This document shows, in pieces, positions 1 through 64,000 of a DNA stretch of 64,000 bases (position 1 is the first letter of the stretch; every line of letters begins with the position of its first letter). The position numbers and the translations under genes were made by a program. The notes beneath the pieces are model-generated. The model searched no databases and was not told the origin of the DNA. It saw only the letters and a program-made list of their open reading frames with translations. Source of the DNA: Longimicrobiales bacterium (GTDB lineage: Bacteria; Gemmatimonadota; Gemmatimonadetes; Longimicrobiales; Gaopeijiaceae); the NCBI GenBank assembly GCA_965204735.1, contig OZ242008.1, positions 1,952,001-2,016,000 of the forward strand, given 5' to 3'.

Positions 1-2
1 GC

Positions 3-446
3 CGGGACGGCGGGACCCGCCCACGGGCCGCCGGTCGCGCCCTTCTGGAGACGCTGGTCGCGGCCGGCAGTGCGCGAAGCCTGTACAGGGTGCCGCCGGA
101 CACGACGATCGCCCCCGACGAGCAGCCGACAGGCCCGCCGCCCCTGCACTGGACCCAGGGCCAGCGGATCACCATGCACCTGGCCGACGGCGAAGTGGTC
201 CGCATGCTGGTCGAAGGCCAGACCGTCGGGTACCACCTGGAGCCCCTGCCGCCCGATCCCCAGGCCGACTCTGCGATGGTGGCGGACTCCACATCCGCAG
301 CCGACTCCGCGGCGGCGCCGGACACGACGGCCGTCTCCGCCTCCAATGCCGCTTCCGCCCCCCGTCCGGCCGCCCCCACGGCTCCCTCGGCTCTTCCCGC
401 GGCCCCCGACGCGCCGCGCGTCCATCCCTGGAGAAGACGGACGTGA
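3..446 (+). CDS. C-terminal part of a LptA/OstA-like LPS transport protein (5' end outside the window)
   Basis: Frame is open from position 3 (…LVAAGSARSLYRV…LHWTQGQRITMHLADGEVVRMLVEGQTVGYHLEP), has a Pro/Ala tail and overlaps lptB by GTGA. Confidence 0.55.
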   Translation, partial: RDGGTRPRAAGRALLETLVAAGSARSLYRVPPDTTIAPDEQPTGPPPLHWTQGQRITMHLADGEVVRMLVEGQTVGYHLEPLPPDPQADSAMVADSTSAADSAAAPDTTAVSASNAASAPRPAAPTAPSALPAAPDAPRVHPWRRRT

Positions 447-1276
447 CCCAAGAAAGCAGCGCACCGGCCCGAATCGCCGCCGCGGGCGCTCCGCTCTCCG
501 AGCCCGCGAGCGCCGCGCCGGGCGCCGTCCTTCGTGGCGAGCAGCTCACCAAGATCTACCGGAAGCGGCGCGTGGTGTCGGACGTGGACATTCAGGTTCG
601 GCAACGGGAGATCGTGGGACTGCTCGGCCCGAACGGGGCGGGGAAGACGACCACCTTCTACATGCTGGTCGGTCTGATCTCGCCCGACGCCGGAAGGGTC
701 TTCCTCGACGACGCCGAACTCACCCCCGTGCCCATGTACAGGCGCGCCAGGATGGGCGTCGGCTACTTGGCGCAGGAGCCGTCCGTGTTCCGCCGCCTCA
801 CGGTCGCCCAAAACGTCATGGCGATCCTCGAAACGGTCGACATCCCGCGAAGGGAGCGCGCCGCAAGGCTGGAGCAGCTTCTGGCGGAACTCTCCATTGG
901 ACACCTGCGCGACGCCAAGGCATATTCCCTTTCGGGCGGGGAGAGGCGAAGGGTGGAGATCACGCGGGCGCTGGTGCAGCGGCCCAAGTTCATGCTGCTG
1001 GACGAGCCGTTCGCGGGCATCGATCCCATCGCCGTGAACGACATTCAGGAGATCGTGACGCAGCTTCGCACGCGGGAGATCGGCGTGATCATCTCGGACC
1101 ACAACGTCGAGCAGACCCTGGAGATCGTCGATCGCGCCTACATCATGTACGAAGGCAGGATTCGCGTTGCCGGGACGGTATCGAAGCTCGTTTGGAACGA
1201 CGAAGTCGCCGATCTCTATCTGGGCCCGTCCCTCACGGCCCGCATGAGACAGCGCTTCTCCCGTCCCTCGGATTGA
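443..1276 (+). CDS. lptB: LPS export ABC transporter ATP-binding protein LptB
   Basis: GPNGAGKTT Walker A, LSGGERRRVEI signature, LLDEPFAGIDP, DHNV; lies upstream of rpoN. Confidence 0.95.
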   Translation: MTQESSAPARIAAAGAPLSEPASAAPGAVLRGEQLTKIYRKRRVVSDVDIQVRQREIVGLLGPNGAGKTTTFYMLVGLISPDAGRVFLDDAELTPVPMYRRARMGVGYLAQEPSVFRRLTVAQNVMAILETVDIPRRERAARLEQLLAELSIGHLRDAKAYSLSGGERRRVEITRALVQRPKFMLLDEPFAGIDPIAVNDIQEIVTQLRTREIGVIISDHNVEQTLEIVDRAYIMYEGRIRVAGTVSKLVWNDEVADLYLGPSLTARMRQRFSRPSD

Positions 1277-1283
1277 CCGTCGA

Positions 1284-2771
1284 ATGGCCCGCGGCGACGG
1301 GGGAATGGGCGGCGACCGGGGACTGGACCAGACCCGCAAGGCTCGCCCCGAGGTCACGGCCAATCCGCGCCTCTACCGGGCGATGGAGCTCTTCGACATG
1401 TCCCGAGCGGACCTCCTGGAGCACCTGCGCCAAGAGGTCTACGCCAACCCGTGCCTCGAGCTCTCCGCCGGCGACGAAGGGGGCGTCGACGCGGAAGAGA
1501 TCGAGGAGCCCCTTCCGGACGAGGCGGACGACGATCCGGAGGCCGAGTTCGACTGGGAGGAGATCATCCTGGGCGGCTTCGACGCAGGAGGGACCCGAAG
1601 CCAGTACGAACCCATCGACTACGCCGAGCCGGCGGCGGTGGACGTGCCGGACCTTCACGACCATCTCGAGGAACAGCTGGCGCTGCTTCAGGTCGATCCG
1701 CGCCAATCCATGGCCGCCTGGGAGATCATCGGCAACATCGACGACGACGGGCGACTGTCCTGCTCTCTGGAAGAGGTGGCCGAAGGGCTGGACCGCCGAC
1801 TCGCCGAACTGGACGAACCGGGCGCGGAAGACGAGATCGCCCGCCTTCTGGTTCCCTACGAGCCCGCGGAGATCGAATCGGCCCTGGCGATGGTGCAGGG
1901 GCTCGACCCGCCCGGCGTGGGAGGCAGGGACCTGCGCGAGTGCCTGCTGATCCAGCTTGGCCGGTTGGGCAGGGAGGAGTCCCTGGCGCACCGAATCGTC
2001 GATCTTCGCTTCGACGACCTCATGAACCACCGCTGGACCGAGATCACGCGAGCCCTCGGCGTCCCGGCGAAGGAGATACAGGCCGCCAAGGACGAGATCG
2101 GCGAGCTGGACCCCAAGCCCGGTCGGCAACTTTCCCAGGGAACCAGCCACTACATCGTGCCCGACATGATCCTGGAGAAGGTCGGCGGCGAGTACATGGT
2201 CTTCGCCAACGACGCCGGAATGCCCAGGCTGCGCATCTCGCCCTACTACCGGGAGATCGTGGCCAACGGCCAGTTCACGGACGAGAACAAGCAGTTCATC
2301 ACCAGCCGCATGAACGCCGCCGCGTGGCTCCTGCAGGTGGTCGAGCAACGTCGCCTGACGATGCTCGCGGTCGCCAGGTTCATCGTGGAGCGGCAACACG
2401 AGTTCTTCGAGCACGGACCCCAGCGCCTCAAGCCGCTGAACCTGCGCACCGTGGCGGAGGACCTGGAGATGTCCGAGTCCACCGTCTCCCGAGTCACCAG
2501 CAAGAAGTACGTCCAGACGCCCCGGGGCGTGTTCTCTCTCAAGCACTTCTTCTCCCGCGGGCTAGCGGGCGACGACGGGGAAGTCTCCACCCGCGTCGTC
2601 CAGGAGAAGATCCGCAGCCTGGTGGCCGCCGAGGACCCGCAGCAGCCCTTGACGGACATGGCTATCGTAAGCCTTCTGGCGTTGGAAGGCATTCAGGTCG
2701 CTCGGCGCACGGTCGGAAAGTACCGCACCCAACTGGACATTCCCGTGGCACGGGCGCGAAGGCGCTACTGA
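1284..2771 (+). CDS. rpoN: RNA polymerase sigma-54 factor
   Basis: DPPGVGGRDLRECLLIQL, LKPLNLRTVAEDLEMSESTVSR HTH, RpoN box ARRTVGKYR. Confidence 0.95.
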   Translation: MARGDGGMGGDRGLDQTRKARPEVTANPRLYRAMELFDMSRADLLEHLRQEVYANPCLELSAGDEGGVDAEEIEEPLPDEADDDPEAEFDWEEIILGGFDAGGTRSQYEPIDYAEPAAVDVPDLHDHLEEQLALLQVDPRQSMAAWEIIGNIDDDGRLSCSLEEVAEGLDRRLAELDEPGAEDEIARLLVPYEPAEIESALAMVQGLDPPGVGGRDLRECLLIQLGRLGREESLAHRIVDLRFDDLMNHRWTEITRALGVPAKEIQAAKDEIGELDPKPGRQLSQGTSHYIVPDMILEKVGGEYMVFANDAGMPRLRISPYYREIVANGQFTDENKQFITSRMNAAAWLLQVVEQRRLTMLAVARFIVERQHEFFEHGPQRLKPLNLRTVAEDLEMSESTVSRVTSKKYVQTPRGVFSLKHFFSRGLAGDDGEVSTRVVQEKIRSLVAAEDPQQPLTDMAIVSLLALEGIQVARRTVGKYRTQLDIPVARARRRY

Positions 2772-2806
2772 CCTCGACACCGTCCCCACGCAAGGATTCT
2801 CCTCGA

Positions 2807-3790
2807 TTGGCCGACCGCCCCGAACGCACCGTCCCGCGAGCCTACCGAGACTTCGCCCTGGTGGTGCCCGCGTTCGACGAGGCCCCGAACGTCCCCGACC
2901 TGATCCGCGAGGTCCAGGCCGCCTTCGACGCCCACGGCCTTGCCGGCGAAGTGATCCTCGTCGACGACGGCTCGTCCGACGGCACCGGCGACCTGGCCGA
3001 GGCCGAAGGCCGGGGATGGCGCAACCTCCATGTCCTGCGGCATCGCAGCAACAAGGGGAAGACGGAAGCTCTCCTCACCGCCGCCGCCGCCACCGAGAAG
3101 AAGTACCTGGTGCTCTTCGACGCCGACCTTCAGCACCTGCCGGAGGAGATCCCCCGCTTCCTGGACAAGCTCGAGGAGGGTTGGGACATCGTCGCCGGCC
3201 GGAAGGTGGGCGCCTACGACAAGCGCGCGGTGTCGTCGCTCTACAACGCCCTCAGCCGAAGAATATTCGACGTTCCCGTGACCGACCTGAACTCGATGAA
3301 GGCGTTCCGCGCCGACATCTTGGACGAAGTGCGGCTTCGGCACGACTGGCACCGCTTCTTCGTCGTCATGGCCCACATGGAGGGCTTCACGGTCACCGAG
3401 ATCGACATCGCCCTTCATCCCCGGCGCGCGGGCAGGTCCAAGTATTCGCGGCCCACCCGAGTCGTCGGCGGACTGCTGGACCTGACTGCGGTGTGGTTCC
3501 GGCAGCGACTCTCCCGCAAGCCCATGACGGCGTTCGGCTTCCCAGGGCTGCTCCTCGTGGGCGCCGGCGTGCTCGTCGGCATGGCGGCGTTCTACGCCCG
3601 CTTCGCGATGGGGCAGGGCTTTCGCCCGCTCCTCTACCTGGTCGTCCTGCTGGTGACCGTGGGCACCCTGTGCTTCGTGGCCGGCTTCCTGGCCGAAATG
3701 GTCGCGTCGATCCACGAAGAGATCGAAGCGCTCCGCAAGTCCCGTCGCAACGCCCCGGCGGACGACCCCTCCCGCCGCGACCACGGCTAG
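2807..3790 (+). CDS. Family 2 glycosyltransferase (ArnC/DPM1-like, two C-terminal TM helices)
   Basis: VVPAFDE, VDDGSSDGT, FDADLQH motifs; probable TTG start at 2807 inside track ORF 1451..3790. Confidence 0.85.
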   Translation: MADRPERTVPRAYRDFALVVPAFDEAPNVPDLIREVQAAFDAHGLAGEVILVDDGSSDGTGDLAEAEGRGWRNLHVLRHRSNKGKTEALLTAAAATEKKYLVLFDADLQHLPEEIPRFLDKLEEGWDIVAGRKVGAYDKRAVSSLYNALSRRIFDVPVTDLNSMKAFRADILDEVRLRHDWHRFFVVMAHMEGFTVTEIDIALHPRRAGRSKYSRPTRVVGGLLDLTAVWFRQRLSRKPMTAFGFPGLLLVGAGVLVGMAAFYARFAMGQGFRPLLYLVVLLVTVGTLCFVAGFLAEMVASIHEEIEALRKSRRNAPADDPSRRDHG

Positions 3791-3810
3791 GACGGCCGTC
3801 TCCCGACCCG

Positions 3811-4974
3811 ATGCCGCGTCCGAAGATCCTTTCCGTGATCGGCACCCGGCCCGAGGCGATCAAGATGGCGCCGGTGGTCCGCGCGCTCGAGGCCCGGGGA
3901 CTCTCGGAGCACCGGGTCGCGCTGACCGGGCAGCACGCCGAGATGGTGGACCAGGTCTTCTCGGCCTTCGGCGTCCGACCGGACTACGACTTGCAGCTCA
4001 TGACCTCCGGCCAGACCCTCCACGACGTGGGCCGGGCGTGCCTCGAGGGCCTTCCCGGCGTCCTGGCCGACTTCCGACCGGACGCCACGGTGGTGCAGGG
4101 AGACACCGCCAGCGTCTTCTTCGCGGCCGTGTCCGCCTTCTTCGAGGGCGGCAAGGTGGCCCACGTCGAAGCCGGCCTGCGGAGCCACGACAAGTGGGCG
4201 CCTTTCCCGGAAGAGATGCTGCGACGGATGACGGACTGCTTGGCCGACTACTGCTTTGCGCCCACGCCGCGGGCCGCGGAGCACCTGAAGAGGGAAGGGG
4301 TCCCGCCCGAGCGGATCTTCGTGACCGGAAACACGGTGGTCGACGCGCTCCAGGCGACGAACGCCTCCCCGCAGCCCGTCGAGGATCCCGTGGTGGCCCG
4401 CGTCCTGGGCGCCGAGGCGCCCGCCGGCGCCCGGGCGTCCCGCCTCGTCCTTCTGACCGCCCACCGCCGCGAGTCCTTCGGCCCGCCGTTGGAGGGCGTG
4501 TTCGGCGCGGTCAGGGAGCTGGCCGCCCGATTCGACGACGTGGAAGTCCTCTACCCGGTCCATCCCAACCCCAACGTCCGGGAGCCGGCCGCGCGGGAGC
4601 TCGGGAACGCCCCGCGGGTCCACCTCGTCGCCCCCCTCTCCTACGGCGACCTGCTGGCGGTGCTCCGCCGGGCCAGCCTCGTGCTCACCGACTCGGGCGG
4701 AATCCAGGAGGAGGCGCCCACCTTCGGCGTGCACGCGCTGGTGCTGCGCGAGGTCACCGAGCGCCCCGAAGGCGTGGAGGTCGGTTCCGCCACCCTCGTC
4801 GGCACCGACCCCGAGCGCATCGTGGCCGAGGCCGCGGCGCGCCTCGACGGGGCGGAGAAGACCGACGTGCCCAACCCCTACGGCGACGGCCGGGCCGGCG
4901 AGCGGATCGCCGACGTCCTCCTCGCCGACCTGGCCGGCGCGCCTCGGGAGACGGAAGAGTGGACCGGCGCCTGA
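3811..4974 (+). CDS. wecB: UDP-N-acetylglucosamine 2-epimerase (non-hydrolysing)
   Basis: GTRPEAIKMAP, HVEAGLRS, TAHRRES, TDSGGIQEEA, PYGDG. Confidence 0.93.
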   Translation: MPRPKILSVIGTRPEAIKMAPVVRALEARGLSEHRVALTGQHAEMVDQVFSAFGVRPDYDLQLMTSGQTLHDVGRACLEGLPGVLADFRPDATVVQGDTASVFFAAVSAFFEGGKVAHVEAGLRSHDKWAPFPEEMLRRMTDCLADYCFAPTPRAAEHLKREGVPPERIFVTGNTVVDALQATNASPQPVEDPVVARVLGAEAPAGARASRLVLLTAHRRESFGPPLEGVFGAVRELAARFDDVEVLYPVHPNPNVREPAARELGNAPRVHLVAPLSYGDLLAVLRRASLVLTDSGGIQEEAPTFGVHALVLREVTERPEGVEVGSATLVGTDPERIVAEAAARLDGAEKTDVPNPYGDGRAGERIADVLLADLAGAPRETEEWTGA

Positions 4975-6092
4975 ACGTCCTCGTGCATTGCGTGTACTTC
5001 CCGCCGGAGGTGGGAGGGCTCGAGAGCCACGTCCACTACCTGTGCCGGGGGCTGGCGGAGCGCGGCCACGCCGTCACCGTGGTCACCTCCCGCTCGCGCC
5101 CGGAGCTGCCCGAGGAAGAGGACTTCCAGGGCATCCGAGTGCTGCGCACTCCGCTTCCGTCGCGCACGCCCTCGGGTTGGTTCGCCCATGCGGTCGGCTC
5201 CACGCCCCGAACCCGAGAGGCCGCCGAGAACGCCGACGTGGCGCACGCCCAGGCGTTTCCGTCGATCCTTCCTTGCGCCCTGGCGTTGGCGGGCCGGAGC
5301 ACGCCGCTGGTGACGACCCTCCACACCTCCCACTTCCTCCGCCTCGCCGCCCGGCGGCTACTGGCGCCCGCACTTGGAAATCTGATCGAGTTCAGCAACC
5401 ACAACTTCGCAGCGAGCAAGGAGATAGCCGACGTAGGAGAAAGCATCGGATCAACCACCAAAGTCGAAGTCCTGGTCAACGGCGTGGAGACCGAGCTCTT
5501 CCGGCCCGCCGGCGACCCTCCTTCCGGCAGCGGCGCGCCCGCGGTCGGCGTCCGCCGGCTGGTCGTCCCCCGGCGTCTCTTCCCCAAGAACGGAGTCGAG
5601 TTCTTCGTCCGGGCCATGCCGCTGATCGCGAACCGCGTCGATGCGACGGCGGCGGTCGTCGGCGACGGACCGGAGCGCTCCAAGCTCGAAGGGCTGGCGG
5701 TCGAGCTGGGCGTGGGCGACCGGATCGAGTTCCTCGGCGCCCGGCCTCACGCCCAGATGCCGAAGCTCCTGGCCGGAGACTTGGCCGTCTTTCCCTCCCT
5801 GGTGGAGGCCACCTCGGTGGCGGCCCTGGAGTGCATGGCGTGCGGCCTGCCGGTCGCGGCGTCGGCGGTGGGCGGCCTGCCCGAGATCGTGGACGACGCC
5901 GTGGGCGGCCTCTTTCCGCCCGGAAACTCGGAGGCGATGGCGGAGAAGGTGGTCGAGCTGCTGTCGGATCCCCGGCTCTCGGAGCGCGGCGCCTCGGCCC
6001 GCGACCGCGTGGTGGCTCGCTGGAGCAACGCGCGTCTCGTGGACCGGCACCTCGAGGTCTACCGAAGCCTCCTGGAGGGCCGCCGTGGCTGA
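4959..6092 (+). CDS. Family 4 glycosyltransferase
   Basis: YFPPEVGGLE, PSLVEATSVAALECMACGLPVAASAVGGLPE; GTG start overlaps the wecB end. Confidence 0.88.
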   Translation: MDRRLNVLVHCVYFPPEVGGLESHVHYLCRGLAERGHAVTVVTSRSRPELPEEEDFQGIRVLRTPLPSRTPSGWFAHAVGSTPRTREAAENADVAHAQAFPSILPCALALAGRSTPLVTTLHTSHFLRLAARRLLAPALGNLIEFSNHNFAASKEIADVGESIGSTTKVEVLVNGVETELFRPAGDPPSGSGAPAVGVRRLVVPRRLFPKNGVEFFVRAMPLIANRVDATAAVVGDGPERSKLEGLAVELGVGDRIEFLGARPHAQMPKLLAGDLAVFPSLVEATSVAALECMACGLPVAASAVGGLPEIVDDAVGGLFPPGNSEAMAEKVVELLSDPRLSERGASARDRVVARWSNARLVDRHLEVYRSLLEGRRG

Positions 6093-6807
6093 CCGGGTGC
6101 TGGTGGTCCTGCCCACCTACAACGAGCGCGGCAACCTCTCGCGGGTCGTTCCCGAGATCCTGGCCCAGGGGCCCGCGTTCCACGTCCTCGTGGTGGACGA
6201 CGCCTCGCCCGACGGCACCGGAGAGGCGGCCGACGCCATGGCGGCTGCGAACGCTCGCGTCGACGCCCTCCGCCGGCCGGGCAAGCTCGGCTTGGGAACC
6301 GCCTACGTGGACGGCTTCTCGTGGGGCCTGCAACGCCCCTTCGACCTCTTTGTGTCCATGGACGCCGACCTCTCCCACCCGCCCGCGATGCTGCCCGCCA
6401 TGGTGGCCGAGAGCGCCGGTGCCGGCGTGGTCGTGGGCTCCCGCTACTTGGGAGGCGAGATTCGGGTCGTGAACTGGCCCATGGGCCGCCTGCTGGTCAG
6501 CCTCTTCGGCTCGTGGTACGCTCGAACGGTCACGGGCCTGCCCGTCAGCGACGCCACCGGCGGATTCAACCTGTACAGCCGCAAGGCGCTGGAGTCCGTG
6601 GAGCTCGCCTGCATCGAGTCGAGCGGCTACAGCTTTCAGATCGAGCTCAAGTTCCGGGTCTGGCGCGCCGGACTGGCCGTTCGGGAAGTGCCCATCGTCT
6701 TCACGGAGCGGCGCAGCGGAGAGTCGAAGATGTCCAAGCGGATCATGTGGGAGGCGGTCTGGCGCGTGTGGAAGCTCCGCATGGCCAGCCTGGCGGGACG
6801 ACTCTGA
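6085..6807 (+). CDS. Polyprenol monophosphomannose synthase (GT2, Ppm1/DPM1-like)
   Basis: LPTYNERGN, DDASPDGT, KLGLGTAY, MDADLSH, GYSFQIE, ERRSGESKMS. Confidence 0.88.
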   Translation: MADRVLVVLPTYNERGNLSRVVPEILAQGPAFHVLVVDDASPDGTGEAADAMAAANARVDALRRPGKLGLGTAYVDGFSWGLQRPFDLFVSMDADLSHPPAMLPAMVAESAGAGVVVGSRYLGGEIRVVNWPMGRLLVSLFGSWYARTVTGLPVSDATGGFNLYSRKALESVELACIESSGYSFQIELKFRVWRAGLAVREVPIVFTERRSGESKMSKRIMWEAVWRVWKLRMASLAGRL

Positions 6808-6822
6808 CCTGGGGAAGGGAAC

Positions 6823-7443
6823 GTGGGCCTCGCAGACTTCTGCTACCGCTGTCCCGAATGCGGGCACGACCCGATGGCGGGGAAGGGCGACCGGGCGTGG
6901 TGCGGCGCCTGCGGCTTCCGGGTCCAGCGGACGCGCGGCCGCATCTTCGCGACCTCCCCCGGCGCCGGGCCGCGCCGGGAGAAGGCGCGAACGCTGGCGG
7001 AGGCGGCTGGGGCTGGGCTGGGCGACCAGGTCGGCGACGCCTTCCGCTACTCGGCGCAAGCGACGGTGTGCTGGCGCATTCGCGAGGAGCCCGTCTGGCG
7101 ACGGGGCGAGCTGCGGGGCTACAGCGAGACGATGGGTGCGCCCGCCCTTGCGACCGTGACCGTGGACAGGGAGGCCGTCGCCATCGAGAGCGTCGACGCT
7201 CGCAGCAGCGCGCCGTCGGATTGCCGTTCAGGTCGCTGGAGCCTTCTGGAGCTTCGCGCCGTGCAGACGTCCTCGTCGTCGTTGCAGCTCTCGTTGCCGG
7301 GCGACCAGATGGTGCAGCTGCGCTTCGCGACGGACTCGCCCAAGCGCTGGGAGGACATGCTGCGCCAGCTGGTGCGGGAGGCGTACCGAAGGGCGGGCAG
7401 GGGGTTCGTCCACGAGTTCCAGCCCCGCATCGCGACCCGGTAG
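6823..7443 (+). CDS. Hypothetical protein with N-terminal zinc ribbon
   Basis: CPEC…CGAC pair; fills the gap in a + strand operon. Confidence 0.7.
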   Translation: MGLADFCYRCPECGHDPMAGKGDRAWCGACGFRVQRTRGRIFATSPGAGPRREKARTLAEAAGAGLGDQVGDAFRYSAQATVCWRIREEPVWRRGELRGYSETMGAPALATVTVDREAVAIESVDARSSAPSDCRSGRWSLLELRAVQTSSSSLQLSLPGDQMVQLRFATDSPKRWEDMLRQLVREAYRRAGRGFVHEFQPRIATR

Positions 7444-7534
7444 CCCCGTTCGTGCGCCGACTGCCCCCGACCGGGACTTCTTCTTCGGCCCCCGACCTTC
7501 TCTCGCCGTCCGCGCGTCGCTCTCGTCGCCGTCG

Positions 7535-8209
7535 ATGACTTGGTACGAGTTCTTCTGGCCGGTGGCGAAGGGACTCTCCGTGGCCATGACGCGCCTCACC
7601 GTCGAGGGTAGGGAGCACATCCCCCGACAGGGACCGTTCTTCCTCGTGGCGAACCACCAGAGCGTGCTGGACCCGATCCTGATCCAGGCCAACTGCCCTC
7701 GTCCGCTCCACTCGCTCGCCAAGAGCACCCAATTCTCGTCCGGGGCCGTCTCCGCTTGGCTGCTGCCCCGCATCAACGCGGTTCCGACGCGACGATACCG
7801 CGTCGACCCGCAGGTCGTGCGCACCGCCCTTCGCCTGCTGGACCGAGGAGAGGCGGTGTGCGTCTACCCCGAGGGCGAACGAAGCTGGGACGGGACGCTC
7901 CAACCCCTTCGGCGAGGCACCGTCCGACTCGTCCTCAAGGCGGGCGTGCCGGTGGTTCCCTGCGGCGTGGCGGGCTCCTTCGACGCCTGGCCGCGTTGGA
8001 GCCGCCGCCCGCGACGCCGTCCGGTCGTCCTCCGCTTCGGAGCGCCCATCCACTTCGGACGTCACGACACTCGGCCGGAGCGCGAGGCCGCGCTGGACGA
8101 AGCCCTGAAGCGCTTGGTGAAGGCGCTGGCGGAGCTGAGCGGCCAGCTCGGGCGGCCGGACGACGGCGCCCCCGACGCCGAGGGCTCCGGCTCCGCTGTT
8201 GGCGCCTGA
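7535..8209 (+). CDS. plsC: 1-acyl-sn-glycerol-3-phosphate acyltransferase (PlsC family)
   Basis: NHQSVLD (HX4D) and YPEGERS motifs. Confidence 0.85.
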   Translation: MTWYEFFWPVAKGLSVAMTRLTVEGREHIPRQGPFFLVANHQSVLDPILIQANCPRPLHSLAKSTQFSSGAVSAWLLPRINAVPTRRYRVDPQVVRTALRLLDRGEAVCVYPEGERSWDGTLQPLRRGTVRLVLKAGVPVVPCGVAGSFDAWPRWSRRPRRRPVVLRFGAPIHFGRHDTRPEREAALDEALKRLVKALAELSGQLGRPDDGAPDAEGSGSAVGA

Positions 8210-8237
8210 CCCGACGATAGGCCATCTTTCCGCCGCC

Positions 8238-9167
8238 ATGCTCAGGTCTACGCTGCTGCGAATCTCCGAAAGCAAGTGGTGCAGGGGGACGTTGCCCCGC
8301 TACGGCTTCGTCAAGCGCGCCGTCCGTCGGTTCATGCCCGGCGAGACCTTGGCCGACGCCCTGGAGGCTGCCGAACGCCTGGAGCGGGGCGCCGGCATCC
8401 CCACGCTGATCACCTTCTTGGGCGAGAACGTCGCCGACGAGGCGGAGGCCGCAGCCGTTGCGGACCACTACGCGGAGGCCGCAGCCGCCGTCGCGGCACG
8501 CGGTCTGGACGCCGAGCTCTCGGTCAAGCCTACCCACTTGGGACTCGACTTGGGGGCGGCCGTCGCCGAGCGAAGCCTCCGGCGCTTGACCGAGGCCGCC
8601 GAAGCCACGGGAAACTGGGTCTGGCTCGACATGGAGTCCAGCCCCTACGTGGACCCGACGCTGGAGCTCTACCACGCGATCCGTCCCGACCACCCCAGGT
8701 TCGGCATATGCCTGCAAGCGTACCTTCGCCGGACTCCCGAGGACCTGGAGTCGCTGATCCCGCTGGGCGCTGCGGTCCGCTTGGTGAAGGGCGCCTACGC
8801 CGAGCCGGCCGACGTCGCGTTCCCCGACAAGTCCGCCGTGGACCAAGCGTTCTTCGACCTGGCGGTGCGGATGCTGGCCGACGACGCCCGGAAGGCCGGG
8901 ACGCGGGCCGCCCTCGCCACCCACGACGGCGCCCTGATCCGTCGGATCGACGAGTGGGCCGCGAAGGAGGGACTCGGCGACGGCGCCTACGAGTACCAGA
9001 TGCTCTACGGCATTGCCCGCGAAGAACAGAAGCGTCTGGCCGCCGCGAAGAAGGCCGTCCGGGTCCTGATCAGCTACGGCGAGCACTGGTTCCCCTGGTA
9101 CGTCCGGCGGCTGGCGGAGCGACCGGCCAACCTCGTCTTCGTCCTGCGCAGCTTCCTCGCCCGATGA
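8238..9167 (+). CDS. Monofunctional proline dehydrogenase
   Basis: RFMPGETL, SVKPTHLG, LDMESS, QAYLRRT, RLVKGAY, ATHD, YQMLYG, RRLAERPAN. Confidence 0.92.
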   Translation: MLRSTLLRISESKWCRGTLPRYGFVKRAVRRFMPGETLADALEAAERLERGAGIPTLITFLGENVADEAEAAAVADHYAEAAAAVAARGLDAELSVKPTHLGLDLGAAVAERSLRRLTEAAEATGNWVWLDMESSPYVDPTLELYHAIRPDHPRFGICLQAYLRRTPEDLESLIPLGAAVRLVKGAYAEPADVAFPDKSAVDQAFFDLAVRMLADDARKAGTRAALATHDGALIRRIDEWAAKEGLGDGAYEYQMLYGIAREEQKRLAAAKKAVRVLISYGEHWFPWYVRRLAERPANLVFVLRSFLAR

Positions 9168-10411
9168 CTCCCGCCCCGGAGAGCGACTCCATGACGCCCA
9201 CTCGAACTTCCGCACCGCTCCAGCGCGCTCCGTCGAGCCGGTTCCGTTGGGGGCCGCCGCTCTGGTTCAGTCGCGGTCCAACGCTCCGGCCGTTCGGGGT
9301 CCTCGCGCTCGGTCTCCTCTTGCCGGCCGCCGGCGCCGACGCGGCAGCGGCCCAAGTCGGGCGTGGGGCGGCGGTTGCCGGGGACGCGGTTGCGGCAGCC
9401 CACGTCGAGGCGGTGCAGGAGGCTCGCGCGCTGCTCGACTCGGTGGTGGCCGCAGGGTCGATCCCAGGGCTGTCGGCGGCCGTGGGGAAGGGTCGGGACG
9501 TGCTGTGGTCGGAGGGCTTCGGGTTCGCCGACCTGACCCATGGCGTGCTCGTCACGCCCTTGACCAAGTTCCGGGTCGGCAGCGTGTCCAAGCCCATCAC
9601 GGCGGCGGCCATGGGGTTGCTGATGGAAGCCGAGTCGCTCGACCTGGACGCGCCGGTGCAGCGCTACGTCCCGTCGTTCCCGGAGAAGCGCTGGCCCGTC
9701 ACGACCCGCCAGCTCGCCGGGCACTTGGGCGGCGTCCGCCACTACCGGGGCAACGAGAACCTGTCGGCCGCGCGGTATCCCACCGTCCTCTCCGGGCTGG
9801 CGATCTTCCAGGACGACTCCCTCATTGCCGAGCCCGGCGCTCGCTACTCGTACTCCAGCTACGGGTGGAACTTGATCAGCGCCGTGGTGGAGGGCGCCAG
9901 CGGGGAACCCTTCCTGCCGTACATGGACCGAGCAGTCTTCAGGCCCCTGGGAATGCGCCACACCGTGGCCGGCCACACCGACAGCATCATTCCGCATCGG
10001 ACCCGCTTCTACGTCCGCGCCGGCGACGACGGCCCGGTGGTCAACGCGCCCTTCGTGGACAACAGCTACAAGTGGGCCGGAGGCGGCTTCCTGTCCACGC
10101 CCGAGGACTTGGTGGCCTTCGCGGCGGCCCACATCGACGGCTCGGGCTTCCTGACCGACGAGACGCTGGCGGTCCTCTTCACGTCCCAGCGGCTGTCCAG
10201 CGGAGAGGAGACCGGCTACGGAATCGGCTGGCGAACCGCAACCAACGAGCACGGCGAGACCGTCGTGTCGCACACCGGCGGCTCGGTGGGCGGAACCACC
10301 GTTCTCACGCTGAACCGGGACACGGGAACGATCGTCGCGATCGTCGCCAACCTGTCCAACGCCCCCCTGGGAACTACGCTGGCGGAGAGGGTCGAAGGTC
10401 TCTTCCGGTAG
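9164..10411 (+). CDS. Serine hydrolase, beta-lactamase/class C-like family, probably exported
   Basis: SxxK (SVSK), YSYSSYG, HTGG; hydrophobic signal-like segment; exact start uncertain. Confidence 0.85.
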   Translation: MTPAPESDSMTPTRTSAPLQRAPSSRFRWGPPLWFSRGPTLRPFGVLALGLLLPAAGADAAAAQVGRGAAVAGDAVAAAHVEAVQEARALLDSVVAAGSIPGLSAAVGKGRDVLWSEGFGFADLTHGVLVTPLTKFRVGSVSKPITAAAMGLLMEAESLDLDAPVQRYVPSFPEKRWPVTTRQLAGHLGGVRHYRGNENLSAARYPTVLSGLAIFQDDSLIAEPGARYSYSSYGWNLISAVVEGASGEPFLPYMDRAVFRPLGMRHTVAGHTDSIIPHRTRFYVRAGDDGPVVNAPFVDNSYKWAGGGFLSTPEDLVAFAAAHIDGSGFLTDETLAVLFTSQRLSSGEETGYGIGWRTATNEHGETVVSHTGGSVGGTTVLTLNRDTGTIVAIVANLSNAPLGTTLAERVEGLFR

Positions 10412-10422
10412 CGGGGGAGCTC

Positions 10423-10459
10423 GGCGGCGGCGGACGGGAAGTCCAGGTCGGCCGCCGCC
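10423..10459. terminator. GC-rich hairpin between convergent genes, possible terminator
   Basis: GGCGGCGGC (10423-10431) pairs with GCCGCCGCC (10451-10459); no clear U-tract. Confidence 0.3.
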
Positions 10460-10478
10460 CCTTCAATCCCAATCTACA

Positions 10479-10506
10479 ACTTTACATAATACATATTATG
10501 CGAACC
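10479..10506 (-). other. dif: dif site (XerC/XerD chromosome dimer resolution site)
   Basis: Minus strand reads GGTTCGCATAA-TATGTA-TTATGTAAAGT, versus E. coli dif GGTGCGCATAA-TGTATA-TTATGTTAAAT; an AT-rich island in GC-rich DNA, where gene orientation converges. Confidence 0.92.
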
Positions 10507-10537
10507 TTGATTCGGCGCGCCGCCCCGTGATCCTTTC

Positions 10538-11701
10538 TTACTGACCCTCCCGCGCCACGAGCGCCAGGATTCTGGGAACGACGCCGCTCTGGTCGACCAC
10601 GTAGGTCGTGTCGCCTGCCAAGGCGAACGAAAGGAACCTGCCGGGCAGGAGCCGGCTCTCCAAGTAGCGGCCGGTCGCCATGGAGTACAGGTCGAGGACT
10701 CCTCGGCCGTCGGAGTCGCCGGCGAGCACGAACAGCGTGTCGCCCGCCGTATCGACGTCGGAGGCAGATTCGGTCGGCCGCTCGGCGAACCACACGCTCC
10801 TCGTCTCGGTGGCTTCCTCCGTCTGCTCGCCGGCCGTCACCTCGGGAAAGTCCATCCGCTCCACGAAGGAATGGGCACGGGTGGCGTCGTCGGCGACCAG
10901 AAAGAACCCGGGTCCGGTCTTGAACGCGAGTCCCCATGAAGCGCCGGACGCGGCAAACACCAGCATGTCCAACTGGATCGTCTCCAGATCCCGGAAGCCT
11001 GGCCAGCTGGGGGTGACGACGGCGGGGTTCTCGCCGTCCGATGGGATTCGCATCAGGTCGATCCCCAGCACGCCGCGCGTCTCGGTCATGCCAAAGAACG
11101 ACGCCACGTAGCCGCTCCCGTCGGCCAGAGCGACCACGTCCTCGGTCATCAGCGCCTGACCCGCGAACGGCTGCTCGCGCGACAGAGTCCCGTCCGAAGA
11201 CAGCCACACGAGCCGACGGTTGCCCGAATCCACGAGGAACGGAGCGTCGGTGCGCGGATCGACGGTCATGGCGCGAACATTGCCGATCTCTCCTGGTCCT
11301 TGGCCCGAGCTTCCCCACGCCCACGCCAAGCGGCCCCCGTCGATCCGCAAGACCTTCATGGCCCGCACGTCCAGGACGTAGAGTCCGCCGTCTGACGCGA
11401 CGTCCAGCTTGTGCGGCGAGGCCAGCAGCGTATCGCCGGGTCCCCCGAAGCTCCAAGCCGTGTCGTAGGCCACGGTCCGCGTCGCGCGAAGCTCCCGGTC
11501 CTCCGTGAACGGCTCGACGAGCTCTCCCGCCTGGTCGTCGCGTCCAGCGGCGGCGCCGTCCTCGCCGTCCTCGGAGCCTCCGTCGGCGCATCCGACCACG
11601 ATCGGCGCGAGGATGCACGCGAACCACCAGGGCTTGGCACGACTCCAGCCGACCGCTCCCCAGCCGCGACGCCCTCTGCCCCAATGGTCGACAGCGATCA
11701 T
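10538..11701 (-). CDS. Beta-propeller lipoprotein (6-bladed/TolB-like family), paralog of 19080-20144
   Basis: Lipobox VVGC; WG.SGQGP.E motif and repeated blade-like segments; ATG at 11701 preceded by GAAGGA. Confidence 0.75.
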   Translation of the reverse strand: MIAVDHWGRGRRGWGAVGWSRAKPWWFACILAPIVVGCADGGSEDGEDGAAAGRDDQAGELVEPFTEDRELRATRTVAYDTAWSFGGPGDTLLASPHKLDVASDGGLYVLDVRAMKVLRIDGGRLAWAWGSSGQGPGEIGNVRAMTVDPRTDAPFLVDSGNRRLVWLSSDGTLSREQPFAGQALMTEDVVALADGSGYVASFFGMTETRGVLGIDLMRIPSDGENPAVVTPSWPGFRDLETIQLDMLVFAASGASWGLAFKTGPGFFLVADDATRAHSFVERMDFPEVTAGEQTEEATETRSVWFAERPTESASDVDTAGDTLFVLAGDSDGRGVLDLYSMATGRYLESRLLPGRFLSFALAGDTTYVVDQSGVVPRILALVAREGQ

Positions 11702-11738
11702 TTGGTGTCCTTCTCCGTTGCCGAGGGGATTCGTTTGC

Positions 11739-12458
11739 CTAAGGGGCTTCGTTCGCCACCCGCGACGCCACCACCGCGACCTCGGCCCGGCGCATCTGGA
11801 CCAAGCTCCGGTCCGGGTCCGCCTCGACCATCTCGTCCAGCAGCCGGTCGTACAGCTCCACGGCGCCGGCGGCGTCCCCGGCCTCTTGCCGCAACCGAGC
11901 CGCGTCGGCCAGCGCATCGCGTACCTGGAAGCCGAGGCGGGCTCCTTCGGCCAAGCGCAGGTAGAGTCCTTCCGCCGCCTCCGCGTTGCCGACGTCTTCG
12001 TAGATCGAAGCCAGGAGCGCCGCCGCCTGGGCGCCGAGGGGGCTCTCCACGTCCCGCGCCAGCGGCGCAAGCACGTCGACGGCGCCGTCGGGATCGCCCA
12101 GCTCGGTGCTGACCTGGGCCAGCGCGATCCGCGCCTCGCCGGCGAAGGGCGTGCTGCCGAACCTCTCCAAGAAGAGCTGCAGGTCGGCATGCACCCCGGC
12201 CTGGTCGCCGCCGTCCAGCCTGCGCTGCAGCTCTTCCAGCTGGGTTGCGGCGCCGGCGTTGAGCGTGTCCTTGTACCGTCCGTAGTAGAATATCCCGGCC
12301 GCGCCCAGCGCCACCAGAACGATCGCGAGGGTGAGCACGGGCCGGTTGCGCTGGGCCCACTGGCTCACCTCGAGCGTCGTGGCGACGAAGGCGTCGTCCT
12401 GGTCCGCGGGGCTCCCCGACTTCTTGGGACGAGTCCCCGGCTTCCGGTAGCTGGCCAT
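11739..12458 (-). CDS. Membrane-anchored tetratricopeptide-repeat protein (YfgM-like)
   Basis: One N-terminal TM helix followed by TPR-like helical repeats. Confidence 0.75.
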   Translation of the reverse strand: MASYRKPGTRPKKSGSPADQDDAFVATTLEVSQWAQRNRPVLTLAIVLVALGAAGIFYYGRYKDTLNAGAATQLEELQRRLDGGDQAGVHADLQLFLERFGSTPFAGEARIALAQVSTELGDPDGAVDVLAPLARDVESPLGAQAAALLASIYEDVGNAEAAEGLYLRLAEGARLGFQVRDALADAARLRQEAGDAAGAVELYDRLLDEMVEADPDRSLVQMRRAEVAVVASRVANEAP

Positions 12459-12770
12459 GTGAAAAAGCTAGTCCCTGCCTTGGCCTCCGGTCAACATCTT
12501 GGCCTCTTGAAGGAACTCGACGACCGGCGTCCGCGGTCGCGCGTCTTCGATGTCGAGTCGAAGCCCGGCTTCCAGCAGGCGGAGCGGCGGGTGGCGCCGT
12601 CGCCTTGTCCTGACCATGATCTTCTGGACCAGCCCGTGAACCGATCCCTTTCGAGCCCGTGAACCTGGCGCCCCGAAGGGAATCTCAACGGATGGCGACC
12701 GCCGGCAGAGCCGGAAGCCGCAATCGACGACGCGCTCGAAGCCACGCTCCCATTTGACGGAGGATGCCGC

Positions 12771-13181
12771 ATGACCAAGAGGACGATCCTCGCACTCGGC
12801 ATCCTGGCACTCGGATGCGGCGAGGCCCCAGAGACCCGCGCGCGGCCCGAGACCACGCCACCCCCGGCCCCGGCCGAGACGCCGCCCGCAGAGGCACCCG
12901 ACTCCACGCCGGCGGCATCGGCGGAAGACGTCGAACGCCTGCTGGCGGAGATCGACTCCATGCTGTTCGCCCCGGGCACGCCATGGCCAGGATGCGGGAC
13001 CTCCGACACGACGGGGACGCGGATCCTGGAAGAAGCAATCGACGCCGCCGTCGAAGCTAGGTCCCTCCTGGACTCTGGATACGTGGACCAAGCGGCGGAG
13101 ACTGCGGACAGAAGCCACGCGCAACTGCTGGAATTCGAGACGCGCGAAGCGAAGTGCGCAGAGGAGGCCAACACCCGATGA
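12771..13181 (+). CDS. Hypothetical lipoprotein
   Basis: MTKRTILALGILALG-C lipoprotein signal, Pro-rich linker, GGAGG RBS. Confidence 0.65.
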   Translation: MTKRTILALGILALGCGEAPETRARPETTPPPAPAETPPAEAPDSTPAASAEDVERLLAEIDSMLFAPGTPWPGCGTSDTTGTRILEEAIDAAVEARSLLDSGYVDQAAETADRSHAQLLEFETREAKCAEEANTR

Positions 13182-13261
13182 AGGCCTGCCGAATCGACGG
13201 ATGCGGAAAGCTAACCAAGGCGCGCGGGCTGTGCCAAGCGCACCTGGCACGCGTTTATTGA
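13178..13261 (+). CDS. 27-aa C-x4-C-x9-C-x2-H zinc-finger-like microprotein or phage gene remnant
   Basis: MKACRIDGCGKLTKARGLCQAHLARVY*; ATGA overlap with the upstream stop, GAGGAGG at 13161-13167; too short for the ORF track. Confidence 0.55.
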   Translation: MKACRIDGCGKLTKARGLCQAHLARVY

Positions 13262-13351
13262 TACGGCTCTGCAACCCACTTCCCGTGCCGCGGCCGCCCG
13301 CCCGAGCCCATTAGCAAGGCTGGCATCAGCCGCCGGAGAAACCCAAGTCCA

Positions 13352-15166
13352 ATGCGAACCATCATTCGAGCCCTTCCGGCCCGGCTCGCCGTGGGCGTTG
13401 CCGTCGCCGCGACCTTCGGCGGCTGTGCGCCGCCGTCCGACGACCCGGACGCGGCCGATGCGGCCGACCCTGCGACGACCGTGTTTCCTGCGACCAACCG
13501 TCCCGACGTGCGCGGAACCCGGGGCGCCGTCGCGGCGGGCCATCCCCTGGCCGCGGCCGCCGGGATCGACGTGCTGCGCCGGGGCGGCAACGCGACCGAC
13601 GCGGCTCTCGCCATGGCCGGCGTGCTGGCCGTCGCAAGGCCGCACATGAACGGCGTGGGAGGAGACGCCTTCGCCCTCTTCTACGACGGGGAGTCGGGCG
13701 AAGTCCACGCCCTCAACGGCAGCGGACGCGCCGGCGCCAAGGCCGAGCCGTCGTTCTTCCGGGACCGGGGCCACGACGCGGTCCCCGAGACGGGACCGAT
13801 GTCCGTGTCCGTGCCGGGGGCGGTCGCGGCGTGGGTGGACGCCCACTCCCGCTTCGGGAGCCTTCCCCTGGACGAGCTCCTGGCCCCCGCGATCGACTAC
13901 GCCCACGACGGCTTTCCCGTGTCCACCCGGCTGGCGTCCGACTTCGAGGCCCAGGGATCGGCCCTCAACGAGCCCGGCAAGGCGCTCTACCTGCCCGGCG
14001 GCGACGCCCCGCCCGTGGGCTCCCTGCTGCGGAACCCTGCCCTGGCCGCCACCCTGCGGGCAGTCGCCGAAGGTGGAAGGACGGCGTTCTACGAGGGCGC
14101 GACGGCGGAGCGCCTCGCGGCGTTCGTGGATTCGGCGGGCGGCGCGCTGACGGCGGACGACTTCAGGTCGCACGAGTCCACTTGGGTGGAGCCCCTGTCC
14201 GGCGAGTACCTGGGCGCGCGGCTTCACGTCCTTCCGCCCAACACGCAAGGGATCGCGCAGCTGGCCCTGGCCGGGATGGCCGCCCGTCGCCCGTTGAAGG
14301 AGATGGGCCGCAACTCGGCCGAGTACCTCCACACCCTGATCGAGCTCAAGAAGCTCGCCTTCGCGGACCGGGACCAGTGGGCCGCCGACCCCGACTTCGC
14401 GGAGATCCCGGTGGACGACCTGCTGGCGCCCGGCTACCTGGCGGATCGGGCCGAGCAGGTCGATCCCGGCGCGGCCGCGGTGGTCGTCGAGCCTGGGATT
14501 CGTTACGGGGCCGGCGGGGCGGCTCCGTCCGGAGAGTCCCCCAGGTCGGCCCTGTCCGCAGGCGCGCCCGCCGGCGCTCGCGCTTCCCTCGTCCTCGACG
14601 ACGGCGGCGACACCGTCTACCTCACCGCCGTGGACCAGTGGGGCAACGCCGTCTCGTGGATACAGAGCCTCTTTCACGGCTTCGGCTCCGGGCTGCTGGA
14701 GCCCGTGACCGGCGTGGTCCTCCACAACCGGGGATCGCTCCACACCCTGGACGAGGGCCACCCCAACGTCGTGGCGCCCGGCAAGCGTCCCTACCACACG
14801 CTGACGCCCCTGCTGGCCACATCTCCCGACGGCGCCCTCGCCTTCACCCTGGGCACGCCCGGCGGCGACAGCCAAGTCCAGTCCCTGACCCAGATCGTCA
14901 ACAACTTGCGCCTCTTCGGCATGAGCCCGCAGGCGGCGGTCGAGGCGCCCCGCTTCCGCAGCTACGGAGGGTTGGCGGTCGCGATCGAGGACCGGGTGGA
15001 CGCCGACGTGCTGGCGGCGCTCGCGGCGCTGGGCCACGAGGTGCAGGTCGTGCACGGATGGACGGCGACGTTCGGAGGCGCCCAGATGATCGTGATCGAC
15101 CACGAGCACGGAACGCTGACCGCGGCGGCCGACCCCCGACGGGAAGCCTATGCCCTGGCCTACTGA
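13352..15166 (+). CDS. ggt: Gamma-glutamyltransferase family protein, probable lipoprotein
   Basis: GGNATDAA, GVGGDAF, VPGAV, D-T(nucleophile)-VYL, PGKRPYHTL, GTPGG, AADPRRE. Confidence 0.92.
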   Translation: MRTIIRALPARLAVGVAVAATFGGCAPPSDDPDAADAADPATTVFPATNRPDVRGTRGAVAAGHPLAAAAGIDVLRRGGNATDAALAMAGVLAVARPHMNGVGGDAFALFYDGESGEVHALNGSGRAGAKAEPSFFRDRGHDAVPETGPMSVSVPGAVAAWVDAHSRFGSLPLDELLAPAIDYAHDGFPVSTRLASDFEAQGSALNEPGKALYLPGGDAPPVGSLLRNPALAATLRAVAEGGRTAFYEGATAERLAAFVDSAGGALTADDFRSHESTWVEPLSGEYLGARLHVLPPNTQGIAQLALAGMAARRPLKEMGRNSAEYLHTLIELKKLAFADRDQWAADPDFAEIPVDDLLAPGYLADRAEQVDPGAAAVVVEPGIRYGAGGAAPSGESPRSALSAGAPAGARASLVLDDGGDTVYLTAVDQWGNAVSWIQSLFHGFGSGLLEPVTGVVLHNRGSLHTLDEGHPNVVAPGKRPYHTLTPLLATSPDGALAFTLGTPGGDSQVQSLTQIVNNLRLFGMSPQAAVEAPRFRSYGGLAVAIEDRVDADVLAALAALGHEVQVVHGWTATFGGAQMIVIDHEHGTLTAAADPRREAYALAY

Positions 15167-15200
15167 TCCCTCTCCGGGAAGGTGAGGTAGGCGGCGACCC

Positions 15201-17825
15201 ATGTCTGGGCAAGGCGAGGTGGACGGCGTGGAACGAGGCGGGAGCGCGGCGCCGGGCGGCCGCTGGCGAGCTGCGTCGCTCGTGGGCCGGGCTGCGCTTC
15301 TGGCCGGCGCGGCGGGCGCAGTCGCGTGCGGCGACGAAGCGCCGCCGGTTCCGGCCGAGGTCGTGGTGACGCCCGCATCCGCCACCGCCGAGACCGTCGG
15401 CGCGACGGTGCAGTACGCGGCTCGCGTCGTGGACGCGGAGGGGGCCGCCATTCCGGGGGCGCCGGTGACGTGGTCTTCGGGCAATCGAGAGGTGGGGACC
15501 GTGTCCGCCACCGGGCTGGCGACGGTCGTCGGCCAGGGCACGGCGGTCATCCGAGCCGTTCACGAGACGGTCTCCGGCACGGCGTCGCTGGTCGTGCAGC
15601 TGCGTCCGGCCAGCATGGCCAAGGTGGCGGGCGACTCGCTGACCGCGCCGGCTGCGTCGGTCCTGCCGGAGCAGCCCACTGTGCGGGTCGCCGACGCCGG
15701 GGGCGCACCGGTTCCGGGCGTCGCCGTGCGGTTCGAGGTGGTCTCGGGCGGCGGCCGGATCACGCCCCGCAGCGCACTCACCGACAGCGACGGCGAGGCG
15801 TCCACGCGCTGGACGTTGGGACACTTCCAGGGCGTCCAGGTCTTGCGGGCCACGTCGGACGAGTTCCAGGCCGACTTCGTCGCCACCGCGACGGAAGTGC
15901 TGCTGGTGGTGGGCACCGCGCGCTTGGAGCGGGCCCGCCTTTCCTTGGACTATTGGGCAACGCTGGAAGCCATAGGAGGAACGAGTCCCTATGCTTGGTC
16001 GCTGGCGGACGGTGGGCTGCCCGCGGGCTTGGCGCTGGGCGAAGACGGCACGATCTCGGGAACCCCGGAGGGGCTGGGCAGCAGCACGTTCTCGGTGTTG
16101 GTCCGGGACGCCTCGGGGCTTGAGGCCAGGAAGGACTTGGCCATGGTGGTTTGCGAGGCCCCGCTGGCCCTGGAACCCGGAGGCGTGCATGCGACAAGCC
16201 CGGTGGCGGCGGCCTCCGATTGCCCGCCCTTCATCCCGGCCGGCGGCGCCGGCGACCTGTATCGAGTCGGCTTGGTGCGAACCGGCTTCTCCCAAGACCT
16301 GACCTTTGCCGACGTCGCCTTGAGGGTCGTGGAAATCGCCGGACGGCCGACGCCCGGCGCCCATGACGAGTCGGCGCAGTCGGCCACCTCCGGCGCCACC
16401 CTCCTCCCTCTCCCCCGCCCCGCCCCGCAGCTCCTCCCGTCGCTGGAAGAGGCGGCCCGGCGCGCCGACGCCACGGCCCGACTCCACGCCCGTCTGCACG
16501 AGGACGCCGCGCGCCTGCTTTCGCGCTTCGGCTCCGACGCCGTCCTTCCCGACCTTCGCCGGGCGGACCCGGCCCGCCACGACGCCGCGGCGCAGCTGCG
16601 ACCCCCGCCGGAGCGCCTCGTCTTCCTTCCCTACGACGCGGACCGGAACGACAGGTGCTCGCCCCCTGCTCCCACTTCAGCCGCTGCGCTCCTGGTCGGC
16701 TACAACGCCCACCTGGCCGTCTACCAGGACTCGGCGCAACGGGCCGAAGAGCCCATCGCAGAAGCGGACGTGGGTCAGGTGCTCGACTACTACGACGCCT
16801 ACGGCGCAGGCACGATCGACGACTACTTCGGCGGCGTCCAGGACATCAACGGCGACGGCAGGGTCGTCGTCTTCGTCTCGCCGGTGGTGGGCGACGAAAA
16901 CGCCGCGTTCGTATGGCTGGGCGACTTCCTGGAAGCCACGGAATGCGCGTCGTCCAACGAGATGGAGCTGGTGTACTTCAACGCCGACCAGTTCCACGCC
17001 GTCGGCGCAGCGCCCGACAACGGCCACTACCAAGCGATGCCGACGATGGTCCACGAGGTCAAGCACGTGGTCTCCCTCTACCACAGGCTGCGCGCCCGCT
17101 CCTTCCATCCCACTTGGATCGAGGAGGGCACGGCGGAGATCGCCGCCGAAGTCTCGTCGCGACGAGCGATGGCTGCGACGGGCGGCGTGCCCGTGGGCGC
17201 CGTGCTGACCCGCGACGCCTACCCGCCGCGCAGCGGCTCCGTCATCACCCCCGAAAACTTCGGGGTGCTCCTGCGCTTGGCCAGGACCGTCAGGTCGTAC
17301 ACGCAGGAGTACAACTCCCTGACCACCAACCCCACCGACGACCACAGCTACTACGGCACGTCGTGGCACTTCCACAGGTTCCTGGGAGACGCCTACGGCG
17401 GCGCCGCCGACTTGGCGGAGGGCGTCTTCTTCGCGTCGCTCAACGACTCCCTGGCGTCCGCCGGCGCCGGCGGCATCAACTCTGCCACCAACAGCGCCAT
17501 GCCCGCGCTGATCACGGAGTACGCGACCGCGATGATGCTCAACGGAACGACGGCGCCCCAGCCGGTCCGCTCGTTCGCGACCTACGACTTCCCTTCCGCC
17601 ACCTCCGACCTCTTCCGGCCACCGGGTCAGCCCGCCGGCCGCTACCCGTGGCCCGTCCTCGGCCCCACGCCCGCGCCTTTCGAGAGCAGCAGCTACCGCG
17701 CCGGGCTGGCTCCCGCCGGCATCCGCATCCACGAGTTCGAGTCCGACGGTCGGGGCAACGGCATCGAGGTGGAGGTGCGTGCGACGGGAGGCGTCGTCCG
17801 GGTGGTCGTGGCGCGGGTGCGGTAG
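15201..17825 (+). CDS. Surface lipoprotein with several Ig-like domains and a C-terminal zinc metallopeptidase (gluzincin-type) domain
   Basis: VAC lipobox; VTWSSGN…V.TV..TGL and LPAGLAL..DGTISGTP Ig motifs; DINGDG; HEVKH plus WIEEGTAE third ligand. Confidence 0.75.
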   Translation: MSGQGEVDGVERGGSAAPGGRWRAASLVGRAALLAGAAGAVACGDEAPPVPAEVVVTPASATAETVGATVQYAARVVDAEGAAIPGAPVTWSSGNREVGTVSATGLATVVGQGTAVIRAVHETVSGTASLVVQLRPASMAKVAGDSLTAPAASVLPEQPTVRVADAGGAPVPGVAVRFEVVSGGGRITPRSALTDSDGEASTRWTLGHFQGVQVLRATSDEFQADFVATATEVLLVVGTARLERARLSLDYWATLEAIGGTSPYAWSLADGGLPAGLALGEDGTISGTPEGLGSSTFSVLVRDASGLEARKDLAMVVCEAPLALEPGGVHATSPVAAASDCPPFIPAGGAGDLYRVGLVRTGFSQDLTFADVALRVVEIAGRPTPGAHDESAQSATSGATLLPLPRPAPQLLPSLEEAARRADATARLHARLHEDAARLLSRFGSDAVLPDLRRADPARHDAAAQLRPPPERLVFLPYDADRNDRCSPPAPTSAAALLVGYNAHLAVYQDSAQRAEEPIAEADVGQVLDYYDAYGAGTIDDYFGGVQDINGDGRVVVFVSPVVGDENAAFVWLGDFLEATECASSNEMELVYFNADQFHAVGAAPDNGHYQAMPTMVHEVKHVVSLYHRLRARSFHPTWIEEGTAEIAAEVSSRRAMAATGGVPVGAVLTRDAYPPRSGSVITPENFGVLLRLARTVRSYTQEYNSLTTNPTDDHSYYGTSWHFHRFLGDAYGGAADLAEGVFFASLNDSLASAGAGGINSATNSAMPALITEYATAMMLNGTTAPQPVRSFATYDFPSATSDLFRPPGQPAGRYPWPVLGPTPAPFESSSYRAGLAPAGIRIHEFESDGRGNGIEVEVRATGGVVRVVVARVR

Positions 17826-17839
17826 GGGGCGTCGCCCGC

Positions 17840-17938
17840 CGGCCGCTGGATGTCGGGCAGCCCAATGAGGCCGGACTCGATGTCACGGATCAAGGATCAC
17901 AGCTCGGCGGTGGTGGTCCTGAACACTGTGTCGCTCAT
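17840..17938 (-). pseudogene. N-terminal remnant of a DUF262 (GmrS/GmrSD-like) gene
   Basis: MSDTVFRTTTAEL*SLIRDIESGLIGLPDIQRP: matches the DUF262 N-terminal LP.IQR motif, has an in-frame TGA at 17897-17899 and stops before the expected FVW. Confidence 0.65.
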
Positions 17939-17999
17939 CACGGTCTTCCTGCAACGCGTGCATCCACGAGGTCGAGTCAGAGCGCCGTAGCGGAGAAGC

Positions 18000-18215
18000 T
18001 CACGGCATTTCCTCAAAGTGCATTTCTGCTATGGTGCGAGTCTCTCCGTCTACTCGTCCTACTATGGCCCTACATATCTTCCCCTTGCGTGCCGAACACG
18101 ATCGCCGCTGGTCCGTGCATCCGGGCGAGATGCTGGTCCGGATCGCATAGCCGGAGCCCGCCAAGAACATCGTTGCCAGCAGTAGCGCAACCATCAGCCT
18201 GACTCCACGCATCAC
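18000..18215 (-). CDS. Secreted 3-Cys peptide, copy 2 (71 aa)
   Basis: MMRGVRLMVALLLATMFLAGSGYA/IRTSISPGCTDQRRSCSARKGKICRAIVGRVDGETRTIAEMHFEEMP; GTGA overlap with the upstream gene; paralog of 18862-19083. Confidence 0.8.
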   Translation of the reverse strand: MMRGVRLMVALLLATMFLAGSGYAIRTSISPGCTDQRRSCSARKGKICRAIVGRVDGETRTIAEMHFEEMP

Positions 18216-18865
18216 GATGAACTCTCCCCTGGTACGGGTGCCGCTCCCCCCAGGCGGGCAAGCAGACGGCGGGCCTCCGCATCTCGATCCTCCCACAAGT
18301 AATGCGGAACGTAATCTACAAAGCGAATCCGGCCTGCGCCGTCCACGCCGATCACCGCGGGAGTTCCCGTGACCTCCGCGACGGAACTGACGGTTCGCCA
18401 ACGGATGGTCGTATGCGGAATGTCGGAAAAGACCTCGTCAGCCCTTCTCATTACTATCGCCGGCATCTGCGGCGGTGGAGTGTCGGTCAGTCCGGGGACA
18501 GGGGCTGGACCGTCGGTCACCACCAGTCCGAGGACAGAGACTCCGCCGCGCTGAACTCGCCGGGCAACGTCCACGACAGCTCTCATGGTCTGGTTACACT
18601 CCATCGCAAAGAAGACCACGATCAAGCCGCCGCCTCCTTCGCTTACCTCCTGCACATGGCCCTGGAGCTTGGCAGCTTCCCTCCCGTCGATCCAGTAGCT
18701 CAGCGTGAACAGCGCACAGGCAACAGTCAACGCACCGGCGTACCAGCAAGACTTCGTTCGACTCCAGATCAACGACGCCGTCGCGGCTGCCATCTCGATT
18801 CCGCGCCTCACAACTCCAATGCCCTTGGCGCGGGTGCGACAGGGCGTTGAAGCGGAGAAGCTCAC
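18212..18865 (-). CDS. Membrane-anchored thioredoxin-fold-like protein (CxxT), copy 2
   Basis: TM segment, then LIVVFFAMECNQT and GTPAVIGVDGAGRIRF; paralog of 20141-20695; alternative start ATG 18793. Confidence 0.65.
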   Translation of the reverse strand: MSFSASTPCRTRAKGIGVVRRGIEMAAATASLIWSRTKSCWYAGALTVACALFTLSYWIDGREAAKLQGHVQEVSEGGGGLIVVFFAMECNQTMRAVVDVARRVQRGGVSVLGLVVTDGPAPVPGLTDTPPPQMPAIVMRRADEVFSDIPHTTIRWRTVSSVAEVTGTPAVIGVDGAGRIRFVDYVPHYLWEDRDAEARRLLARLGGAAPVPGESSS

Positions 18866-19083
18866 GGCATCTCCTCATAGTGCATTTCCGCTATGGTGCG
18901 ATACTCTCCTGCGTCCTTGTCGTATCGTGATACGGCCCGACACATGTTCCCCTTGCGTGCCGAACACGACCGCCGCTGGTCCGCGCATCCGGGCGAGATG
19001 CTGGTCTGAATGGCATAGCCGGAGACCGCCAAGAACGCCGTTGCCAGCAGTAGCGCAGCCATCAGCCTGGCTCTCCGCATCAC
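18862..19083 (-). CDS. Secreted 3-Cys peptide, copy 1 (73 aa)
   Basis: Signal peptide ending SGYA, C-x6-C-x7-C core, GTGA overlaps at both ends. Confidence 0.8.
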   Translation of the reverse strand: MMRRARLMAALLLATAFLAVSGYAIQTSISPGCADQRRSCSARKGNMCRAVSRYDKDAGEYRTIAEMHYEEMP

Positions 19084-20144
19084 GGTGGAACGAGCCGCGG
19101 CACGAGTGCGCTGACGGTCGGAAGCAAGCCTTCGACATCAACGACGAAAACGGTGTCCCCTGCCATAGCAAACGATGCTGTTCTCCCAGGCAACGAACGG
19201 CTCTCCACGTAGACGCCGCTCGGCAGCGAGTACAAGTCCAGTACTCGTGGTCCGTCGGACGCGCTGGCCAGCACGAACAACGTGTCCCCCAGCGTGTCTG
19301 CATCGTGCGCGGCGTTCCGGCGAGTCGGGTCGACAAACCTGATGCTCTTCGTCCCGGCGGATTCCCGCACCGCTACTTCGTGAAAGTCCGTGTGCTCCAC
19401 GTAAGGATGCGGCCTCACGGAATCGCCAGTCGCCACAAAGAAGCCGTTGCCGGTCTTGAATCCGAGGCCCCACAGATCGCCGCGGCCTGCAAACAAGGCC
19501 ATGTCCAACTGAATCCACTCGAAGTTCTTGAACCCGGACCACTCGGGCGTAACGGGTGTTCGGTTCTCGCCGTCTCGAGAGACGTGCAGCAGGTTGATCC
19601 CGTCCATGCCGAAAGTTGACGCTACGTATCCGCTTCCGTCCGAGAGAGCGACCATGTCCTCCGTCGTCAACACGTTGCCCGCGAACGGCTGCTCGCGCAA
19701 CAGAACGCCATCGGACGACAGCCAAACCATCCGGCGATTGCCGGAGTCCACGAGGACCGGCCCGTTGGTGTTCACGTCCACGGCCATCGCACGGGCGTTA
19801 CCAAGCTCCTCGGGCCCTTGCCCCGACTTGCCCCACGACCACGCAAGGCGACCTGCCGCGATCCGCAGTACTCGGTCCGCACCGAGGTCCAGAAGGTACA
19901 CGCCCCCGTCCGGCGCGACTGCCATTCTCGCAGGCGTGTCCAGCAAAGTGTCCCCAGCACCTCCGAAGCTCCAAGCGGTGTCGTAGGCGACGGCATGCAC
20001 GATGCGGGCGCCTTGGCCTTCCGTGAACAGCGGTGTCGCTTCGCCTGCCGGGGCGACTCGCTCAGCGGAAGTACGTTCCTCCTCGTGGCCGCCGCCGCAT
20101 CCGACAACCAATGCGGCGACGACGGCAAGCCCGCATCGCGTCAC
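19080..20144 (-). CDS. Beta-propeller lipoprotein (6-bladed/TolB-like family)
   Basis: Lipobox VVGC; WGKSGQGPEELG; long identical blocks shared with 10538-11701 (YDTAWSFGG, LVDSGNRR, VWLSSDG, REQPFAG, DGSGYVAS). Confidence 0.78.
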   Translation of the reverse strand: MTRCGLAVVAALVVGCGGGHEEERTSAERVAPAGEATPLFTEGQGARIVHAVAYDTAWSFGGAGDTLLDTPARMAVAPDGGVYLLDLGADRVLRIAAGRLAWSWGKSGQGPEELGNARAMAVDVNTNGPVLVDSGNRRMVWLSSDGVLLREQPFAGNVLTTEDMVALSDGSGYVASTFGMDGINLLHVSRDGENRTPVTPEWSGFKNFEWIQLDMALFAGRGDLWGLGFKTGNGFFVATGDSVRPHPYVEHTDFHEVAVRESAGTKSIRFVDPTRRNAAHDADTLGDTLFVLASASDGPRVLDLYSLPSGVYVESRSLPGRTASFAMAGDTVFVVDVEGLLPTVSALVPRLVPP

Positions 20145-20695
20145 CCTGAGCCTCCCAGCCGTGTGACCAAGCGATGAGCCTCCGCCTCGGCGTCACCCTC
20201 CAGGAGCTGCGAAAGATGGTCGACAAAGAGAATTCGGCCCATGCTGTTCACGCCGATCAGGGCCGGGGTTCCCGCGACCTCGGCAACGGCGCGGACGGTT
20301 CGCCACCGAACGGTCTGTTGAGGGATGTGGGGAAAGCTACTTGCAGCAACCTCCAGCACCGTCGACAACGTGCTTGGCGCCAATCCGTCGGTGATCACCA
20401 AGCCGCGGACGGAAATGTCGGCGGCCTGGACTCGCCGGGCGATGTCGTCGATGGCGGTCATGGTCTGACTGCACTCCAGCGCGAAAGAAACGACCAGCAG
20501 ACCGCCACCGAGATGAGCCAGATCTTGCAGGAGGCCCTGGAACTCGGACGCCTCCTTCTGGTTGGTCCCGTGGCTCAGGGTGAACAAGGCGCAGGCGATG
20601 GTCAGAGCACCGGCGTACCAGTGACGCTTGGCCTGGGTCCATGCCACGAGCGTCGCCCGCGACATCCCGGCAACCCACCTAGCTGTGTCGGTCAT
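20141..20695 (-). CDS. Membrane-anchored thioredoxin-fold-like protein (CxxT), copy 1
   Basis: TM segment, LLVVSFALECSQT and GTPALIGVNSMGRILF; AGGGG RBS. Confidence 0.65.
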   Translation of the reverse strand: MTDTARWVAGMSRATLVAWTQAKRHWYAGALTIACALFTLSHGTNQKEASEFQGLLQDLAHLGGGLLVVSFALECSQTMTAIDDIARRVQAADISVRGLVITDGLAPSTLSTVLEVAASSFPHIPQQTVRWRTVRAVAEVAGTPALIGVNSMGRILFVDHLSQLLEGDAEAEAHRLVTRLGGSG

Positions 20696-20727
20696 GGCAA
20701 TCCCCTGGTCGATTCAGCAGATCGGCG

Positions 20728-20742
20728 TTGGAATCATTCCAA
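20728..20742. promoter_or_regulatory. Perfect 7-1-7 palindrome, candidate transcription-factor operator
   Basis: TTGGAAT-C-ATTCCAA, AT-rich, about 33 bp upstream of the first gene of the peptide cassette. Confidence 0.45.
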
Positions 20743-20793
20743 GGTGCGCGCGCGGGATCGCGAAGCGCAAGGGCTCTCCCGGCAACGAGCTGA

Positions 20794-21807
20794 TCAAGAC
20801 CAGGGCGCCGCCTTGGCGCGTGTTCCGGACCCGACCAGCTCGGTCAGCAGCGCCGGGGCAAGGTTGCCGCCCGAGACGACCACGGCCGCACGGCCCCGGG
20901 GCTCGTGGCCCGACCAGAGCGCGGCCAACGCCACTGCCCCGCCCCCCTCGACCACCAGACGGCGCTCCCGGAACGCCCGGGCCACGGCCCTCCGGACCAC
21001 GTCCTCCGAGACCACGACGTGCTCGTCCACCACCTCCCGGACGATCTCGAAGGAGTAGCGGTTCTCCATGCCGATGCCGCCGGAGAGCGCCGATGCGATC
21101 GTCTTCTCCTCCGCCATCTGGACAGGCCGGCCCTCCAGCAGGCTGCGGTGCATGACGGATGCGCGCTCGGCGGAGACGGCCACCACCCGGACGCCGCGCT
21201 CCTTGACGGCCAAGCCGACGCCGGCCACGAGCCCGCCGCCGGAGAGGGGCACGACCACTTCCTCCAGGCCCGCAAGCTGGTCCAGAAGCTCGACCCCCAC
21301 GGTCCCCTGCCCCTCGATGACGTCCAGGTCGTCGAACGGGTGCACCGGAGCCAGTCCTTCGTCGTCCGCGAGCGCGACGGCACGGGCTTCGGCGTCGTCG
21401 TAGGTGGGGCCGGCCAGGACGACGCGCGCCCGTGCGGCGCGGATGGCGCGCAACTTGAGCGGGTCCACCCAGTCGGGCACGCACACCGTCGCCTGGACGC
21501 CCAGCAGCCGACTCGCCTCTGCCACCGCCCGGGCGTGGTTGCCCGACGAAGCGGCGACGACGCCCCGAGCCCGCTCCTCCGGCGAGAGCTTGGCCAGGCG
21601 GTTGGCCGCGCCCCGCATCTTGAAGGAGCCGGTGCGCTGGAGCGACTCCAGCTTGAGGAACACGGAGCCGGGAGGCGCGCCTGCTACGCGGTCGGCGTCG
21701 GCGCCGTTGAGCGGAATCGCCGGGGTCGGCCACGCCAGCGGCCGCACGCGACGGCAGGCGCCCCGGAAGTCGAGGGGCCGGCGGGACGCCCCGGACCCGG
21801 CGATCAG
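20794..21807 (-). CDS. PLP-dependent threonine/serine dehydratase family protein (EutB-like)
   Basis: KLESLQRTGSFKMRG, ASSGNH, HPFDD, GQGT, SGGGL, SGGN; start uncertain (CTG 21807 or GTG 21747). Confidence 0.85.
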   Translation of the reverse strand: MIAGSGASRRPLDFRGACRRVRPLAWPTPAIPLNGADADRVAGAPPGSVFLKLESLQRTGSFKMRGAANRLAKLSPEERARGVVAASSGNHARAVAEASRLLGVQATVCVPDWVDPLKLRAIRAARARVVLAGPTYDDAEARAVALADDEGLAPVHPFDDLDVIEGQGTVGVELLDQLAGLEEVVVPLSGGGLVAGVGLAVKERGVRVVAVSAERASVMHRSLLEGRPVQMAEEKTIASALSGGIGMENRYSFEIVREVVDEHVVVSEDVVRRAVARAFRERRLVVEGGGAVALAALWSGHEPRGRAAVVVSGGNLAPALLTELVGSGTRAKAAPWS

Positions 21808-23702
21808 GAAATGATCCGCTGGCCCTCGACCAGCTTCACGATCCACAGGCCCGAGTTCAGGTCCGACGTGAAGACGTTCCCCTTGTGGACCTGGGCGCCC
21901 CACGTCATGCCCCAGTTGGGGACGGTGGATTCGGCGTCGGTGGTCTTGAGGACGGCGACCTCCCTGCCCTGGCGGTAGAGGTCGCCCCGCAGCTCGCCGG
22001 AGATGTCCACGACCCGCAGTCCGGCCTGGTAGTAGCCCACGTACAACCGGTCGCCCTCTACCCAGATGTTGTGGGCGCCGGCCTCGGGCACTTCGTAGCG
22101 CGCCACCTCCACCGGGTTCTCCGGGTCCTCCATGTCGAGGACGTGGACGTAGCCCCGGGCCTCGATGGGGGCGTCGGCGTCCCACTGCTGGGGGAAGATC
22201 TCGTCGCCCACGAAGAGGTAGCGCCCGGCCCGCCAGGCGGTGTGCGTGTTGCCCGCCGGGTACTTGTAGCGGGACACGAAGGCCGGCTCGGTGGGGGTGC
22301 CGCCGTGAGTGCCGGCGCCCACGTCCAGCATGACGGCCCCGTCGTCCCAGTACGACAGGTAGGCGTAGCCGTCCTGAACGATCACGTCGTGGAGGGACTT
22401 GGAGGGAGAGTCGGGCAAGCCCCAGCGCCCCACTTCGTCGGGGGCCGCGGGATCGGAGACGTCGATGATGTGGATGTCGCTCGTCCCGTTGTGGACGGCG
22501 TACACCAGGTCGCCCTCGATCCAGACGTTGTGGACGCCCCCGGGGACGGTGCGCTTGTACTCGGAGACGATCGAGGGGCGGGCCGGCTCCGAGAGGTCGA
22601 GGACGACGATCCCGTTGCGGCGGTCCGAAGCCCCTTCCCGCGTGAGGACGCCGATGCGGGCGCCGTCCTGAATCTTCACGTCGTTGATCCGGCGGGCGTC
22701 GAGCTGCACCGAGTCGGTGAGGACGGGGGACGACGGGTCGGTCACGTCCCAAGCCTTCATCCAATCGTGCATGAAGGTTCCCACGTAGGCGTAGTCGCGC
22801 CCGTCGGCGCCCTCGAAGACCCAGGTGTCGCCGGAGTGGTGGTCGGCGGCGGCGCCCCGGCCGACCTTCACCAGCTCGGCTTCGTCGATGCGCGCCGCCA
22901 CCCGCACGAACGCGCTGACGGCCCGGTCCTCGCCCACCAGCGCCGTGACCCGGTAGGCGCCCGGCTCCTCGGCGACGAAGACGCCTTCGGCGCCGTCGGC
23001 CTCGATCTGCGCGCCGACGCCGTCCACGCTCCACGCCGGGTAGAGGGTCGGCGCCCCGGACGCCCGCGCCTGCAAGCGCACCACGTCGCCGGTGCGGACC
23101 TGGGCGTCGTCGGGCGAGACCGCCACCGCGCCCACCGCGCCGTCGCGCACCTGCACCGGCACCACGGCCCGGGCCCGCCCCGCGACCACGGCGACCTCGG
23201 CCCGGCCCGGCGCCCGCGCGTGCACCCGCCCGGCCGCGTCCACGCCCGCCACACGGTCGTCGCTGGAGGCGAACGTCGGGGCGGCGCCGTCCACCACCTC
23301 GCCGGCCGCGTCCATCGCCACGACCCGAATCGGCGCGCTCGTCCCCGCCAGCAGCGCGTCCACCGGCAGCGAGGCCTCGATCCGGGCCACGGGGAGGGCC
23401 TCCACCACGACGACGGCGAACGCCATCACGTTCCCTGCCCGGACGCCGACCCGGGCCTCGCCGGGCGAGACGCCCGTGACCTGCCCCGCCTGGTCCACGC
23501 CGGCGACCTCGGGCTCGGGCGCGAACCACGTCAATGCCGCGCCGTCGATGGCGGAGCCGTCGGCCGCGATCGCCGTGGCCGCCAGGGAGGCGGTCCCTCC
23601 GACCTGCAGAGCGACCCGCCCCGGCGCGACGTCGATGCGGGCGGGCGCCGCCTGCGGGAGCTGGAGCGCGGCTGCGAGGAGGAAGGCGGTGGAAGCGGTC
23701 AT
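21804..23702 (-). CDS. Exported Ig-like domain plus LVIVD-repeat protein
   Basis: Signal peptide, tandem Ig-like repeats, then repeated (I/V)xD(V/L)SxP blades with His-containing motifs. Confidence 0.78.
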   Translation of the reverse strand: MTASTAFLLAAALQLPQAAPARIDVAPGRVALQVGGTASLAATAIAADGSAIDGAALTWFAPEPEVAGVDQAGQVTGVSPGEARVGVRAGNVMAFAVVVVEALPVARIEASLPVDALLAGTSAPIRVVAMDAAGEVVDGAAPTFASSDDRVAGVDAAGRVHARAPGRAEVAVVAGRARAVVPVQVRDGAVGAVAVSPDDAQVRTGDVVRLQARASGAPTLYPAWSVDGVGAQIEADGAEGVFVAEEPGAYRVTALVGEDRAVSAFVRVAARIDEAELVKVGRGAAADHHSGDTWVFEGADGRDYAYVGTFMHDWMKAWDVTDPSSPVLTDSVQLDARRINDVKIQDGARIGVLTREGASDRRNGIVVLDLSEPARPSIVSEYKRTVPGGVHNVWIEGDLVYAVHNGTSDIHIIDVSDPAAPDEVGRWGLPDSPSKSLHDVIVQDGYAYLSYWDDGAVMLDVGAGTHGGTPTEPAFVSRYKYPAGNTHTAWRAGRYLFVGDEIFPQQWDADAPIEARGYVHVLDMEDPENPVEVARYEVPEAGAHNIWVEGDRLYVGYYQAGLRVVDISGELRGDLYRQGREVAVLKTTDAESTVPNWGMTWGAQVHKGNVFTSDLNSGLWIVKLVEGQRIIS

Positions 23703-23781
23703 CTGGCCGGACCTCTCTGGTGCGGAGTGCTGTGCGTGGCGTGGCGAATCGTCGCGCCCGTGTCGCGCCGGTCGCCTGGAC

Positions 23782-24432
23782 CTAAACCGACTTCAGCTGC
23801 GGGCGCTTCTCCAGTTCCGGGAAGCGATAGACGACGACGCCCGAGCCCGGCGCGTTGTCCACGTCCACGTAGCCCTTGTGGGACATCTCGGTCAACGTGC
23901 TCTCGACCTCGTCGAACCCCTTGCCCGTGGCCATGACTCCCTGGGTGACGGTGAGCTCGCCCCCGTTCTGGAGCGCGGCGTGGAGAAGCTGCTGCTGAAG
24001 GTCCATCGGCGGCAGCCCCTTGGCGTCCGGCTTTCCCGGCTTGAGGTGGACGTCGGAGAGCCGAGCCGCTTGACGGGGATGCGGGATGCGCCCGTCCCGG
24101 ATGTTGGCGTTCTTCACCAGGGACTTCATCCGGAAGAGATCGACGACCTGTCCGATCCCCAGGAGTCCGAAGGTCACCAGATAGAGGACTCCGGTGCCGA
24201 TCTTGCCCATGTAGAAGCGGTGAATCCCGCAGGCGCCCGCAAGGCCGGCGCACCAGAGGCCGTACGACAGGCCGGTGGAGTACGGGGCTTGGTCCGGGTC
24301 CGCCGCTACGCCCCGGTTCGCCAAGCCGCCGGACCCGGGCACTGCGCCGGACGGCAAGTTCACCGTCACGTTCACCGGCGCCACGGGGACGGCTCCGTGT
24401 CCCGAACCGCGCCCCTCGCTTCGCTCGCTCAT
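23782..24432 (-). CDS. TM2-domain membrane protein with a C-terminal winged-helix-like region
   Basis: GIHRFYMGKIGTGVLYLVTFGLLGIGQVVDL TM2 motif. Confidence 0.82.
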   Translation of the reverse strand: MSERSEGRGSGHGAVPVAPVNVTVNLPSGAVPGSGGLANRGVAADPDQAPYSTGLSYGLWCAGLAGACGIHRFYMGKIGTGVLYLVTFGLLGIGQVVDLFRMKSLVKNANIRDGRIPHPRQAARLSDVHLKPGKPDAKGLPPMDLQQQLLHAALQNGGELTVTQGVMATGKGFDEVESTLTEMSHKGYVDVDNAPGSGVVVYRFPELEKRPQLKSV

Positions 24433-24573
24433 CCGTCGTCCCTTCCTGTGCCCGGTGAATTCGACTACCAATCTGGCCACGCCTTCCCAGTACGGGCAAG
24501 ACCGCAGACCGCTTCTCGGGCCCCCATGGACGGGTTGAACTCGAACTCTCGACCGACGACCTTACCGAACAAG

Positions 24574-25897
<1,324 letters not shown>

Positions 25898-25901
<4 letters not shown>

Positions 25902-26644
25902 AGCTTCAGGTCCCAGCTCCGCACCTCGTCGAGGCGGGGGTAGCTGGTCAGGTCCAGGTGGAGCGGCGTCACCGAGACGTACCCCTCCTCGACGGCCCGG
26001 TAGTCGCAGTCGGGACCGCCCTGCCAGCTGGTGATCCCGCCGCCGATCCAGTAGTACTCTCGGCCCGACGGATCGAGGTCGCGGGTAAGCTCGCCCGAGT
26101 AGCGGCGCCGTCCGAGGGTGGTCACCCTCACTCCCCGAACCTCCGACGGCATCCTGGAGGGCAGGTTCACGTTGAGCAGCTCGTGCTCGGGGATTCCCTG
26201 GGCCGCGATCTGGCCCAGCAGGCGCGACACCACCGGCTGCCACCCTTCCAGCTCCTCGACGTTCCTGCCCACGTAGGAGACGGCCACGGCGGGGATGCCC
26301 ATGATCGTCGCCTCCATCGCCGCCGCCACGGTGCCGGAGTAGAGCACGTCCTCGCCCAGGTTGGCGCCGTTGTTGATCCCCGAGACGCACAGGTCGGGGC
26401 GCTCGTCCAGCAGTCCGTTCACCGCAAGGATCACGCAGTCCGTGGGCGTGCCGTCCACGATCGTGGTTCCGTCGGGCGCGCGTCGCTTCCGCAGGGGGTT
26501 GTGCAGGGTGAGGGCGTTGCTCGAGGCGCTGCGCTCCCGGTCCGGCGCCACCACGTCCACCGAGCCGATCGCATGGGCGGCCTCGGCCAGGATCCTGATC
26601 CCGGGGGAGAGGTAGCCGTCGTCGTTGGTGCAGAGGATGCGCAC
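25898..26644 (-). CDS. surE: 5'/3'-nucleotidase SurE
   Basis: TNDDG, GTPTDCV, SGINNGANLG, YSGTVAAA. Confidence 0.95.
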
Positions 26645-26661
26645 TCGGGGCTCTCGACTCC

Positions 26662-27159
26662 TCAGTCCGGCTCGGAGGGGCTCTCGGCCGACGGGGGGGC
26701 GTCGGCGGCCGGCCTGCTGCCGGCAGGCGACCGGCGGTCTCCGGCCGACGAAGGGGCGGTGGCGGGAGAAGCGGCCGCCCTGACCGCCGCGGGGTCGCCG
26801 TCGGAGAGGGTCAGCACGTCCTGGACCGCCTCCAGCCCGTCCTTGATCGCCGCCAGCAAGGCGGGCCCCACGTTCTGCTTCTGGGCTTCGGCGACCTTTC
26901 CCTCCTGCCGCATCTCCTTCAGCTTCTGCCGGGCGCCCTGGATCGTGAACCGCCGCTCGTAGAGGAGCTGCTTCACGAGGAGGATGCGCTCGATCTCCTC
27001 GGCTTGGTAGACGCGAGTTCCTCCCCGGTTCTTGCTGGGCGAGATCACGTCGAACTGGGTCTCCCAGTAGCGCAGCACGTGGGCCTTCAGGCCGGTGAGC
27101 TCGCTGACCTCCGACACGGAGTAGTACGTCTTCTTGGCGATCGGTTCCAAGGGACTCAC
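26662..27159 (-). CDS. MerR-family transcriptional regulator
   Basis: YYSVSEVSEL…HVLRYWETQF…LLYERRFTIQGA; GTGA overlap with gpsA. Confidence 0.85.
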   Translation of the reverse strand: MSPLEPIAKKTYYSVSEVSELTGLKAHVLRYWETQFDVISPSKNRGGTRVYQAEEIERILLVKQLLYERRFTIQGARQKLKEMRQEGKVAEAQKQNVGPALLAAIKDGLEAVQDVLTLSDGDPAAVRAAASPATAPSSAGDRRSPAGSRPAADAPPSAESPSEPD

Positions 27160-28250
27160 CTCCCCTGCGGTCGAGGGACGGAGGCCGCGAGGGCGACAGG
27201 CTCGTCCGCGACGGCGCCCGTCCACTTCTCCGCGGCGTCCAGAATCTCCGACTTGGGCTCGCGGGTCATCAGTCGGCCCAGCGCCTCGAGCCGGTCGGCG
27301 TCGTCCGCCACGATCCGGTGAACCTCTTCGGCGACGGGCATCTCGACCCCCGTTCGCTGCGCCAGACGGTGCACCGCGCGGACCGTCGCCACGCCCTCGG
27401 CCACGGTCCGCATCTTGGCCAGGACGGTCTCGATGGGCTCTCCCCGTCCCAGGCGGAAGCCGACGCTTCGGTTCCTGCTGAGCCCGCTGGTGCAGGTCAG
27501 CACCAAGTCGCCCAGCCCCGCGAGCCCGGCGAAGGTGGCCGGCTGCGCACCTGCCGCCACGCCCAGCCGAGTCATCTCGGCCAACCCCCGGGTGATCAGC
27601 GCGGCCACGGCGTTTTGCCCCAGCTCCAGCCCGGCAGCCACTCCGGCGGCCAGTGCCACCACGTTCTTGAGGGCGCCGCCCATCTCCACGCCCACCACGT
27701 CCGGGCTGGTGTAGACCCTGAAGCGCTCCGTCTGGAAGAGGCGCTGGACGGAGAGCCGGGCGCTCCGGCTTCGGCTGGCGACCACGACGGCGGTCGGCGC
27801 GCCCGTCGCGACCTCCCGAGCGAAGCTGGGACCCGACAGCACGCAAAGGCGGCGGTGCTGCTCCGCCGGGAGGGTCTCCTGGAAGATCTCGTCCATCCTT
27901 CGCAGCGTGGCCGCCTCGATCCCCTTGGACGCCGTCACCACCACGGCGTCCGCAGGCAACGAACGCGCCGCCTGCGCCAGCAGCGCGGCCGAGAACTGCA
28001 CCGGACACGCCCACACCACGACCCGGGCGCCCTCCAGCACGTCCGCCAGGCAGTTGCCGACGGCCAAGCGCTCCCGGTTCAGCGGGACGCCCTCCAGGTA
28101 CAGCGCGTTCTCGCGCCGCTCCGCGAACGAGGCGGCCACCTCCGGCTCCCGCGCCCAGAGCCTCACCTTCGCTCCGGACCCGGCCAGCAGGTTCGCCAGC
28201 GCCGTTCCCCACGCCCCTGCCCCTACGACGGCGACGCGCACCGGCGTCAC
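27156..28250 (-). CDS. gpsA: NAD(P)H-dependent glycerol-3-phosphate dehydrogenase
   Basis: GAGAWGTAL, SKGIE, SGPSFA, GGALKNV, GLGDLVLTC, SRN. Confidence 0.95.
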   Translation of the reverse strand: MTPVRVAVVGAGAWGTALANLLAGSGAKVRLWAREPEVAASFAERRENALYLEGVPLNRERLAVGNCLADVLEGARVVVWACPVQFSAALLAQAARSLPADAVVVTASKGIEAATLRRMDEIFQETLPAEQHRRLCVLSGPSFAREVATGAPTAVVVASRSRSARLSVQRLFQTERFRVYTSPDVVGVEMGGALKNVVALAAGVAAGLELGQNAVAALITRGLAEMTRLGVAAGAQPATFAGLAGLGDLVLTCTSGLSRNRSVGFRLGRGEPIETVLAKMRTVAEGVATVRAVHRLAQRTGVEMPVAEEVHRIVADDADRLEALGRLMTREPKSEILDAAEKWTGAVADEPVALAASVPRPQGR

Positions 28251-28867
28251 GAGGCGCCCATTCGGTGTTCGGTGCCGGCCAGCAGGCGGCGGATGTTGGA
28301 GCGGTGCGCCCACATGACGAAGAGCCCCATCGCCGTGAGGAAGACCTTGACGACCGGACCTCCGTCCGGCGCCAGCCCGGCCGGCGGAAGCAGCCAGGCG
28401 GACAAGGACACCGTCGCCGCGGCGGCGATCGACGCCAGCGACACGATCCGCGTCGTCAGCGCCACCGCCAGCCACGCCGCGATGCCGGCCCCGAGCGCCG
28501 CGGGCGCCAGGGCCGCGAGCACGCCCGCGCCGGCGGCCACCCCCTTCCCGCCGCGAAAGCGCACCCAGAACGAGAAGACGTGGCCGGCCACCGCCGCGCC
28601 GCCGTAGGCGACGGCCCACGCCGCCCCCTCCTGGCCGTCCCACCTGGGGAACCACCACGCCGGAGCGAAGCCCTTGAAGGCGTCGAACGCCACGACGACG
28701 ATTCCGGCCCAGGGGGCGAGCATCCGGTAGGCGTTGGTCGCCCCCAGGTTGCCGCTGCCCAGGGTGCGCAGGTCCTTGCCGAAGAACCATCGGCCGATCC
28801 AGTGGGCGGCCGGGACCGCCCCGGCGGCGTAGGCCGCAAGAACCAGAAGCAAGGGGATGCTCGTCAC
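28247..28867 (-). CDS. plsY: Glycerol-3-phosphate acyltransferase PlsY
   Basis: GSGNLGATN, FRGGKGVA, HRSNIRRL; lies between der and gpsA. Confidence 0.93.
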   Translation of the reverse strand: MTSIPLLLVLAAYAAGAVPAAHWIGRWFFGKDLRTLGSGNLGATNAYRMLAPWAGIVVVAFDAFKGFAPAWWFPRWDGQEGAAWAVAYGGAAVAGHVFSFWVRFRGGKGVAAGAGVLAALAPAALGAGIAAWLAVALTTRIVSLASIAAAATVSLSAWLLPPAGLAPDGGPVVKVFLTAMGLFVMWAHRSNIRRLLAGTEHRMGAS

Positions 28868-30186
28868 CGCTTGGACTCGCCGCTCTTTCGGAACCGGAGC
28901 CGGATCGGGACTCCCGTGAAGTCCCATCGGGCGCGAAGGAAGTTGGCAATGTAGCGACGGTAGTGGGCGGGCACGTCGCCTGGGAAGTTGGCGAACACCA
29001 CGAAGGTCGGGGGCGCGGTCTGCGCTTGGGTCGCGTACTTGAAGCGCAGGGGCCGCCCGCGGACGTGCGGCGGCGGTCTTCGGCGGGCCAGGGCCTCCAC
29101 GGCCTCGTTGACCTCGGCGGTGGCGATCCGCCGGCTTCGCCGTTCGGCCACTTCCAGCGCCAACTCCAAGGACTTGCGGACCCGCAGCCCCGTCAGGGCC
29201 GACGCGAAGAGGAAGGGCACCTCCTTCAGAAAGGGGATCCGCGCGCCTGCCTCCCGCCGAAACTCCTGGGCCGTGCGACCGTCCTTCTCGACCAAGTCCC
29301 ACTTGTTGCACACCAGGATCACTCCGCACCCCGCCTTCCACGCCGTCTCCGCCACCTTCGCGTCCTGGACGTGGAAGCCCTCGGCCGCGTCCACCAGCAC
29401 GAGGCACACGTGGGCTTTTCGCACCACCCGGGCCGTGCGCAGCCAGGCGTAGTACTCCACCGCGTCCTTGATCCGCGCGTGACGCCGGATCCCCGCCGTG
29501 TCCACGAAGGCGAGAGTGCGCCCGTGGTAGCGGAGGGCGTGGTCGACCGGGTCTCGGGTGGTGCCCGCCGCCTCGCTCACCACGACCCGATCCTCGCCGA
29601 AGATGCGGTTCACCAGGGACGACTTGCCGGCGTTGGGCTTGCCCACCACCGCCACCCGCACGTCGTCCTCGGCCGGCTCCGCCCCGCTGGGGGGAAGGCG
29701 GTCGACCACGGCGTCGAGCACGTCGCCGACGCCCCGGCCCGACACCGCGCTGGCCGGCAGCGGCTCGCCCATGCCCAGGCTCCAGAAATCCAGGTGCGTG
29801 CGCTCCGTCGGCAGGTTGTCCACCTTGTTGACGACCAGCAGAACGGGCTTGGCCGACCTGCGCAGCACCTCTGCGAGGCGCTGGTCCAGGGGATGCACCC
29901 CGGTCTTGGCGTCCACCAGGAGGAGCACCAGGTCCGCTTCGTCCACCGCCGTCATCGCTTGGCGGCGGATGAGGCGGTCCATCGCCCGGTCCGAGCCCTC
30001 GACGACGCCGCCCGTGTCCACGACGAAGAACCAGCGGCCCGTCCACTCCGCCTGCTCGAAGTTCCTGTCGCGGGTGACTCCGGGGACGTCGTCCACGATG
30101 GCTTCGCGACGCCCCACGACCCGATTGAAGAAGGCGGACTTGCCCACGTTGGGGCGGCCCACCACCGCCACGACCGGCACGCTCAC
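28864..30186 (-). CDS. der: Ribosome biogenesis GTPase Der (EngA)
   Basis: Two GTPase domains (GRPNVGKS/DTGG/NKVD and GKPNAGKS/DTAG/NKWD). Confidence 0.96.
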   Translation of the reverse strand: MSVPVVAVVGRPNVGKSAFFNRVVGRREAIVDDVPGVTRDRNFEQAEWTGRWFFVVDTGGVVEGSDRAMDRLIRRQAMTAVDEADLVLLLVDAKTGVHPLDQRLAEVLRRSAKPVLLVVNKVDNLPTERTHLDFWSLGMGEPLPASAVSGRGVGDVLDAVVDRLPPSGAEPAEDDVRVAVVGKPNAGKSSLVNRIFGEDRVVVSEAAGTTRDPVDHALRYHGRTLAFVDTAGIRRHARIKDAVEYYAWLRTARVVRKAHVCLVLVDAAEGFHVQDAKVAETAWKAGCGVILVCNKWDLVEKDGRTAQEFRREAGARIPFLKEVPFLFASALTGLRVRKSLELALEVAERRSRRIATAEVNEAVEALARRRPPPHVRGRPLRFKYATQAQTAPPTFVVFANFPGDVPAHYRRYIANFLRARWDFTGVPIRLRFRKSGESKR

Positions 30187-31526
30187 CCGATCGACGGCGG
30201 GGCCGGCGCCTCACGCCCCGGCTCGGGGTCCGCCGACGACGGAGCTCTCGGCGGACGCCCCGACAGCGCCTCCACCAGCTCCATCCCGGTCCCGACGACG
30301 GCGGGCGACAGGAGCGCCTCCACCTCCGCCAGGGCGGCGCCGTCGACGAAGAGGCCGTCGGCGTTCAGCGCGTCGCCGGGCAAGAGCACCAAGTCCCCCG
30401 CGCGGCACTTCCCCACCTCCCGAGCCAGGTCGGCTCCGGCCAGCAGTCCGGCCACCGTCACCGTCGGGCCGAAGTAGCGGTTCTCGACGGCGACGACCTC
30501 CACCTCGCACGCCATCCGCCTGGAGACGGCGGGCGCCATCCGCTCGAAGAAGGGCCCCATGGAGCGGCCGGTCGCGATCCGCACCCGTTGCACGCCGGGG
30601 ATGGGCGACAGCGACTCCTTCCCGGCTTCGAAAGCGTCCAGCAAGGAGCGAAGCGCGCCCACTCCGTTCTCCAGCAAGGAGCGTTCGTCGTAGTAGCCGG
30701 CGGGCGGAACGTCTCGACCGGCGATCAGGAAGAGCTCGTCGGCTGCGTAGCACCACGAACGACCGCGCTCCCGGAGAGCGGTCCGCCGAGGCGCCGCCGT
30801 CTGCTCCAGCGCCGTTGCGGCCTCCCGCCGGGAGAGGAGTCTCGTCGGGCGGTTCAGGTTGTAGCGGGTAAGGCCGACGGGCACGACGGAAAGGCTCAGG
30901 ACGCCCTTGCCCAGGGCGTAGAGCTCGCGAATCGTCCTGTCGAGTTCGGGGCCGTCGTTCCAGCTCGGACAGAGGACGACCTGGGCGTGCACTTCCAGGC
31001 CGGCGCCCAGCAGGCGGCGGAGCTGCTCCATGATCAAGCCCGCCCGCCGGTTCTTCAGGAGGCGGATGCGCACGTCGGGGTCGGTGGCGTGGACGCTCAC
31101 GTACAGCGGCGAGATCCGCTGGTCCACCAAGCGCTGGAGACCCCGGGGCCCCAGGTTGGTCAGGGTGACGTAGCTGCCGTGCGTGAAGGAAAGGCGGAAG
31201 TCGTCGTCGCGAAGCCAGAGGGAGGGTCGCGCGCCGGGCGGGTTCCCGTCGACGAAGCAGAAGACGCACTCGTTGGCGCACTCCCGGACCTTGTCGGGCG
31301 CGGGAACGATGCCCAGGCTCTCCGACGGGTCCCGGGAGACCTCGTGGACCACCGCGTCGCCCTCCGGCCCGACCGCCTCGATCTCCAGCTCGCTCTCCGC
31401 AGCCAGGAAGGCGAAGTCCAAGCCGTCGCGGACCCGTTCGCCGTTGACGGACAGGATGCGGGTCCCGATCCGCAGCTCCAGGGCCTCGGCTATGGAGCCG
31501 GGACCGATCTCGCCGATTCGCACCAC
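30183..31526 (-). CDS. PDZ plus radical SAM-like DUF512 protein
   Basis: N-terminal PDZ-like segment, CANECVFC (CxxxCxxC), DDDFRLSF, TVAGLL. Confidence 0.88.
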   Translation of the reverse strand: MVRIGEIGPGSIAEALELRIGTRILSVNGERVRDGLDFAFLAAESELEIEAVGPEGDAVVHEVSRDPSESLGIVPAPDKVRECANECVFCFVDGNPPGARPSLWLRDDDFRLSFTHGSYVTLTNLGPRGLQRLVDQRISPLYVSVHATDPDVRIRLLKNRRAGLIMEQLRRLLGAGLEVHAQVVLCPSWNDGPELDRTIRELYALGKGVLSLSVVPVGLTRYNLNRPTRLLSRREAATALEQTAAPRRTALRERGRSWCYAADELFLIAGRDVPPAGYYDERSLLENGVGALRSLLDAFEAGKESLSPIPGVQRVRIATGRSMGPFFERMAPAVSRRMACEVEVVAVENRYFGPTVTVAGLLAGADLAREVGKCRAGDLVLLPGDALNADGLFVDGAALAEVEALLSPAVVGTGMELVEALSGRPPRAPSSADPEPGREAPAPPSIG

Positions 31527-31584
31527 GGGTCTTGATCCTCGGCGCCGACTGCCGTCCGGCGGGGGACGAGCCGGCGCGGTTTGG

Positions 31585-32466
31585 TCAGCGGTGCCGGGAG
31601 AGCATCTCCTGGAAGACGAGGTTGTTCCGCACCTGTTCCCAGGCGTACCGGGTCGACAAGCTGTGGACCGTGACGAGGGTGGAGCCCGCGAGAAGGGGCT
31701 CCAGCAGCCCGACCGCTTCGTCGACCTGCCCCAGCTCGGCGTAGGTCTGCGCCCATCGGCGCTGCACCATGGGCCGGCCCTCGTCGGTCACGGGCATCGA
31801 CATCGCCTTCTCCAGCTCCCGACGGGCGTCGGCCGTCCGCCCCGCCCTTGCCAAGTTGCGGGCGTACTGTCCCTGCCAGTTGGCCTGGGCGTCCGGGTCC
31901 TCGAAGCTCAGGGGGTTGCGGTCCCAAGCGGCCACCAGCTCGCCCCACACCACGCGGGACTCGTGCTGCCGGCCGGCGACCTTGTGGACCCACGCCTTCT
32001 GGGCTTGGCAGGCGCAGCGGTAGCCCGGGTCCGGATGGTCCGCCGAGAGGCTCATGATCATCTCGTCGAACTCGCCCCCGACGAGAAGCGCGGGAAAGGT
32101 GTTGGTGATGGCGGCGATCTGGACGGGCGTCAGTCGAACTTGGGCCCGCGCGTCGCGGAACGCCCGCTGCATTCCGTTGACGCCCTCGCCCGACGCGAGC
32201 GCCAGGAAGATCTTCTCGTTGACCCAGTTGGCCTCGGCTTGGGCGCGGGCGTCGGAGGCCCGGTTCAGGATCTCCGCGGCGGCATCGAAGTCTCCCAGCA
32301 TTCGAGCCGCGGAAGCGCCTTGAAGCAGCGTGGTCAGGCTTGTGGAGGTCCGGGCCGACTCCACCCGGCTCCGCAGCTCGTCCTCGGGAAGCTGGCCTGC
32401 CGTGGGAAGCGCGCCGGCCAGGAGAAGGCCGACAACGAGGACCAGCGGTCGAAAGCGCGAGCGCAT
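31585..32466 (-). CDS. Exported hypothetical protein with TPR-like helices
   Basis: Signal peptide MRSRFRPLVLVVGLLLAGA; the longer track ORF runs into the tRNA, so ATG 32466 was chosen. Confidence 0.65.
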   Translation of the reverse strand: MRSRFRPLVLVVGLLLAGALPTAGQLPEDELRSRVESARTSTSLTTLLQGASAARMLGDFDAAAEILNRASDARAQAEANWVNEKIFLALASGEGVNGMQRAFRDARAQVRLTPVQIAAITNTFPALLVGGEFDEMIMSLSADHPDPGYRCACQAQKAWVHKVAGRQHESRVVWGELVAAWDRNPLSFEDPDAQANWQGQYARNLARAGRTADARRELEKAMSMPVTDEGRPMVQRRWAQTYAELGQVDEAVGLLEPLLAGSTLVTVHSLSTRYAWEQVRNNLVFQEMLSRHR

Positions 32467-32501
32467 GACGTGGGACTCCGGTTGGAGGTGGGAAGACGGC
32501 A

Positions 32502-32574
32502 AGCGGGAGACGGGACTCGAACCCGCGACCCTCAGCTTGGGAAGCTGATGCTCTGCCAACTGAGCTACTCCCGC
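32502..32574 (-). tRNA. tRNA-Gly(CCC)
   Basis: GCGGGAGTAGCTCAGTTGGCAGAGCATCAGCTTCCCAAGCTGAGGGTCGCGGGTTCGAGTCCCGTCTCCCGCT; anticodon CCC. Confidence 0.96.
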
Positions 32575-32602
32575 GACGGCTTGTCTCGGTCTATGAAGTC
32601 TC

Positions 32603-33993
32603 CTAAGCAGGTTCGACGACCTCGAAGTAGAAGCCCAGAACGTTCTCCTCGCTGGTCAGATCGGCTCGGAAGGGCTCGGCGGCCTCCGGCGCGGGCGCTT
32701 CGACCCGTATGTCCGTGGACCCGATCACCACGCCGTCGTCGCTGACGAAGTGGACGCGCACGGTGACGGTCTCGCCGGCGGCGAGGGAGTTGTTGATCAG
32801 CTCGGCTTCCACCGAGCCCCCGCCGCCGCTCCGGGGCTCCAGCCGACTGTTTTCCAGGTTGAACGGCAGCTCTTCCCCGGCCTGGAGGACGCGAACGGCC
32901 TCCTGCTCGTCGCCGGTGTTGATCAGCGCCCGCGCCAGGATGTGGTAGCTGTTGCTGTTGTATCCGTCCAGGTCGACGAGGTCCCGACCGACCGACAGGA
33001 GGGTCTCCCAGTCCTCGGCCTCGAAGAGAGACTGGGCGTAGTTGTAGACGGCGTCCCGGTTCTCCGGTCCGACCTCCGCCACCTTGCGGAACGCCTCGGC
33101 GGCTTGGTCGAAGACTTCGGCGCCGTAGAGACCCACCCCGATGTTGAAGTAGTCGCGGGGCTCGAGCTCGTCCTGGTTGAGGAGGCGGTCGTAGATCGCC
33201 TGGGCCGAGTCGGGCCGGCCGGCCGAGGACATGACGGCGGCCAGGGCGGAGAGGGCCGACACGTCGCTTGGATTCGATTCCAGGTAGGCTTGGTACTCGG
33301 CCGCCGCCTCGTCGTAGCGCTCCAACTGGCTCAGCAGCTGGGCCCGGTTGAAGGCGACGCTGGACTCCTGCTCGGCCCAGCCGGCCACCGTGGCGCTGTC
33401 CGCGCCCTCCAAGCGGGGGTTGCGGATGAGCTCCAGCGCTTCCCCGAACGCGTCCACGGCTTCGTCGTTCCGGTCCACGTTGCTGTAGCCGACGCCCAGG
33501 TTGATCAGGGCTTCGGGACGTTGCCCGGGGAAGATCGTCTCGGCCATCTCCAGCAAGCGGATCCCGTCCTCGGGAGCGCCGGCGTTCATCGGCTCGATCG
33601 ATCTGTTGAACAAGGCGATCCAGGCGTTCTCCCTCTCGATCCGCACCTCTTCGGCGTAGGCCGGGTAGAGCTCCAGCGCCCTTTCGAAGAGGGTGTCCGC
33701 AGCGACGTAGTCCTCCATGCCGGCCTGGGCGCGGCCCGCCTGAAAGTAGCCTCGGGGGTTGGTGGGCTCCTCGAGGATCGAGTTGTTCGCCGCGCTCAGC
33801 GCGTCCGTGTACTTCGTGGCGTCGCCGAGGGTCTGGGCCTGGGTCAGGAAGAGCTCGGCGCTGCGGGTGTGACTGTTGTCCCTGGGCGGGTTCCCTCCTC
33901 CGCCGCTCCTCCTCCTCCGGAGCCGGACGCGCACCCGGCCAGGACCACGGCCGTCGCAGCGACCAGCGGGAGTTCGAACCGAGCCTTCTTCAC
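32603..33993 (-). CDS. TPR-repeat lipoprotein, frame broken by a 1-nt indel near 33905-33918
   Basis: AGGAGG RBS plus GTG 33993 gives the signal VKKARFELPLVAATAVVLAG-C; the TPR body (track ORF 32603..33934) is in another frame after a GGA run. Confidence 0.75.
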
Positions 33994-34180
33994 GCCGAAT
34001 CCTCCTGAAGTCGTTTCGTAGCGAGCCGCGTCTCCTCGGCGACGAGGGAGGCGCAAGCGGTCAAAGAAATCTACGGGCGGCGCCGGCAGAGGTCAAAGGC
34101 GAACGGGGCCGGCGGCCCGAGACCCCGACGGTCGACGGCTGCCTCGGCGCCGAACCTCCGGCCCCCGGGGGCCGTCTCCT

Positions 34181-36070
34181 TCAGCCTCGCTTCAGCCAAG
34201 TCAGGATGCGCGCGCCCATGGCGTCGCTGAAGCCCGGCACCCGGCCGATCTCCTCGGCGCTGGCTTCCCGGACGGCGCGCACCGAACCGAAGCGGGAGAG
34301 GAGGGCGCGCTGTCGCTTGGGCCCCACGCCCGGAACGTCGCCCAGCTCCGAGCGGATCGTGCGGCGGGAGCGGAGCTTGCGGCTGTAGCCGGAGGCGAAG
34401 CGGTGCGCCTCGTCCCGGACGCGCTGCAGGAGGTGGAGGGAGCGCGCGGTCCGGGGAATGCGAAGGCCCTGGGTCCGGCCCGGCAGGTAGACCAGCTCCT
34501 CCCGCTTGGCCAGGGCCGCCACGGCGACGCTGCCCAGCCCCAACTGCGCCAGGGTCTCCTGCGCCGCGGCCAGCTGCGCCCGGCCTCCGTCCATCACGGC
34601 CAGGTCCGGCAGGGGCCCGTCGCCCTCGGCCAAGCGGGCGAAGTAGCGGCCGACGCCCTCGGCCAAGGAGCGGCAGTCGTCGTTCCCCCACTCGCCCCTG
34701 ACGCGCATGTGGCGGTAGCCCGACTTCCGGGGCTCGCCGTTCTCGAAGAGCACGGCCGCGGCCACCGTCTCGGCGCCCTGAGTGTGGGAGACGTCGAAGC
34801 AGGCGATCAAGCGCGGCACCACCTTGAGGCCCAAGCGGTCCTGGAGCTCGAAGAGGACGTCGTCGGGGCGCGGGGCCGGGGCGTCGCCCTTGCGCGCGTG
34901 GTCCGCCAGCGCGTGCCGGGCGTTGGCGACGGCAAGCTCCACCATCCGCACCTTGGCGCCTCGCCGAGGCACGCGGACGACCACCTTGCGGGACGCCTTC
35001 CTGCTCAGGACTTCCTCCAGCAGCTGCTGGTCCGCGAAGCCGAGCGGCAGGAGCACCTCCCGAGGAAGTCGGTCGACCACGGCGTCGCCGCCGGAAAGGT
35101 ACGCGTGGGCGGCGAAGCGGCCGAGAAGGGCCTCGTCGGGCTCCCCTTCGGCGCCGGTCATCATGTGGGTCTCGCGGCCGATGAGGAGCCCCTTGCGCAC
35201 CCGGAGCAGCGCCGCGGCGGCAGCCTCGCCGTCCCGGGCCAGCCCCAGCACGTCCTGATCTCCCCCGCCCAGGCTCTGGACCCGCTGCTGACGAGCGATG
35301 CCGTCGAGCCCCGCCAAGACGTTGCGGAGATGGCCCGCTCTCTCGAACTCCATGTTGGAAGAAGCTTTGTGCATCTTTTCTTCAAGCATTGCTTGAACTT
35401 CGGCCACGTCGCCGGAGAGGACTTGGACGATGCGGTCGATCATCCGTCGGTACTCGGCTTCGCTCTGGCGCCCGGCGCACGGCGCGCGGCATCGGCCGAT
35501 GTGGTAGTCCAGGCATGGACGGGGCGGCGCCTCCGACGGCAGGTCGTAGCGGCACGAGCGGACGAAGTGGAGCCGGCCCACGGCCTCCAGGGCTTGGCGC
35601 ACCCGCCCGACCGAGACGAAGGGGCCGAAGTAGCGGGAGCCGTCCTCGCGCACGTGGCGGGTGACCCAGGCCCGGGGGAAGCGCTCCTGCACCGTGACCT
35701 TGATGTACGGGTACTTCTTGTCGTCGCGCAGCTGGATGTTGAAGCGTGGCTGGTGCTCCTTGATCAGGTTGGCTTCCAGGATCAGCGCTTCGGCCTCCGA
35801 ACCCACCACGAGGGTCTCGACGAGTCGCGTCCGGCGCGCGAGCTCGCGGGTCTTGATGCTGGCGTCCCCGCCCTTTCGCAAGTACGACTGCACGCGTGCG
35901 CGGAGGGACTTGGCCTTGCCCACGTACAGGACTTCGCGCCGGACTCCCCCCTTGAAGAGGTAGACGCCGGGGCGGACCGGCAGCCGGGCGGCGTGCGCCA
36001 GGTCGAAGGGCACGCCCCGGGTCGTCGTCGCCGAAGGCGGGGTCGCTGGCGGAAGCGGCGGCGGGGTCAC
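34181..36070 (-). CDS. uvrC: Excinuclease ABC subunit C
   Basis: PGVYLF…YVGKAKSL GIY-YIG, CLDYHIGRC, FDVSH, MDGG, RVRDEAHRFA, HhH; start approximate. Confidence 0.95.
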   Translation of the reverse strand: MTPPPLPPATPPSATTTRGVPFDLAHAARLPVRPGVYLFKGGVRREVLYVGKAKSLRARVQSYLRKGGDASIKTRELARRTRLVETLVVGSEAEALILEANLIKEHQPRFNIQLRDDKKYPYIKVTVQERFPRAWVTRHVREDGSRYFGPFVSVGRVRQALEAVGRLHFVRSCRYDLPSEAPPRPCLDYHIGRCRAPCAGRQSEAEYRRMIDRIVQVLSGDVAEVQAMLEEKMHKASSNMEFERAGHLRNVLAGLDGIARQQRVQSLGGGDQDVLGLARDGEAAAAALLRVRKGLLIGRETHMMTGAEGEPDEALLGRFAAHAYLSGGDAVVDRLPREVLLPLGFADQQLLEEVLSRKASRKVVVRVPRRGAKVRMVELAVANARHALADHARKGDAPAPRPDDVLFELQDRLGLKVVPRLIACFDVSHTQGAETVAAAVLFENGEPRKSGYRHMRVRGEWGNDDCRSLAEGVGRYFARLAEGDGPLPDLAVMDGGRAQLAAAQETLAQLGLGSVAVAALAKREELVYLPGRTQGLRIPRTARSLHLLQRVRDEAHRFASGYSRKLRSRRTIRSELGDVPGVGPKRQRALLSRFGSVRAVREASAEEIGRVPGFSDAMGARILTWLKRG

Positions 36071-37641
36071 TGGCGGAAGCGGCGGATACGGCCCCGGACG
36101 CCGACGGGCGACGTGCCCGTCCACTCGGCGACGGCGAGGTAGACGAGGGCGAAGGGGAAGGCGGCGCCCAGCGCCCGGAGGACCGGCGGAAGGGGCGGCA
36201 GCAGCGCCTTCGCTGCGAGACCGGCGGCGACGGCGGCCGCAGCGGCGCCTGCAACCAGGAGCAGCCGGCGGGGCTGGAAGGAGAAGCCCGCGAGCCGCTC
36301 CCGCAGCCGCCGCCGCAAGAGCCAGAGCTCCAGCCAGCCCCCCAGGGCCGCCCCCGCCGCCAACCCCACCGCCCCCAACGGACGCCCGCCGACCGAGAGG
36401 CCGTCCAGCGGGAACATGAGGGCGGCCCCGGCGGCGGCGGCCACCACCATCCGCGCGGCGACGATCTTGGCGGGGGTGCGCGTGTCGCCCAGGCTGAAGA
36501 AGGCCGAGGAGATCACTCGGCAGGCCCCCGTCGCCGGCAGCCCGACGGCGAACGCCGCCAGCACCCACCCGGTCGCGGCGGCGTCCTGGTCCGCGAAGGC
36601 GCTCTCTCCCAGGATCCCGTCGAACGCCTGGAAGACGGCCATGGCCTCCGTTCGCAGGGCCATGTAGCCGGCGGCAAAGGGGATCAGCCAGAAGAGAGCC
36701 CGCGCAACGGCGTGTTCAGTGCGTGCTCGAACCGCCGCCGGCCCGGCGGATCGGTCCCGGGAGAGCTCCGGCAGCTCGGCGGCGGCGATCGAGAGGGCGA
36801 AGAGCGAGAGCGGCAGCACGTAGAGCATCCGGGCGTACCCCAGCCGGGCCAGGGCGCCCGCGGCCAACCACGACGCCAGCTGCAGGTCCACGAAAGCGCC
36901 AAGGTTCGCAACGCCACGGGACGCCATCGCGGGCAAGAAGTTGCGGACCACCTCCCGGACCTCGGCGATCCGCGCGTTCGCGGAGAGCCGGAGGCGCTTC
37001 AGGTGAGGCGCGGCGAAGGGCACCTGGAAGAGCAGCTGGAGGACGCCGCCGACGAAGGCGCCCCACGCCAGCGCGACCAGCAGCTCTCGCCCCCCGATTC
37101 CGCTCCCGCCCGCCGCGAAGGTCCCGAACGCCACCAGCACGACGAGCATCGAGAGGCTCCACAACGACGGGGCCACGTAGGCGACGAAGAACTTCCGGTG
37201 GCTGTTCAGGATCCCCAGAGTCCACGCCGAGAGGGCCAGCACCGCCGTCATGGGGAAGAGCACGCGGAGGAGCGCGACCACCAGGTCCGCCCGCGCGTCG
37301 CCGATGAAGCCCGGAACGAGCGCCAGCAGCCAGGGCGCCGCCCACGCGCCCAGCAGCGCCATGCCTCCCGCCGTCGCGGCCAGCAAGCCGAGAACCGCGC
37401 CCGCGACCCTTCCCGCCTCCTCTTCCCTGCCTTCCTCCAGCAGGCGCACGTACACCGGAACGAAGGAAGCGCTCAGGCTCCCCTCTCCCAGGAGGTTCTG
37501 CACGACGTTCGGGATCTGAAGGGCCGCCCGCCAGGAATCGGCCAAGTAGCCGGCGCCGAAGAAGTGAGCGACGGCCGACTCCCGGGCGAAGCCGACGAGC
37601 CGGCTGACGAGGATCCCGGAAGCCGCCCGCGAAGCCGCCAC
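36067..37641 (-). CDS. murJ: Lipid II flippase MurJ (MviN)
   Basis: SRLVGFARE, IPN…LLGEGSLSASFVP, multi-TM. Confidence 0.92.
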   Translation of the reverse strand: MAASRAASGILVSRLVGFARESAVAHFFGAGYLADSWRAALQIPNVVQNLLGEGSLSASFVPVYVRLLEEGREEEAGRVAGAVLGLLAATAGGMALLGAWAAPWLLALVPGFIGDARADLVVALLRVLFPMTAVLALSAWTLGILNSHRKFFVAYVAPSLWSLSMLVVLVAFGTFAAGGSGIGGRELLVALAWGAFVGGVLQLLFQVPFAAPHLKRLRLSANARIAEVREVVRNFLPAMASRGVANLGAFVDLQLASWLAAGALARLGYARMLYVLPLSLFALSIAAAELPELSRDRSAGPAAVRARTEHAVARALFWLIPFAAGYMALRTEAMAVFQAFDGILGESAFADQDAAATGWVLAAFAVGLPATGACRVISSAFFSLGDTRTPAKIVAARMVVAAAAGAALMFPLDGLSVGGRPLGAVGLAAGAALGGWLELWLLRRRLRERLAGFSFQPRRLLLVAGAAAAAVAAGLAAKALLPPLPPVLRALGAAFPFALVYLAVAEWTGTSPVGVRGRIRRFRQ

Positions 37642-37665
37642 CTCAGGCGCGACCGGCGGGGGCGG

Positions 37666-37974
37666 TCAGGCCCCGGGCTCGTTGCCGGGACGGCGTCGCC
37701 GCGGAGCTCCGCTGCCGGGGAGAAGGCCGTCCGGTCCCTGCCGGTCCGCCAGCAGCTTCTGCGTGAACCGGCCCGCCTCGTCCAGGCGCTCGACCTCCCG
37801 TCCGAGACGCTCCACCTCTCCCTCCAGAAAGGCCAGCCGCTCGTGGGCGGCCCGGTCGCCTCCTGCAAAGTTCCTGCGTTCGATGCGAGCGGCGATCGCC
37901 TTGCCCAGCCGGGAGTCGAGCACGATGGCCAGGATCGGGATCAGAAGGACGAGGACGACCACTGTGAAGATCAT
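37666..37974 (-). CDS. Small membrane-anchored coiled-coil hypothetical protein
   Basis: N-terminal TM helix, then heptad-like RLAFLEGEVERLGREVERL; fills the operon gap. Confidence 0.7.
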   Translation of the reverse strand: MIFTVVVLVLLIPILAIVLDSRLGKAIAARIERRNFAGGDRAAHERLAFLEGEVERLGREVERLDEAGRFTQKLLADRQGPDGLLPGSGAPRRRRPGNEPGA

Positions 37975-37983
37975 CGGTGAAAG

Positions 37984-39597
37984 CTACCCTTTCGGCGGGA
38001 AGAGAACCACGCGGCCGTCCACCGCGGCGGGTCCGAGTTCGTTCAGCACGAGGGCGACGAACTCCGGGCCGTAGCGCATGACGTACTGGAGCGGCCCCAG
38101 GACCCTCTCTTGCGGCTTTCCGCCGGGCCAGAGGTTGCTTCGGGTCTTGGCGAGCTGGCGCCACTCGGTCTCGTTCTTGTGCTTCACGGCTCGGGCGATC
38201 TTCTTCTCCAGCGCCCCGAGAGCTCCGAAGCTCGCGTTGCGCGCGGCGGTCGCGGCGCCCTTCAGCGTCGGGTCCACCCGGACGGCGGCCGCCGCCAGCT
38301 CCTTCGCCGCCTCGTCCACGGCTCCGCGCCACTTTCTCATCGCCTTCCTCAACTCCCTCGGCGTTCCTTCCCTGGCCAAGCGCCCGAGCAGCCCGTCCAA
38401 GTCCCGCACGTCGTCCGCCTCCAAGTCGAACCTCTCCAGGATCTTCGCCACCTTGCGCTCCACGATCAGCAGCGAAGCCCTGGGCGCCACGACGGGCATC
38501 TCCAGGCCATGGCGCCGGAAGAGCCTCCGCAGCTGGCCGAAGTACGCCACCTCGCCGGGACCGCCGACGTAGGCCAAGGTGGGAAAGAGAGCGCTCTCGA
38601 CGACCGGACGCAGAAGCACGTTGGGCGACGCGGCGCACGGGTCGGCGGCGACCGCCTCCAGGACCCGCCGCAGGGAGAGCCGGCGACCAGAACGGCGCAG
38701 CCGATAGCCGTCGCCCGCCCGCTCGAGCCGGTCCCGCCCTTCTTCGCCGTGGAGAAAGAGGTTGGCCGCGCCCGGCATCAGAGGGACTTGCAGTTCGTAC
38801 CCGGCTTCGCGGAGCTGGGCGGCGGTCCGGGCAAGAGCGGCCTCGGAGGCGACCGGCTCCTCGGTCTCGGCTTCGAGGAGACGCCGCGAGGCCGCTTTGA
38901 CGTCGGGGTCCGCGGCGTCCACCACTCCGACCGGGGTCTTCGCCAGCAGATCGCTCATGAGGGCTGCGAAGGCGCTGGCCAGCGTGGCCTCGGGGCGCAG
39001 CGAGTCCCGGAGCAGAGCCACGTAGCGGCCGTGGAAGTCGTTGCGGGGAAAGAGTTCCGCCAAGGTGGTCGCGACTTCGGAGGCGGCGGGTCCCAGGGGC
39101 GTCTCGGCCAAGGCTCGCCGGGCCAGCCCCGGTTCGGGACCCAGATCGAGGCGGCGAAGCTCGTTGGCGCCGTCCAGCAGGCCCGCCTGGCTTGCTTCCT
39201 CCCAGTCGTGGTCGTCCGACGCCACCCAGAAGAGGGGCATGACGGGCTTGCTCAGGAGCTGTCCAAGGCTCTCCGCCAGGCGGACCGCGGAGAGGGCCTT
39301 GTAGAGCGTGTACAGAGGACCGCCGAAGAGGCCGGGCTGCTGCCCGGTCGTGACGAAGTAGCCCTCGCCGGCCGCCACTTCCTTCAGGAGCGCGGACGCC
39401 TCGGGGCCGACGGGGCGGATCATGGATGCCGCCGCGCGCGCCCTTCCCGGGTCCATCTGGTCGAGTTCCCGCGCCTTTCGCCGGTACGACTCCGCGCGGA
39501 ACGGCGAGCCGGCGTAGAACTCGGCCGCGGCTGGGACGCCTTCCAGGTAGTCTCGCACCAGCGCCGAGCCGCCGAAGGGTCTCCGCGCGATCCGCAT
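37984..39597 (-). CDS. bshC: Bacillithiol biosynthesis cysteine-adding enzyme BshC
   Basis: TTGQQPGLFGGPLYTLYK, FWVASDDHDWEE, SPNVLLRP, YVGGPGEVAY, PQER. Confidence 0.92.
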   Translation of the reverse strand: MRIARRPFGGSALVRDYLEGVPAAAEFYAGSPFRAESYRRKARELDQMDPGRARAAASMIRPVGPEASALLKEVAAGEGYFVTTGQQPGLFGGPLYTLYKALSAVRLAESLGQLLSKPVMPLFWVASDDHDWEEASQAGLLDGANELRRLDLGPEPGLARRALAETPLGPAASEVATTLAELFPRNDFHGRYVALLRDSLRPEATLASAFAALMSDLLAKTPVGVVDAADPDVKAASRRLLEAETEEPVASEAALARTAAQLREAGYELQVPLMPGAANLFLHGEEGRDRLERAGDGYRLRRSGRRLSLRRVLEAVAADPCAASPNVLLRPVVESALFPTLAYVGGPGEVAYFGQLRRLFRRHGLEMPVVAPRASLLIVERKVAKILERFDLEADDVRDLDGLLGRLAREGTPRELRKAMRKWRGAVDEAAKELAAAAVRVDPTLKGAATAARNASFGALGALEKKIARAVKHKNETEWRQLAKTRSNLWPGGKPQERVLGPLQYVMRYGPEFVALVLNELGPAAVDGRVVLFPPKG

Positions 39598-40331
39598 CAG
39601 ACGGCTTCGGCCAGGACGATGCAGCGGGCGGACGTCGATCCGAAGCGGGCGCCGTCGTAGCCGCCGAAGACGGATCGGGACGCCAAGCTCGCTTGGGCGA
39701 GCATCGAATCCAGCTCGCGAAGGCGGTACAGCCGCACCCGTTCGACGAACGAGCGTTCCGGAGCTCCGTCGCGGGCGGCAATTCGGATGTGCTTCTCCAC
39801 GACCCTGCCCCCTTCCACCAGCCGTCGCTCCTGCACGACGGCGGCGCCGGAGACGGTCCGCCGGTCCTCCATCTTCAAGTTCGCCACCACCTGGTCGGCG
39901 TTCATGAAGTCGAGGAAGAAGGCTCCGCCAGGGGAGAGGACGCGCCTGACTTCGCCGAGCACCCGGTGGTCGTCGGCCTCGTCGTCGAAGTAGCCGAACG
40001 TCGTGAAGTAGGAAGCGACCAGGTCGAAGGACTCCGGCCGAAAGGGCAGGCGCCGCATGTCGCCCCGGACCAGGGGAACGTCGGACGCGCTTCGCTTGGC
40101 GGCGCCCAGCATGAGGAACGAAAGGTCCATCCCGACCGGGGCCCACCCGATGCGCCGGAGCTGGGCCAGGTGGCGGCCGGCGCCGCACCCCAGGTCGAGC
40201 ACCCGGGCGCCTCTGCCCCACCCCGTCGCCTTTTGCAGGAGTCGAACGGCGCGGCCCGCCTCGACCCCGTCCCGGTGGGGATAGAGCGCCAAGTAGTCCT
40301 CGCCGAACCAATCCTGGAACCAGGGCTTCAC
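39597..40331 (-). CDS. Class I SAM-dependent methyltransferase
   Basis: VLDLGCGAGRH, GDMR, FTTFGYF; TGATG overlap with bshC. Confidence 0.88.
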   Translation of the reverse strand: MKPWFQDWFGEDYLALYPHRDGVEAGRAVRLLQKATGWGRGARVLDLGCGAGRHLAQLRRIGWAPVGMDLSFLMLGAAKRSASDVPLVRGDMRRLPFRPESFDLVASYFTTFGYFDDEADDHRVLGEVRRVLSPGGAFFLDFMNADQVVANLKMEDRRTVSGAAVVQERRLVEGGRVVEKHIRIAARDGAPERSFVERVRLYRLRELDSMLAQASLASRSVFGGYDGARFGSTSARCIVLAEAV

Positions 40332-40354
40332 GGCCGCGTCTCCCCGTGTTCGCG

Positions 40355-40819
40355 TCAAATCGGCCCCTTGTGGTACGGCTCGTTGCGGAGGATCGTTCCG
40401 GCGCGGTAGAGCTGCTCGGCCAGCACCAGCCGGGCAAGGTCGTGAGGCAGGGTCAGAGAGGAAAGGGAGAGTCGCCGGCAACACGCATCGCGCAAGCTCG
40501 GCTCGATGCCGAAGGCGCCGCCGACAAGGAAGTGGACGCCGGGCGCGGCCCCTGTCGCGAGGCGCTCCAGCCAGCGCGCCAGCTCCCGCGACGACCAGCG
40601 GTCGCCCTCCCGGGTCAGCGCCACGCGAGAGAACCCGTCGCGCAGCCTCTTCCGCACGGCCTCCGCCTCTCGGCGCAGCGCGGCTCGCGGGTTCGTCCCC
40701 CGGGCGGCGGGCGCCTCGGCCGCTTCGAGCCGCCAGTAGCGGGCGGCGCGTCGCTCGTACTCCCTGATCGCCGGCGCCAGCGGTCCCGGACGGCCGACGG
40801 CGACTACGGAGACCCGCAC
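40355..40819 (-). CDS. rlmH: 23S rRNA pseudouridine-1915 N3-methyltransferase RlmH
   Basis: FLVGGAFG, LSLSSLTLPH, EQLYRA…PYHK. Confidence 0.92.
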   Translation of the reverse strand: MRVSVVAVGRPGPLAPAIREYERRAARYWRLEAAEAPAARGTNPRAALRREAEAVRKRLRDGFSRVALTREGDRWSSRELARWLERLATGAAPGVHFLVGGAFGIEPSLRDACCRRLSLSSLTLPHDLARLVLAEQLYRAGTILRNEPYHKGPI

Positions 40820-41859
40820 CGGCGCTGCGCCGCGTCCGCCAAGGCGCTGCTCAAGGCGTCGGGAGGCTCGCCGACGACCCGGAAGCCCACCGCCACGCAG
40901 TGGGGCGCGAGTTCCGGGAAGGCGGAGAGCTTGACCGCGTCCTTCTCGGTGCAGACCACGGTCCTGCCGGCCCGGCGGGCCAGCAGCGCGTCCACGTCCC
41001 GGCGCGAGTAGGGGTGGTGGTCGGCAAAGGGCGCCGCCTCCACGCGGGCCGACGGCAGCAGACCCCGCAGACCCTTCTGGAAGTCGCGCGGCCGCGCAAT
41101 GGCGGAAACGGCCAGCACGTCGCCCGGCGGAGGGGTTGTCGGCGCACCGTCCAGATCGGTCCACTCCCCCATCTCCATCTCCGCTTGCAGGACGGGCGTT
41201 CGCGGCGTCGCGCGGGCCACCGCGGCCCGCCACGCGTCCGACGTCTTCCGAGAGGCGCTGCGCCGGGTCACCAGAACGTGAGTGGCTCGCTTGGCCGCCG
41301 ACAACGGCTCCCTGTACGGCCCCCGAGGGAGAAGGCGAACCCGGAGCGGATCTTCGGCCGCCACGAGAAGGATGTCCAGGTCCCGGTGGACGCTCCGGTG
41401 CTGAAAGCCGTCGTCCAGCAGGACCAGCTCCCATCCGCGCTCCCACGCGCGGCGCACGCCCTGCGCCCGGGAAGGGCCCGAAAAGACCGCGTCTCCTCCG
41501 AACCACCGCCGATGCATGGCGGCTTCGTCGCCGCCGTAGCCTCGGCACACCACCGCCGCGCGAGCGCCCGTGCCGGCGAACCATTGGCGCAGCCAGCGAA
41601 CCACTGGCGACTTCCCCGTCCCGCCCGCCACCAAGTTGCCCACGGAGACGACCGGGACCGGCGCGGGGGCCGGTCGCGCCCGGTCGTGCCACGCGTTGCG
41701 GGCCGCCGCCGCCAGCCGAAAGCCCGCTTCGAAGGGCGCGAGCGAGGCGAGAAAGGCCGCCCGGCCCGCCCCGAGCCCCTCGTCCGCCCACAGCTCCTGC
41801 ACCGCCCAGCGAATCCGTCCTCGGGCCCCGCCCCGGACGCCGGCTCCTTCGGCGCTCAT
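40804..41859 (-). CDS. lpxK: Tetraacyldisaccharide 4'-kinase
   Basis: SVGNLVAGGTGKSP, LDDGFQH, LLPRGPYRE, FADHH, TEKDAVK. Confidence 0.92.
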   Translation of the reverse strand: MSAEGAGVRGGARGRIRWAVQELWADEGLGAGRAAFLASLAPFEAGFRLAAAARNAWHDRARPAPAPVPVVSVGNLVAGGTGKSPVVRWLRQWFAGTGARAAVVCRGYGGDEAAMHRRWFGGDAVFSGPSRAQGVRRAWERGWELVLLDDGFQHRSVHRDLDILLVAAEDPLRVRLLPRGPYREPLSAAKRATHVLVTRRSASRKTSDAWRAAVARATPRTPVLQAEMEMGEWTDLDGAPTTPPPGDVLAVSAIARPRDFQKGLRGLLPSARVEAAPFADHHPYSRRDVDALLARRAGRTVVCTEKDAVKLSAFPELAPHCVAVGFRVVGEPPDALSSALADAAQRRCGSP

Positions 41860-43037
41860 CGTCGCTCTGCCAGAATGTCCTCCGCCAAGTCGACGACCCT
41901 CCTCGCCGCCCCGGGCGTCCCCAGAGCGTGGCGCACGGACGCCAGGCCGTCCAGCGTCGTCCGGCGCCGCGGGTGGAGCTCGTCGAGGAGCGGCTCCAGC
42001 GCCCCGGCCATGGCGGAAGGGGTCGCGGCGCGCTGAAGGAACTCGGGAACCACCCGCCGTCCCGCCACCAAGTTCGCCAAGGCCACGTGCGGCACCCTGA
42101 CCAGCCGGCGGGCGAGGACCCACGTCAAGGGATGGGCGACGTAGGCGACGACGAAGGGCATCCCCGCCAAGGCCGCCTCCAGCGTCCCCGTGCCGGACTT
42201 GACCAGGCCGGCCGTGGCCAGTGCCCGCAAGGAGGCGCCGTCCTCGGTGAGCGGAAAAGGAAGCCCGCGGTACGCCGCGGCAGGAAGCGAAGGCGTCTTG
42301 CCCACCACGACGCGCAAGCCGGGCACGCGCTTCGTCAGCTCGGCGGCCGTCTCGACGAAGGGGGTCCGGTGACGCTCCAGCTCCTGGCGGCGAGAGCCGG
42401 GAAAGAGGGCCAGGACGCGCTCGCCGCGTTCGATTCCCAGCTCCCGCGCCAAGCCGTCCGGGTCCCTGGGCGCCGGGTCGTCCAGCAGCGGGTGACCCAC
42501 GAAGACGGCCCGTCCTCCGTGAGGCCCGTACAGCGCGGGCTCGAAGGGGAGCGCCAGGGCGATCCGGTCCGCGATCTGGGAGAGCCGCTTGGCTCGCCCC
42601 GCCTTCCAGGCCCAGACCTGGGGCCCGACGTAGTAGAGGACCGGCACGCCCTCTTCGGCCGCCCGTTCCGCGATCCGCATGTTCAGCCCCGGGTAGTCGA
42701 CGGGAACGACCAAGTCGAAGCCGCCTTCCGCCAAGAGCGCGTTCAGGCGACGCTCCAGCTCGCGGAAGAACCGCAGCCTCCTAGCGACTTCCGCAAAGCC
42801 CATCACCGCCAGGGCGTCCAGCCCCTCCACCAGCTGGACCCCGGCCGCGGCCATGCGGGGACCGCCCGTGCCCGCGAGCGCAACGTCGGGCCACCTGCGC
42901 CTGATCTCCAGGGCCACCCCGGCGCCGTGGGCGTCCCCCGACGGCTCCCCGGCCAAGATCATGACCTTGCTCAGCCGCGGGCGGCGGGCCGGGCGGGTCG
43001 CGGCGGTCTCCCCGCCCCGGAGAGCGTGGCGCGGCAA
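41856..43037 (-). CDS. lpxB: Lipid-A-disaccharide synthase
   Basis: AGEPSGD, DYPGLN, PQVWAW, PGSR, SGTGTLE, LAN…VVPEFLQ; the true start may lie up to about 75 nt downstream. Confidence 0.93.
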   Translation of the reverse strand: MPRHALRGGETAATRPARRPRLSKVMILAGEPSGDAHGAGVALEIRRRWPDVALAGTGGPRMAAAGVQLVEGLDALAVMGFAEVARRLRFFRELERRLNALLAEGGFDLVVPVDYPGLNMRIAERAAEEGVPVLYYVGPQVWAWKAGRAKRLSQIADRIALALPFEPALYGPHGGRAVFVGHPLLDDPAPRDPDGLARELGIERGERVLALFPGSRRQELERHRTPFVETAAELTKRVPGLRVVVGKTPSLPAAAYRGLPFPLTEDGASLRALATAGLVKSGTGTLEAALAGMPFVVAYVAHPLTWVLARRLVRVPHVALANLVAGRRVVPEFLQRAATPSAMAGALEPLLDELHPRRRTTLDGLASVRHALGTPGAARRVVDLAEDILAERR

Positions 43038-43072
43038 CGGGGCTCTGCGGGGGCTCCGGGCCTCGGGTGGGA

Positions 43073-43207
43073 TCAGAACGCCCGCCCCAGGTACCAGAGA
43101 GCCGCCAGGACCACGAGCAGAAGCACCACCTGGGTGCTAGGGGCCATTCCCTTCTTGGCGTCGATCCACTCTCGCTTGCGACGACGCCGAACGCGTATGA
43201 GCGACAT
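43073..43207 (-). CDS. Possible 44-aa single-pass membrane microprotein
   Basis: MSLIRVRRRRKREWIDAKKGMAPSTQVVLLLVVLAALWYLGRAF; GAGGA RBS; overlaps the end of the upstream ORF. Confidence 0.5.
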   Translation of the reverse strand: MSLIRVRRRRKREWIDAKKGMAPSTQVVLLLVVLAALWYLGRAF

Positions 43208-44246
43208 GTTCCTCGATCCGTTGTTCGATGGCCAGCGCCAGGCGAAGGGCTCGCCGTCCATCCTCGCCCGTCACGGGCGGCGGCGCCAGTCCCGCCGCGG
43301 CGTCCCGGAACGAGCTCAGCTCCGCGGCCAGGGGCTCGGCGCCCCCGTGCTGGAGGGGAATGCGCTCCACGACGGAAGATATCCCGGCCAGCGATTCGGC
43401 CCCCTCCGGGAGCCGGGGTCCTTCCAGGGCCGAGGTTCCGTCCTTCAGCCGGAAGAACTCGCCGCGCCCGGCAGCCAAGTCCAGGGAGATGTACCCGGAG
43501 CGTTGCCAGAGCCGGAGCTTGCGCATCCTGCCGGCCGAGATCCGGCTGGCCGTGAGGTTGGCCACGGCGCCTCCCCTGAACTCCACGCGGGCGTTGGCGA
43601 TGTCCGGATAGCGGGAGAGGACGGCGACTCCCGCCGCCTTCACTCCGGTCGCGGGCTGGTCCACCAAGCCGCAGACCAAGTCCACGTCGTGGATCATCAA
43701 GTCCAGCACCACGGCCACGTCCAACGAGCGCGGGGTGAAGGGCGCCAGCCGATGGGACTCGACGAAGAGAGGTTGGTCCAGGTACGGCGCCGCCGCCAAG
43801 ACCGCCGGGTTGAAGCGTTCCACGTGGCCAACCTGCAGCACTACTCCGTGCTCTCGCGCCGCTGCGACGATCCGGTCCGCGGCATCCAGGTCCGGGGCCA
43901 GCGGCTTCTCGACGAAGACGTGCACGCCGGCCCGCGCCGATGCCGTGGCCACGGCCTCGTGAGCATGGGTCGGCACGGCCACCACCACGGCGTCGCTGGC
44001 TTCGAGGAGGGCCTCCAGCGACGGTCTCGCCGCGACGCCCAGAGTCTTGGCGACGGCCCCCGCGCGCTCCGCGTCGACGTCGAACACTCCGGCCGCCGCC
44101 ACGCCGTCCAGCTCCCGCACCACACGAGCGTGGTGGCGGCCCAGCTTCCCGACGCCCACCACCCCCACCCTGGGCGTCGGGCCACGCGCGCGCGTCCTTC
44201 CGAGCGCGGCTCCGGCGCCGTCGACGACGACTCGGCTCCCCGTCAG
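43137..44246 (-). CDS. Gfo/Idh/MocA oxidoreductase, GnnA-like (UDP-GlcNAc 3-dehydrogenase)
   Basis: GVGKLG, VEKP, VGHVERFNPA, VVLDLMIHD, NLTASR; lies between lpxA and lpxB; start uncertain (CTG 44246 or GTG 44168). Confidence 0.8.
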   Translation of the reverse strand: MTGSRVVVDGAGAALGRTRARGPTPRVGVVGVGKLGRHHARVVRELDGVAAAGVFDVDAERAGAVAKTLGVAARPSLEALLEASDAVVVAVPTHAHEAVATASARAGVHVFVEKPLAPDLDAADRIVAAAREHGVVLQVGHVERFNPAVLAAAPYLDQPLFVESHRLAPFTPRSLDVAVVLDLMIHDVDLVCGLVDQPATGVKAAGVAVLSRYPDIANARVEFRGGAVANLTASRISAGRMRKLRLWQRSGYISLDLAAGRGEFFRLKDGTSALEGPRLPEGAESLAGISSVVERIPLQHGGAEPLAAELSSFRDAAAGLAPPPVTGEDGRRALRLALAIEQRIEEHVAHTRSASSQARVDRRQEGNGP

Positions 44247-45049
44247 GAAACGACGCCGCGCTCGCTGCGCCGCACGAACTCCAGCAAGTATCCCACTTCC
44301 GGGCAAGCCAGCTCCTCGTCGGCCGCCGCCGCCCGAACCGCTTGGCCCAGGTTCATGCCCGAGTGAAAGAGCAGCCGGTACGTCTTCTTGAGTCGGCGTC
44401 GCACTCCTGGCGAGACGCCCCTGCGCTCCATCCCGACCGTGTTGAGCCCGCACAGCTTCGGCGACGGGTTCCCTACGGCGCGGCAGTACGGAGGCACGTC
44501 CTGCGGCACCCGAGAGCCGCCGCCCACAAAGGCGTGCGCGCCGATCCGCACGAACTGGTGCACCGCCACCAGTCCGCTCACGATCGCCCAGTCGCCGATC
44601 GCCACGTGCCCGGCCATGTTGGTCGCGTTGGAGATCACCACGTGGTTGCCCAGCTCGCAGTCGTGGGCCACGTGGCTGTACGCCATCAGCAGGCAGTCCG
44701 AGCCCACCACCGTCCGGCCCGAGGCCGCCGTCCCCCGGTTCAGCGTCGCGAACTCGCGCACCATCGTGCGGTCGCCGATCTCCAGGAAGGTCTGCTCGCC
44801 CTCGTACTTCATGTCCTGGGGGTCCGTCCCCAGCGCCGCGCCGTTGGCGATCCGGCAGTCGGTCCCGACGACCGTGTCCCGCTCGATCAGCACCCGGGGG
44901 CCTACCCTGCTGTTGGCGCCCAGCCGGACTCCAGGCCCAACAACGGCGAAGGGCCCGATCTCCACGCCGGGACCGAGTTCCGCGGTCGAGTCGACAATGG
45001 CGGTCTTGTGAACCTTGAACGCGGCGTCCTGCTTCGTCGCCGTGCTCAC
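44243..45049 (-). CDS. lpxA: UDP-N-acetylglucosamine acyltransferase
   Basis: Hexapeptide repeats, PQDMKY, HVAHDC, LVAVHQF, GLNTVG. Confidence 0.95.
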   Translation of the reverse strand: MSTATKQDAAFKVHKTAIVDSTAELGPGVEIGPFAVVGPGVRLGANSRVGPRVLIERDTVVGTDCRIANGAALGTDPQDMKYEGEQTFLEIGDRTMVREFATLNRGTAASGRTVVGSDCLLMAYSHVAHDCELGNHVVISNATNMAGHVAIGDWAIVSGLVAVHQFVRIGAHAFVGGGSRVPQDVPPYCRAVGNPSPKLCGLNTVGMERRGVSPGVRRRLKKTYRLLFHSGMNLGQAVRAAAADEELACPEVGYLLEFVRRSERGVVS

Positions 45050-46332
45050 TTGTCCACGACTCTGGCAGTCATTTCGGCCTGGGCCACGAGCTGTCCGTCC
45101 ACGGTTCCCGTTCCTTTCATCTTGCACGTCTGACGACGCAGGTTGAGCATCTCCAGCTCGAAGACCACCTGGTCCCCCGGCGTGATCGGCCGGCGCCACT
45201 TCACGTTGTCCAGCGACATGAAGTACACCACTTTGTCTTGAGGGTCCTCGACCGAGTCCATCAGCAGCAAGCCGCCGACCTGGGCCATCGCCTCCACGAC
45301 CAGCACCCCCGGCATGACCGGGTGCTCGGGGAAGTGTCCGCCGAAGAACGGCTCGTTGATCGTCACGTTCTTGAGCCCCACGATGCGCCTGCGCGGCTCG
45401 AGCTCGAGGATACGGTCCACCAGGAGCATGGGGTAGCGGTGCGGCAGGTACTCCATGATGCGACGGATGCCGATCGGGTTCGCTCGACCGGCCCGGTCGT
45501 GTTGCCGACGAATCGCCCGGGCGAGTTCCACGTTGCCGCCGTGGCTGGGCCGCTCTGCGACGACGTGGCCTCGGAACCGGCCGCCCATCAGGGCCAAGTC
45601 GCCCACCAAGTCCCCGACCTTGTGGCGAAGGAACTCGTCGGGGAAGCGGAGCTCGGAGTTGAGCACGCCCTCTTCGTCGAGGACCACGGTGTTGTCCAGG
45701 GAAGCTCCGAGGGCCAGTCCGCGTGCGTGCAGGGCGTCCGCGTCGGCCGCAAAGCCGAACGTTCTCGCCTGGGCCAACCCCGCCTGGAATCCGCCGGCGT
45801 CCACGGCAAAGGCGCCGTACTGGCGGCCCACTGCCTCGTGGGCGAAGTCGATCGTCGCGGAGATGCGGTAGCCGTCGTCGGGCACCGCCACGTAGGAACC
45901 ATGCTCTCCCGGGGCCACGGCCACCGGCGAAGAGATCTCGATCACCGTCGCCTCCGCTTCCTGCATCCTTCGACCCGCCGTCCGCACCGCCTCCACGTAG
46001 GGCGCGAAGCTCCCGTCCGCAATCGGGGGCTCCAGACCCTCCAGGTCGAGCGCCGCGTTGTCCACTTCGAGCGCGGCCAGGGCCGCGAGGACGTGCTCCA
46101 CGGTCAGGACCTCCGCTCGGCCGGCGCCCAGGTGCGTTCCCAGGTGGGTCCTCGTCACGTTGTCGAGGACGGCGGGGATCTCCGGCCGCCCCGGCAAGTC
46201 GGTTCGCCGGAATACGATCCCCGAGTTCGCCGGAGCCGGCTTGATCTCGATTCGGCTGGGCAGGCCCGAGTGGACGCCGATCCCTTCCAGCGCAACGGCC
46301 TTCGCGACGGTGTGCTGCTTCTCCCGGGCCAT
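45046..46332 (-). CDS. lpxC: Bifunctional LpxC/FabZ
   Basis: GIGVHSG, TVEHVL, ARTFGF, RHKVGD (LpxC), then [16 protein letters not shown]…MPGVL.EAMAQ (FabZ). Confidence 0.95.
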
Positions 46333-47396
46333 CAGGCGACCACGTCCCGAAGGCCTTCGCGGCGAGCCGCTGCGTCCTCGTCGCCGGCCAGGCGACGCTC
46401 CATCCACCCGATCCGCTTCGCGAGCTCCGGCAACCGCATCACCACGGCCATCGCCCGCAGGTAGCGCTTGTGGTCCCTGGCCGGATACCCGGAGACCGTA
46501 TCGCCGGGCGCCACGTCGCCGATCACGCCCGCCTGGGCAGCAATGCGCGCTCCCGCTCCGATCTTCAGGTGGCCGATCACTCCGGCCTGTCCCCCCATCG
46601 ACACGCCGGCCCCGACGCAAGTGGACCCCGCGATGCCGACCTGGGCCGCCAAGATCGACCGGGGGCCGATCGTCACGTTGTGCGCGACGTGGACCAAGTT
46701 GTCCAGCTTGGACCCGGCGCCGATCACCGTCCGCCCGATCGAGCCCCGGTCGATGGTGCAGTTGGCGCCGATCTCCACGTCGTCCTCGACGACGCAGCCG
46801 CCGGCCTGGGGCACCTTCACGTGGGCGCCGTCCGACTGGACGTAGCCGAAGCCGTCCACGCCGATCCGGGCGCCCGAGTGGACGATCACCCGGTCCCCCA
46901 GCGTCGCGCCCGCACAGATCGTCGCGCTCGGGTGCAGCAGCGCGCCGGCGCCGATCCGGGCGCCCGCCCCTACGACGCAGTTGGCGCCGATGCGGCTCCC
47001 CTCTCCGATCCTGGCCGCCGCCTCTACCACGGCGCCCGCCCCTATGGAGACGCCATCGGCCAGCCTCGCCGACGGATCCACCACTGCCGACGGGTGCACG
47101 CCCGCCTCCGTCTTCGGCTCGGGGTGCAGCAGCGGCAGCAGCGCCACCAGCGCGGCGTGGGGGTCGTGGACGGCGAGCCGATCGAAGGGGCCGCCCTTCA
47201 CCGAGCTCAGCCCTTCGGCGACGAGGAGGGTGCGGCCCCGGCACGACCGCAGCTCCCCGGCGTAACGTCGGTCGGCCAGGAACGCCATGTCGTCGGGCTC
47301 CGCGTCGCGCAGCGGAGCGATGCGCATGAAGGCGGCGCCGGGGTCGCCCATCACTCGACCTCCCGTGACTTCCGCCGCCTCCGCCAGGGTCAGCAT
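46332..47396 (-). CDS. lpxD: UDP-3-O-acylglucosamine N-acyltransferase
   Basis: Hexapeptide repeats, DGFGY, IDRG, KLDNLVHVAHN. Confidence 0.95.
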   Translation of the reverse strand: MLTLAEAAEVTGGRVMGDPGAAFMRIAPLRDAEPDDMAFLADRRYAGELRSCRGRTLLVAEGLSSVKGGPFDRLAVHDPHAALVALLPLLHPEPKTEAGVHPSAVVDPSARLADGVSIGAGAVVEAAARIGEGSRIGANCVVGAGARIGAGALLHPSATICAGATLGDRVIVHSGARIGVDGFGYVQSDGAHVKVPQAGGCVVEDDVEIGANCTIDRGSIGRTVIGAGSKLDNLVHVAHNVTIGPRSILAAQVGIAGSTCVGAGVSMGGQAGVIGHLKIGAGARIAAQAGVIGDVAPGDTVSGYPARDHKRYLRAMAVVMRLPELAKRIGWMERRLAGDEDAAARREGLRDVVA

Positions 47397-47475
47397 CGGG
47401 TCGGCCGAGGGCCAGTCGCCGGGTCTTCTCGCGGCCGCAAGCTTCGGCGCCGGCCTCCGCCCCGGAACAGGCCGG

Positions 47476-48042
47476 TCATCGCCCTCCTGCGTTTCCGGGC
47501 TGTTCGCCGGCCCCGGAGGCGCCGGTCCCCGTCGGCTCCTGAAGACGGGTGAGCACCTCCTGGGTCAGGTCCAAGGACGGATCGGCCGACAAGATCGCCT
47601 GCGACGCCACGTCCAGGATCATGGCGTAGGCGCCCTCGACCCGGATCTCCTCGATCGCGTCGGTGATCGCCTCCATGACGGGCTGGAAGACCTCGGCTCG
47701 GCGCTGCTGAGCCTGGTTGTCCAACTCCTGGTTGCGTTGCTGGATGGAGTTTCGCCGCGTCAGGATCTCCTCTTCCTTCGCCTGCCGGCTCTCCGGAGTC
47801 ATGGTCATCTGCTGCTGCCTGTACTCCTGCTCCAGGGTCTGCAGGTCGGAGATGAGCTGCTGCATCTCCGCGGTGTAGCCCTGAAGCGACGCCTCCAGCG
47901 TCTTCTGGGCGTCCTGGGCCATGGGCAGCTCCCGCAGGATGACGTTGGTGTCGACCCAGCCCATCTTCGCCGACTGCGCCGCGACGGGGGCGGCTGCCGC
48001 CGTCGACAACAAAGCGAGGACGCACGAACGCAAAAGGCGCAT
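47476..48042 (-). CDS. skp: Periplasmic chaperone Skp/OmpH
   Basis: Signal peptide, KMGWVD, coiled coil, DLTQEV; lies between bamA and lpxD. Confidence 0.88.
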   Translation of the reverse strand: MRLLRSCVLALLSTAAAAPVAAQSAKMGWVDTNVILRELPMAQDAQKTLEASLQGYTAEMQQLISDLQTLEQEYRQQQMTMTPESRQAKEEEILTRRNSIQQRNQELDNQAQQRRAEVFQPVMEAITDAIEEIRVEGAYAMILDVASQAILSADPSLDLTQEVLTRLQEPTGTGASGAGEQPGNAGGR

Positions 48043-48147
48043 GAATGCCGATCTCCGAATTGAAGTCCTTGGAAGGCCGCGCGGCGAAGACGCCGAACGG
48101 CAAGAAGACATCTTCGCCCCTGGACGGGGCTTCTGGCAACCGCTCAT

Positions 48148-50577
48148 CTAGAAGTTCGGGCCCATCTTGAAGTGCAGCTGCCAGCCCGGCTCGGCCTTGT
48201 CGAAGCCGTAGGCGTAGTCCAGCCCGATCGGTCCGAAGGGCGTCACCAGCTGCACTCCGAAGCCCGCGCCCCGGTAGAGCCTCGACGTGTCGAGGTCGGC
48301 CGGGTCCTCCCACAGGCTGCCCGCGTCGAAGAACGCGGAGAGGCCGATGTTGGTGTTGATCACCGCCTTCAGCTCCGCCGTGGACGAGAAGTAGGCGTCT
48401 CCCAGCCGATTGACCTGGGCGATGTCCTGTCCCCGCTCGGCGAACCACCCCCTGGGCGTGATCGAAGTCTCGTCGTAGCCCCGCAGGGACTCTCCGAACT
48501 GGACGCCGCCCATCCAGAAGGACTCGAAGGGAAAGCGGGACGCGTCGCCGAAGAGCGCTCCGCCCCGAACGCCGACCCCTACCGCGAACTGGACGCCCCC
48601 GGGCGTGGCGCCGTCGCCGCCCAGCCCGCCCACCGGGATCATCCACTGGGCCTCGGCGGTGTGCTTGACGAAGTCTCCCGCTCCCCCCAGGGGCCCTCCG
48701 TTGAACTCGGCGGTCCAGGTCTGCATCGACCCGGCGGTGGGAAAGAGGGGGTGGTTGAGAGTGCGTCGGGTCGCTCCGACGGAGATCGAGCTGAGGGTGC
48801 CCGGCGGCAAGCCGAAGAGGGACTCGTCGTCCACGTTCTGGAAGAGTTCGTAGCTCGTCCGGGAGAGGGAGTAGCCCAGGAACACCCTGGTGCGCAGCGA
48901 TCCCGGGAAGGGCACGCCGAACCTGGTGCTGAACCCCGCCCTGCGCCGGCGTCCCGTGGCGAACTGGAAGAAGCGGTCGGTGGAGTTGAAGAGGGAGAGG
49001 GAGCCGCTCACCGTGGATTGCAGGAGGGCCGGGTCCGTGAAGCTGAGGGTGAAGCTGTTGATCCAGCGCCCGAAGTCCCAGCGGATGTTCCCGGCCTTGG
49101 CTTGGCCGAAGAGGTTGGGCTGGTCGTATCCCAGGAAGCCGGAGAGTCCCACGCCCCCGCCCACGGCCGTGCCGAACTGGACCGAACCCGTCTGCTTCTC
49201 GGCCACCTTGAACACGATGTCCACGTCTCCCGACTCCTGGGTCACGATCTCGGGAGGCGTCATGGGCGCATCGAAGAAGCCCAGCGACTGGACGTTCTGG
49301 TACGACTGGACGAGCCGCGCCTGGCTGTACACGTCGCCCGGAAGGAGAAAGATCTTCTCCCGGATGATCCGGTCGTAGGTGAAGTCGTTGCCCTCGATCA
49401 CGATGCGGTTGACGTACGCCTGCGGTCCTTCCCGGATGCGCCAGCCGGCGCGCACCGTGGGGTGCCCGCCCGCTTCCTCGCCCGTCGCCTCCCAGTACGG
49501 CTCCACTTGGGCGTACAGATAGCCTTCGTTGGCGTAGAGCTCCCGCACCTGCTGGGCCGCTTCCTCGAAGGCGGCCACGTCGAAGATCCGCCCCAGCTCC
49601 GTTTCGTCGTCCCCGCCGAACCCCAGCGCCGCCAGGATGCCTCCCGAGTCGTCGTCGTAGAACGCCTCGATGCGTTCCGCCTCGAAGGCGCTGGCGCCGG
49701 CGACGGCGAAGTCGGCCACCCGGTACTGGGGGCCTTCCTCCACCGCCACCTCGATGCGGGCCTTGCCCGACTCAGGGTCCACGATCAGGGTGTCTCCCAG
49801 CACCTGAAAGTCCAGGTAGCCGGCCCGGCCGTAGAACTCGGGCAGCGATTCGGTCAAGTCCGCCTCGAAGTCGATGTCGTCGTAGTCCCCGCTGCGAAAC
49901 CAGAGAAAGCTCTCGGGCTTCGTGCTCATCGCGCCCCGCAAGTCGTCGTCGGAGAAGCGCTCGTTGCCGGCAAAGGTCACCTGCGCCACCACCACGCGCT
50001 GACCCTCGTCGACCTCGAGCACCACGTCCACCCGTCCCTCGTCCCCGGGGACGGGCGCCAGCCGGTCGTCGATTCGAGCGAAGGGAACGCCCTGGCGGCG
50101 CAGCTCCTCGCGGATGTACGCCCGAGCCTTGGCCATCGCGTTTCGCGAGAGGGGAGCCCCTTCTTCGAGCCCCGCTTCCTCGACGACGTCGCCCTCGGAG
50201 ATGGATTCGAGCCCGGTGATCCGAACGAGGCGGGTCAAGGCCCGCTCCTCGACCTCGATCACAAGCACGTTGCGCCCGGAGGACTCGTCGATCCTCACCG
50301 CCAAGTCCTCGTACTGGCCCGTCGCCCACAGGTTCTTGATCGCCCGCTGGACGTCTATGCCGGTGGCAAGGGCGCCCGGCGCCAATCCGGCGATCCCGGC
50401 CACGTCCTCCGCCGCCAAGCGCACGACTCCCTCGACCGCGATCGAATCGATCCGCACCAAGCCGTCGCCTTGCGGATCCTGGGCCGCGAGGCTTGCCGGG
50501 AGCCAGCCCGCGAGCGCCGCCGCCACGGCGACGGCCAGCGTCGGCGTGGATCCGAACGGCCTCTCGACCCCCATCAC
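48148..50577 (-). CDS. bamA: Outer membrane protein assembly factor BamA
   Basis: POTRA repeats, NLFG, LRGY, TPFGPIGLDYAYG, C-terminal Phe. Confidence 0.94.
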   Translation of the reverse strand: MMGVERPFGSTPTLAVAVAAALAGWLPASLAAQDPQGDGLVRIDSIAVEGVVRLAAEDVAGIAGLAPGALATGIDVQRAIKNLWATGQYEDLAVRIDESSGRNVLVIEVEERALTRLVRITGLESISEGDVVEEAGLEEGAPLSRNAMAKARAYIREELRRQGVPFARIDDRLAPVPGDEGRVDVVLEVDEGQRVVVAQVTFAGNERFSDDDLRGAMSTKPESFLWFRSGDYDDIDFEADLTESLPEFYGRAGYLDFQVLGDTLIVDPESGKARIEVAVEEGPQYRVADFAVAGASAFEAERIEAFYDDDSGGILAALGFGGDDETELGRIFDVAAFEEAAQQVRELYANEGYLYAQVEPYWEATGEEAGGHPTVRAGWRIREGPQAYVNRIVIEGNDFTYDRIIREKIFLLPGDVYSQARLVQSYQNVQSLGFFDAPMTPPEIVTQESGDVDIVFKVAEKQTGSVQFGTAVGGGVGLSGFLGYDQPNLFGQAKAGNIRWDFGRWINSFTLSFTDPALLQSTVSGSLSLFNSTDRFFQFATGRRRRAGFSTRFGVPFPGSLRTRVFLGYSLSRTSYELFQNVDDESLFGLPPGTLSSISVGATRRTLNHPLFPTAGSMQTWTAEFNGGPLGGAGDFVKHTAEAQWMIPVGGLGGDGATPGGVQFAVGVGVRGGALFGDASRFPFESFWMGGVQFGESLRGYDETSITPRGWFAERGQDIAQVNRLGDAYFSSTAELKAVINTNIGLSAFFDAGSLWEDPADLDTSRLYRGAGFGVQLVTPFGPIGLDYAYGFDKAEPGWQLHFKMGPNF

Positions 50578-53057
50578 GTCTTCGACGGCGCCGCCGCTCC
50601 GAACGAAAGCGCCTCTTCCTCTTCCATCACGTCCACGACGATCTCTTCGTCGTCCCCGAACTCGGCCATCAGGATCTTCTCGGAGAGCGGCTCCTCCAGG
50701 TAGCGTCGGATCGCCCGCTTCAGGGGCCGGGCGCCGAACTTCTCGTCGTACCCGCGAGCGGCGAGGAAGCTCACGGCGGCGTCGGTGAGGACGATCGTCG
50801 TTCCGTCCCGCGAGAGCCGCGCCCGCACGTCCTCGAGCATGATCTGGACGATCTCCGCGATCTCTGCGCGGCCCAGCGGGTGGAAGACGATGATGTCGTC
50901 CACCCGGTTGAGGAACTCGGGGTTGAAGGCGCGCTCGATCTCGCCGGTCACTTGGTCCCGCATCTTCTCGTACCCCGAGACCGCGTTCGCCGCGCGGAAG
51001 CCGAGCCCTCCCTTCGATATCTCCCGTGCGCCCAAGTTGGACGTCATGATCAGCACCGTGTTCCGGAAGTCGATCACCCGGCCGTAGTTGTCCGTCAGGT
51101 GGCCTTCGTCCAGCACCTGCAGGAGGATGTTGAAGACGTCGGGGTGCGCCTTCTCGATCTCGTCGAAGAGAACCACCGAGTACGGCCGGCGGCGCACCGC
51201 CTTCGTCAGCGCGCCCGAGTCCTGGTAGCCCACGTAGCCGGGGGGCGCGCCGATGAGGCGCGACACGGAGAACTTCTCCATGTACTCGCTCATGTCCACG
51301 CGAACCAGCGCCTCCCGGTCGGCGAAGAGGAACTCGGCCAGGGTGCGGGCCAGCTCCGTCTTCCCGACGCCGGTGGGCCCGGAGAAGATGAAGGAGCCGA
51401 TCGGCCTGCTCGGGTCCTTGAGCCCCGCCCGGCTCCGACGGATCGCCCTCGAGACGGCGGCGATGGCGTCGTGCTGGCCGACGACCCGCTTGTGAAGCTC
51501 GTCCTCCATGTGGACGAGCCGCTCCGTCTCCGCCTGCTTGATCCGCGTCAGGGGAATGCCCGTCCAGCGACTCACGATGAACGACACCTCCTCGGCGGTG
51601 AGGGCCGGGCGGTGCCGCTTCCGCTCTTCCTCCCAGGCGGTCCTTTCCTCCTTGATCCGCCGCTGGATGTCGCGCTCCTCGTCCCGGAGCTGGGCGGCGC
51701 GCTCGAAGTCCTGTTCCCGGATGGCGGTCTCCTTGCGCTCGCCCACGGCCGCCAGGGCCCCCTTGAGCTCCTCGACCTCCGGGGGCGAGACTTGGCTGGC
51801 GATCCGGGCCCTGGCGCCGGCCTCGTCGATCACGTCGATGGCCTTGTCGGGAAGGTACCGGTCGGTGATGTACCGGTCCGAGAGGCGAGCGGCGTGGGTC
51901 AGCGCCTCGTCGGGGATCACCACCCGGTGGTGGGCTTCGTACCGGCCGCGCAGTCCCTGGAGGATCTCGACGGTCTCGTCGACGCTCGGCGGGTCCACCA
52001 CCACCGGCTGGAAGCGCCGCTCCAGGGCGCCGTCCTTCTCCACGTACTTCCGGTACTCGTTCAGGGTGGACGCGCCTATGCAGCGCAGCTCGCCCCGGGC
52101 CAGCGCCGGCTTGAGCATGTTGGAGGCGTCGATCGCCCCCTCGGCCGCTCCCGCGCCCACAAGCGTGTGGAGCTCGTCGATGAAGAGGACCACGTTCTTG
52201 TGTCGGGAGATCTCGTTCATCACCGCCTTGAGCCGCTCCTCGAACTGGCCCCGGTACTTGGTGCCGGCCACCACCGCCGCCATGTCCAGCGCCAGGAGCC
52301 GGTGGTCCTTGAGAGCGTCGGTGACCTCGCCCCGGGCGACGAGCTGGGACAACCCTTCCACGATTGCCGTCTTCCCCACGCCGGGCTCGCCGATCAGGAC
52401 CGGGTTGTTCTTCTTGCGGCGGCAGAGGATCTCGACGACCCGCTCGATCTCCTGAGTCCGTCCGATGATGGGGTCCAGCTCGCCGCGCTTCGCCAAGTCG
52501 GTCAGGTCGCGGCAGAAGTGGTCGAGGGCCGGGGTCTTGGTCTTGGCCTTGCTTCCGCCCGGCCGAGAAGCGGACGCGCCGCCGGCGCCCGTCTCGGCGA
52601 CCGCCGCCGCCGAGCTCATGTCCGAGCCCAGGACCTTGAGGGTCTCCTCTCGGGCTTCCTCGATCGTCGCGCCCAGAGCGTTGAGTTCCTGCGCGGCGAT
52701 TCCCTTCTTCTCCCTGAGCAGGCCGAGGAGGAGATGCTCCGTGCCCACGTAGGAGTGGTTGAGCTCCCGTGCCTCGGCCATGGCGAACTCCAGCACCTTC
52801 TTGGCCGGCGACGTGTACGGCAGCTCGCCCAGCGCGATCGTGGCCTTGCCCTTGCGCACGGCGCCCTCGACCCGCTCGTGGAGCTTCTCGACGTCCACGT
52901 CCAGGTTGCCCAGCACGTGGGCCGCCACGCCCTCGCCTTCCCGCACGAGCCCCAGCAGGATGTGCTCCGTTCCCACGTAGTCGTGCTGCAGGCGGATCGC
53001 TTCCTGGCGGGCCATCGCCAAGACCTTGCGCACCCTCTCCGTGAAGTTGTAGTTCAT
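50574..53057 (-). CDS. clpC: ATP-dependent Clp protease ATP-binding subunit ClpC
   Basis: Clp N repeats, [11 protein letters not shown] motif, [11 protein letters not shown] loop, PEFLNR. Confidence 0.96.
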
Positions 53058-53061
53058 GCTA

Positions 53062-54165
53062 CTAACTTCGCCCTGCGCCGCTCGAACCGGAAGTGGCGGC
53101 CTCGTCCGCCAGCGCCGCGCGAACGTACCGAGCCCTCTGGGCTTGGCGTTCGGCCACGGCCAGCTCCCGTCCCGCCGCTTCGTTGAGGTGAGCCGTCTGG
53201 GTGAAGATCATCAGCTTGTTGAGCGTGTGCGCCGGCGGCCCTGGAAGGAGCTTCAGAGACAGGCCCAGCCGGACGCCGGACAACAGGTTGACCAGCTCCT
53301 CGTACGCCATGGCGCGGGCATGGCGCAGCAGGCCGTAGGCTCGCCATATCTTGTCCTCGGTCACGTTGGCGGCGTCCCGCAGCAGGACGCGTCGCGCCCG
53401 CAGCTCCGTCTCGATCACTGTGCCCACGATCCGGTCCAAGTGCGCCACCAGGTCCTCCTCGCTCTTGCCCAGCGTGGTTTGGTTGGAAACCTGAAAGAAG
53501 TTTCCCATGGGCCGGGACCCTTCTCCGTGAAGGTTGCGGAGGGTAAGGCCGAGCTGGGAGATGCCCTGGTGGACCTTGTCGAACTCCTTCGTCAGCACTA
53601 GGCCGGGCAAGTGCACCAGCGCCGAGGCCCGCAGCCCGGTTCCGGTGTTCGTGGGGCACGACGTGAGGTAGCCGAACTCGGGGTGGTAGGCCAACGGAAG
53701 CCGTTCTCCGGTCTCCTCGTCCAACTCGTCGACCAGCCGCCACGTCTCTCCGAAGCGCAGGCCGGACTGAAGGGCCTGGAGGCGCAGGTGGTCCTCCTCG
53801 TTGACCATCATGCTCACCGGATCGCCTGCCGTCGCGGCCACGGCCGCCGCCGTCGGAGGCGTGGTCCGCTTCCTTCCGAGAAGCTCCTTGGAGATCAGGT
53901 GCCTTTCCAGCAAGATGCTCCGGGCCCGCTCGCCGAGACGGTCCATGCGGTAGAGCACGGCGTTGCGGGGACGCGCCCCCGCCACCGCGTCCTCCACGGC
54001 CTTGTAGACGGCTTCCCGATCGGAGTCCCGGGCCCTGGACCCGAACGGATGGCCTTGCAGGTTCCGGGCCAGCCGCACCCTGGTCGCCAGGACGACGTCG
54101 GCCCGGGGTCCCGCGGCGTCGAGCCATTCCAGGCCGTAGTCGGCGATTCGGTCGAGGTCGCTCAT
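53062..54165 (-). CDS. mcsB: Protein arginine kinase McsB
   Basis: RVRLARN, NEEDHLR, TSCPTNTGTGLRAS, QVSNQTTLG. Confidence 0.93.
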   Translation of the reverse strand: MSDLDRIADYGLEWLDAAGPRADVVLATRVRLARNLQGHPFGSRARDSDREAVYKAVEDAVAGARPRNAVLYRMDRLGERARSILLERHLISKELLGRKRTTPPTAAAVAATAGDPVSMMVNEEDHLRLQALQSGLRFGETWRLVDELDEETGERLPLAYHPEFGYLTSCPTNTGTGLRASALVHLPGLVLTKEFDKVHQGISQLGLTLRNLHGEGSRPMGNFFQVSNQTTLGKSEEDLVAHLDRIVGTVIETELRARRVLLRDAANVTEDKIWRAYGLLRHARAMAYEELVNLLSGVRLGLSLKLLPGPPAHTLNKLMIFTQTAHLNEAAGRELAVAERQAQRARYVRAALADEAATSGSSGAGRS

Positions 54166-54674
54166 CCCGTCGGTTCCAGTTCGAGGATCTGGTCGCGCAG
54201 CTCGGCTGCCCGCTCGAAGTCCTCGGCCTCCACTGCGCGCTGCAGGCGAGAGCGGAGGGCCACCAGCTGCTTGTCGAGGTCGGCCGCCGCCGAGTCGGGG
54301 GGCAGGTACACCTTTCCGACGTGCTGGGCCGCGCCGTGGATTCGCTCCAGCAAGCGGCGAAGGCTGGGCTCGTAGGAAGTGTAGCACTGCGGACACCCGA
54401 GCCGGCCGGTCTCCCTGAAGCGTTCGAAGGTCAGGCCGCAGAACGAGCAGGGTTCGTCGGCGGCTTCGGGCGAGCCCGCTTCGCCGGCGCCCAGCTGGGC
54501 GAGGAACCCGGACACGTCGGCGGCGGGCCCGGACCAGGCGCTGATCCCCTTGGCCTCGGCGCAAGCCCGGCACAGATGGTGATGGGACGCCACTCCGTTC
54601 ACTACCTGGGTCACGTGGACAACGGCCGTCTTCTCGCAGCCCTCGCCGTCGCAGAGCTTCTTGGGATCAGACAT
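54162..54674 (-). CDS. mcsA: McsA protein arginine kinase activator
   Basis: Four Cys pairs, GRLGCPQCY, C-terminal UVR motif EDFERAAELRD. Confidence 0.9.
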   Translation of the reverse strand: MSDPKKLCDGEGCEKTAVVHVTQVVNGVASHHHLCRACAEAKGISAWSGPAADVSGFLAQLGAGEAGSPEAADEPCSFCGLTFERFRETGRLGCPQCYTSYEPSLRRLLERIHGAAQHVGKVYLPPDSAAADLDKQLVALRSRLQRAVEAEDFERAAELRDQILELEPTG

Positions 54675-55386
54675 CTTCCAAAACCCCTTCCCTCAGCCGC
54701 AGGACTCTCTCCGCTCGGGACGCCAATTCACGGTTGTGCGTAACCACTACAAGCGCAACTCCACGGCGCGCCTTGAGCCCGAACAACATCTCGTGCAGGC
54801 CCTCGCTGGTGCGAGGATCGAGGTTGCCCGTGGGTTCGTCCGCCAGGAGCGCGAGAGGCTGGTTCACAAGGGCCCGGGCGACCGCCACCCGCTGCTGCTC
54901 GCCACCGGAGAGCTGAGCGGGCTTGTGGCTCGAGCGGTCGCCGAGGCCGACTTGCAGCAGGAGCTCGCTGGAGCGCTGCCGGGCCGTGCTCTCGATCTCG
55001 CCGCGAATGAGGGCGGGCATCATGACGTTCTCGAGGGCCGTGAACTCGCGCAACAGGTGGTGGAACTGGAAGACGAAGCCGATTCGCCGGTTCCGCAGCT
55101 CGGCGGCCGCCCTGTCGTCCAGCGACTGGGTGTCGGTCCCCCCGATCCGGACCGATCCGCCGCTGGGCCGGTCCAGTGCGCCCAGCAGGTGCAGCAGCGT
55201 CGACTTCCCGGCTCCGCTGGCGCCCGTGATCGCCACCGCTTCCCCCTGTTCCACGACGAAGTCCACCCCTCTGAGCACGTGCAGCGGAGGCCCGGCCACG
55301 CCGGCGTAGGACCGGTGCAGCCCCTCGGCCTCCACAGGGGGGCGCGCCTTGGCCGGGTCCGCGGCCGCCGCCTTCGCCTCACTCAT
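54667..55386 (-). CDS. lolD: Lipoprotein-releasing ABC transporter ATPase LolD
   Basis: GASGAGKST, FVFQFHHLL, LSGGEQQR, ADEPTGNLD. Confidence 0.92.
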   Translation of the reverse strand: MSEAKAAAADPAKARPPVEAEGLHRSYAGVAGPPLHVLRGVDFVVEQGEAVAITGASGAGKSTLLHLLGALDRPSGGSVRIGGTDTQSLDDRAAAELRNRRIGFVFQFHHLLREFTALENVMMPALIRGEIESTARQRSSELLLQVGLGDRSSHKPAQLSGGEQQRVAVARALVNQPLALLADEPTGNLDPRTSEGLHEMLFGLKARRGVALVVVTHNRELASRAERVLRLREGVLEDV

Positions 55387-56680
55387 GGCGGATCGCCTCG
55401 ATGGGCTCGAGGCTCGACGCCTGCCGTGCCGGGTAGATCGTCGCAGCCAGGGAGACCAGGAGGCTGACGCCCACGATCCACAGCACGTCCCACGGGGAAA
55501 GGGCTACCGGCAGCCGGTCCACGAAGTACACGTCGGGCGGAATGGGGATCAGCCCGTATCGCTCGATCAGCACCGACAAGACGAGCCCCAAGGCGGTTCC
55601 AGCCGCGGTTCCCGCGACGCCGATCCACAGTCCCTGGAAGAGGAACGCCCGCAGCGTGTCGCGACGGGTGAGTCCCATCGCCTTCAGGATGCCGATCTCT
55701 CGGGTCCGGTTGACCACGACCATCACCAGGGTGCTCACGATGTTGAAGGCGGCGACGAGGACGATCAGCGAAAGGATCACCGCCATCGCCAGCTTCTCCA
55801 GCTTCAGCGCCGAGAAGAGCTGCCGGTTGGTGCGGGTCCAGGGGTCCACTGCGTACGGCCATCCCCCCAGCGCCGTGCCGATCGAGTCCGCGACGGCCTC
55901 GGCGCTCCACGGGTCCTTCGTCTGCGCCCCCACGAACGACGCCTCGCCGGGCTCCATGTCCAGCAGCTCCTGCACGTCGCTCAGCGAGGCGTAGGCGTTT
56001 CGGAAGTCGTAGTCGTACATCCCCGTGCTGAAGACTCCCGTCACCTCCCACTGGACCATCTTGGGCGCGACCTCTCCCAGCAGGCCCACTCGAAAGTTCT
56101 CCAGCGCCGCGACGGTGACCGTGTCGCCCGGGTAGAGGTTCATGCGGGCGGCCACTCCGCTTCCCAGCGCGACGGGCACTAGTCCGTTCGGCCGTCGGGA
56201 GAGGGGGATGCGACCGCTGCGGAGGCTGTCCTCGATCGCGGTGACCGGCGGTCCGGTCCCCTTCAGGTCCACCCCGTACAGGTAGACCACCTCGGCGTAC
56301 TCCGAGCGGAAGAGCGACACCCGGGTCAGAGCCACGGGCGAGACGGCGACCACGCCCTCGGCGTCCGCCACCGTCTCGGCCACTCTCTTCCAGTCGTCCA
56401 GGCGGAGGGAAGGCCCGGACTGGCGCACCATGACGTGGGGGTTGGACCCGAGGATCTTCTCCCGCAGCTCGTTCTGCATCCCCGTCATGACGCCGATGAC
56501 GACCACCAGCGCCGTCACGCCCACGACCACGCCTCCCAGCGCGATCCAGGTGATGAAGGACAGGAGACGGCCTCCCTTCCGGGTCGCTCCCAAGTAGCGG
56601 CGCGCAAGGAACCAAGCCAAGCGGGTGCGGGAAGTGGTCCCGGCGCCGGCGGCGCCGTCCCGGTGCTCGGTCGGACTCAT
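55379..56680 (-). CDS. lolC: Lipoprotein-releasing ABC transporter permease LolC/E
   Basis: LARRYL, VIGVMTG, AAFNIVSTL, REIGILKAMG, ATIYPARQA. Confidence 0.9.
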   Translation of the reverse strand: MSPTEHRDGAAGAGTTSRTRLAWFLARRYLGATRKGGRLLSFITWIALGGVVVGVTALVVVIGVMTGMQNELREKILGSNPHVMVRQSGPSLRLDDWKRVAETVADAEGVVAVSPVALTRVSLFRSEYAEVVYLYGVDLKGTGPPVTAIEDSLRSGRIPLSRRPNGLVPVALGSGVAARMNLYPGDTVTVAALENFRVGLLGEVAPKMVQWEVTGVFSTGMYDYDFRNAYASLSDVQELLDMEPGEASFVGAQTKDPWSAEAVADSIGTALGGWPYAVDPWTRTNRQLFSALKLEKLAMAVILSLIVLVAAFNIVSTLVMVVVNRTREIGILKAMGLTRRDTLRAFLFQGLWIGVAGTAAGTALGLVLSVLIERYGLIPIPPDVYFVDRLPVALSPWDVLWIVGVSLLVSLAATIYPARQASSLEPIEAIRHE

Positions 56681-56738
56681 CGAGCACGTTCCCGCAAGAG
56701 CACGACACGGGCAGGCTCCCGCAAGAGCACGGTCCGCT

Positions 56739-58280
56739 TCACGGCGCCCGCCCGGCCCGCGCGTCCGCTTCGGCTTCCCGCAGCGTTGGGAAGAGGATCA
56801 CGTCCCGAATCGACGCCTGGTCGGTCAGGACCATCGTCGCCCTGTCGATCCCGATGCCCACGCCGCCGGTCGGGGGCATGCCGTGCTCCAGCGCCCGGAT
56901 GTAGTCCTCGTCGATCGGCTGGGCCTCGTCGTCGCCGGCGGCGCGGAGAGCCGCCTGGTCCTCGAAGCGAGCCCGCTGGGCGACGGGATCGTTCATCTCG
57001 CTGAAGGCGTTGGCCATCTCCTGGCCGGCCACGTACAGCTCAAAGCGCTCCGAGAGGTGCGGCGCGCCCCGCTTGGCCTTCGCCAGGGGACTCAGCTCCC
57101 GGGGGTGGTCCGTCACGAAGGTGGGCTGGACCAGAGCAGGCTGGACCAGGGCGCCGAAGAGGGCGTCCATCAGCTTCCCCCGACCCGCGCCTTCCACTCC
57201 TTCGACGCCCGCTTCCTCCGCCCGGGCGCGCAGCTCGTCCACCGGCGCCCCCAGGGGGTCCCTTCCCAGCGCTTCCTCGAGAGCGTCCACGAACGGACGC
57301 CGGGCGAAGGGCGCGTCGAAGGATATCTCGGCGCCCTGGTAGACCACGCGCCGACTGCCCCCGGCCGCCTCCGCCAGAGCTGCGAAGAGGCGCTCCGCCG
57401 CTTCCATCATCTCCTCGTAGTCGGCGAACGCCTGGTAGAACTCCAGCATGGTGAACTCGGGGTTGTGGAAGCGGTCCACGCCCTCGTTGCGAAAGTCCTT
57501 CGATATCTCGTAGACCCGTTCCATGCCGCCCACGATCAGCCGCTTCAGGTAGAGCTCGTCGGCGATCCGCAGGTACAGCGTGCGGTCCAGCGCCAAGTGC
57601 CGCGTCGTGAAGGGCCGTGCCGAAGCGCCGCCGTAGAGGGGCTGCAGCACCGGCGTCTCCACTTCCACGAACCCCAGGTCGTCCAGGAACCGGCGCGCCG
57701 CCGTCACGATCCGGCTTCGAGCGCGGAAGACGTCGCGCACCTCGGGGTTGGCCGCCAAGTCGGCGTAGCGCCTCCGATAGCGCGCCTCCCGATCCGCGAA
57801 GCCGGAGTGGGTCGTGCTCTCGCCCGTGGCCTCGTCCACCTCGACCTTGCCCAGGGGAAGGGGGCGCAGGGACTTCGCAAGGAGGCAAAGGCGCGCGACG
57901 CGGATCGTGACCTCTCCCATGCGGGTGCGGAAGAGGCTGCCCTCCACGCCGATCCAATCCCCCAGGTCCAGCAGCTCCAGAAGGGAAAAGGCGTCGGCGC
58001 CCACCACGTCCCGGCGGAAGTAGAGCTGCACTCGGCCCGTGGCGTCTTCCAGATCGGCGAAGGCGCTCTTCCCGTGGGAGCGAAGAGCCACCATCCGGCC
58101 CGCCCACCGCCCGGCTTCGCCGCGCCCGTCCGTCAGGTCGCCTGCCGCTTCCTGCTCCTCGAAGCGCCGGACGGACGGGAGGGCGCGCCGCGTGACCGGA
58201 TAGGAGTAGGCGAAAGGCTCCACGCCCCGCTCCCGGAGCGCCGCCAGCTTCTGAAGCCGATCCTTCAGGACTCGGCTCAC
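56739..58280 (-). CDS. lysS: Lysine--tRNA ligase (class II)
   Basis: YGGASARPF, YLRIADELYLKRL, FRNEG, HNPEFT, HGMPPTGG.GIGIDR. Confidence 0.96.
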   Translation of the reverse strand: MSRVLKDRLQKLAALRERGVEPFAYSYPVTRRALPSVRRFEEQEAAGDLTDGRGEAGRWAGRMVALRSHGKSAFADLEDATGRVQLYFRRDVVGADAFSLLELLDLGDWIGVEGSLFRTRMGEVTIRVARLCLLAKSLRPLPLGKVEVDEATGESTTHSGFADREARYRRRYADLAANPEVRDVFRARSRIVTAARRFLDDLGFVEVETPVLQPLYGGASARPFTTRHLALDRTLYLRIADELYLKRLIVGGMERVYEISKDFRNEGVDRFHNPEFTMLEFYQAFADYEEMMEAAERLFAALAEAAGGSRRVVYQGAEISFDAPFARRPFVDALEEALGRDPLGAPVDELRARAEEAGVEGVEGAGRGKLMDALFGALVQPALVQPTFVTDHPRELSPLAKAKRGAPHLSERFELYVAGQEMANAFSEMNDPVAQRARFEDQAALRAAGDDEAQPIDEDYIRALEHGMPPTGGVGIGIDRATMVLTDQASIRDVILFPTLREAEADARAGRAP

Positions 58281-59402
58281 GCCGCCCTCCCGGCGGACTT
58301 CAGGAACGCCTCGATGAAGGGGTCCAGAGCGCCGTCCATGACGGCCGCCACGTCTCCCTTCTTCAGCCCGGTGCGGTGGTCGTTCACCAAGGTGTACGGC
58401 GCGAAGACGTACGACCGGATCTGGTTGCCCCACGCGATCTCGGTCTTCGACGCCTCCAAGGCCTGCTTCTCCTTCTCCTTGTCGTCCAGCGCGCGCTGGT
58501 ACAGGGCGGCCCGGAGCATCTTCATCGCTGTGGAGCGGTTCCGCTGCTGGGAGCGCTCCTGCTGGCAGGAGACCACGATCCCCGTCGGCTCGTGGACGAT
58601 CCGAATCGCCGAGTCCGTCTTGTTGACGTGCTGTCCGCCCGCTCCCGACGCCCGAAAGGTGTCTATTCGGAGATCGGCCTCGTCGATCTCGACCTCGATC
58701 TCCCGGTCGAGCACCGGACAAACGAACACGGAGGCGAAGGACGTGTGCCGCCGCGACTGGGAATCGAAGGGCGAGATGCGGACCAAGCGGTGCACGCCGC
58801 TCTCCGCCCGGAGGTACCCGTAGGCGTGGTCGCCGGCCACCTCCATGGTGACGCTCTTGATCCCCCCCTCCTCTCCCGGCTGCACGTCGAGCACCTCGAC
58901 GCCGTACCCTCGGCCCTCGCACCACCGCGCGTACATCCGCCAGAGCATCCTGGCCCAGTCCTGGGACTCCAGGCCGCCGGCGCCGGGATGGATCGTCACC
59001 ATGGCTTCCCGGTGGTCGTCGCCGCCTTGGAGCATCGTCCGAAGCTCCAGCCGGTCCAGCGCCTCTTCCAGCTTCCCGAGCTCTCCGGCCAACTCCCCTT
59101 CCAGCTCCTCGTCTTCGTCGTCCGCGAGCAGGTCCATCAGCTCCGCCAGCTCCGCCGCCTTTCCGTGGAGCGCCGTCCAGGGCCCCACCCAGCCCCTTAG
59201 GCGGTTGGCCTCGTCGATCACCCCCCGGGCCTGCTCCTGGTCGTCCCAGAAGCCGGCGGCCGCCATCTCGGCGTCGAGAGCTTCGATTCGCTCGCGGCGC
59301 CCGTCGACGTCAAAGGTACCCCCGAAGCTCCTCGATCCGCCGCGCGAGGGCGTCGAGGCGCTGAGGGTCGCAGCGACGGGCTTGTTCCTGCACGGTTCCC
59401 AT
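58277..59402 (-). CDS. prfB: Peptide chain release factor 2, programmed +1 frameshift
   Basis: ATG 59402 gives 30 codons to CTT-TGA-C (59315-59309) preceded by GGGGG; SPF and GGQ motifs in the +1 frame. Confidence 0.95.
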
Positions 59403-60525
59403 GAGCTTCCGCACTTTTCTCGCCAGGAGTGGTCGCGGGCCGGCGAAGGGCCAGCATCGACTGCGAAAAATAAGACAAGCCGCCGGGCTCGTGGCGCCCC
59501 GCCAGCCATGCGTTGCCGGGCGACCTCTTGGCGCGGCCCTTCATTCTGCCGGCCAGCGCCAGGACTTGGGACGGGCTCGCGAAGGACCCGGCCGGACCTG
59601 CGGCGACGCCGATGGAAAGCGTCATGAGGGGGATCCGGCGCACCGAGCCCCAGCGGTCCCGCGCCGCAAAGCCCCCGGCGCGCCGGTCCGCATGGTCGTA
59701 CCGAAGCGGCACCGCCTCGCCGAAGACGCGGACGATCTCGTCGCAGCAGCGGGCGGCCTGCTCCGGCGTCGTCAGCAGGACGAAGTCGTCGCCGCCCACG
59801 TGGCCCACGAAGCCGACGGGCGCCAGGGCGCGGGCCACGTCCCGCAGGATCGAGGCGACCAGAAGGATCGTCTTGTCGCCCTCGGCGGGGCCGTAGCGGT
59901 CGTTGTACTCCTTGAAGTGGTCCAGGTCCGCGTGGCAGAGGGCGAACGACCGGCCGGCGGCGATCTCCTCCGCCAGGCGTCGGCCGATCTCCGGCGCTCC
60001 CGGCAGCCTCGTGGCCGGGTGCACGGCCAAGTCCCGCCGAGATCGGCGCAGCGTCCTGTCCAGGCGCAACAGCTTCTCCCGGCGCGACAGGTGCGCCGCC
60101 AGCGCCTCGTCGGCGCCCGCCTCCAGAGCGGCCGCGACGGCCTCCTCGGCGAACCGCGCGCCGCCCCGGGTCAGCGCCACCAAGGGCACGGTGGCCGTGA
60201 ACGGATCGCCCTTCAGCCTGCGGCAGAGCGCTTCCGCCTCCGATTGGGACGCCGCGCCGGCCGCCGCCCTGCCCCTCCTGCCCGGCCACTCCACCACCAC
60301 CGCGGCCGGGGGCGGCGGGCTGCGGACCAGGGGCACGGCATCCCGCAAGGAAGACGCTACCGTCGGCACGAAGGGGCGCCCCGCGGCGTAGGCCGCCACC
60401 AAGGCCAGGCACGGCGAGCCGGCAGGCGCGACGCAGACGATCCGCCTCCCGGCGGGGCTGCCGGCAAGCTCAGCGCCGACCACGGCGCCCGCCCCCGGGC
60501 CGGCCACGGCCAGCTCGACCGTCAA
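59218..60525 (-). CDS. GGDEF-domain protein with a degenerate receiver-like N-terminus
   Basis: TRLPG, DLDHFKEYNDRYG…GD, GHVGGDDF, TLSIG; the frame runs about 185 nt into prfB. Confidence 0.85.
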   Translation of the reverse strand: MTVELAVAGPGAGAVVGAELAGSPAGRRIVCVAPAGSPCLALVAAYAAGRPFVPTVASSLRDAVPLVRSPPPPAAVVVEWPGRRGRAAAGAASQSEAEALCRRLKGDPFTATVPLVALTRGGARFAEEAVAAALEAGADEALAAHLSRREKLLRLDRTLRRSRRDLAVHPATRLPGAPEIGRRLAEEIAAGRSFALCHADLDHFKEYNDRYGPAEGDKTILLVASILRDVARALAPVGFVGHVGGDDFVLLTTPEQAARCCDEIVRVFGEAVPLRYDHADRRAGGFAARDRWGSVRRIPLMTLSIGVAAGPAGSFASPSQVLALAGRMKGRAKRSPGNAWLAGRHEPGGLSYFSQSMLALRRPATTPGEKSAEAHGNRAGTSPSLRPSAPRRPRAADRGASGVPLTSTGAASESKLSTPRWRPPASGTTRSRPGG

Positions 60526-60526
60526 C

Positions 60527-61513
60527 TCAAGGCGTCCAGGCCGACACCGCCACTTCGATGCGTTCCGTCCCCGGGCGGCTCCTGAGGCGCACGACGACGA
60601 GTCCGTCCACCGCGCTCAAGAGGTGGTTGACCCCGACGATCCAGAGGGCGCGACGAGCATCCCGGAACCATTCGTCGCTCTGCCGGATCAGGCGGCCGAA
60701 GCGCTCCCGGTCCGCCGGCCCGCCGGACCACGCCCACAGGAAGGGGGAGCCGTACCCTCGCGTCCGGTAGTACTCCAGCGCGCGAGCGTGCCCCGGCGAG
60801 CTCTCCGGCGCCGCAGGATCCACCCCGAAGATCGCGGTCGCCAGCGCCCACACCGATCCGTTGTAGGTGGACGGGTCGGTTTCGGGCTGAAGACCTGGAA
60901 GGGCGGCGTTCGCGTCCCAGGCCCCCGAGCCCGGCCACTGGGACAACGTCTCGTAGTAGTCGAAGTCGCCGTCCCGACGCGGACCGTCGCTCAGCCCAGC
61001 CCTCGCGGCCTCCCATGCGAAGTCCCGGTAGGCGGTCCGCGCCCGCGTCGCTTCCCTTCGCGAACGGAGGTACAGCACGGTCGAGAGGACCTCGAGCCCC
61101 GCGTACGCGATCCACCGCCCCTGCCCCATGCGGCGCTGGGCCAAGCCGGGAAGGACCAGCGACGACAGGAACGCCTCTCCCTGCCCAAGCTCGGCGGGCC
61201 GGAACGGCGAAGCGCCCCACTGGGCCGCGCCGCCCCAGGTCGCCGCTTCCCTCGACGCCGGCTGGGGCTCGACCCCGGCGGACACGGTCGCAGGCGACTC
61301 GGCGGTTGTGCGGTTGCGACGCTGACGGTCAACGTCTATGCCGACAACCCGAGCGCCGGTCGCTGGAGACTCGGCGGTTGCCCGGTTGCGACCGGCCGTG
61401 TGCTGGCCCTCGACCCCGGCGGGCGCGGTCGCAAGGCCGCAGCACGCCGCCGCCAGCGCCGTCGCGACCAGCCGCAGCCCACGAACGCGACGACCATCCC
61501 TTGCCTGGACCAC
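60527..61513 (-). CDS. Hypothetical exported/membrane protein (S-x-x-x-PG-x-x-Q motif, DUF5683-like)
   Basis: Signal-like N-terminus, AFLSSLVLPGLAQ, NHLLSAVD; fills the operon gap. Confidence 0.65.
   Translation of the reverse strand: MVQARDGRRVRGLRLVATALAAACCGLATAPAGVEGQHTAGRNRATAESPATGARVVGIDVDRQRRNRTTAESPATVSAGVEPQPASREAATWGGAAQWGASPFRPAELGQGEAFLSSLVLPGLAQRRMGQGRWIAYAGLEVLSTVLYLRSRREATRARTAYRDFAWEAARAGLSDGPRRDGDFDYYETLSQWPGSGAWDANAALPGLQPETDPSTYNGSVWALATAIFGVDPAAPESSPGHARALEYYRTRGYGSPFLWAWSGGPADRERFGRLIRQSDEWFRDARRALWIVGVNHLLSAVDGLVVVRLRSRPGTERIEVAVSAWTP
61286..61392. repeat. Two imperfect 35-bp in-frame direct repeats (RNRxTAESPAT)
   Basis: 61286-61320 and 61358-61392, period 72 nt. Confidence 0.7.
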
Positions 61514-61515
61514 GG

Positions 61516-62553
61516 TCAGAACGCGACTCCGAAGGTCACGTGAACCGGCTCCGTCTCTCCCGTGAGCAGGGATCGGGCGAGCGACTTGGCCAAGTTCAGG
61601 TCGAAGCGGTCGAAGCGGAACCCCACGCCCACCGAGGCGCCGTTGGTCTGATCCAGCTGGCCCCCCACGTAGCCCGCCCGCAACGAGAAGAGCGCCGCCG
61701 CCGAGAACTCCAGTCCGGCGTAGAACGAGGGCGACCCCAGGTCCCGCGGTCGGTCCTCCGTCTCCAGGGCCAGCCAGAGCTCCATGGAGTTGTCCGGCAC
61801 GAACAGGTGAAGCAGCTCGTAGGCCGCCGCCAGCCGCACTCGGGTCGGCAGGGGGTCGGACTGCTCCTGGTTCCGGATCTGGAACTCGGTTCCGGCGTGA
61901 GCCACCATCCAGCCGAAGCGCAGCGGCACGCTGTCGAAGGGCTGGGCCTGAAGACCCACGTCCACGGCGTACGCGGTGCTGGTGGTCTCCAGGTCCGGAC
62001 AGTCGCCCCTGCAACCGATCCGGAACTGAACGAGCTTCAAGTTGACGCCGACGTGAACGTTTCCGGGGAACGAGGTGGCGAAGCTGACGATCCCGGCGTG
62101 GTTCCACACGGAGAGCGATCCCAGCAAGTTGCCGAGCGGGTCCCGGATGTCCTGGTCGCCCGCGTTCAGAAGCAGATAGGAGACGCCGAAGGTCCCAGCC
62201 CCCTCCCACGGCAAAACCCCGCTCACCGCAATGGCCTCGCCGACCAGCTGCTCGCCTCTGTACACCATCACCCGCCGACGGGCCTGCTCGGCCAGCGCCG
62301 CCGGGTTCCAGAACGCCCCCTCGCCGCTTGACACCGCCGTCATTGCCCTTCCGAGGCCGACCCCCTGGGCGCCGACGGGCAGCAGAAGGAAGAGCGCGCC
62401 CTCCTGAGCGCGCGCGCCTTCCCCGCTCTGGCCGCCGGCGTCCATCGGCGCCGCTCCCGCGAGAAGCGCCGCGGCGACGTGGAGCGCCGGCCACGTCCGC
62501 GCCCTCCGCGCGGCCCACGGGCGCCTGCGGGCCGCCGCCCTACTCCCCCTCAT
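61516..62553 (-). CDS. PorV/PorQ-family outer-membrane beta-barrel protein
   Basis: FLLLPVGAQGVGLG, FWNPAAL, alternating beta-strands, LRAGY, terminal Phe. Confidence 0.75.
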   Translation of the reverse strand: MRGSRAAARRRPWAARRARTWPALHVAAALLAGAAPMDAGGQSGEGARAQEGALFLLLPVGAQGVGLGRAMTAVSSGEGAFWNPAALAEQARRRVMVYRGEQLVGEAIAVSGVLPWEGAGTFGVSYLLLNAGDQDIRDPLGNLLGSLSVWNHAGIVSFATSFPGNVHVGVNLKLVQFRIGCRGDCPDLETTSTAYAVDVGLQAQPFDSVPLRFGWMVAHAGTEFQIRNQEQSDPLPTRVRLAAAYELLHLFVPDNSMELWLALETEDRPRDLGSPSFYAGLEFSAAALFSLRAGYVGGQLDQTNGASVGVGFRFDRFDLNLAKSLARSLLTGETEPVHVTFGVAF

Positions 62554-63520
62554 CGGGAACCGCGTATCCGAACGCCATCAGAGTCTCCCTCTTCCGCCGC
62601 CACCCGTCCGACACCTTGACCCACAGGTCCAGGTACACGCGAGCACCGAGAAAGTCCTCGATCTTCCGCCGGGCGTCGCGCCCCAGGGCCTTGATCCCCG
62701 CACCTCCCTTGCCGACCACGATTCCCTTCTGCGAGTTCCGCTCCACATAGACGACCGCCGCCACGTACACCGGGTCCTCGCTCTCCCGAAGCTCCTCGAC
62801 GCGCACCGCGACCGAGTACGGCACTTCCTGGCGGTACAGGCCGAAGACCGCCTCCCTGACGATCTCCTGAACGAAGAACCGCACGGGCGCCGTCGCAAGG
62901 TCGTCCTTCGGGTACAGAAACGGGCTCGTCGGCAGCTTCGCCCGCAGGAAGGCCAGGAGCGGTTCCAAGCCGGCGCCCTCCCTTGCCGACACCGCGAACG
63001 CCGGCAGCCCGAGACGCCGGGCCGCTCCCTTCGCCCTCCGCGCCGCGAAGGCGCCCTGGTCCGACTTGTTGACCGCCGCCGCGGCCGGACAGCCTATTCC
63101 GCGAAGGAAGCCCGCCAAGCGCCTCCACTCTCCGGCGGAAGTGCTCCTCGCGCCGTCCACGACCACGACGGCCGCGTCCGCGTCGTGGCGGGCCGCCTCA
63201 GTCTCCGTCGCCATCGACCGGTGAAAGAGGCTGGGGCCGTCCACGAAACCGGGCGTGTCCACAAAGACCATCTGGACGTCGCGCTCCGTGCGTATCCCCG
63301 TCACGCGCTGCCACGTCGACTGCGCCTTGGCGGCAACGATCCCGAGCGGACGCCCCACCAGGGCGTTGAGCAGCGTCGACTTGCCCGCGTTGGGCAGACC
63401 GGCCAGGACTACGAACCCAGCCCGAGTCGGCGGGCGCGACGCCGCGGGACGCGGGCCGACAGCCCGCGCCGACTGCCCCGGAGCGCTCTTCGACCGACTC
63501 GGTTCCGTGGATGGGTGCAT
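62540..63520 (-). CDS. era: GTPase Era
   Basis: GLPNAGKST, DTPG, NKSD, KH domain SQKGIVVGKGG, VYLDLWVKV. Confidence 0.95.
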   Translation of the reverse strand: MHPSTEPSRSKSAPGQSARAVGPRPAASRPPTRAGFVVLAGLPNAGKSTLLNALVGRPLGIVAAKAQSTWQRVTGIRTERDVQMVFVDTPGFVDGPSLFHRSMATETEAARHDADAAVVVVDGARSTSAGEWRRLAGFLRGIGCPAAAAVNKSDQGAFAARRAKGAARRLGLPAFAVSAREGAGLEPLLAFLRAKLPTSPFLYPKDDLATAPVRFFVQEIVREAVFGLYRQEVPYSVAVRVEELRESEDPVYVAAVVYVERNSQKGIVVGKGGAGIKALGRDARRKIEDFLGARVYLDLWVKVSDGWRRKRETLMAFGYAVPDEGE

Positions 63521-63652
63521 GGCCGGAGTGGAAGGGCGCCTGGCCGGGCTCCCGCGGGGGGGAGACAGTCCAAGGTCATGAGAAGCAGGCGGGTAGACAC
63601 GAGATTCTTTCGGGACCGGTCCTCGAGAGAAACCGCCCCTACTCGAAACTCC

Positions 63653-64000
<348 letters not shown>

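Follow-up and report, generated by a model that had tools for sequence, protein, structure and literature searches.

A mobile three-family cassette of one-cysteine thioredoxin-like proteins, an NHL-type propeller and small cysteine peptides in Longimicrobiales

In a 64,000-nucleotide stretch of a Longimicrobiales genome (the window), thioredoxin-like genes, a beta-propeller gene and genes for small cysteine peptides lie together, which raises the question of what such a cassette makes and whether it is a system in its own right. The analysis recognized here a mobile cassette made up of three families, a trio that recurs in related bacteria with very different mini-proteins. A literature search that covered few subscription papers found no description of this system.

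Gene organization and genomic slot

ORF calls and reading of the sequence placed five ORFs on the minus strand, trxA, prop, pepA, trxB and pepB, all present in the predicted order and at the predicted coordinates. The gene trxA (20141..20695) encodes a one-cysteine thioredoxin-fold protein of 184 aa, prop (19080..20144) a six-bladed NHL-type beta-propeller of 354 aa, and pepA (18862..19083, starting at GTG 19083 or ATG 19080) a precursor of 72-73 aa with a Sec-type signal and three cysteines. They are followed by trxB (18212..18793) for a second one-cysteine thioredoxin-fold protein and by pepB (18000..18215, 71 aa), a three-cysteine paralogue of pepA. The longest trxB ORF (18212-18865, 217 aa) opens at GTG 18865, but strain variants agree only from ATG 18793, with differences or frameshifts upstream of it, and this ATG is the likely start. 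The cassette consists of these five genes only and is flanked by genes for a PLP enzyme and an Ig-like protein. Inspection of the ORFs and flanks bore out the claim that no cytoplasmic modifying enzyme or transporter is among its genes, and neither the ORF list nor the flank annotation placed a regulator gene beside it. A promoter and terminator scan of the locus gave no signal exceeding shuffles.

The original prediction read a 4-bp GTGA stop/start overlap at every junction. The tetranucleotide is present at 4/4 junctions, but the pepA-trxB overlap (18862-65) is probably not translational coupling, because pepB also ends in GTGA although no gene lies behind it. That terminal GTGA belongs to a duplicated DNA unit (17978..18219, unstranded) holding the peptide gene, which is 85% identical to 18840-19087 in a blastn self-match and alignment.

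Next to pepB lies a GmrSD remnant (17841..17948, minus strand), left over from the 5' end of a gene encoding GmrSD_N and Schlafen AlbA_2, identified by its DNA identity (86% and 80%) to the starts of the genes that are intact at the same slot in the congeners G001 and G003 (Pfam on the intact genes). The cassette sits in a variable slot beside this remnant; the slot of G001 and G003 contains GmrSD together with other propellers or remnants of propellers, and in the congener G002 it is empty. A solo sister propeller, prop2 (10538..11701, minus strand; 57% identical to prop, tree sisters 100/100, dN/dS 0.32), lies 6 kb from the cassette, outside the coordinates originally described. It occupies another variable slot, which is bounded by a TPR gene and a beta-lactamase-family gene and measures only about 220 bp in G001. 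The predicted dip in GC relative to the flanks is real (0.633 versus a genome-wide mean of 0.693 ± 0.035) but modest in size, 7% of 1533 equal-sized genome windows being as low. GC3 of the cassette genes is 0.65-0.77, compared with 0.89-0.96 in five flanking genes.

Properties of the three protein families

Pfam and NCBIfam gave no match above cut-off for the window's proteins. A thioredoxin-like fold, as had been claimed, was predicted, and it is of the TlpA type: the trxA model (pLDDT 89.8) has a long N-terminal helix, and its best Foldseek matches are TlpA, ResA and DsbE (E about 1e-4). For trxA the ESM Atlas returned unnamed clusters plus TlpA/AhpC-TSA leads. The active-site motif is ECSQT at Cys75 in trxA, with TP at 143-144, and ECNQT in trxB. 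Among 77 homologues examined, five were gapped at the site; the motif cysteine was present in all of the remaining 72, and a second cysteine at +3 (CxxC) in none of them, nor in any of the 23 homologues of the trxA alignment, where only C75, T143 and P144 are invariant. TP occupied the cis-Pro position in 67/72, with LP in one and four unaligned. The first cysteine of the predicted CxxT motif therefore stood, but the threonine did not hold strictly, being found at +3 in 30 of the 50 closest homologues; the motif is a one-cysteine motif. As the second cysteine is absent from 72/72 aligned homologues, the cassette thioredoxins cannot cycle as a dithiol. Monothiol glutaredoxins are reported to have Cxxc-type sites with Ser or Thr (PMC2757866).

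The N-terminal segment of the thioredoxins shows only moderate hydrophobicity (a Kyte-Doolittle mean of about 1.6 for the best 17-residue stretch) and likely anchors them in the membrane. The claim that all products are exported or membrane-anchored was supported, by reading of the sequences, for the peptides through their signals and for the propeller through a lipobox-like cysteine; for the thioredoxins it stays at this likelihood. The two thioredoxins are 52-53% identical and tree sisters (97/97).

The fold predicted for prop is a six-bladed NHL propeller, which supports the beta-propeller of the original prediction. The prop model (pLDDT 87.2) has NHL domains as its best Foldseek matches (E 9e-13), and NHL domains were also matched in a profile search. 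The lipobox-like Cys16 is conserved in at least 90% of the 24 aligned homologues, so that prop is likely a lipoprotein. The window's propeller has no Pfam match; among the 24 homologues DUF5128 matched 5 weakly (E<=0.01) and TolB_like none. Lower-ranked fold matches include PAL, Drp35 and virginiamycin B lyase, and several peptides can accompany one propeller, so the propeller might act in the periplasm on exported peptides as a tailoring enzyme resembling PAL or a lyase, in an extracytoplasmic RiPP pathway. This is quite improbable, as NHL domains that bind but do not catalyze rank highest among the fold matches, the invariant residues are mostly blade Gly, Trp, Asp and Pro with His not even near-invariant, and solo propellers without any peptide are common. 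A complex prediction for prop and mature pepA, each supplied as an alignment, scored 0.02 with the partner fold uncertain and counts neither for nor against an interaction.

The peptides begin with a basic N-region and a hydrophobic core, with likely cleavage after residue 24. The cysteines of pepA are spaced C-x6-C-x7-C, and pepB is 77% identical to it, differing mainly in the C-terminal predicted hairpin. PF14055 matched 0/22 peptides at E 0.1, consistent with the predicted lack of the NVEALA motif; a search of the own genome for NVEALA gave no match, its control being without a match as well. The ESM Atlas had no match to pepA at 0.9 or above. In 301 family genomes, five weak non-self matches to pepA were ruled out, having no thioredoxin or propeller nearby and shadow-frame-like alignments, and a match at G000:540594 was rejected as the opposite strand of a methyltransferase-like ORF.

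Across the surveyed set, 38/41 peptides have an even number of cysteines; pepA and pepB, with three, do not. A profile of the other peptides found no significant match in them, shuffles scoring as high in 45/500 and 46/500 cases, but they agree with a four-cysteine peptide family in cassette position and in cysteine and aromatic spacing. Two registers align them with this family: one in which C4 alone is lost, and one in which an N-terminal cysteine is added and C3 and C4 are lost together, in keeping with the 7-5-8-4 spacing. Homologous mature peptides are mostly acidic, unlike classic cationic antimicrobial peptides, a counterpoint to a role in competition.

The odd cysteine number, together with a pepA/pepB dN/dS of 0.83 (70 codons), C-termini that vary between strain variants and the adjoining GmrSD remnant, would suit a drifting relic of a system that works elsewhere, its peptides having lost cysteines and no longer mattering. 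Such decay is very improbable for a copy in which all five ORFs are intact, all three cysteines are kept in 8/8 pepA/pepB sequences (among them all six database variants), pepA and pepB differ by a net in-frame 6-nt indel that preserves the reading frame, the trxA/trxB dN/dS is 0.33, and the trxA and prop clusters contain 15 members each, mostly full length. Purifying selection on the peptide ORFs is seen for most homologues (dN/dS of 0.52 or lower in 10/13 pairs) but not for the pepA/pepB pair alone.

Recurrence in related bacteria

The predicted co-occurrence of the three families was borne out in other genomes, well above chance, with the proviso that the surveyed genomes are kin and the thioredoxin-found and propeller-found locus sets overlap, so that the counts are not independent events. 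A propeller lay downstream on the same strand at 19/20 fetched thioredoxin loci, within 70 nt at 18 and with a 4-bp overlap at 10. A peptide with a signal and cysteines, by a filter written after some peptides had been seen, was found within 1.2 kb at 20/22 thioredoxin-propeller loci, compared with 12/600 random own-genome sites. Of 33 propeller-found loci, 17 had a thioredoxin and all 17 had peptides, whereas only 2 of the 16 without a thioredoxin passed the filter; the thioredoxin therefore tracks the peptide, as fits a folding helper.

The thioredoxin profile matched 26/401 phylum genomes, a patchy spread, and the same clades recur in the thioredoxin and propeller trees. Broken or IS-split copies of the cassette occur. 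A thioredoxin remnant was present at only 2/24 solo propellers, so the solos may be mostly independent insertions rather than decayed cassettes. Up to four different, very diverse peptides lie beside one propeller; this is unlike one-to-one toxin-immunity pairs and likewise a counterpoint to competition.

The diverse, acidic peptides and the many solo propellers (16/33) would also suit strain-specific signals, with the propeller as a periplasmic or surface receptor and solo copies listening in, and at least two cassettes (L010 and L086) have AraC-type HTH genes next to them. Signalling is unlikely, though, given a conserved core without a sensor kinase, anti-sigma factor or other membrane transducer and the lack of a regulator adjoining the window's cassette.

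Possible function and similar known systems

We tentatively favor the explanation that the cassette makes exported, disulfide-folded mini-proteins serving competition between strains. The signal sequences suggest that pepA and pepB would be exported via Sec with removal of about 24 residues. Oxidizing power would come from the general VKOR pathway (a VKOR gene is present; DsbB was not found). The anchored thioredoxin, with an attacking cysteine and a TP loop and without a resolving cysteine, would act on the peptide as a dedicated isomerase or chaperone through a short-lived mixed disulfide. Judging by co-occurrence and matching clades, the propeller lipoprotein would be the cognate partner that holds or neutralizes the peptide in the producer, and propellers kept without thioredoxin or peptide would protect non-producers or listen in for them. 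The odd third cysteine of pepA and pepB, if free, could link two peptides or stay linked to the thioredoxin cysteine. Conflict-like signs are the diverse peptides, up to four per locus, the patchy spread, the variable slot and the broken or IS-split copies. Periplasmic release is left without an explanation, because the cassette has no outer-membrane exporter. The originally proposed roles, signal or toxin for the peptide and receptor or immunity for the propeller, may apply and are drawn from gene neighborhood.

Several known systems resemble parts of the cassette. Bacteroidota NVEALA (PF14055) neighborhoods, whose propellers are TolB-like/DUF5128, likewise hold a small Cys-rich exported peptide adjoining a six-bladed propeller lipoprotein and a thioredoxin-like gene, but the cassette lacks an NVEALA match (22 peptides) and a TolB_like match, and its thioredoxins have one cysteine; a literature search found no paper characterizing the NVEALA neighborhood. 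The membrane-anchored thioredoxins TlpA, ResA and CcmG share with the cassette proteins the predicted fold, the probable N-terminal anchor and TP at the cis-Pro position, but not the absence of the CxxC dithiol (0/72). In the methylamine dehydrogenase operon mauBEDA, a thioredoxin-like protein that helps folding also occurs together with a propeller subunit and a small exported subunit rich in disulfides; that system has a Trp pair for TTQ in its small subunit and a MauE gene, whereas the cassette has no MauE-like or further membrane gene, its pepA and pepB lack Trp, and its propeller has a predicted six-bladed NHL fold.

NHLRC2 and SOQ1 are fused proteins that pair a Trx-like domain with a six-bladed NHL propeller and have a CCINC motif. 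Fusions of this kind have a conserved interdomain cleft, and no conserved neighbors were found for bacterial homologues (PMC6107167). The pairing is shared with the cassette, in which, however, thioredoxin and propeller are separate overlapping genes without CCINC and a peptide gene is added. They could form a split NHLRC2/SOQ1-like unit with its cleft at the invariant thioredoxin cysteine, in a periplasmic three-part redox or enzyme complex where the mini-protein is small subunit, cofactor or substrate, as in methylamine dehydrogenase; the two genes are nearly always adjacent and often overlap. Such a complex has a low probability, since cysteine spacing and an aromatic pair late in the sequence are all that the peptides have in common, no catalytic residue is conserved among them (pepA and pepB also have no Trp), the CCINC motif is missing, and the cassette is mobile, patchy and not tied to a metabolic operon.

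For the favored reading, exported mini-proteins in competition, disulfide-bonded bacteriocins accompanied by dedicated thiol oxidoreductases offer a precedent, described in the bacteroidetocin paper (PMC6671954). Like the cassette, these class IIf bacteriocin clusters are compact, Gram-negative and encode a small Cys-containing peptide; their dedicated thiol oxidoreductase gene has a candidate counterpart in the cassette's thioredoxin-fold genes. Their further parts are a GG leader, an ABC transporter/peptidase and a TM protein, and the paper never uses the word "propeller" (PMC6671954). The cassette differs in its Sec-type hydrophobic signals without a double-glycine leader, in having no peptidase-containing ABC transporter or TM protein gene, and in its predicted one-cysteine thioredoxin fold and propeller lipoprotein.

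A fuller version, which we consider doubtful, is that of an undescribed class of polymorphic bacterial mini-protein systems. In these a one-cysteine thioredoxin would fold disulfide hairpin proteins that leave via Sec and whose tips can be exchanged, while the cognate NHL propeller lipoprotein, spreading also alone, would act as receptor or immunity protein. In the window's variant the spare cysteine would covalently link pepA to pepB, giving an effector of two chains that each have a thioredoxin of their own.

The window's proteins are reached by no Pfam or NCBIfam model in any of the three families, and the peptides are too short and too diverse for routine mining, so that a conserved peptide system in Longimicrobiales (Gemmatimonadota) goes unannotated. 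The 41 peptides and the matched thioredoxin and propeller clades provide direct cognate and non-cognate pairs. If the favored reading is true, the system would be a further source of natural mini-proteins locked by disulfides, and it would bring a new family of one-cysteine folding catalysts as well as a recognition system built on a propeller.

Gene content of the cassette and co-occurrence of its families

All five minus-strand ORFs of the original prediction were found, namely, the one-cysteine thioredoxin-like (Trx) genes trxA (20141-20695) and trxB (18212-18793, extendable to 18865), sharing 52% identity, the propeller gene prop (19080-20144), and the peptide genes pepA (18862-19083) and pepB (18000-18215), sharing 77% identity. 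The GTGA overlap proposed to couple the genes reads at each junction, but that between pepA and trxB is probably incidental, since database variants of trxB diverge upstream of the ATG at 18793 and coincide from there on. The peptide genes lie within a duplicated DNA unit (~245 bp, 85% identity) including the terminal GTGA, which explains why pepB also ends in GTGA with no gene beyond. The predicted lower GC content was borne out, with 0.633 in the cassette compared to 0.693 ± 0.035 in the genome, a value reached in 7% of 1533 genome windows, and GC3 of 0.65-0.77 compared to 0.89-0.96 in five flanking genes.

The proposed association of the three families held in other genomes. The Trx profile (five rows) matched 26 of 401 phylum genomes. 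Among the best 20 of 29 non-self matches by E-value, a same-strand propeller gene followed Trx at 19 loci, with a gap of ≤70 nt at 18 and a 4-bp overlap at 10; one pair was separated by a transposase-like ORF. A peptide filter (short ORF, hydrophobic signal, at least three Cys), devised after some peptides had already been seen, was positive at 20 of 22 Trx-propeller loci versus 12 of 600 random own-genome sites. The 22 loci comprised 19 from the Trx search, the window, L001, and L010; L094 and L009, Trx loci without a propeller, were outside this count. The propeller-based search yielded 33 loci, for the most part labelled Longimicrobiales or Gemmatimonadetes, 17 of them with an upstream Trx and all 17 with peptides. 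Only 2 of the 16 loci without Trx, one of which had <400 bases available upstream, passed the filter, one probably falsely. Both sets share several places and all loci are kin, so the counts are not independent.

The own genome holds a second cassette (L001, G000:C1:3669072-3671616) in the order Trx, propeller, four-Cys peptide, and six-Cys peptide, and additionally solo propellers. A tandem Trx-propeller-peptide-peptide-Trx arrangement (L118:2932-6033, plus strand) can be compared with the window's second Trx behind a peptide. AraC-type HTH genes were located immediately 5' of two cassettes (L010:8867-9409 and L086:4224-4742), with a second copy downstream in L086. Immediately 5' of another cassette, a gene of the subtilase family and an ORF with a membrane anchor but no annotation (L087:5993-7379, minus strand) represent a possible processing enzyme at that locus only. 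One propeller gene (L044:6478-7248, minus strand) carried a clean in-frame internal deletion of about two blades.

Genomic slot and sister propellers

The cassette has a PLP-enzyme gene on one side and a gene for an Ig-domain protein on the other; these two genes abut in the congener G002, leaving the slot without a cassette. In the congeners G001 and G003, the slot contains an intact GmrSD_N-Schlafen (AlbA_2) gene, accompanied by a different, split propeller gene in G001 and a propeller remnant in G003; a ~110-bp remnant of the GmrSD_N-Schlafen AlbA_2 gene persists in the window (17841-17948, minus strand). The slot is a gain-and-loss hotspot. An 874-aa Ig-domain protein (15201-17825, plus strand), kept in congeners and having many paralogues, contains an HExxH-like stretch, HEVKH, from which we take it to be possibly a surface metallopeptidase.

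The solo sister propeller prop2 (10538-11701, minus strand), directly after a TPR gene, showed 57% identity to prop with dN/dS of 0.32. It was not found at its slot in three congeners, and this slot is only ~220 bp in G001. Given the similar synonymous distances of prop/prop2 (0.95) and trxA/trxB (1.06), two ancient sister sets, of which one was rearranged, may be present in the window. Well-supported clades were common to the Trx tree and the propeller tree, and the window's two Trx (97/97) and two propellers (100/100) were sisters. Of the 24 solo propellers examined, just 2 had a Trx remnant upstream. At L002 (G000:C1:194408-200514), an ECF-like sigma ORF, an HTH-like region, a solo propeller, and further propeller-like lipoproteins follow one another, and labelling by eye showed neither a Trx nor a peptide there.

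Predicted folds and the one-cysteine motif

Six proteins were searched against Pfam and NCBIfam, none with a match at cut-off. In Foldseek, the model of prop (pLDDT 87.2, 24-row alignment) best matched six-bladed NHL propellers (E 9e-13), and the profile search of solved structures agreed. Among 24 propeller homologues, 6 had an NHL match and 5 a weak DUF5128 match; at least 90% retained the lipobox-like Cys16, and His was conserved at no position. The trxA model (pLDDT 89.8) showed a long N-terminal helix and, together with Foldseek, a predicted TlpA/ResA/DsbE-type thioredoxin fold. Judged by hydrophobicity alone, which is moderate in the Trx N-terminal anchor segment, the cassette proteins are predicted to be exported and anchored.

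Only C75, T143, and P144 were invariant in 23 Trx homologues. Of 77 representatives, 72 aligned at the Cys column; Cys occurred there in all 72 and a second Cys at +3 in none, so the family is one-cysteine. The predicted CxxT motif was thus upheld for its first Cys, but Thr occupied +3 in only 30 of the 50 closest homologues. Such sites with Ser or Thr in last place are described for monothiol glutaredoxins (PMC2757866). The genome contains a VKOR gene and gave no match to DsbB.

Peptide diversity and possible function

In 41 peptides chosen by hand, without near-duplicates and filter artefacts, the Cys number was even in 38 and the charge mostly acidic. The core seen most often was C-x6-8-C-x5-7-C-loop-C with an aromatic pair behind it; the L102 peptide has eight Cys. 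One propeller can precede up to four different peptides. The expected purifying selection was seen in 10 of 13 peptide pairs (dN/dS ≤0.52; pooled pN 0.15, pS 0.32), but not in pepA/pepB (0.83 over 70 codons); the other two pairs gave 0.71 and 1.0, and some of the 13 pairs were saturated.

The pepA and pepB products are atypical, with three Cys, near-neutral charge, and no Trp, and an indel towards the C-terminus of the pair preserves the reading frame. Against a leave-out profile of the other peptides they scored no better than shuffles, so their putative kinship with the family comes solely from position and spacing. The close relatives found were six database variants, combining A-type bodies with B-type signals and keeping all three Cys; none was found in 300 other family genomes. 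At L133, where Trx had no match, the propeller is followed by another peptide with three Cys (4294-4497, plus strand), which resembles a four-Cys peptide of L087 minus its fourth Cys.

NVEALA neighbourhoods have a layout similar to the cassette's, but its peptides lack the NVEALA motif, as originally predicted (0 of 22 matched). No published description of the cassette was found in the searched literature, which included few subscription papers. Closest in working are bacteriocin clusters that include their own thiol oxidoreductase (PMC6671954), but the cassette, having no GG leader, transporter, or TM protein, is not a member. NHLRC2/SOQ1 (PMC6107167) resemble the cassette in pairing Trx-like and propeller folds, but the cassette proteins are unfused and without CCINC.

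Gene content, predicted folds, the one-cysteine motif, co-occurrence, and mobility are shown by the analysis. The peptides would leave the cytoplasm by Sec and fold by forming a mixed disulfide with the single Cys of Trx, and the propeller would be their cognate partner. The acidic peptides, several peptides to one propeller, and no outer-membrane exporter count against a role in strain competition, which we propose tentatively. As rival readings, a signal-receptor system and a periplasmic three-part redox or enzyme complex are both unlikely, a tailoring enzyme is improbable, and a relic is very improbable. The system is real, conserved, and uncharacterised, and the window's copy is a duplicated, three-cysteine variant.
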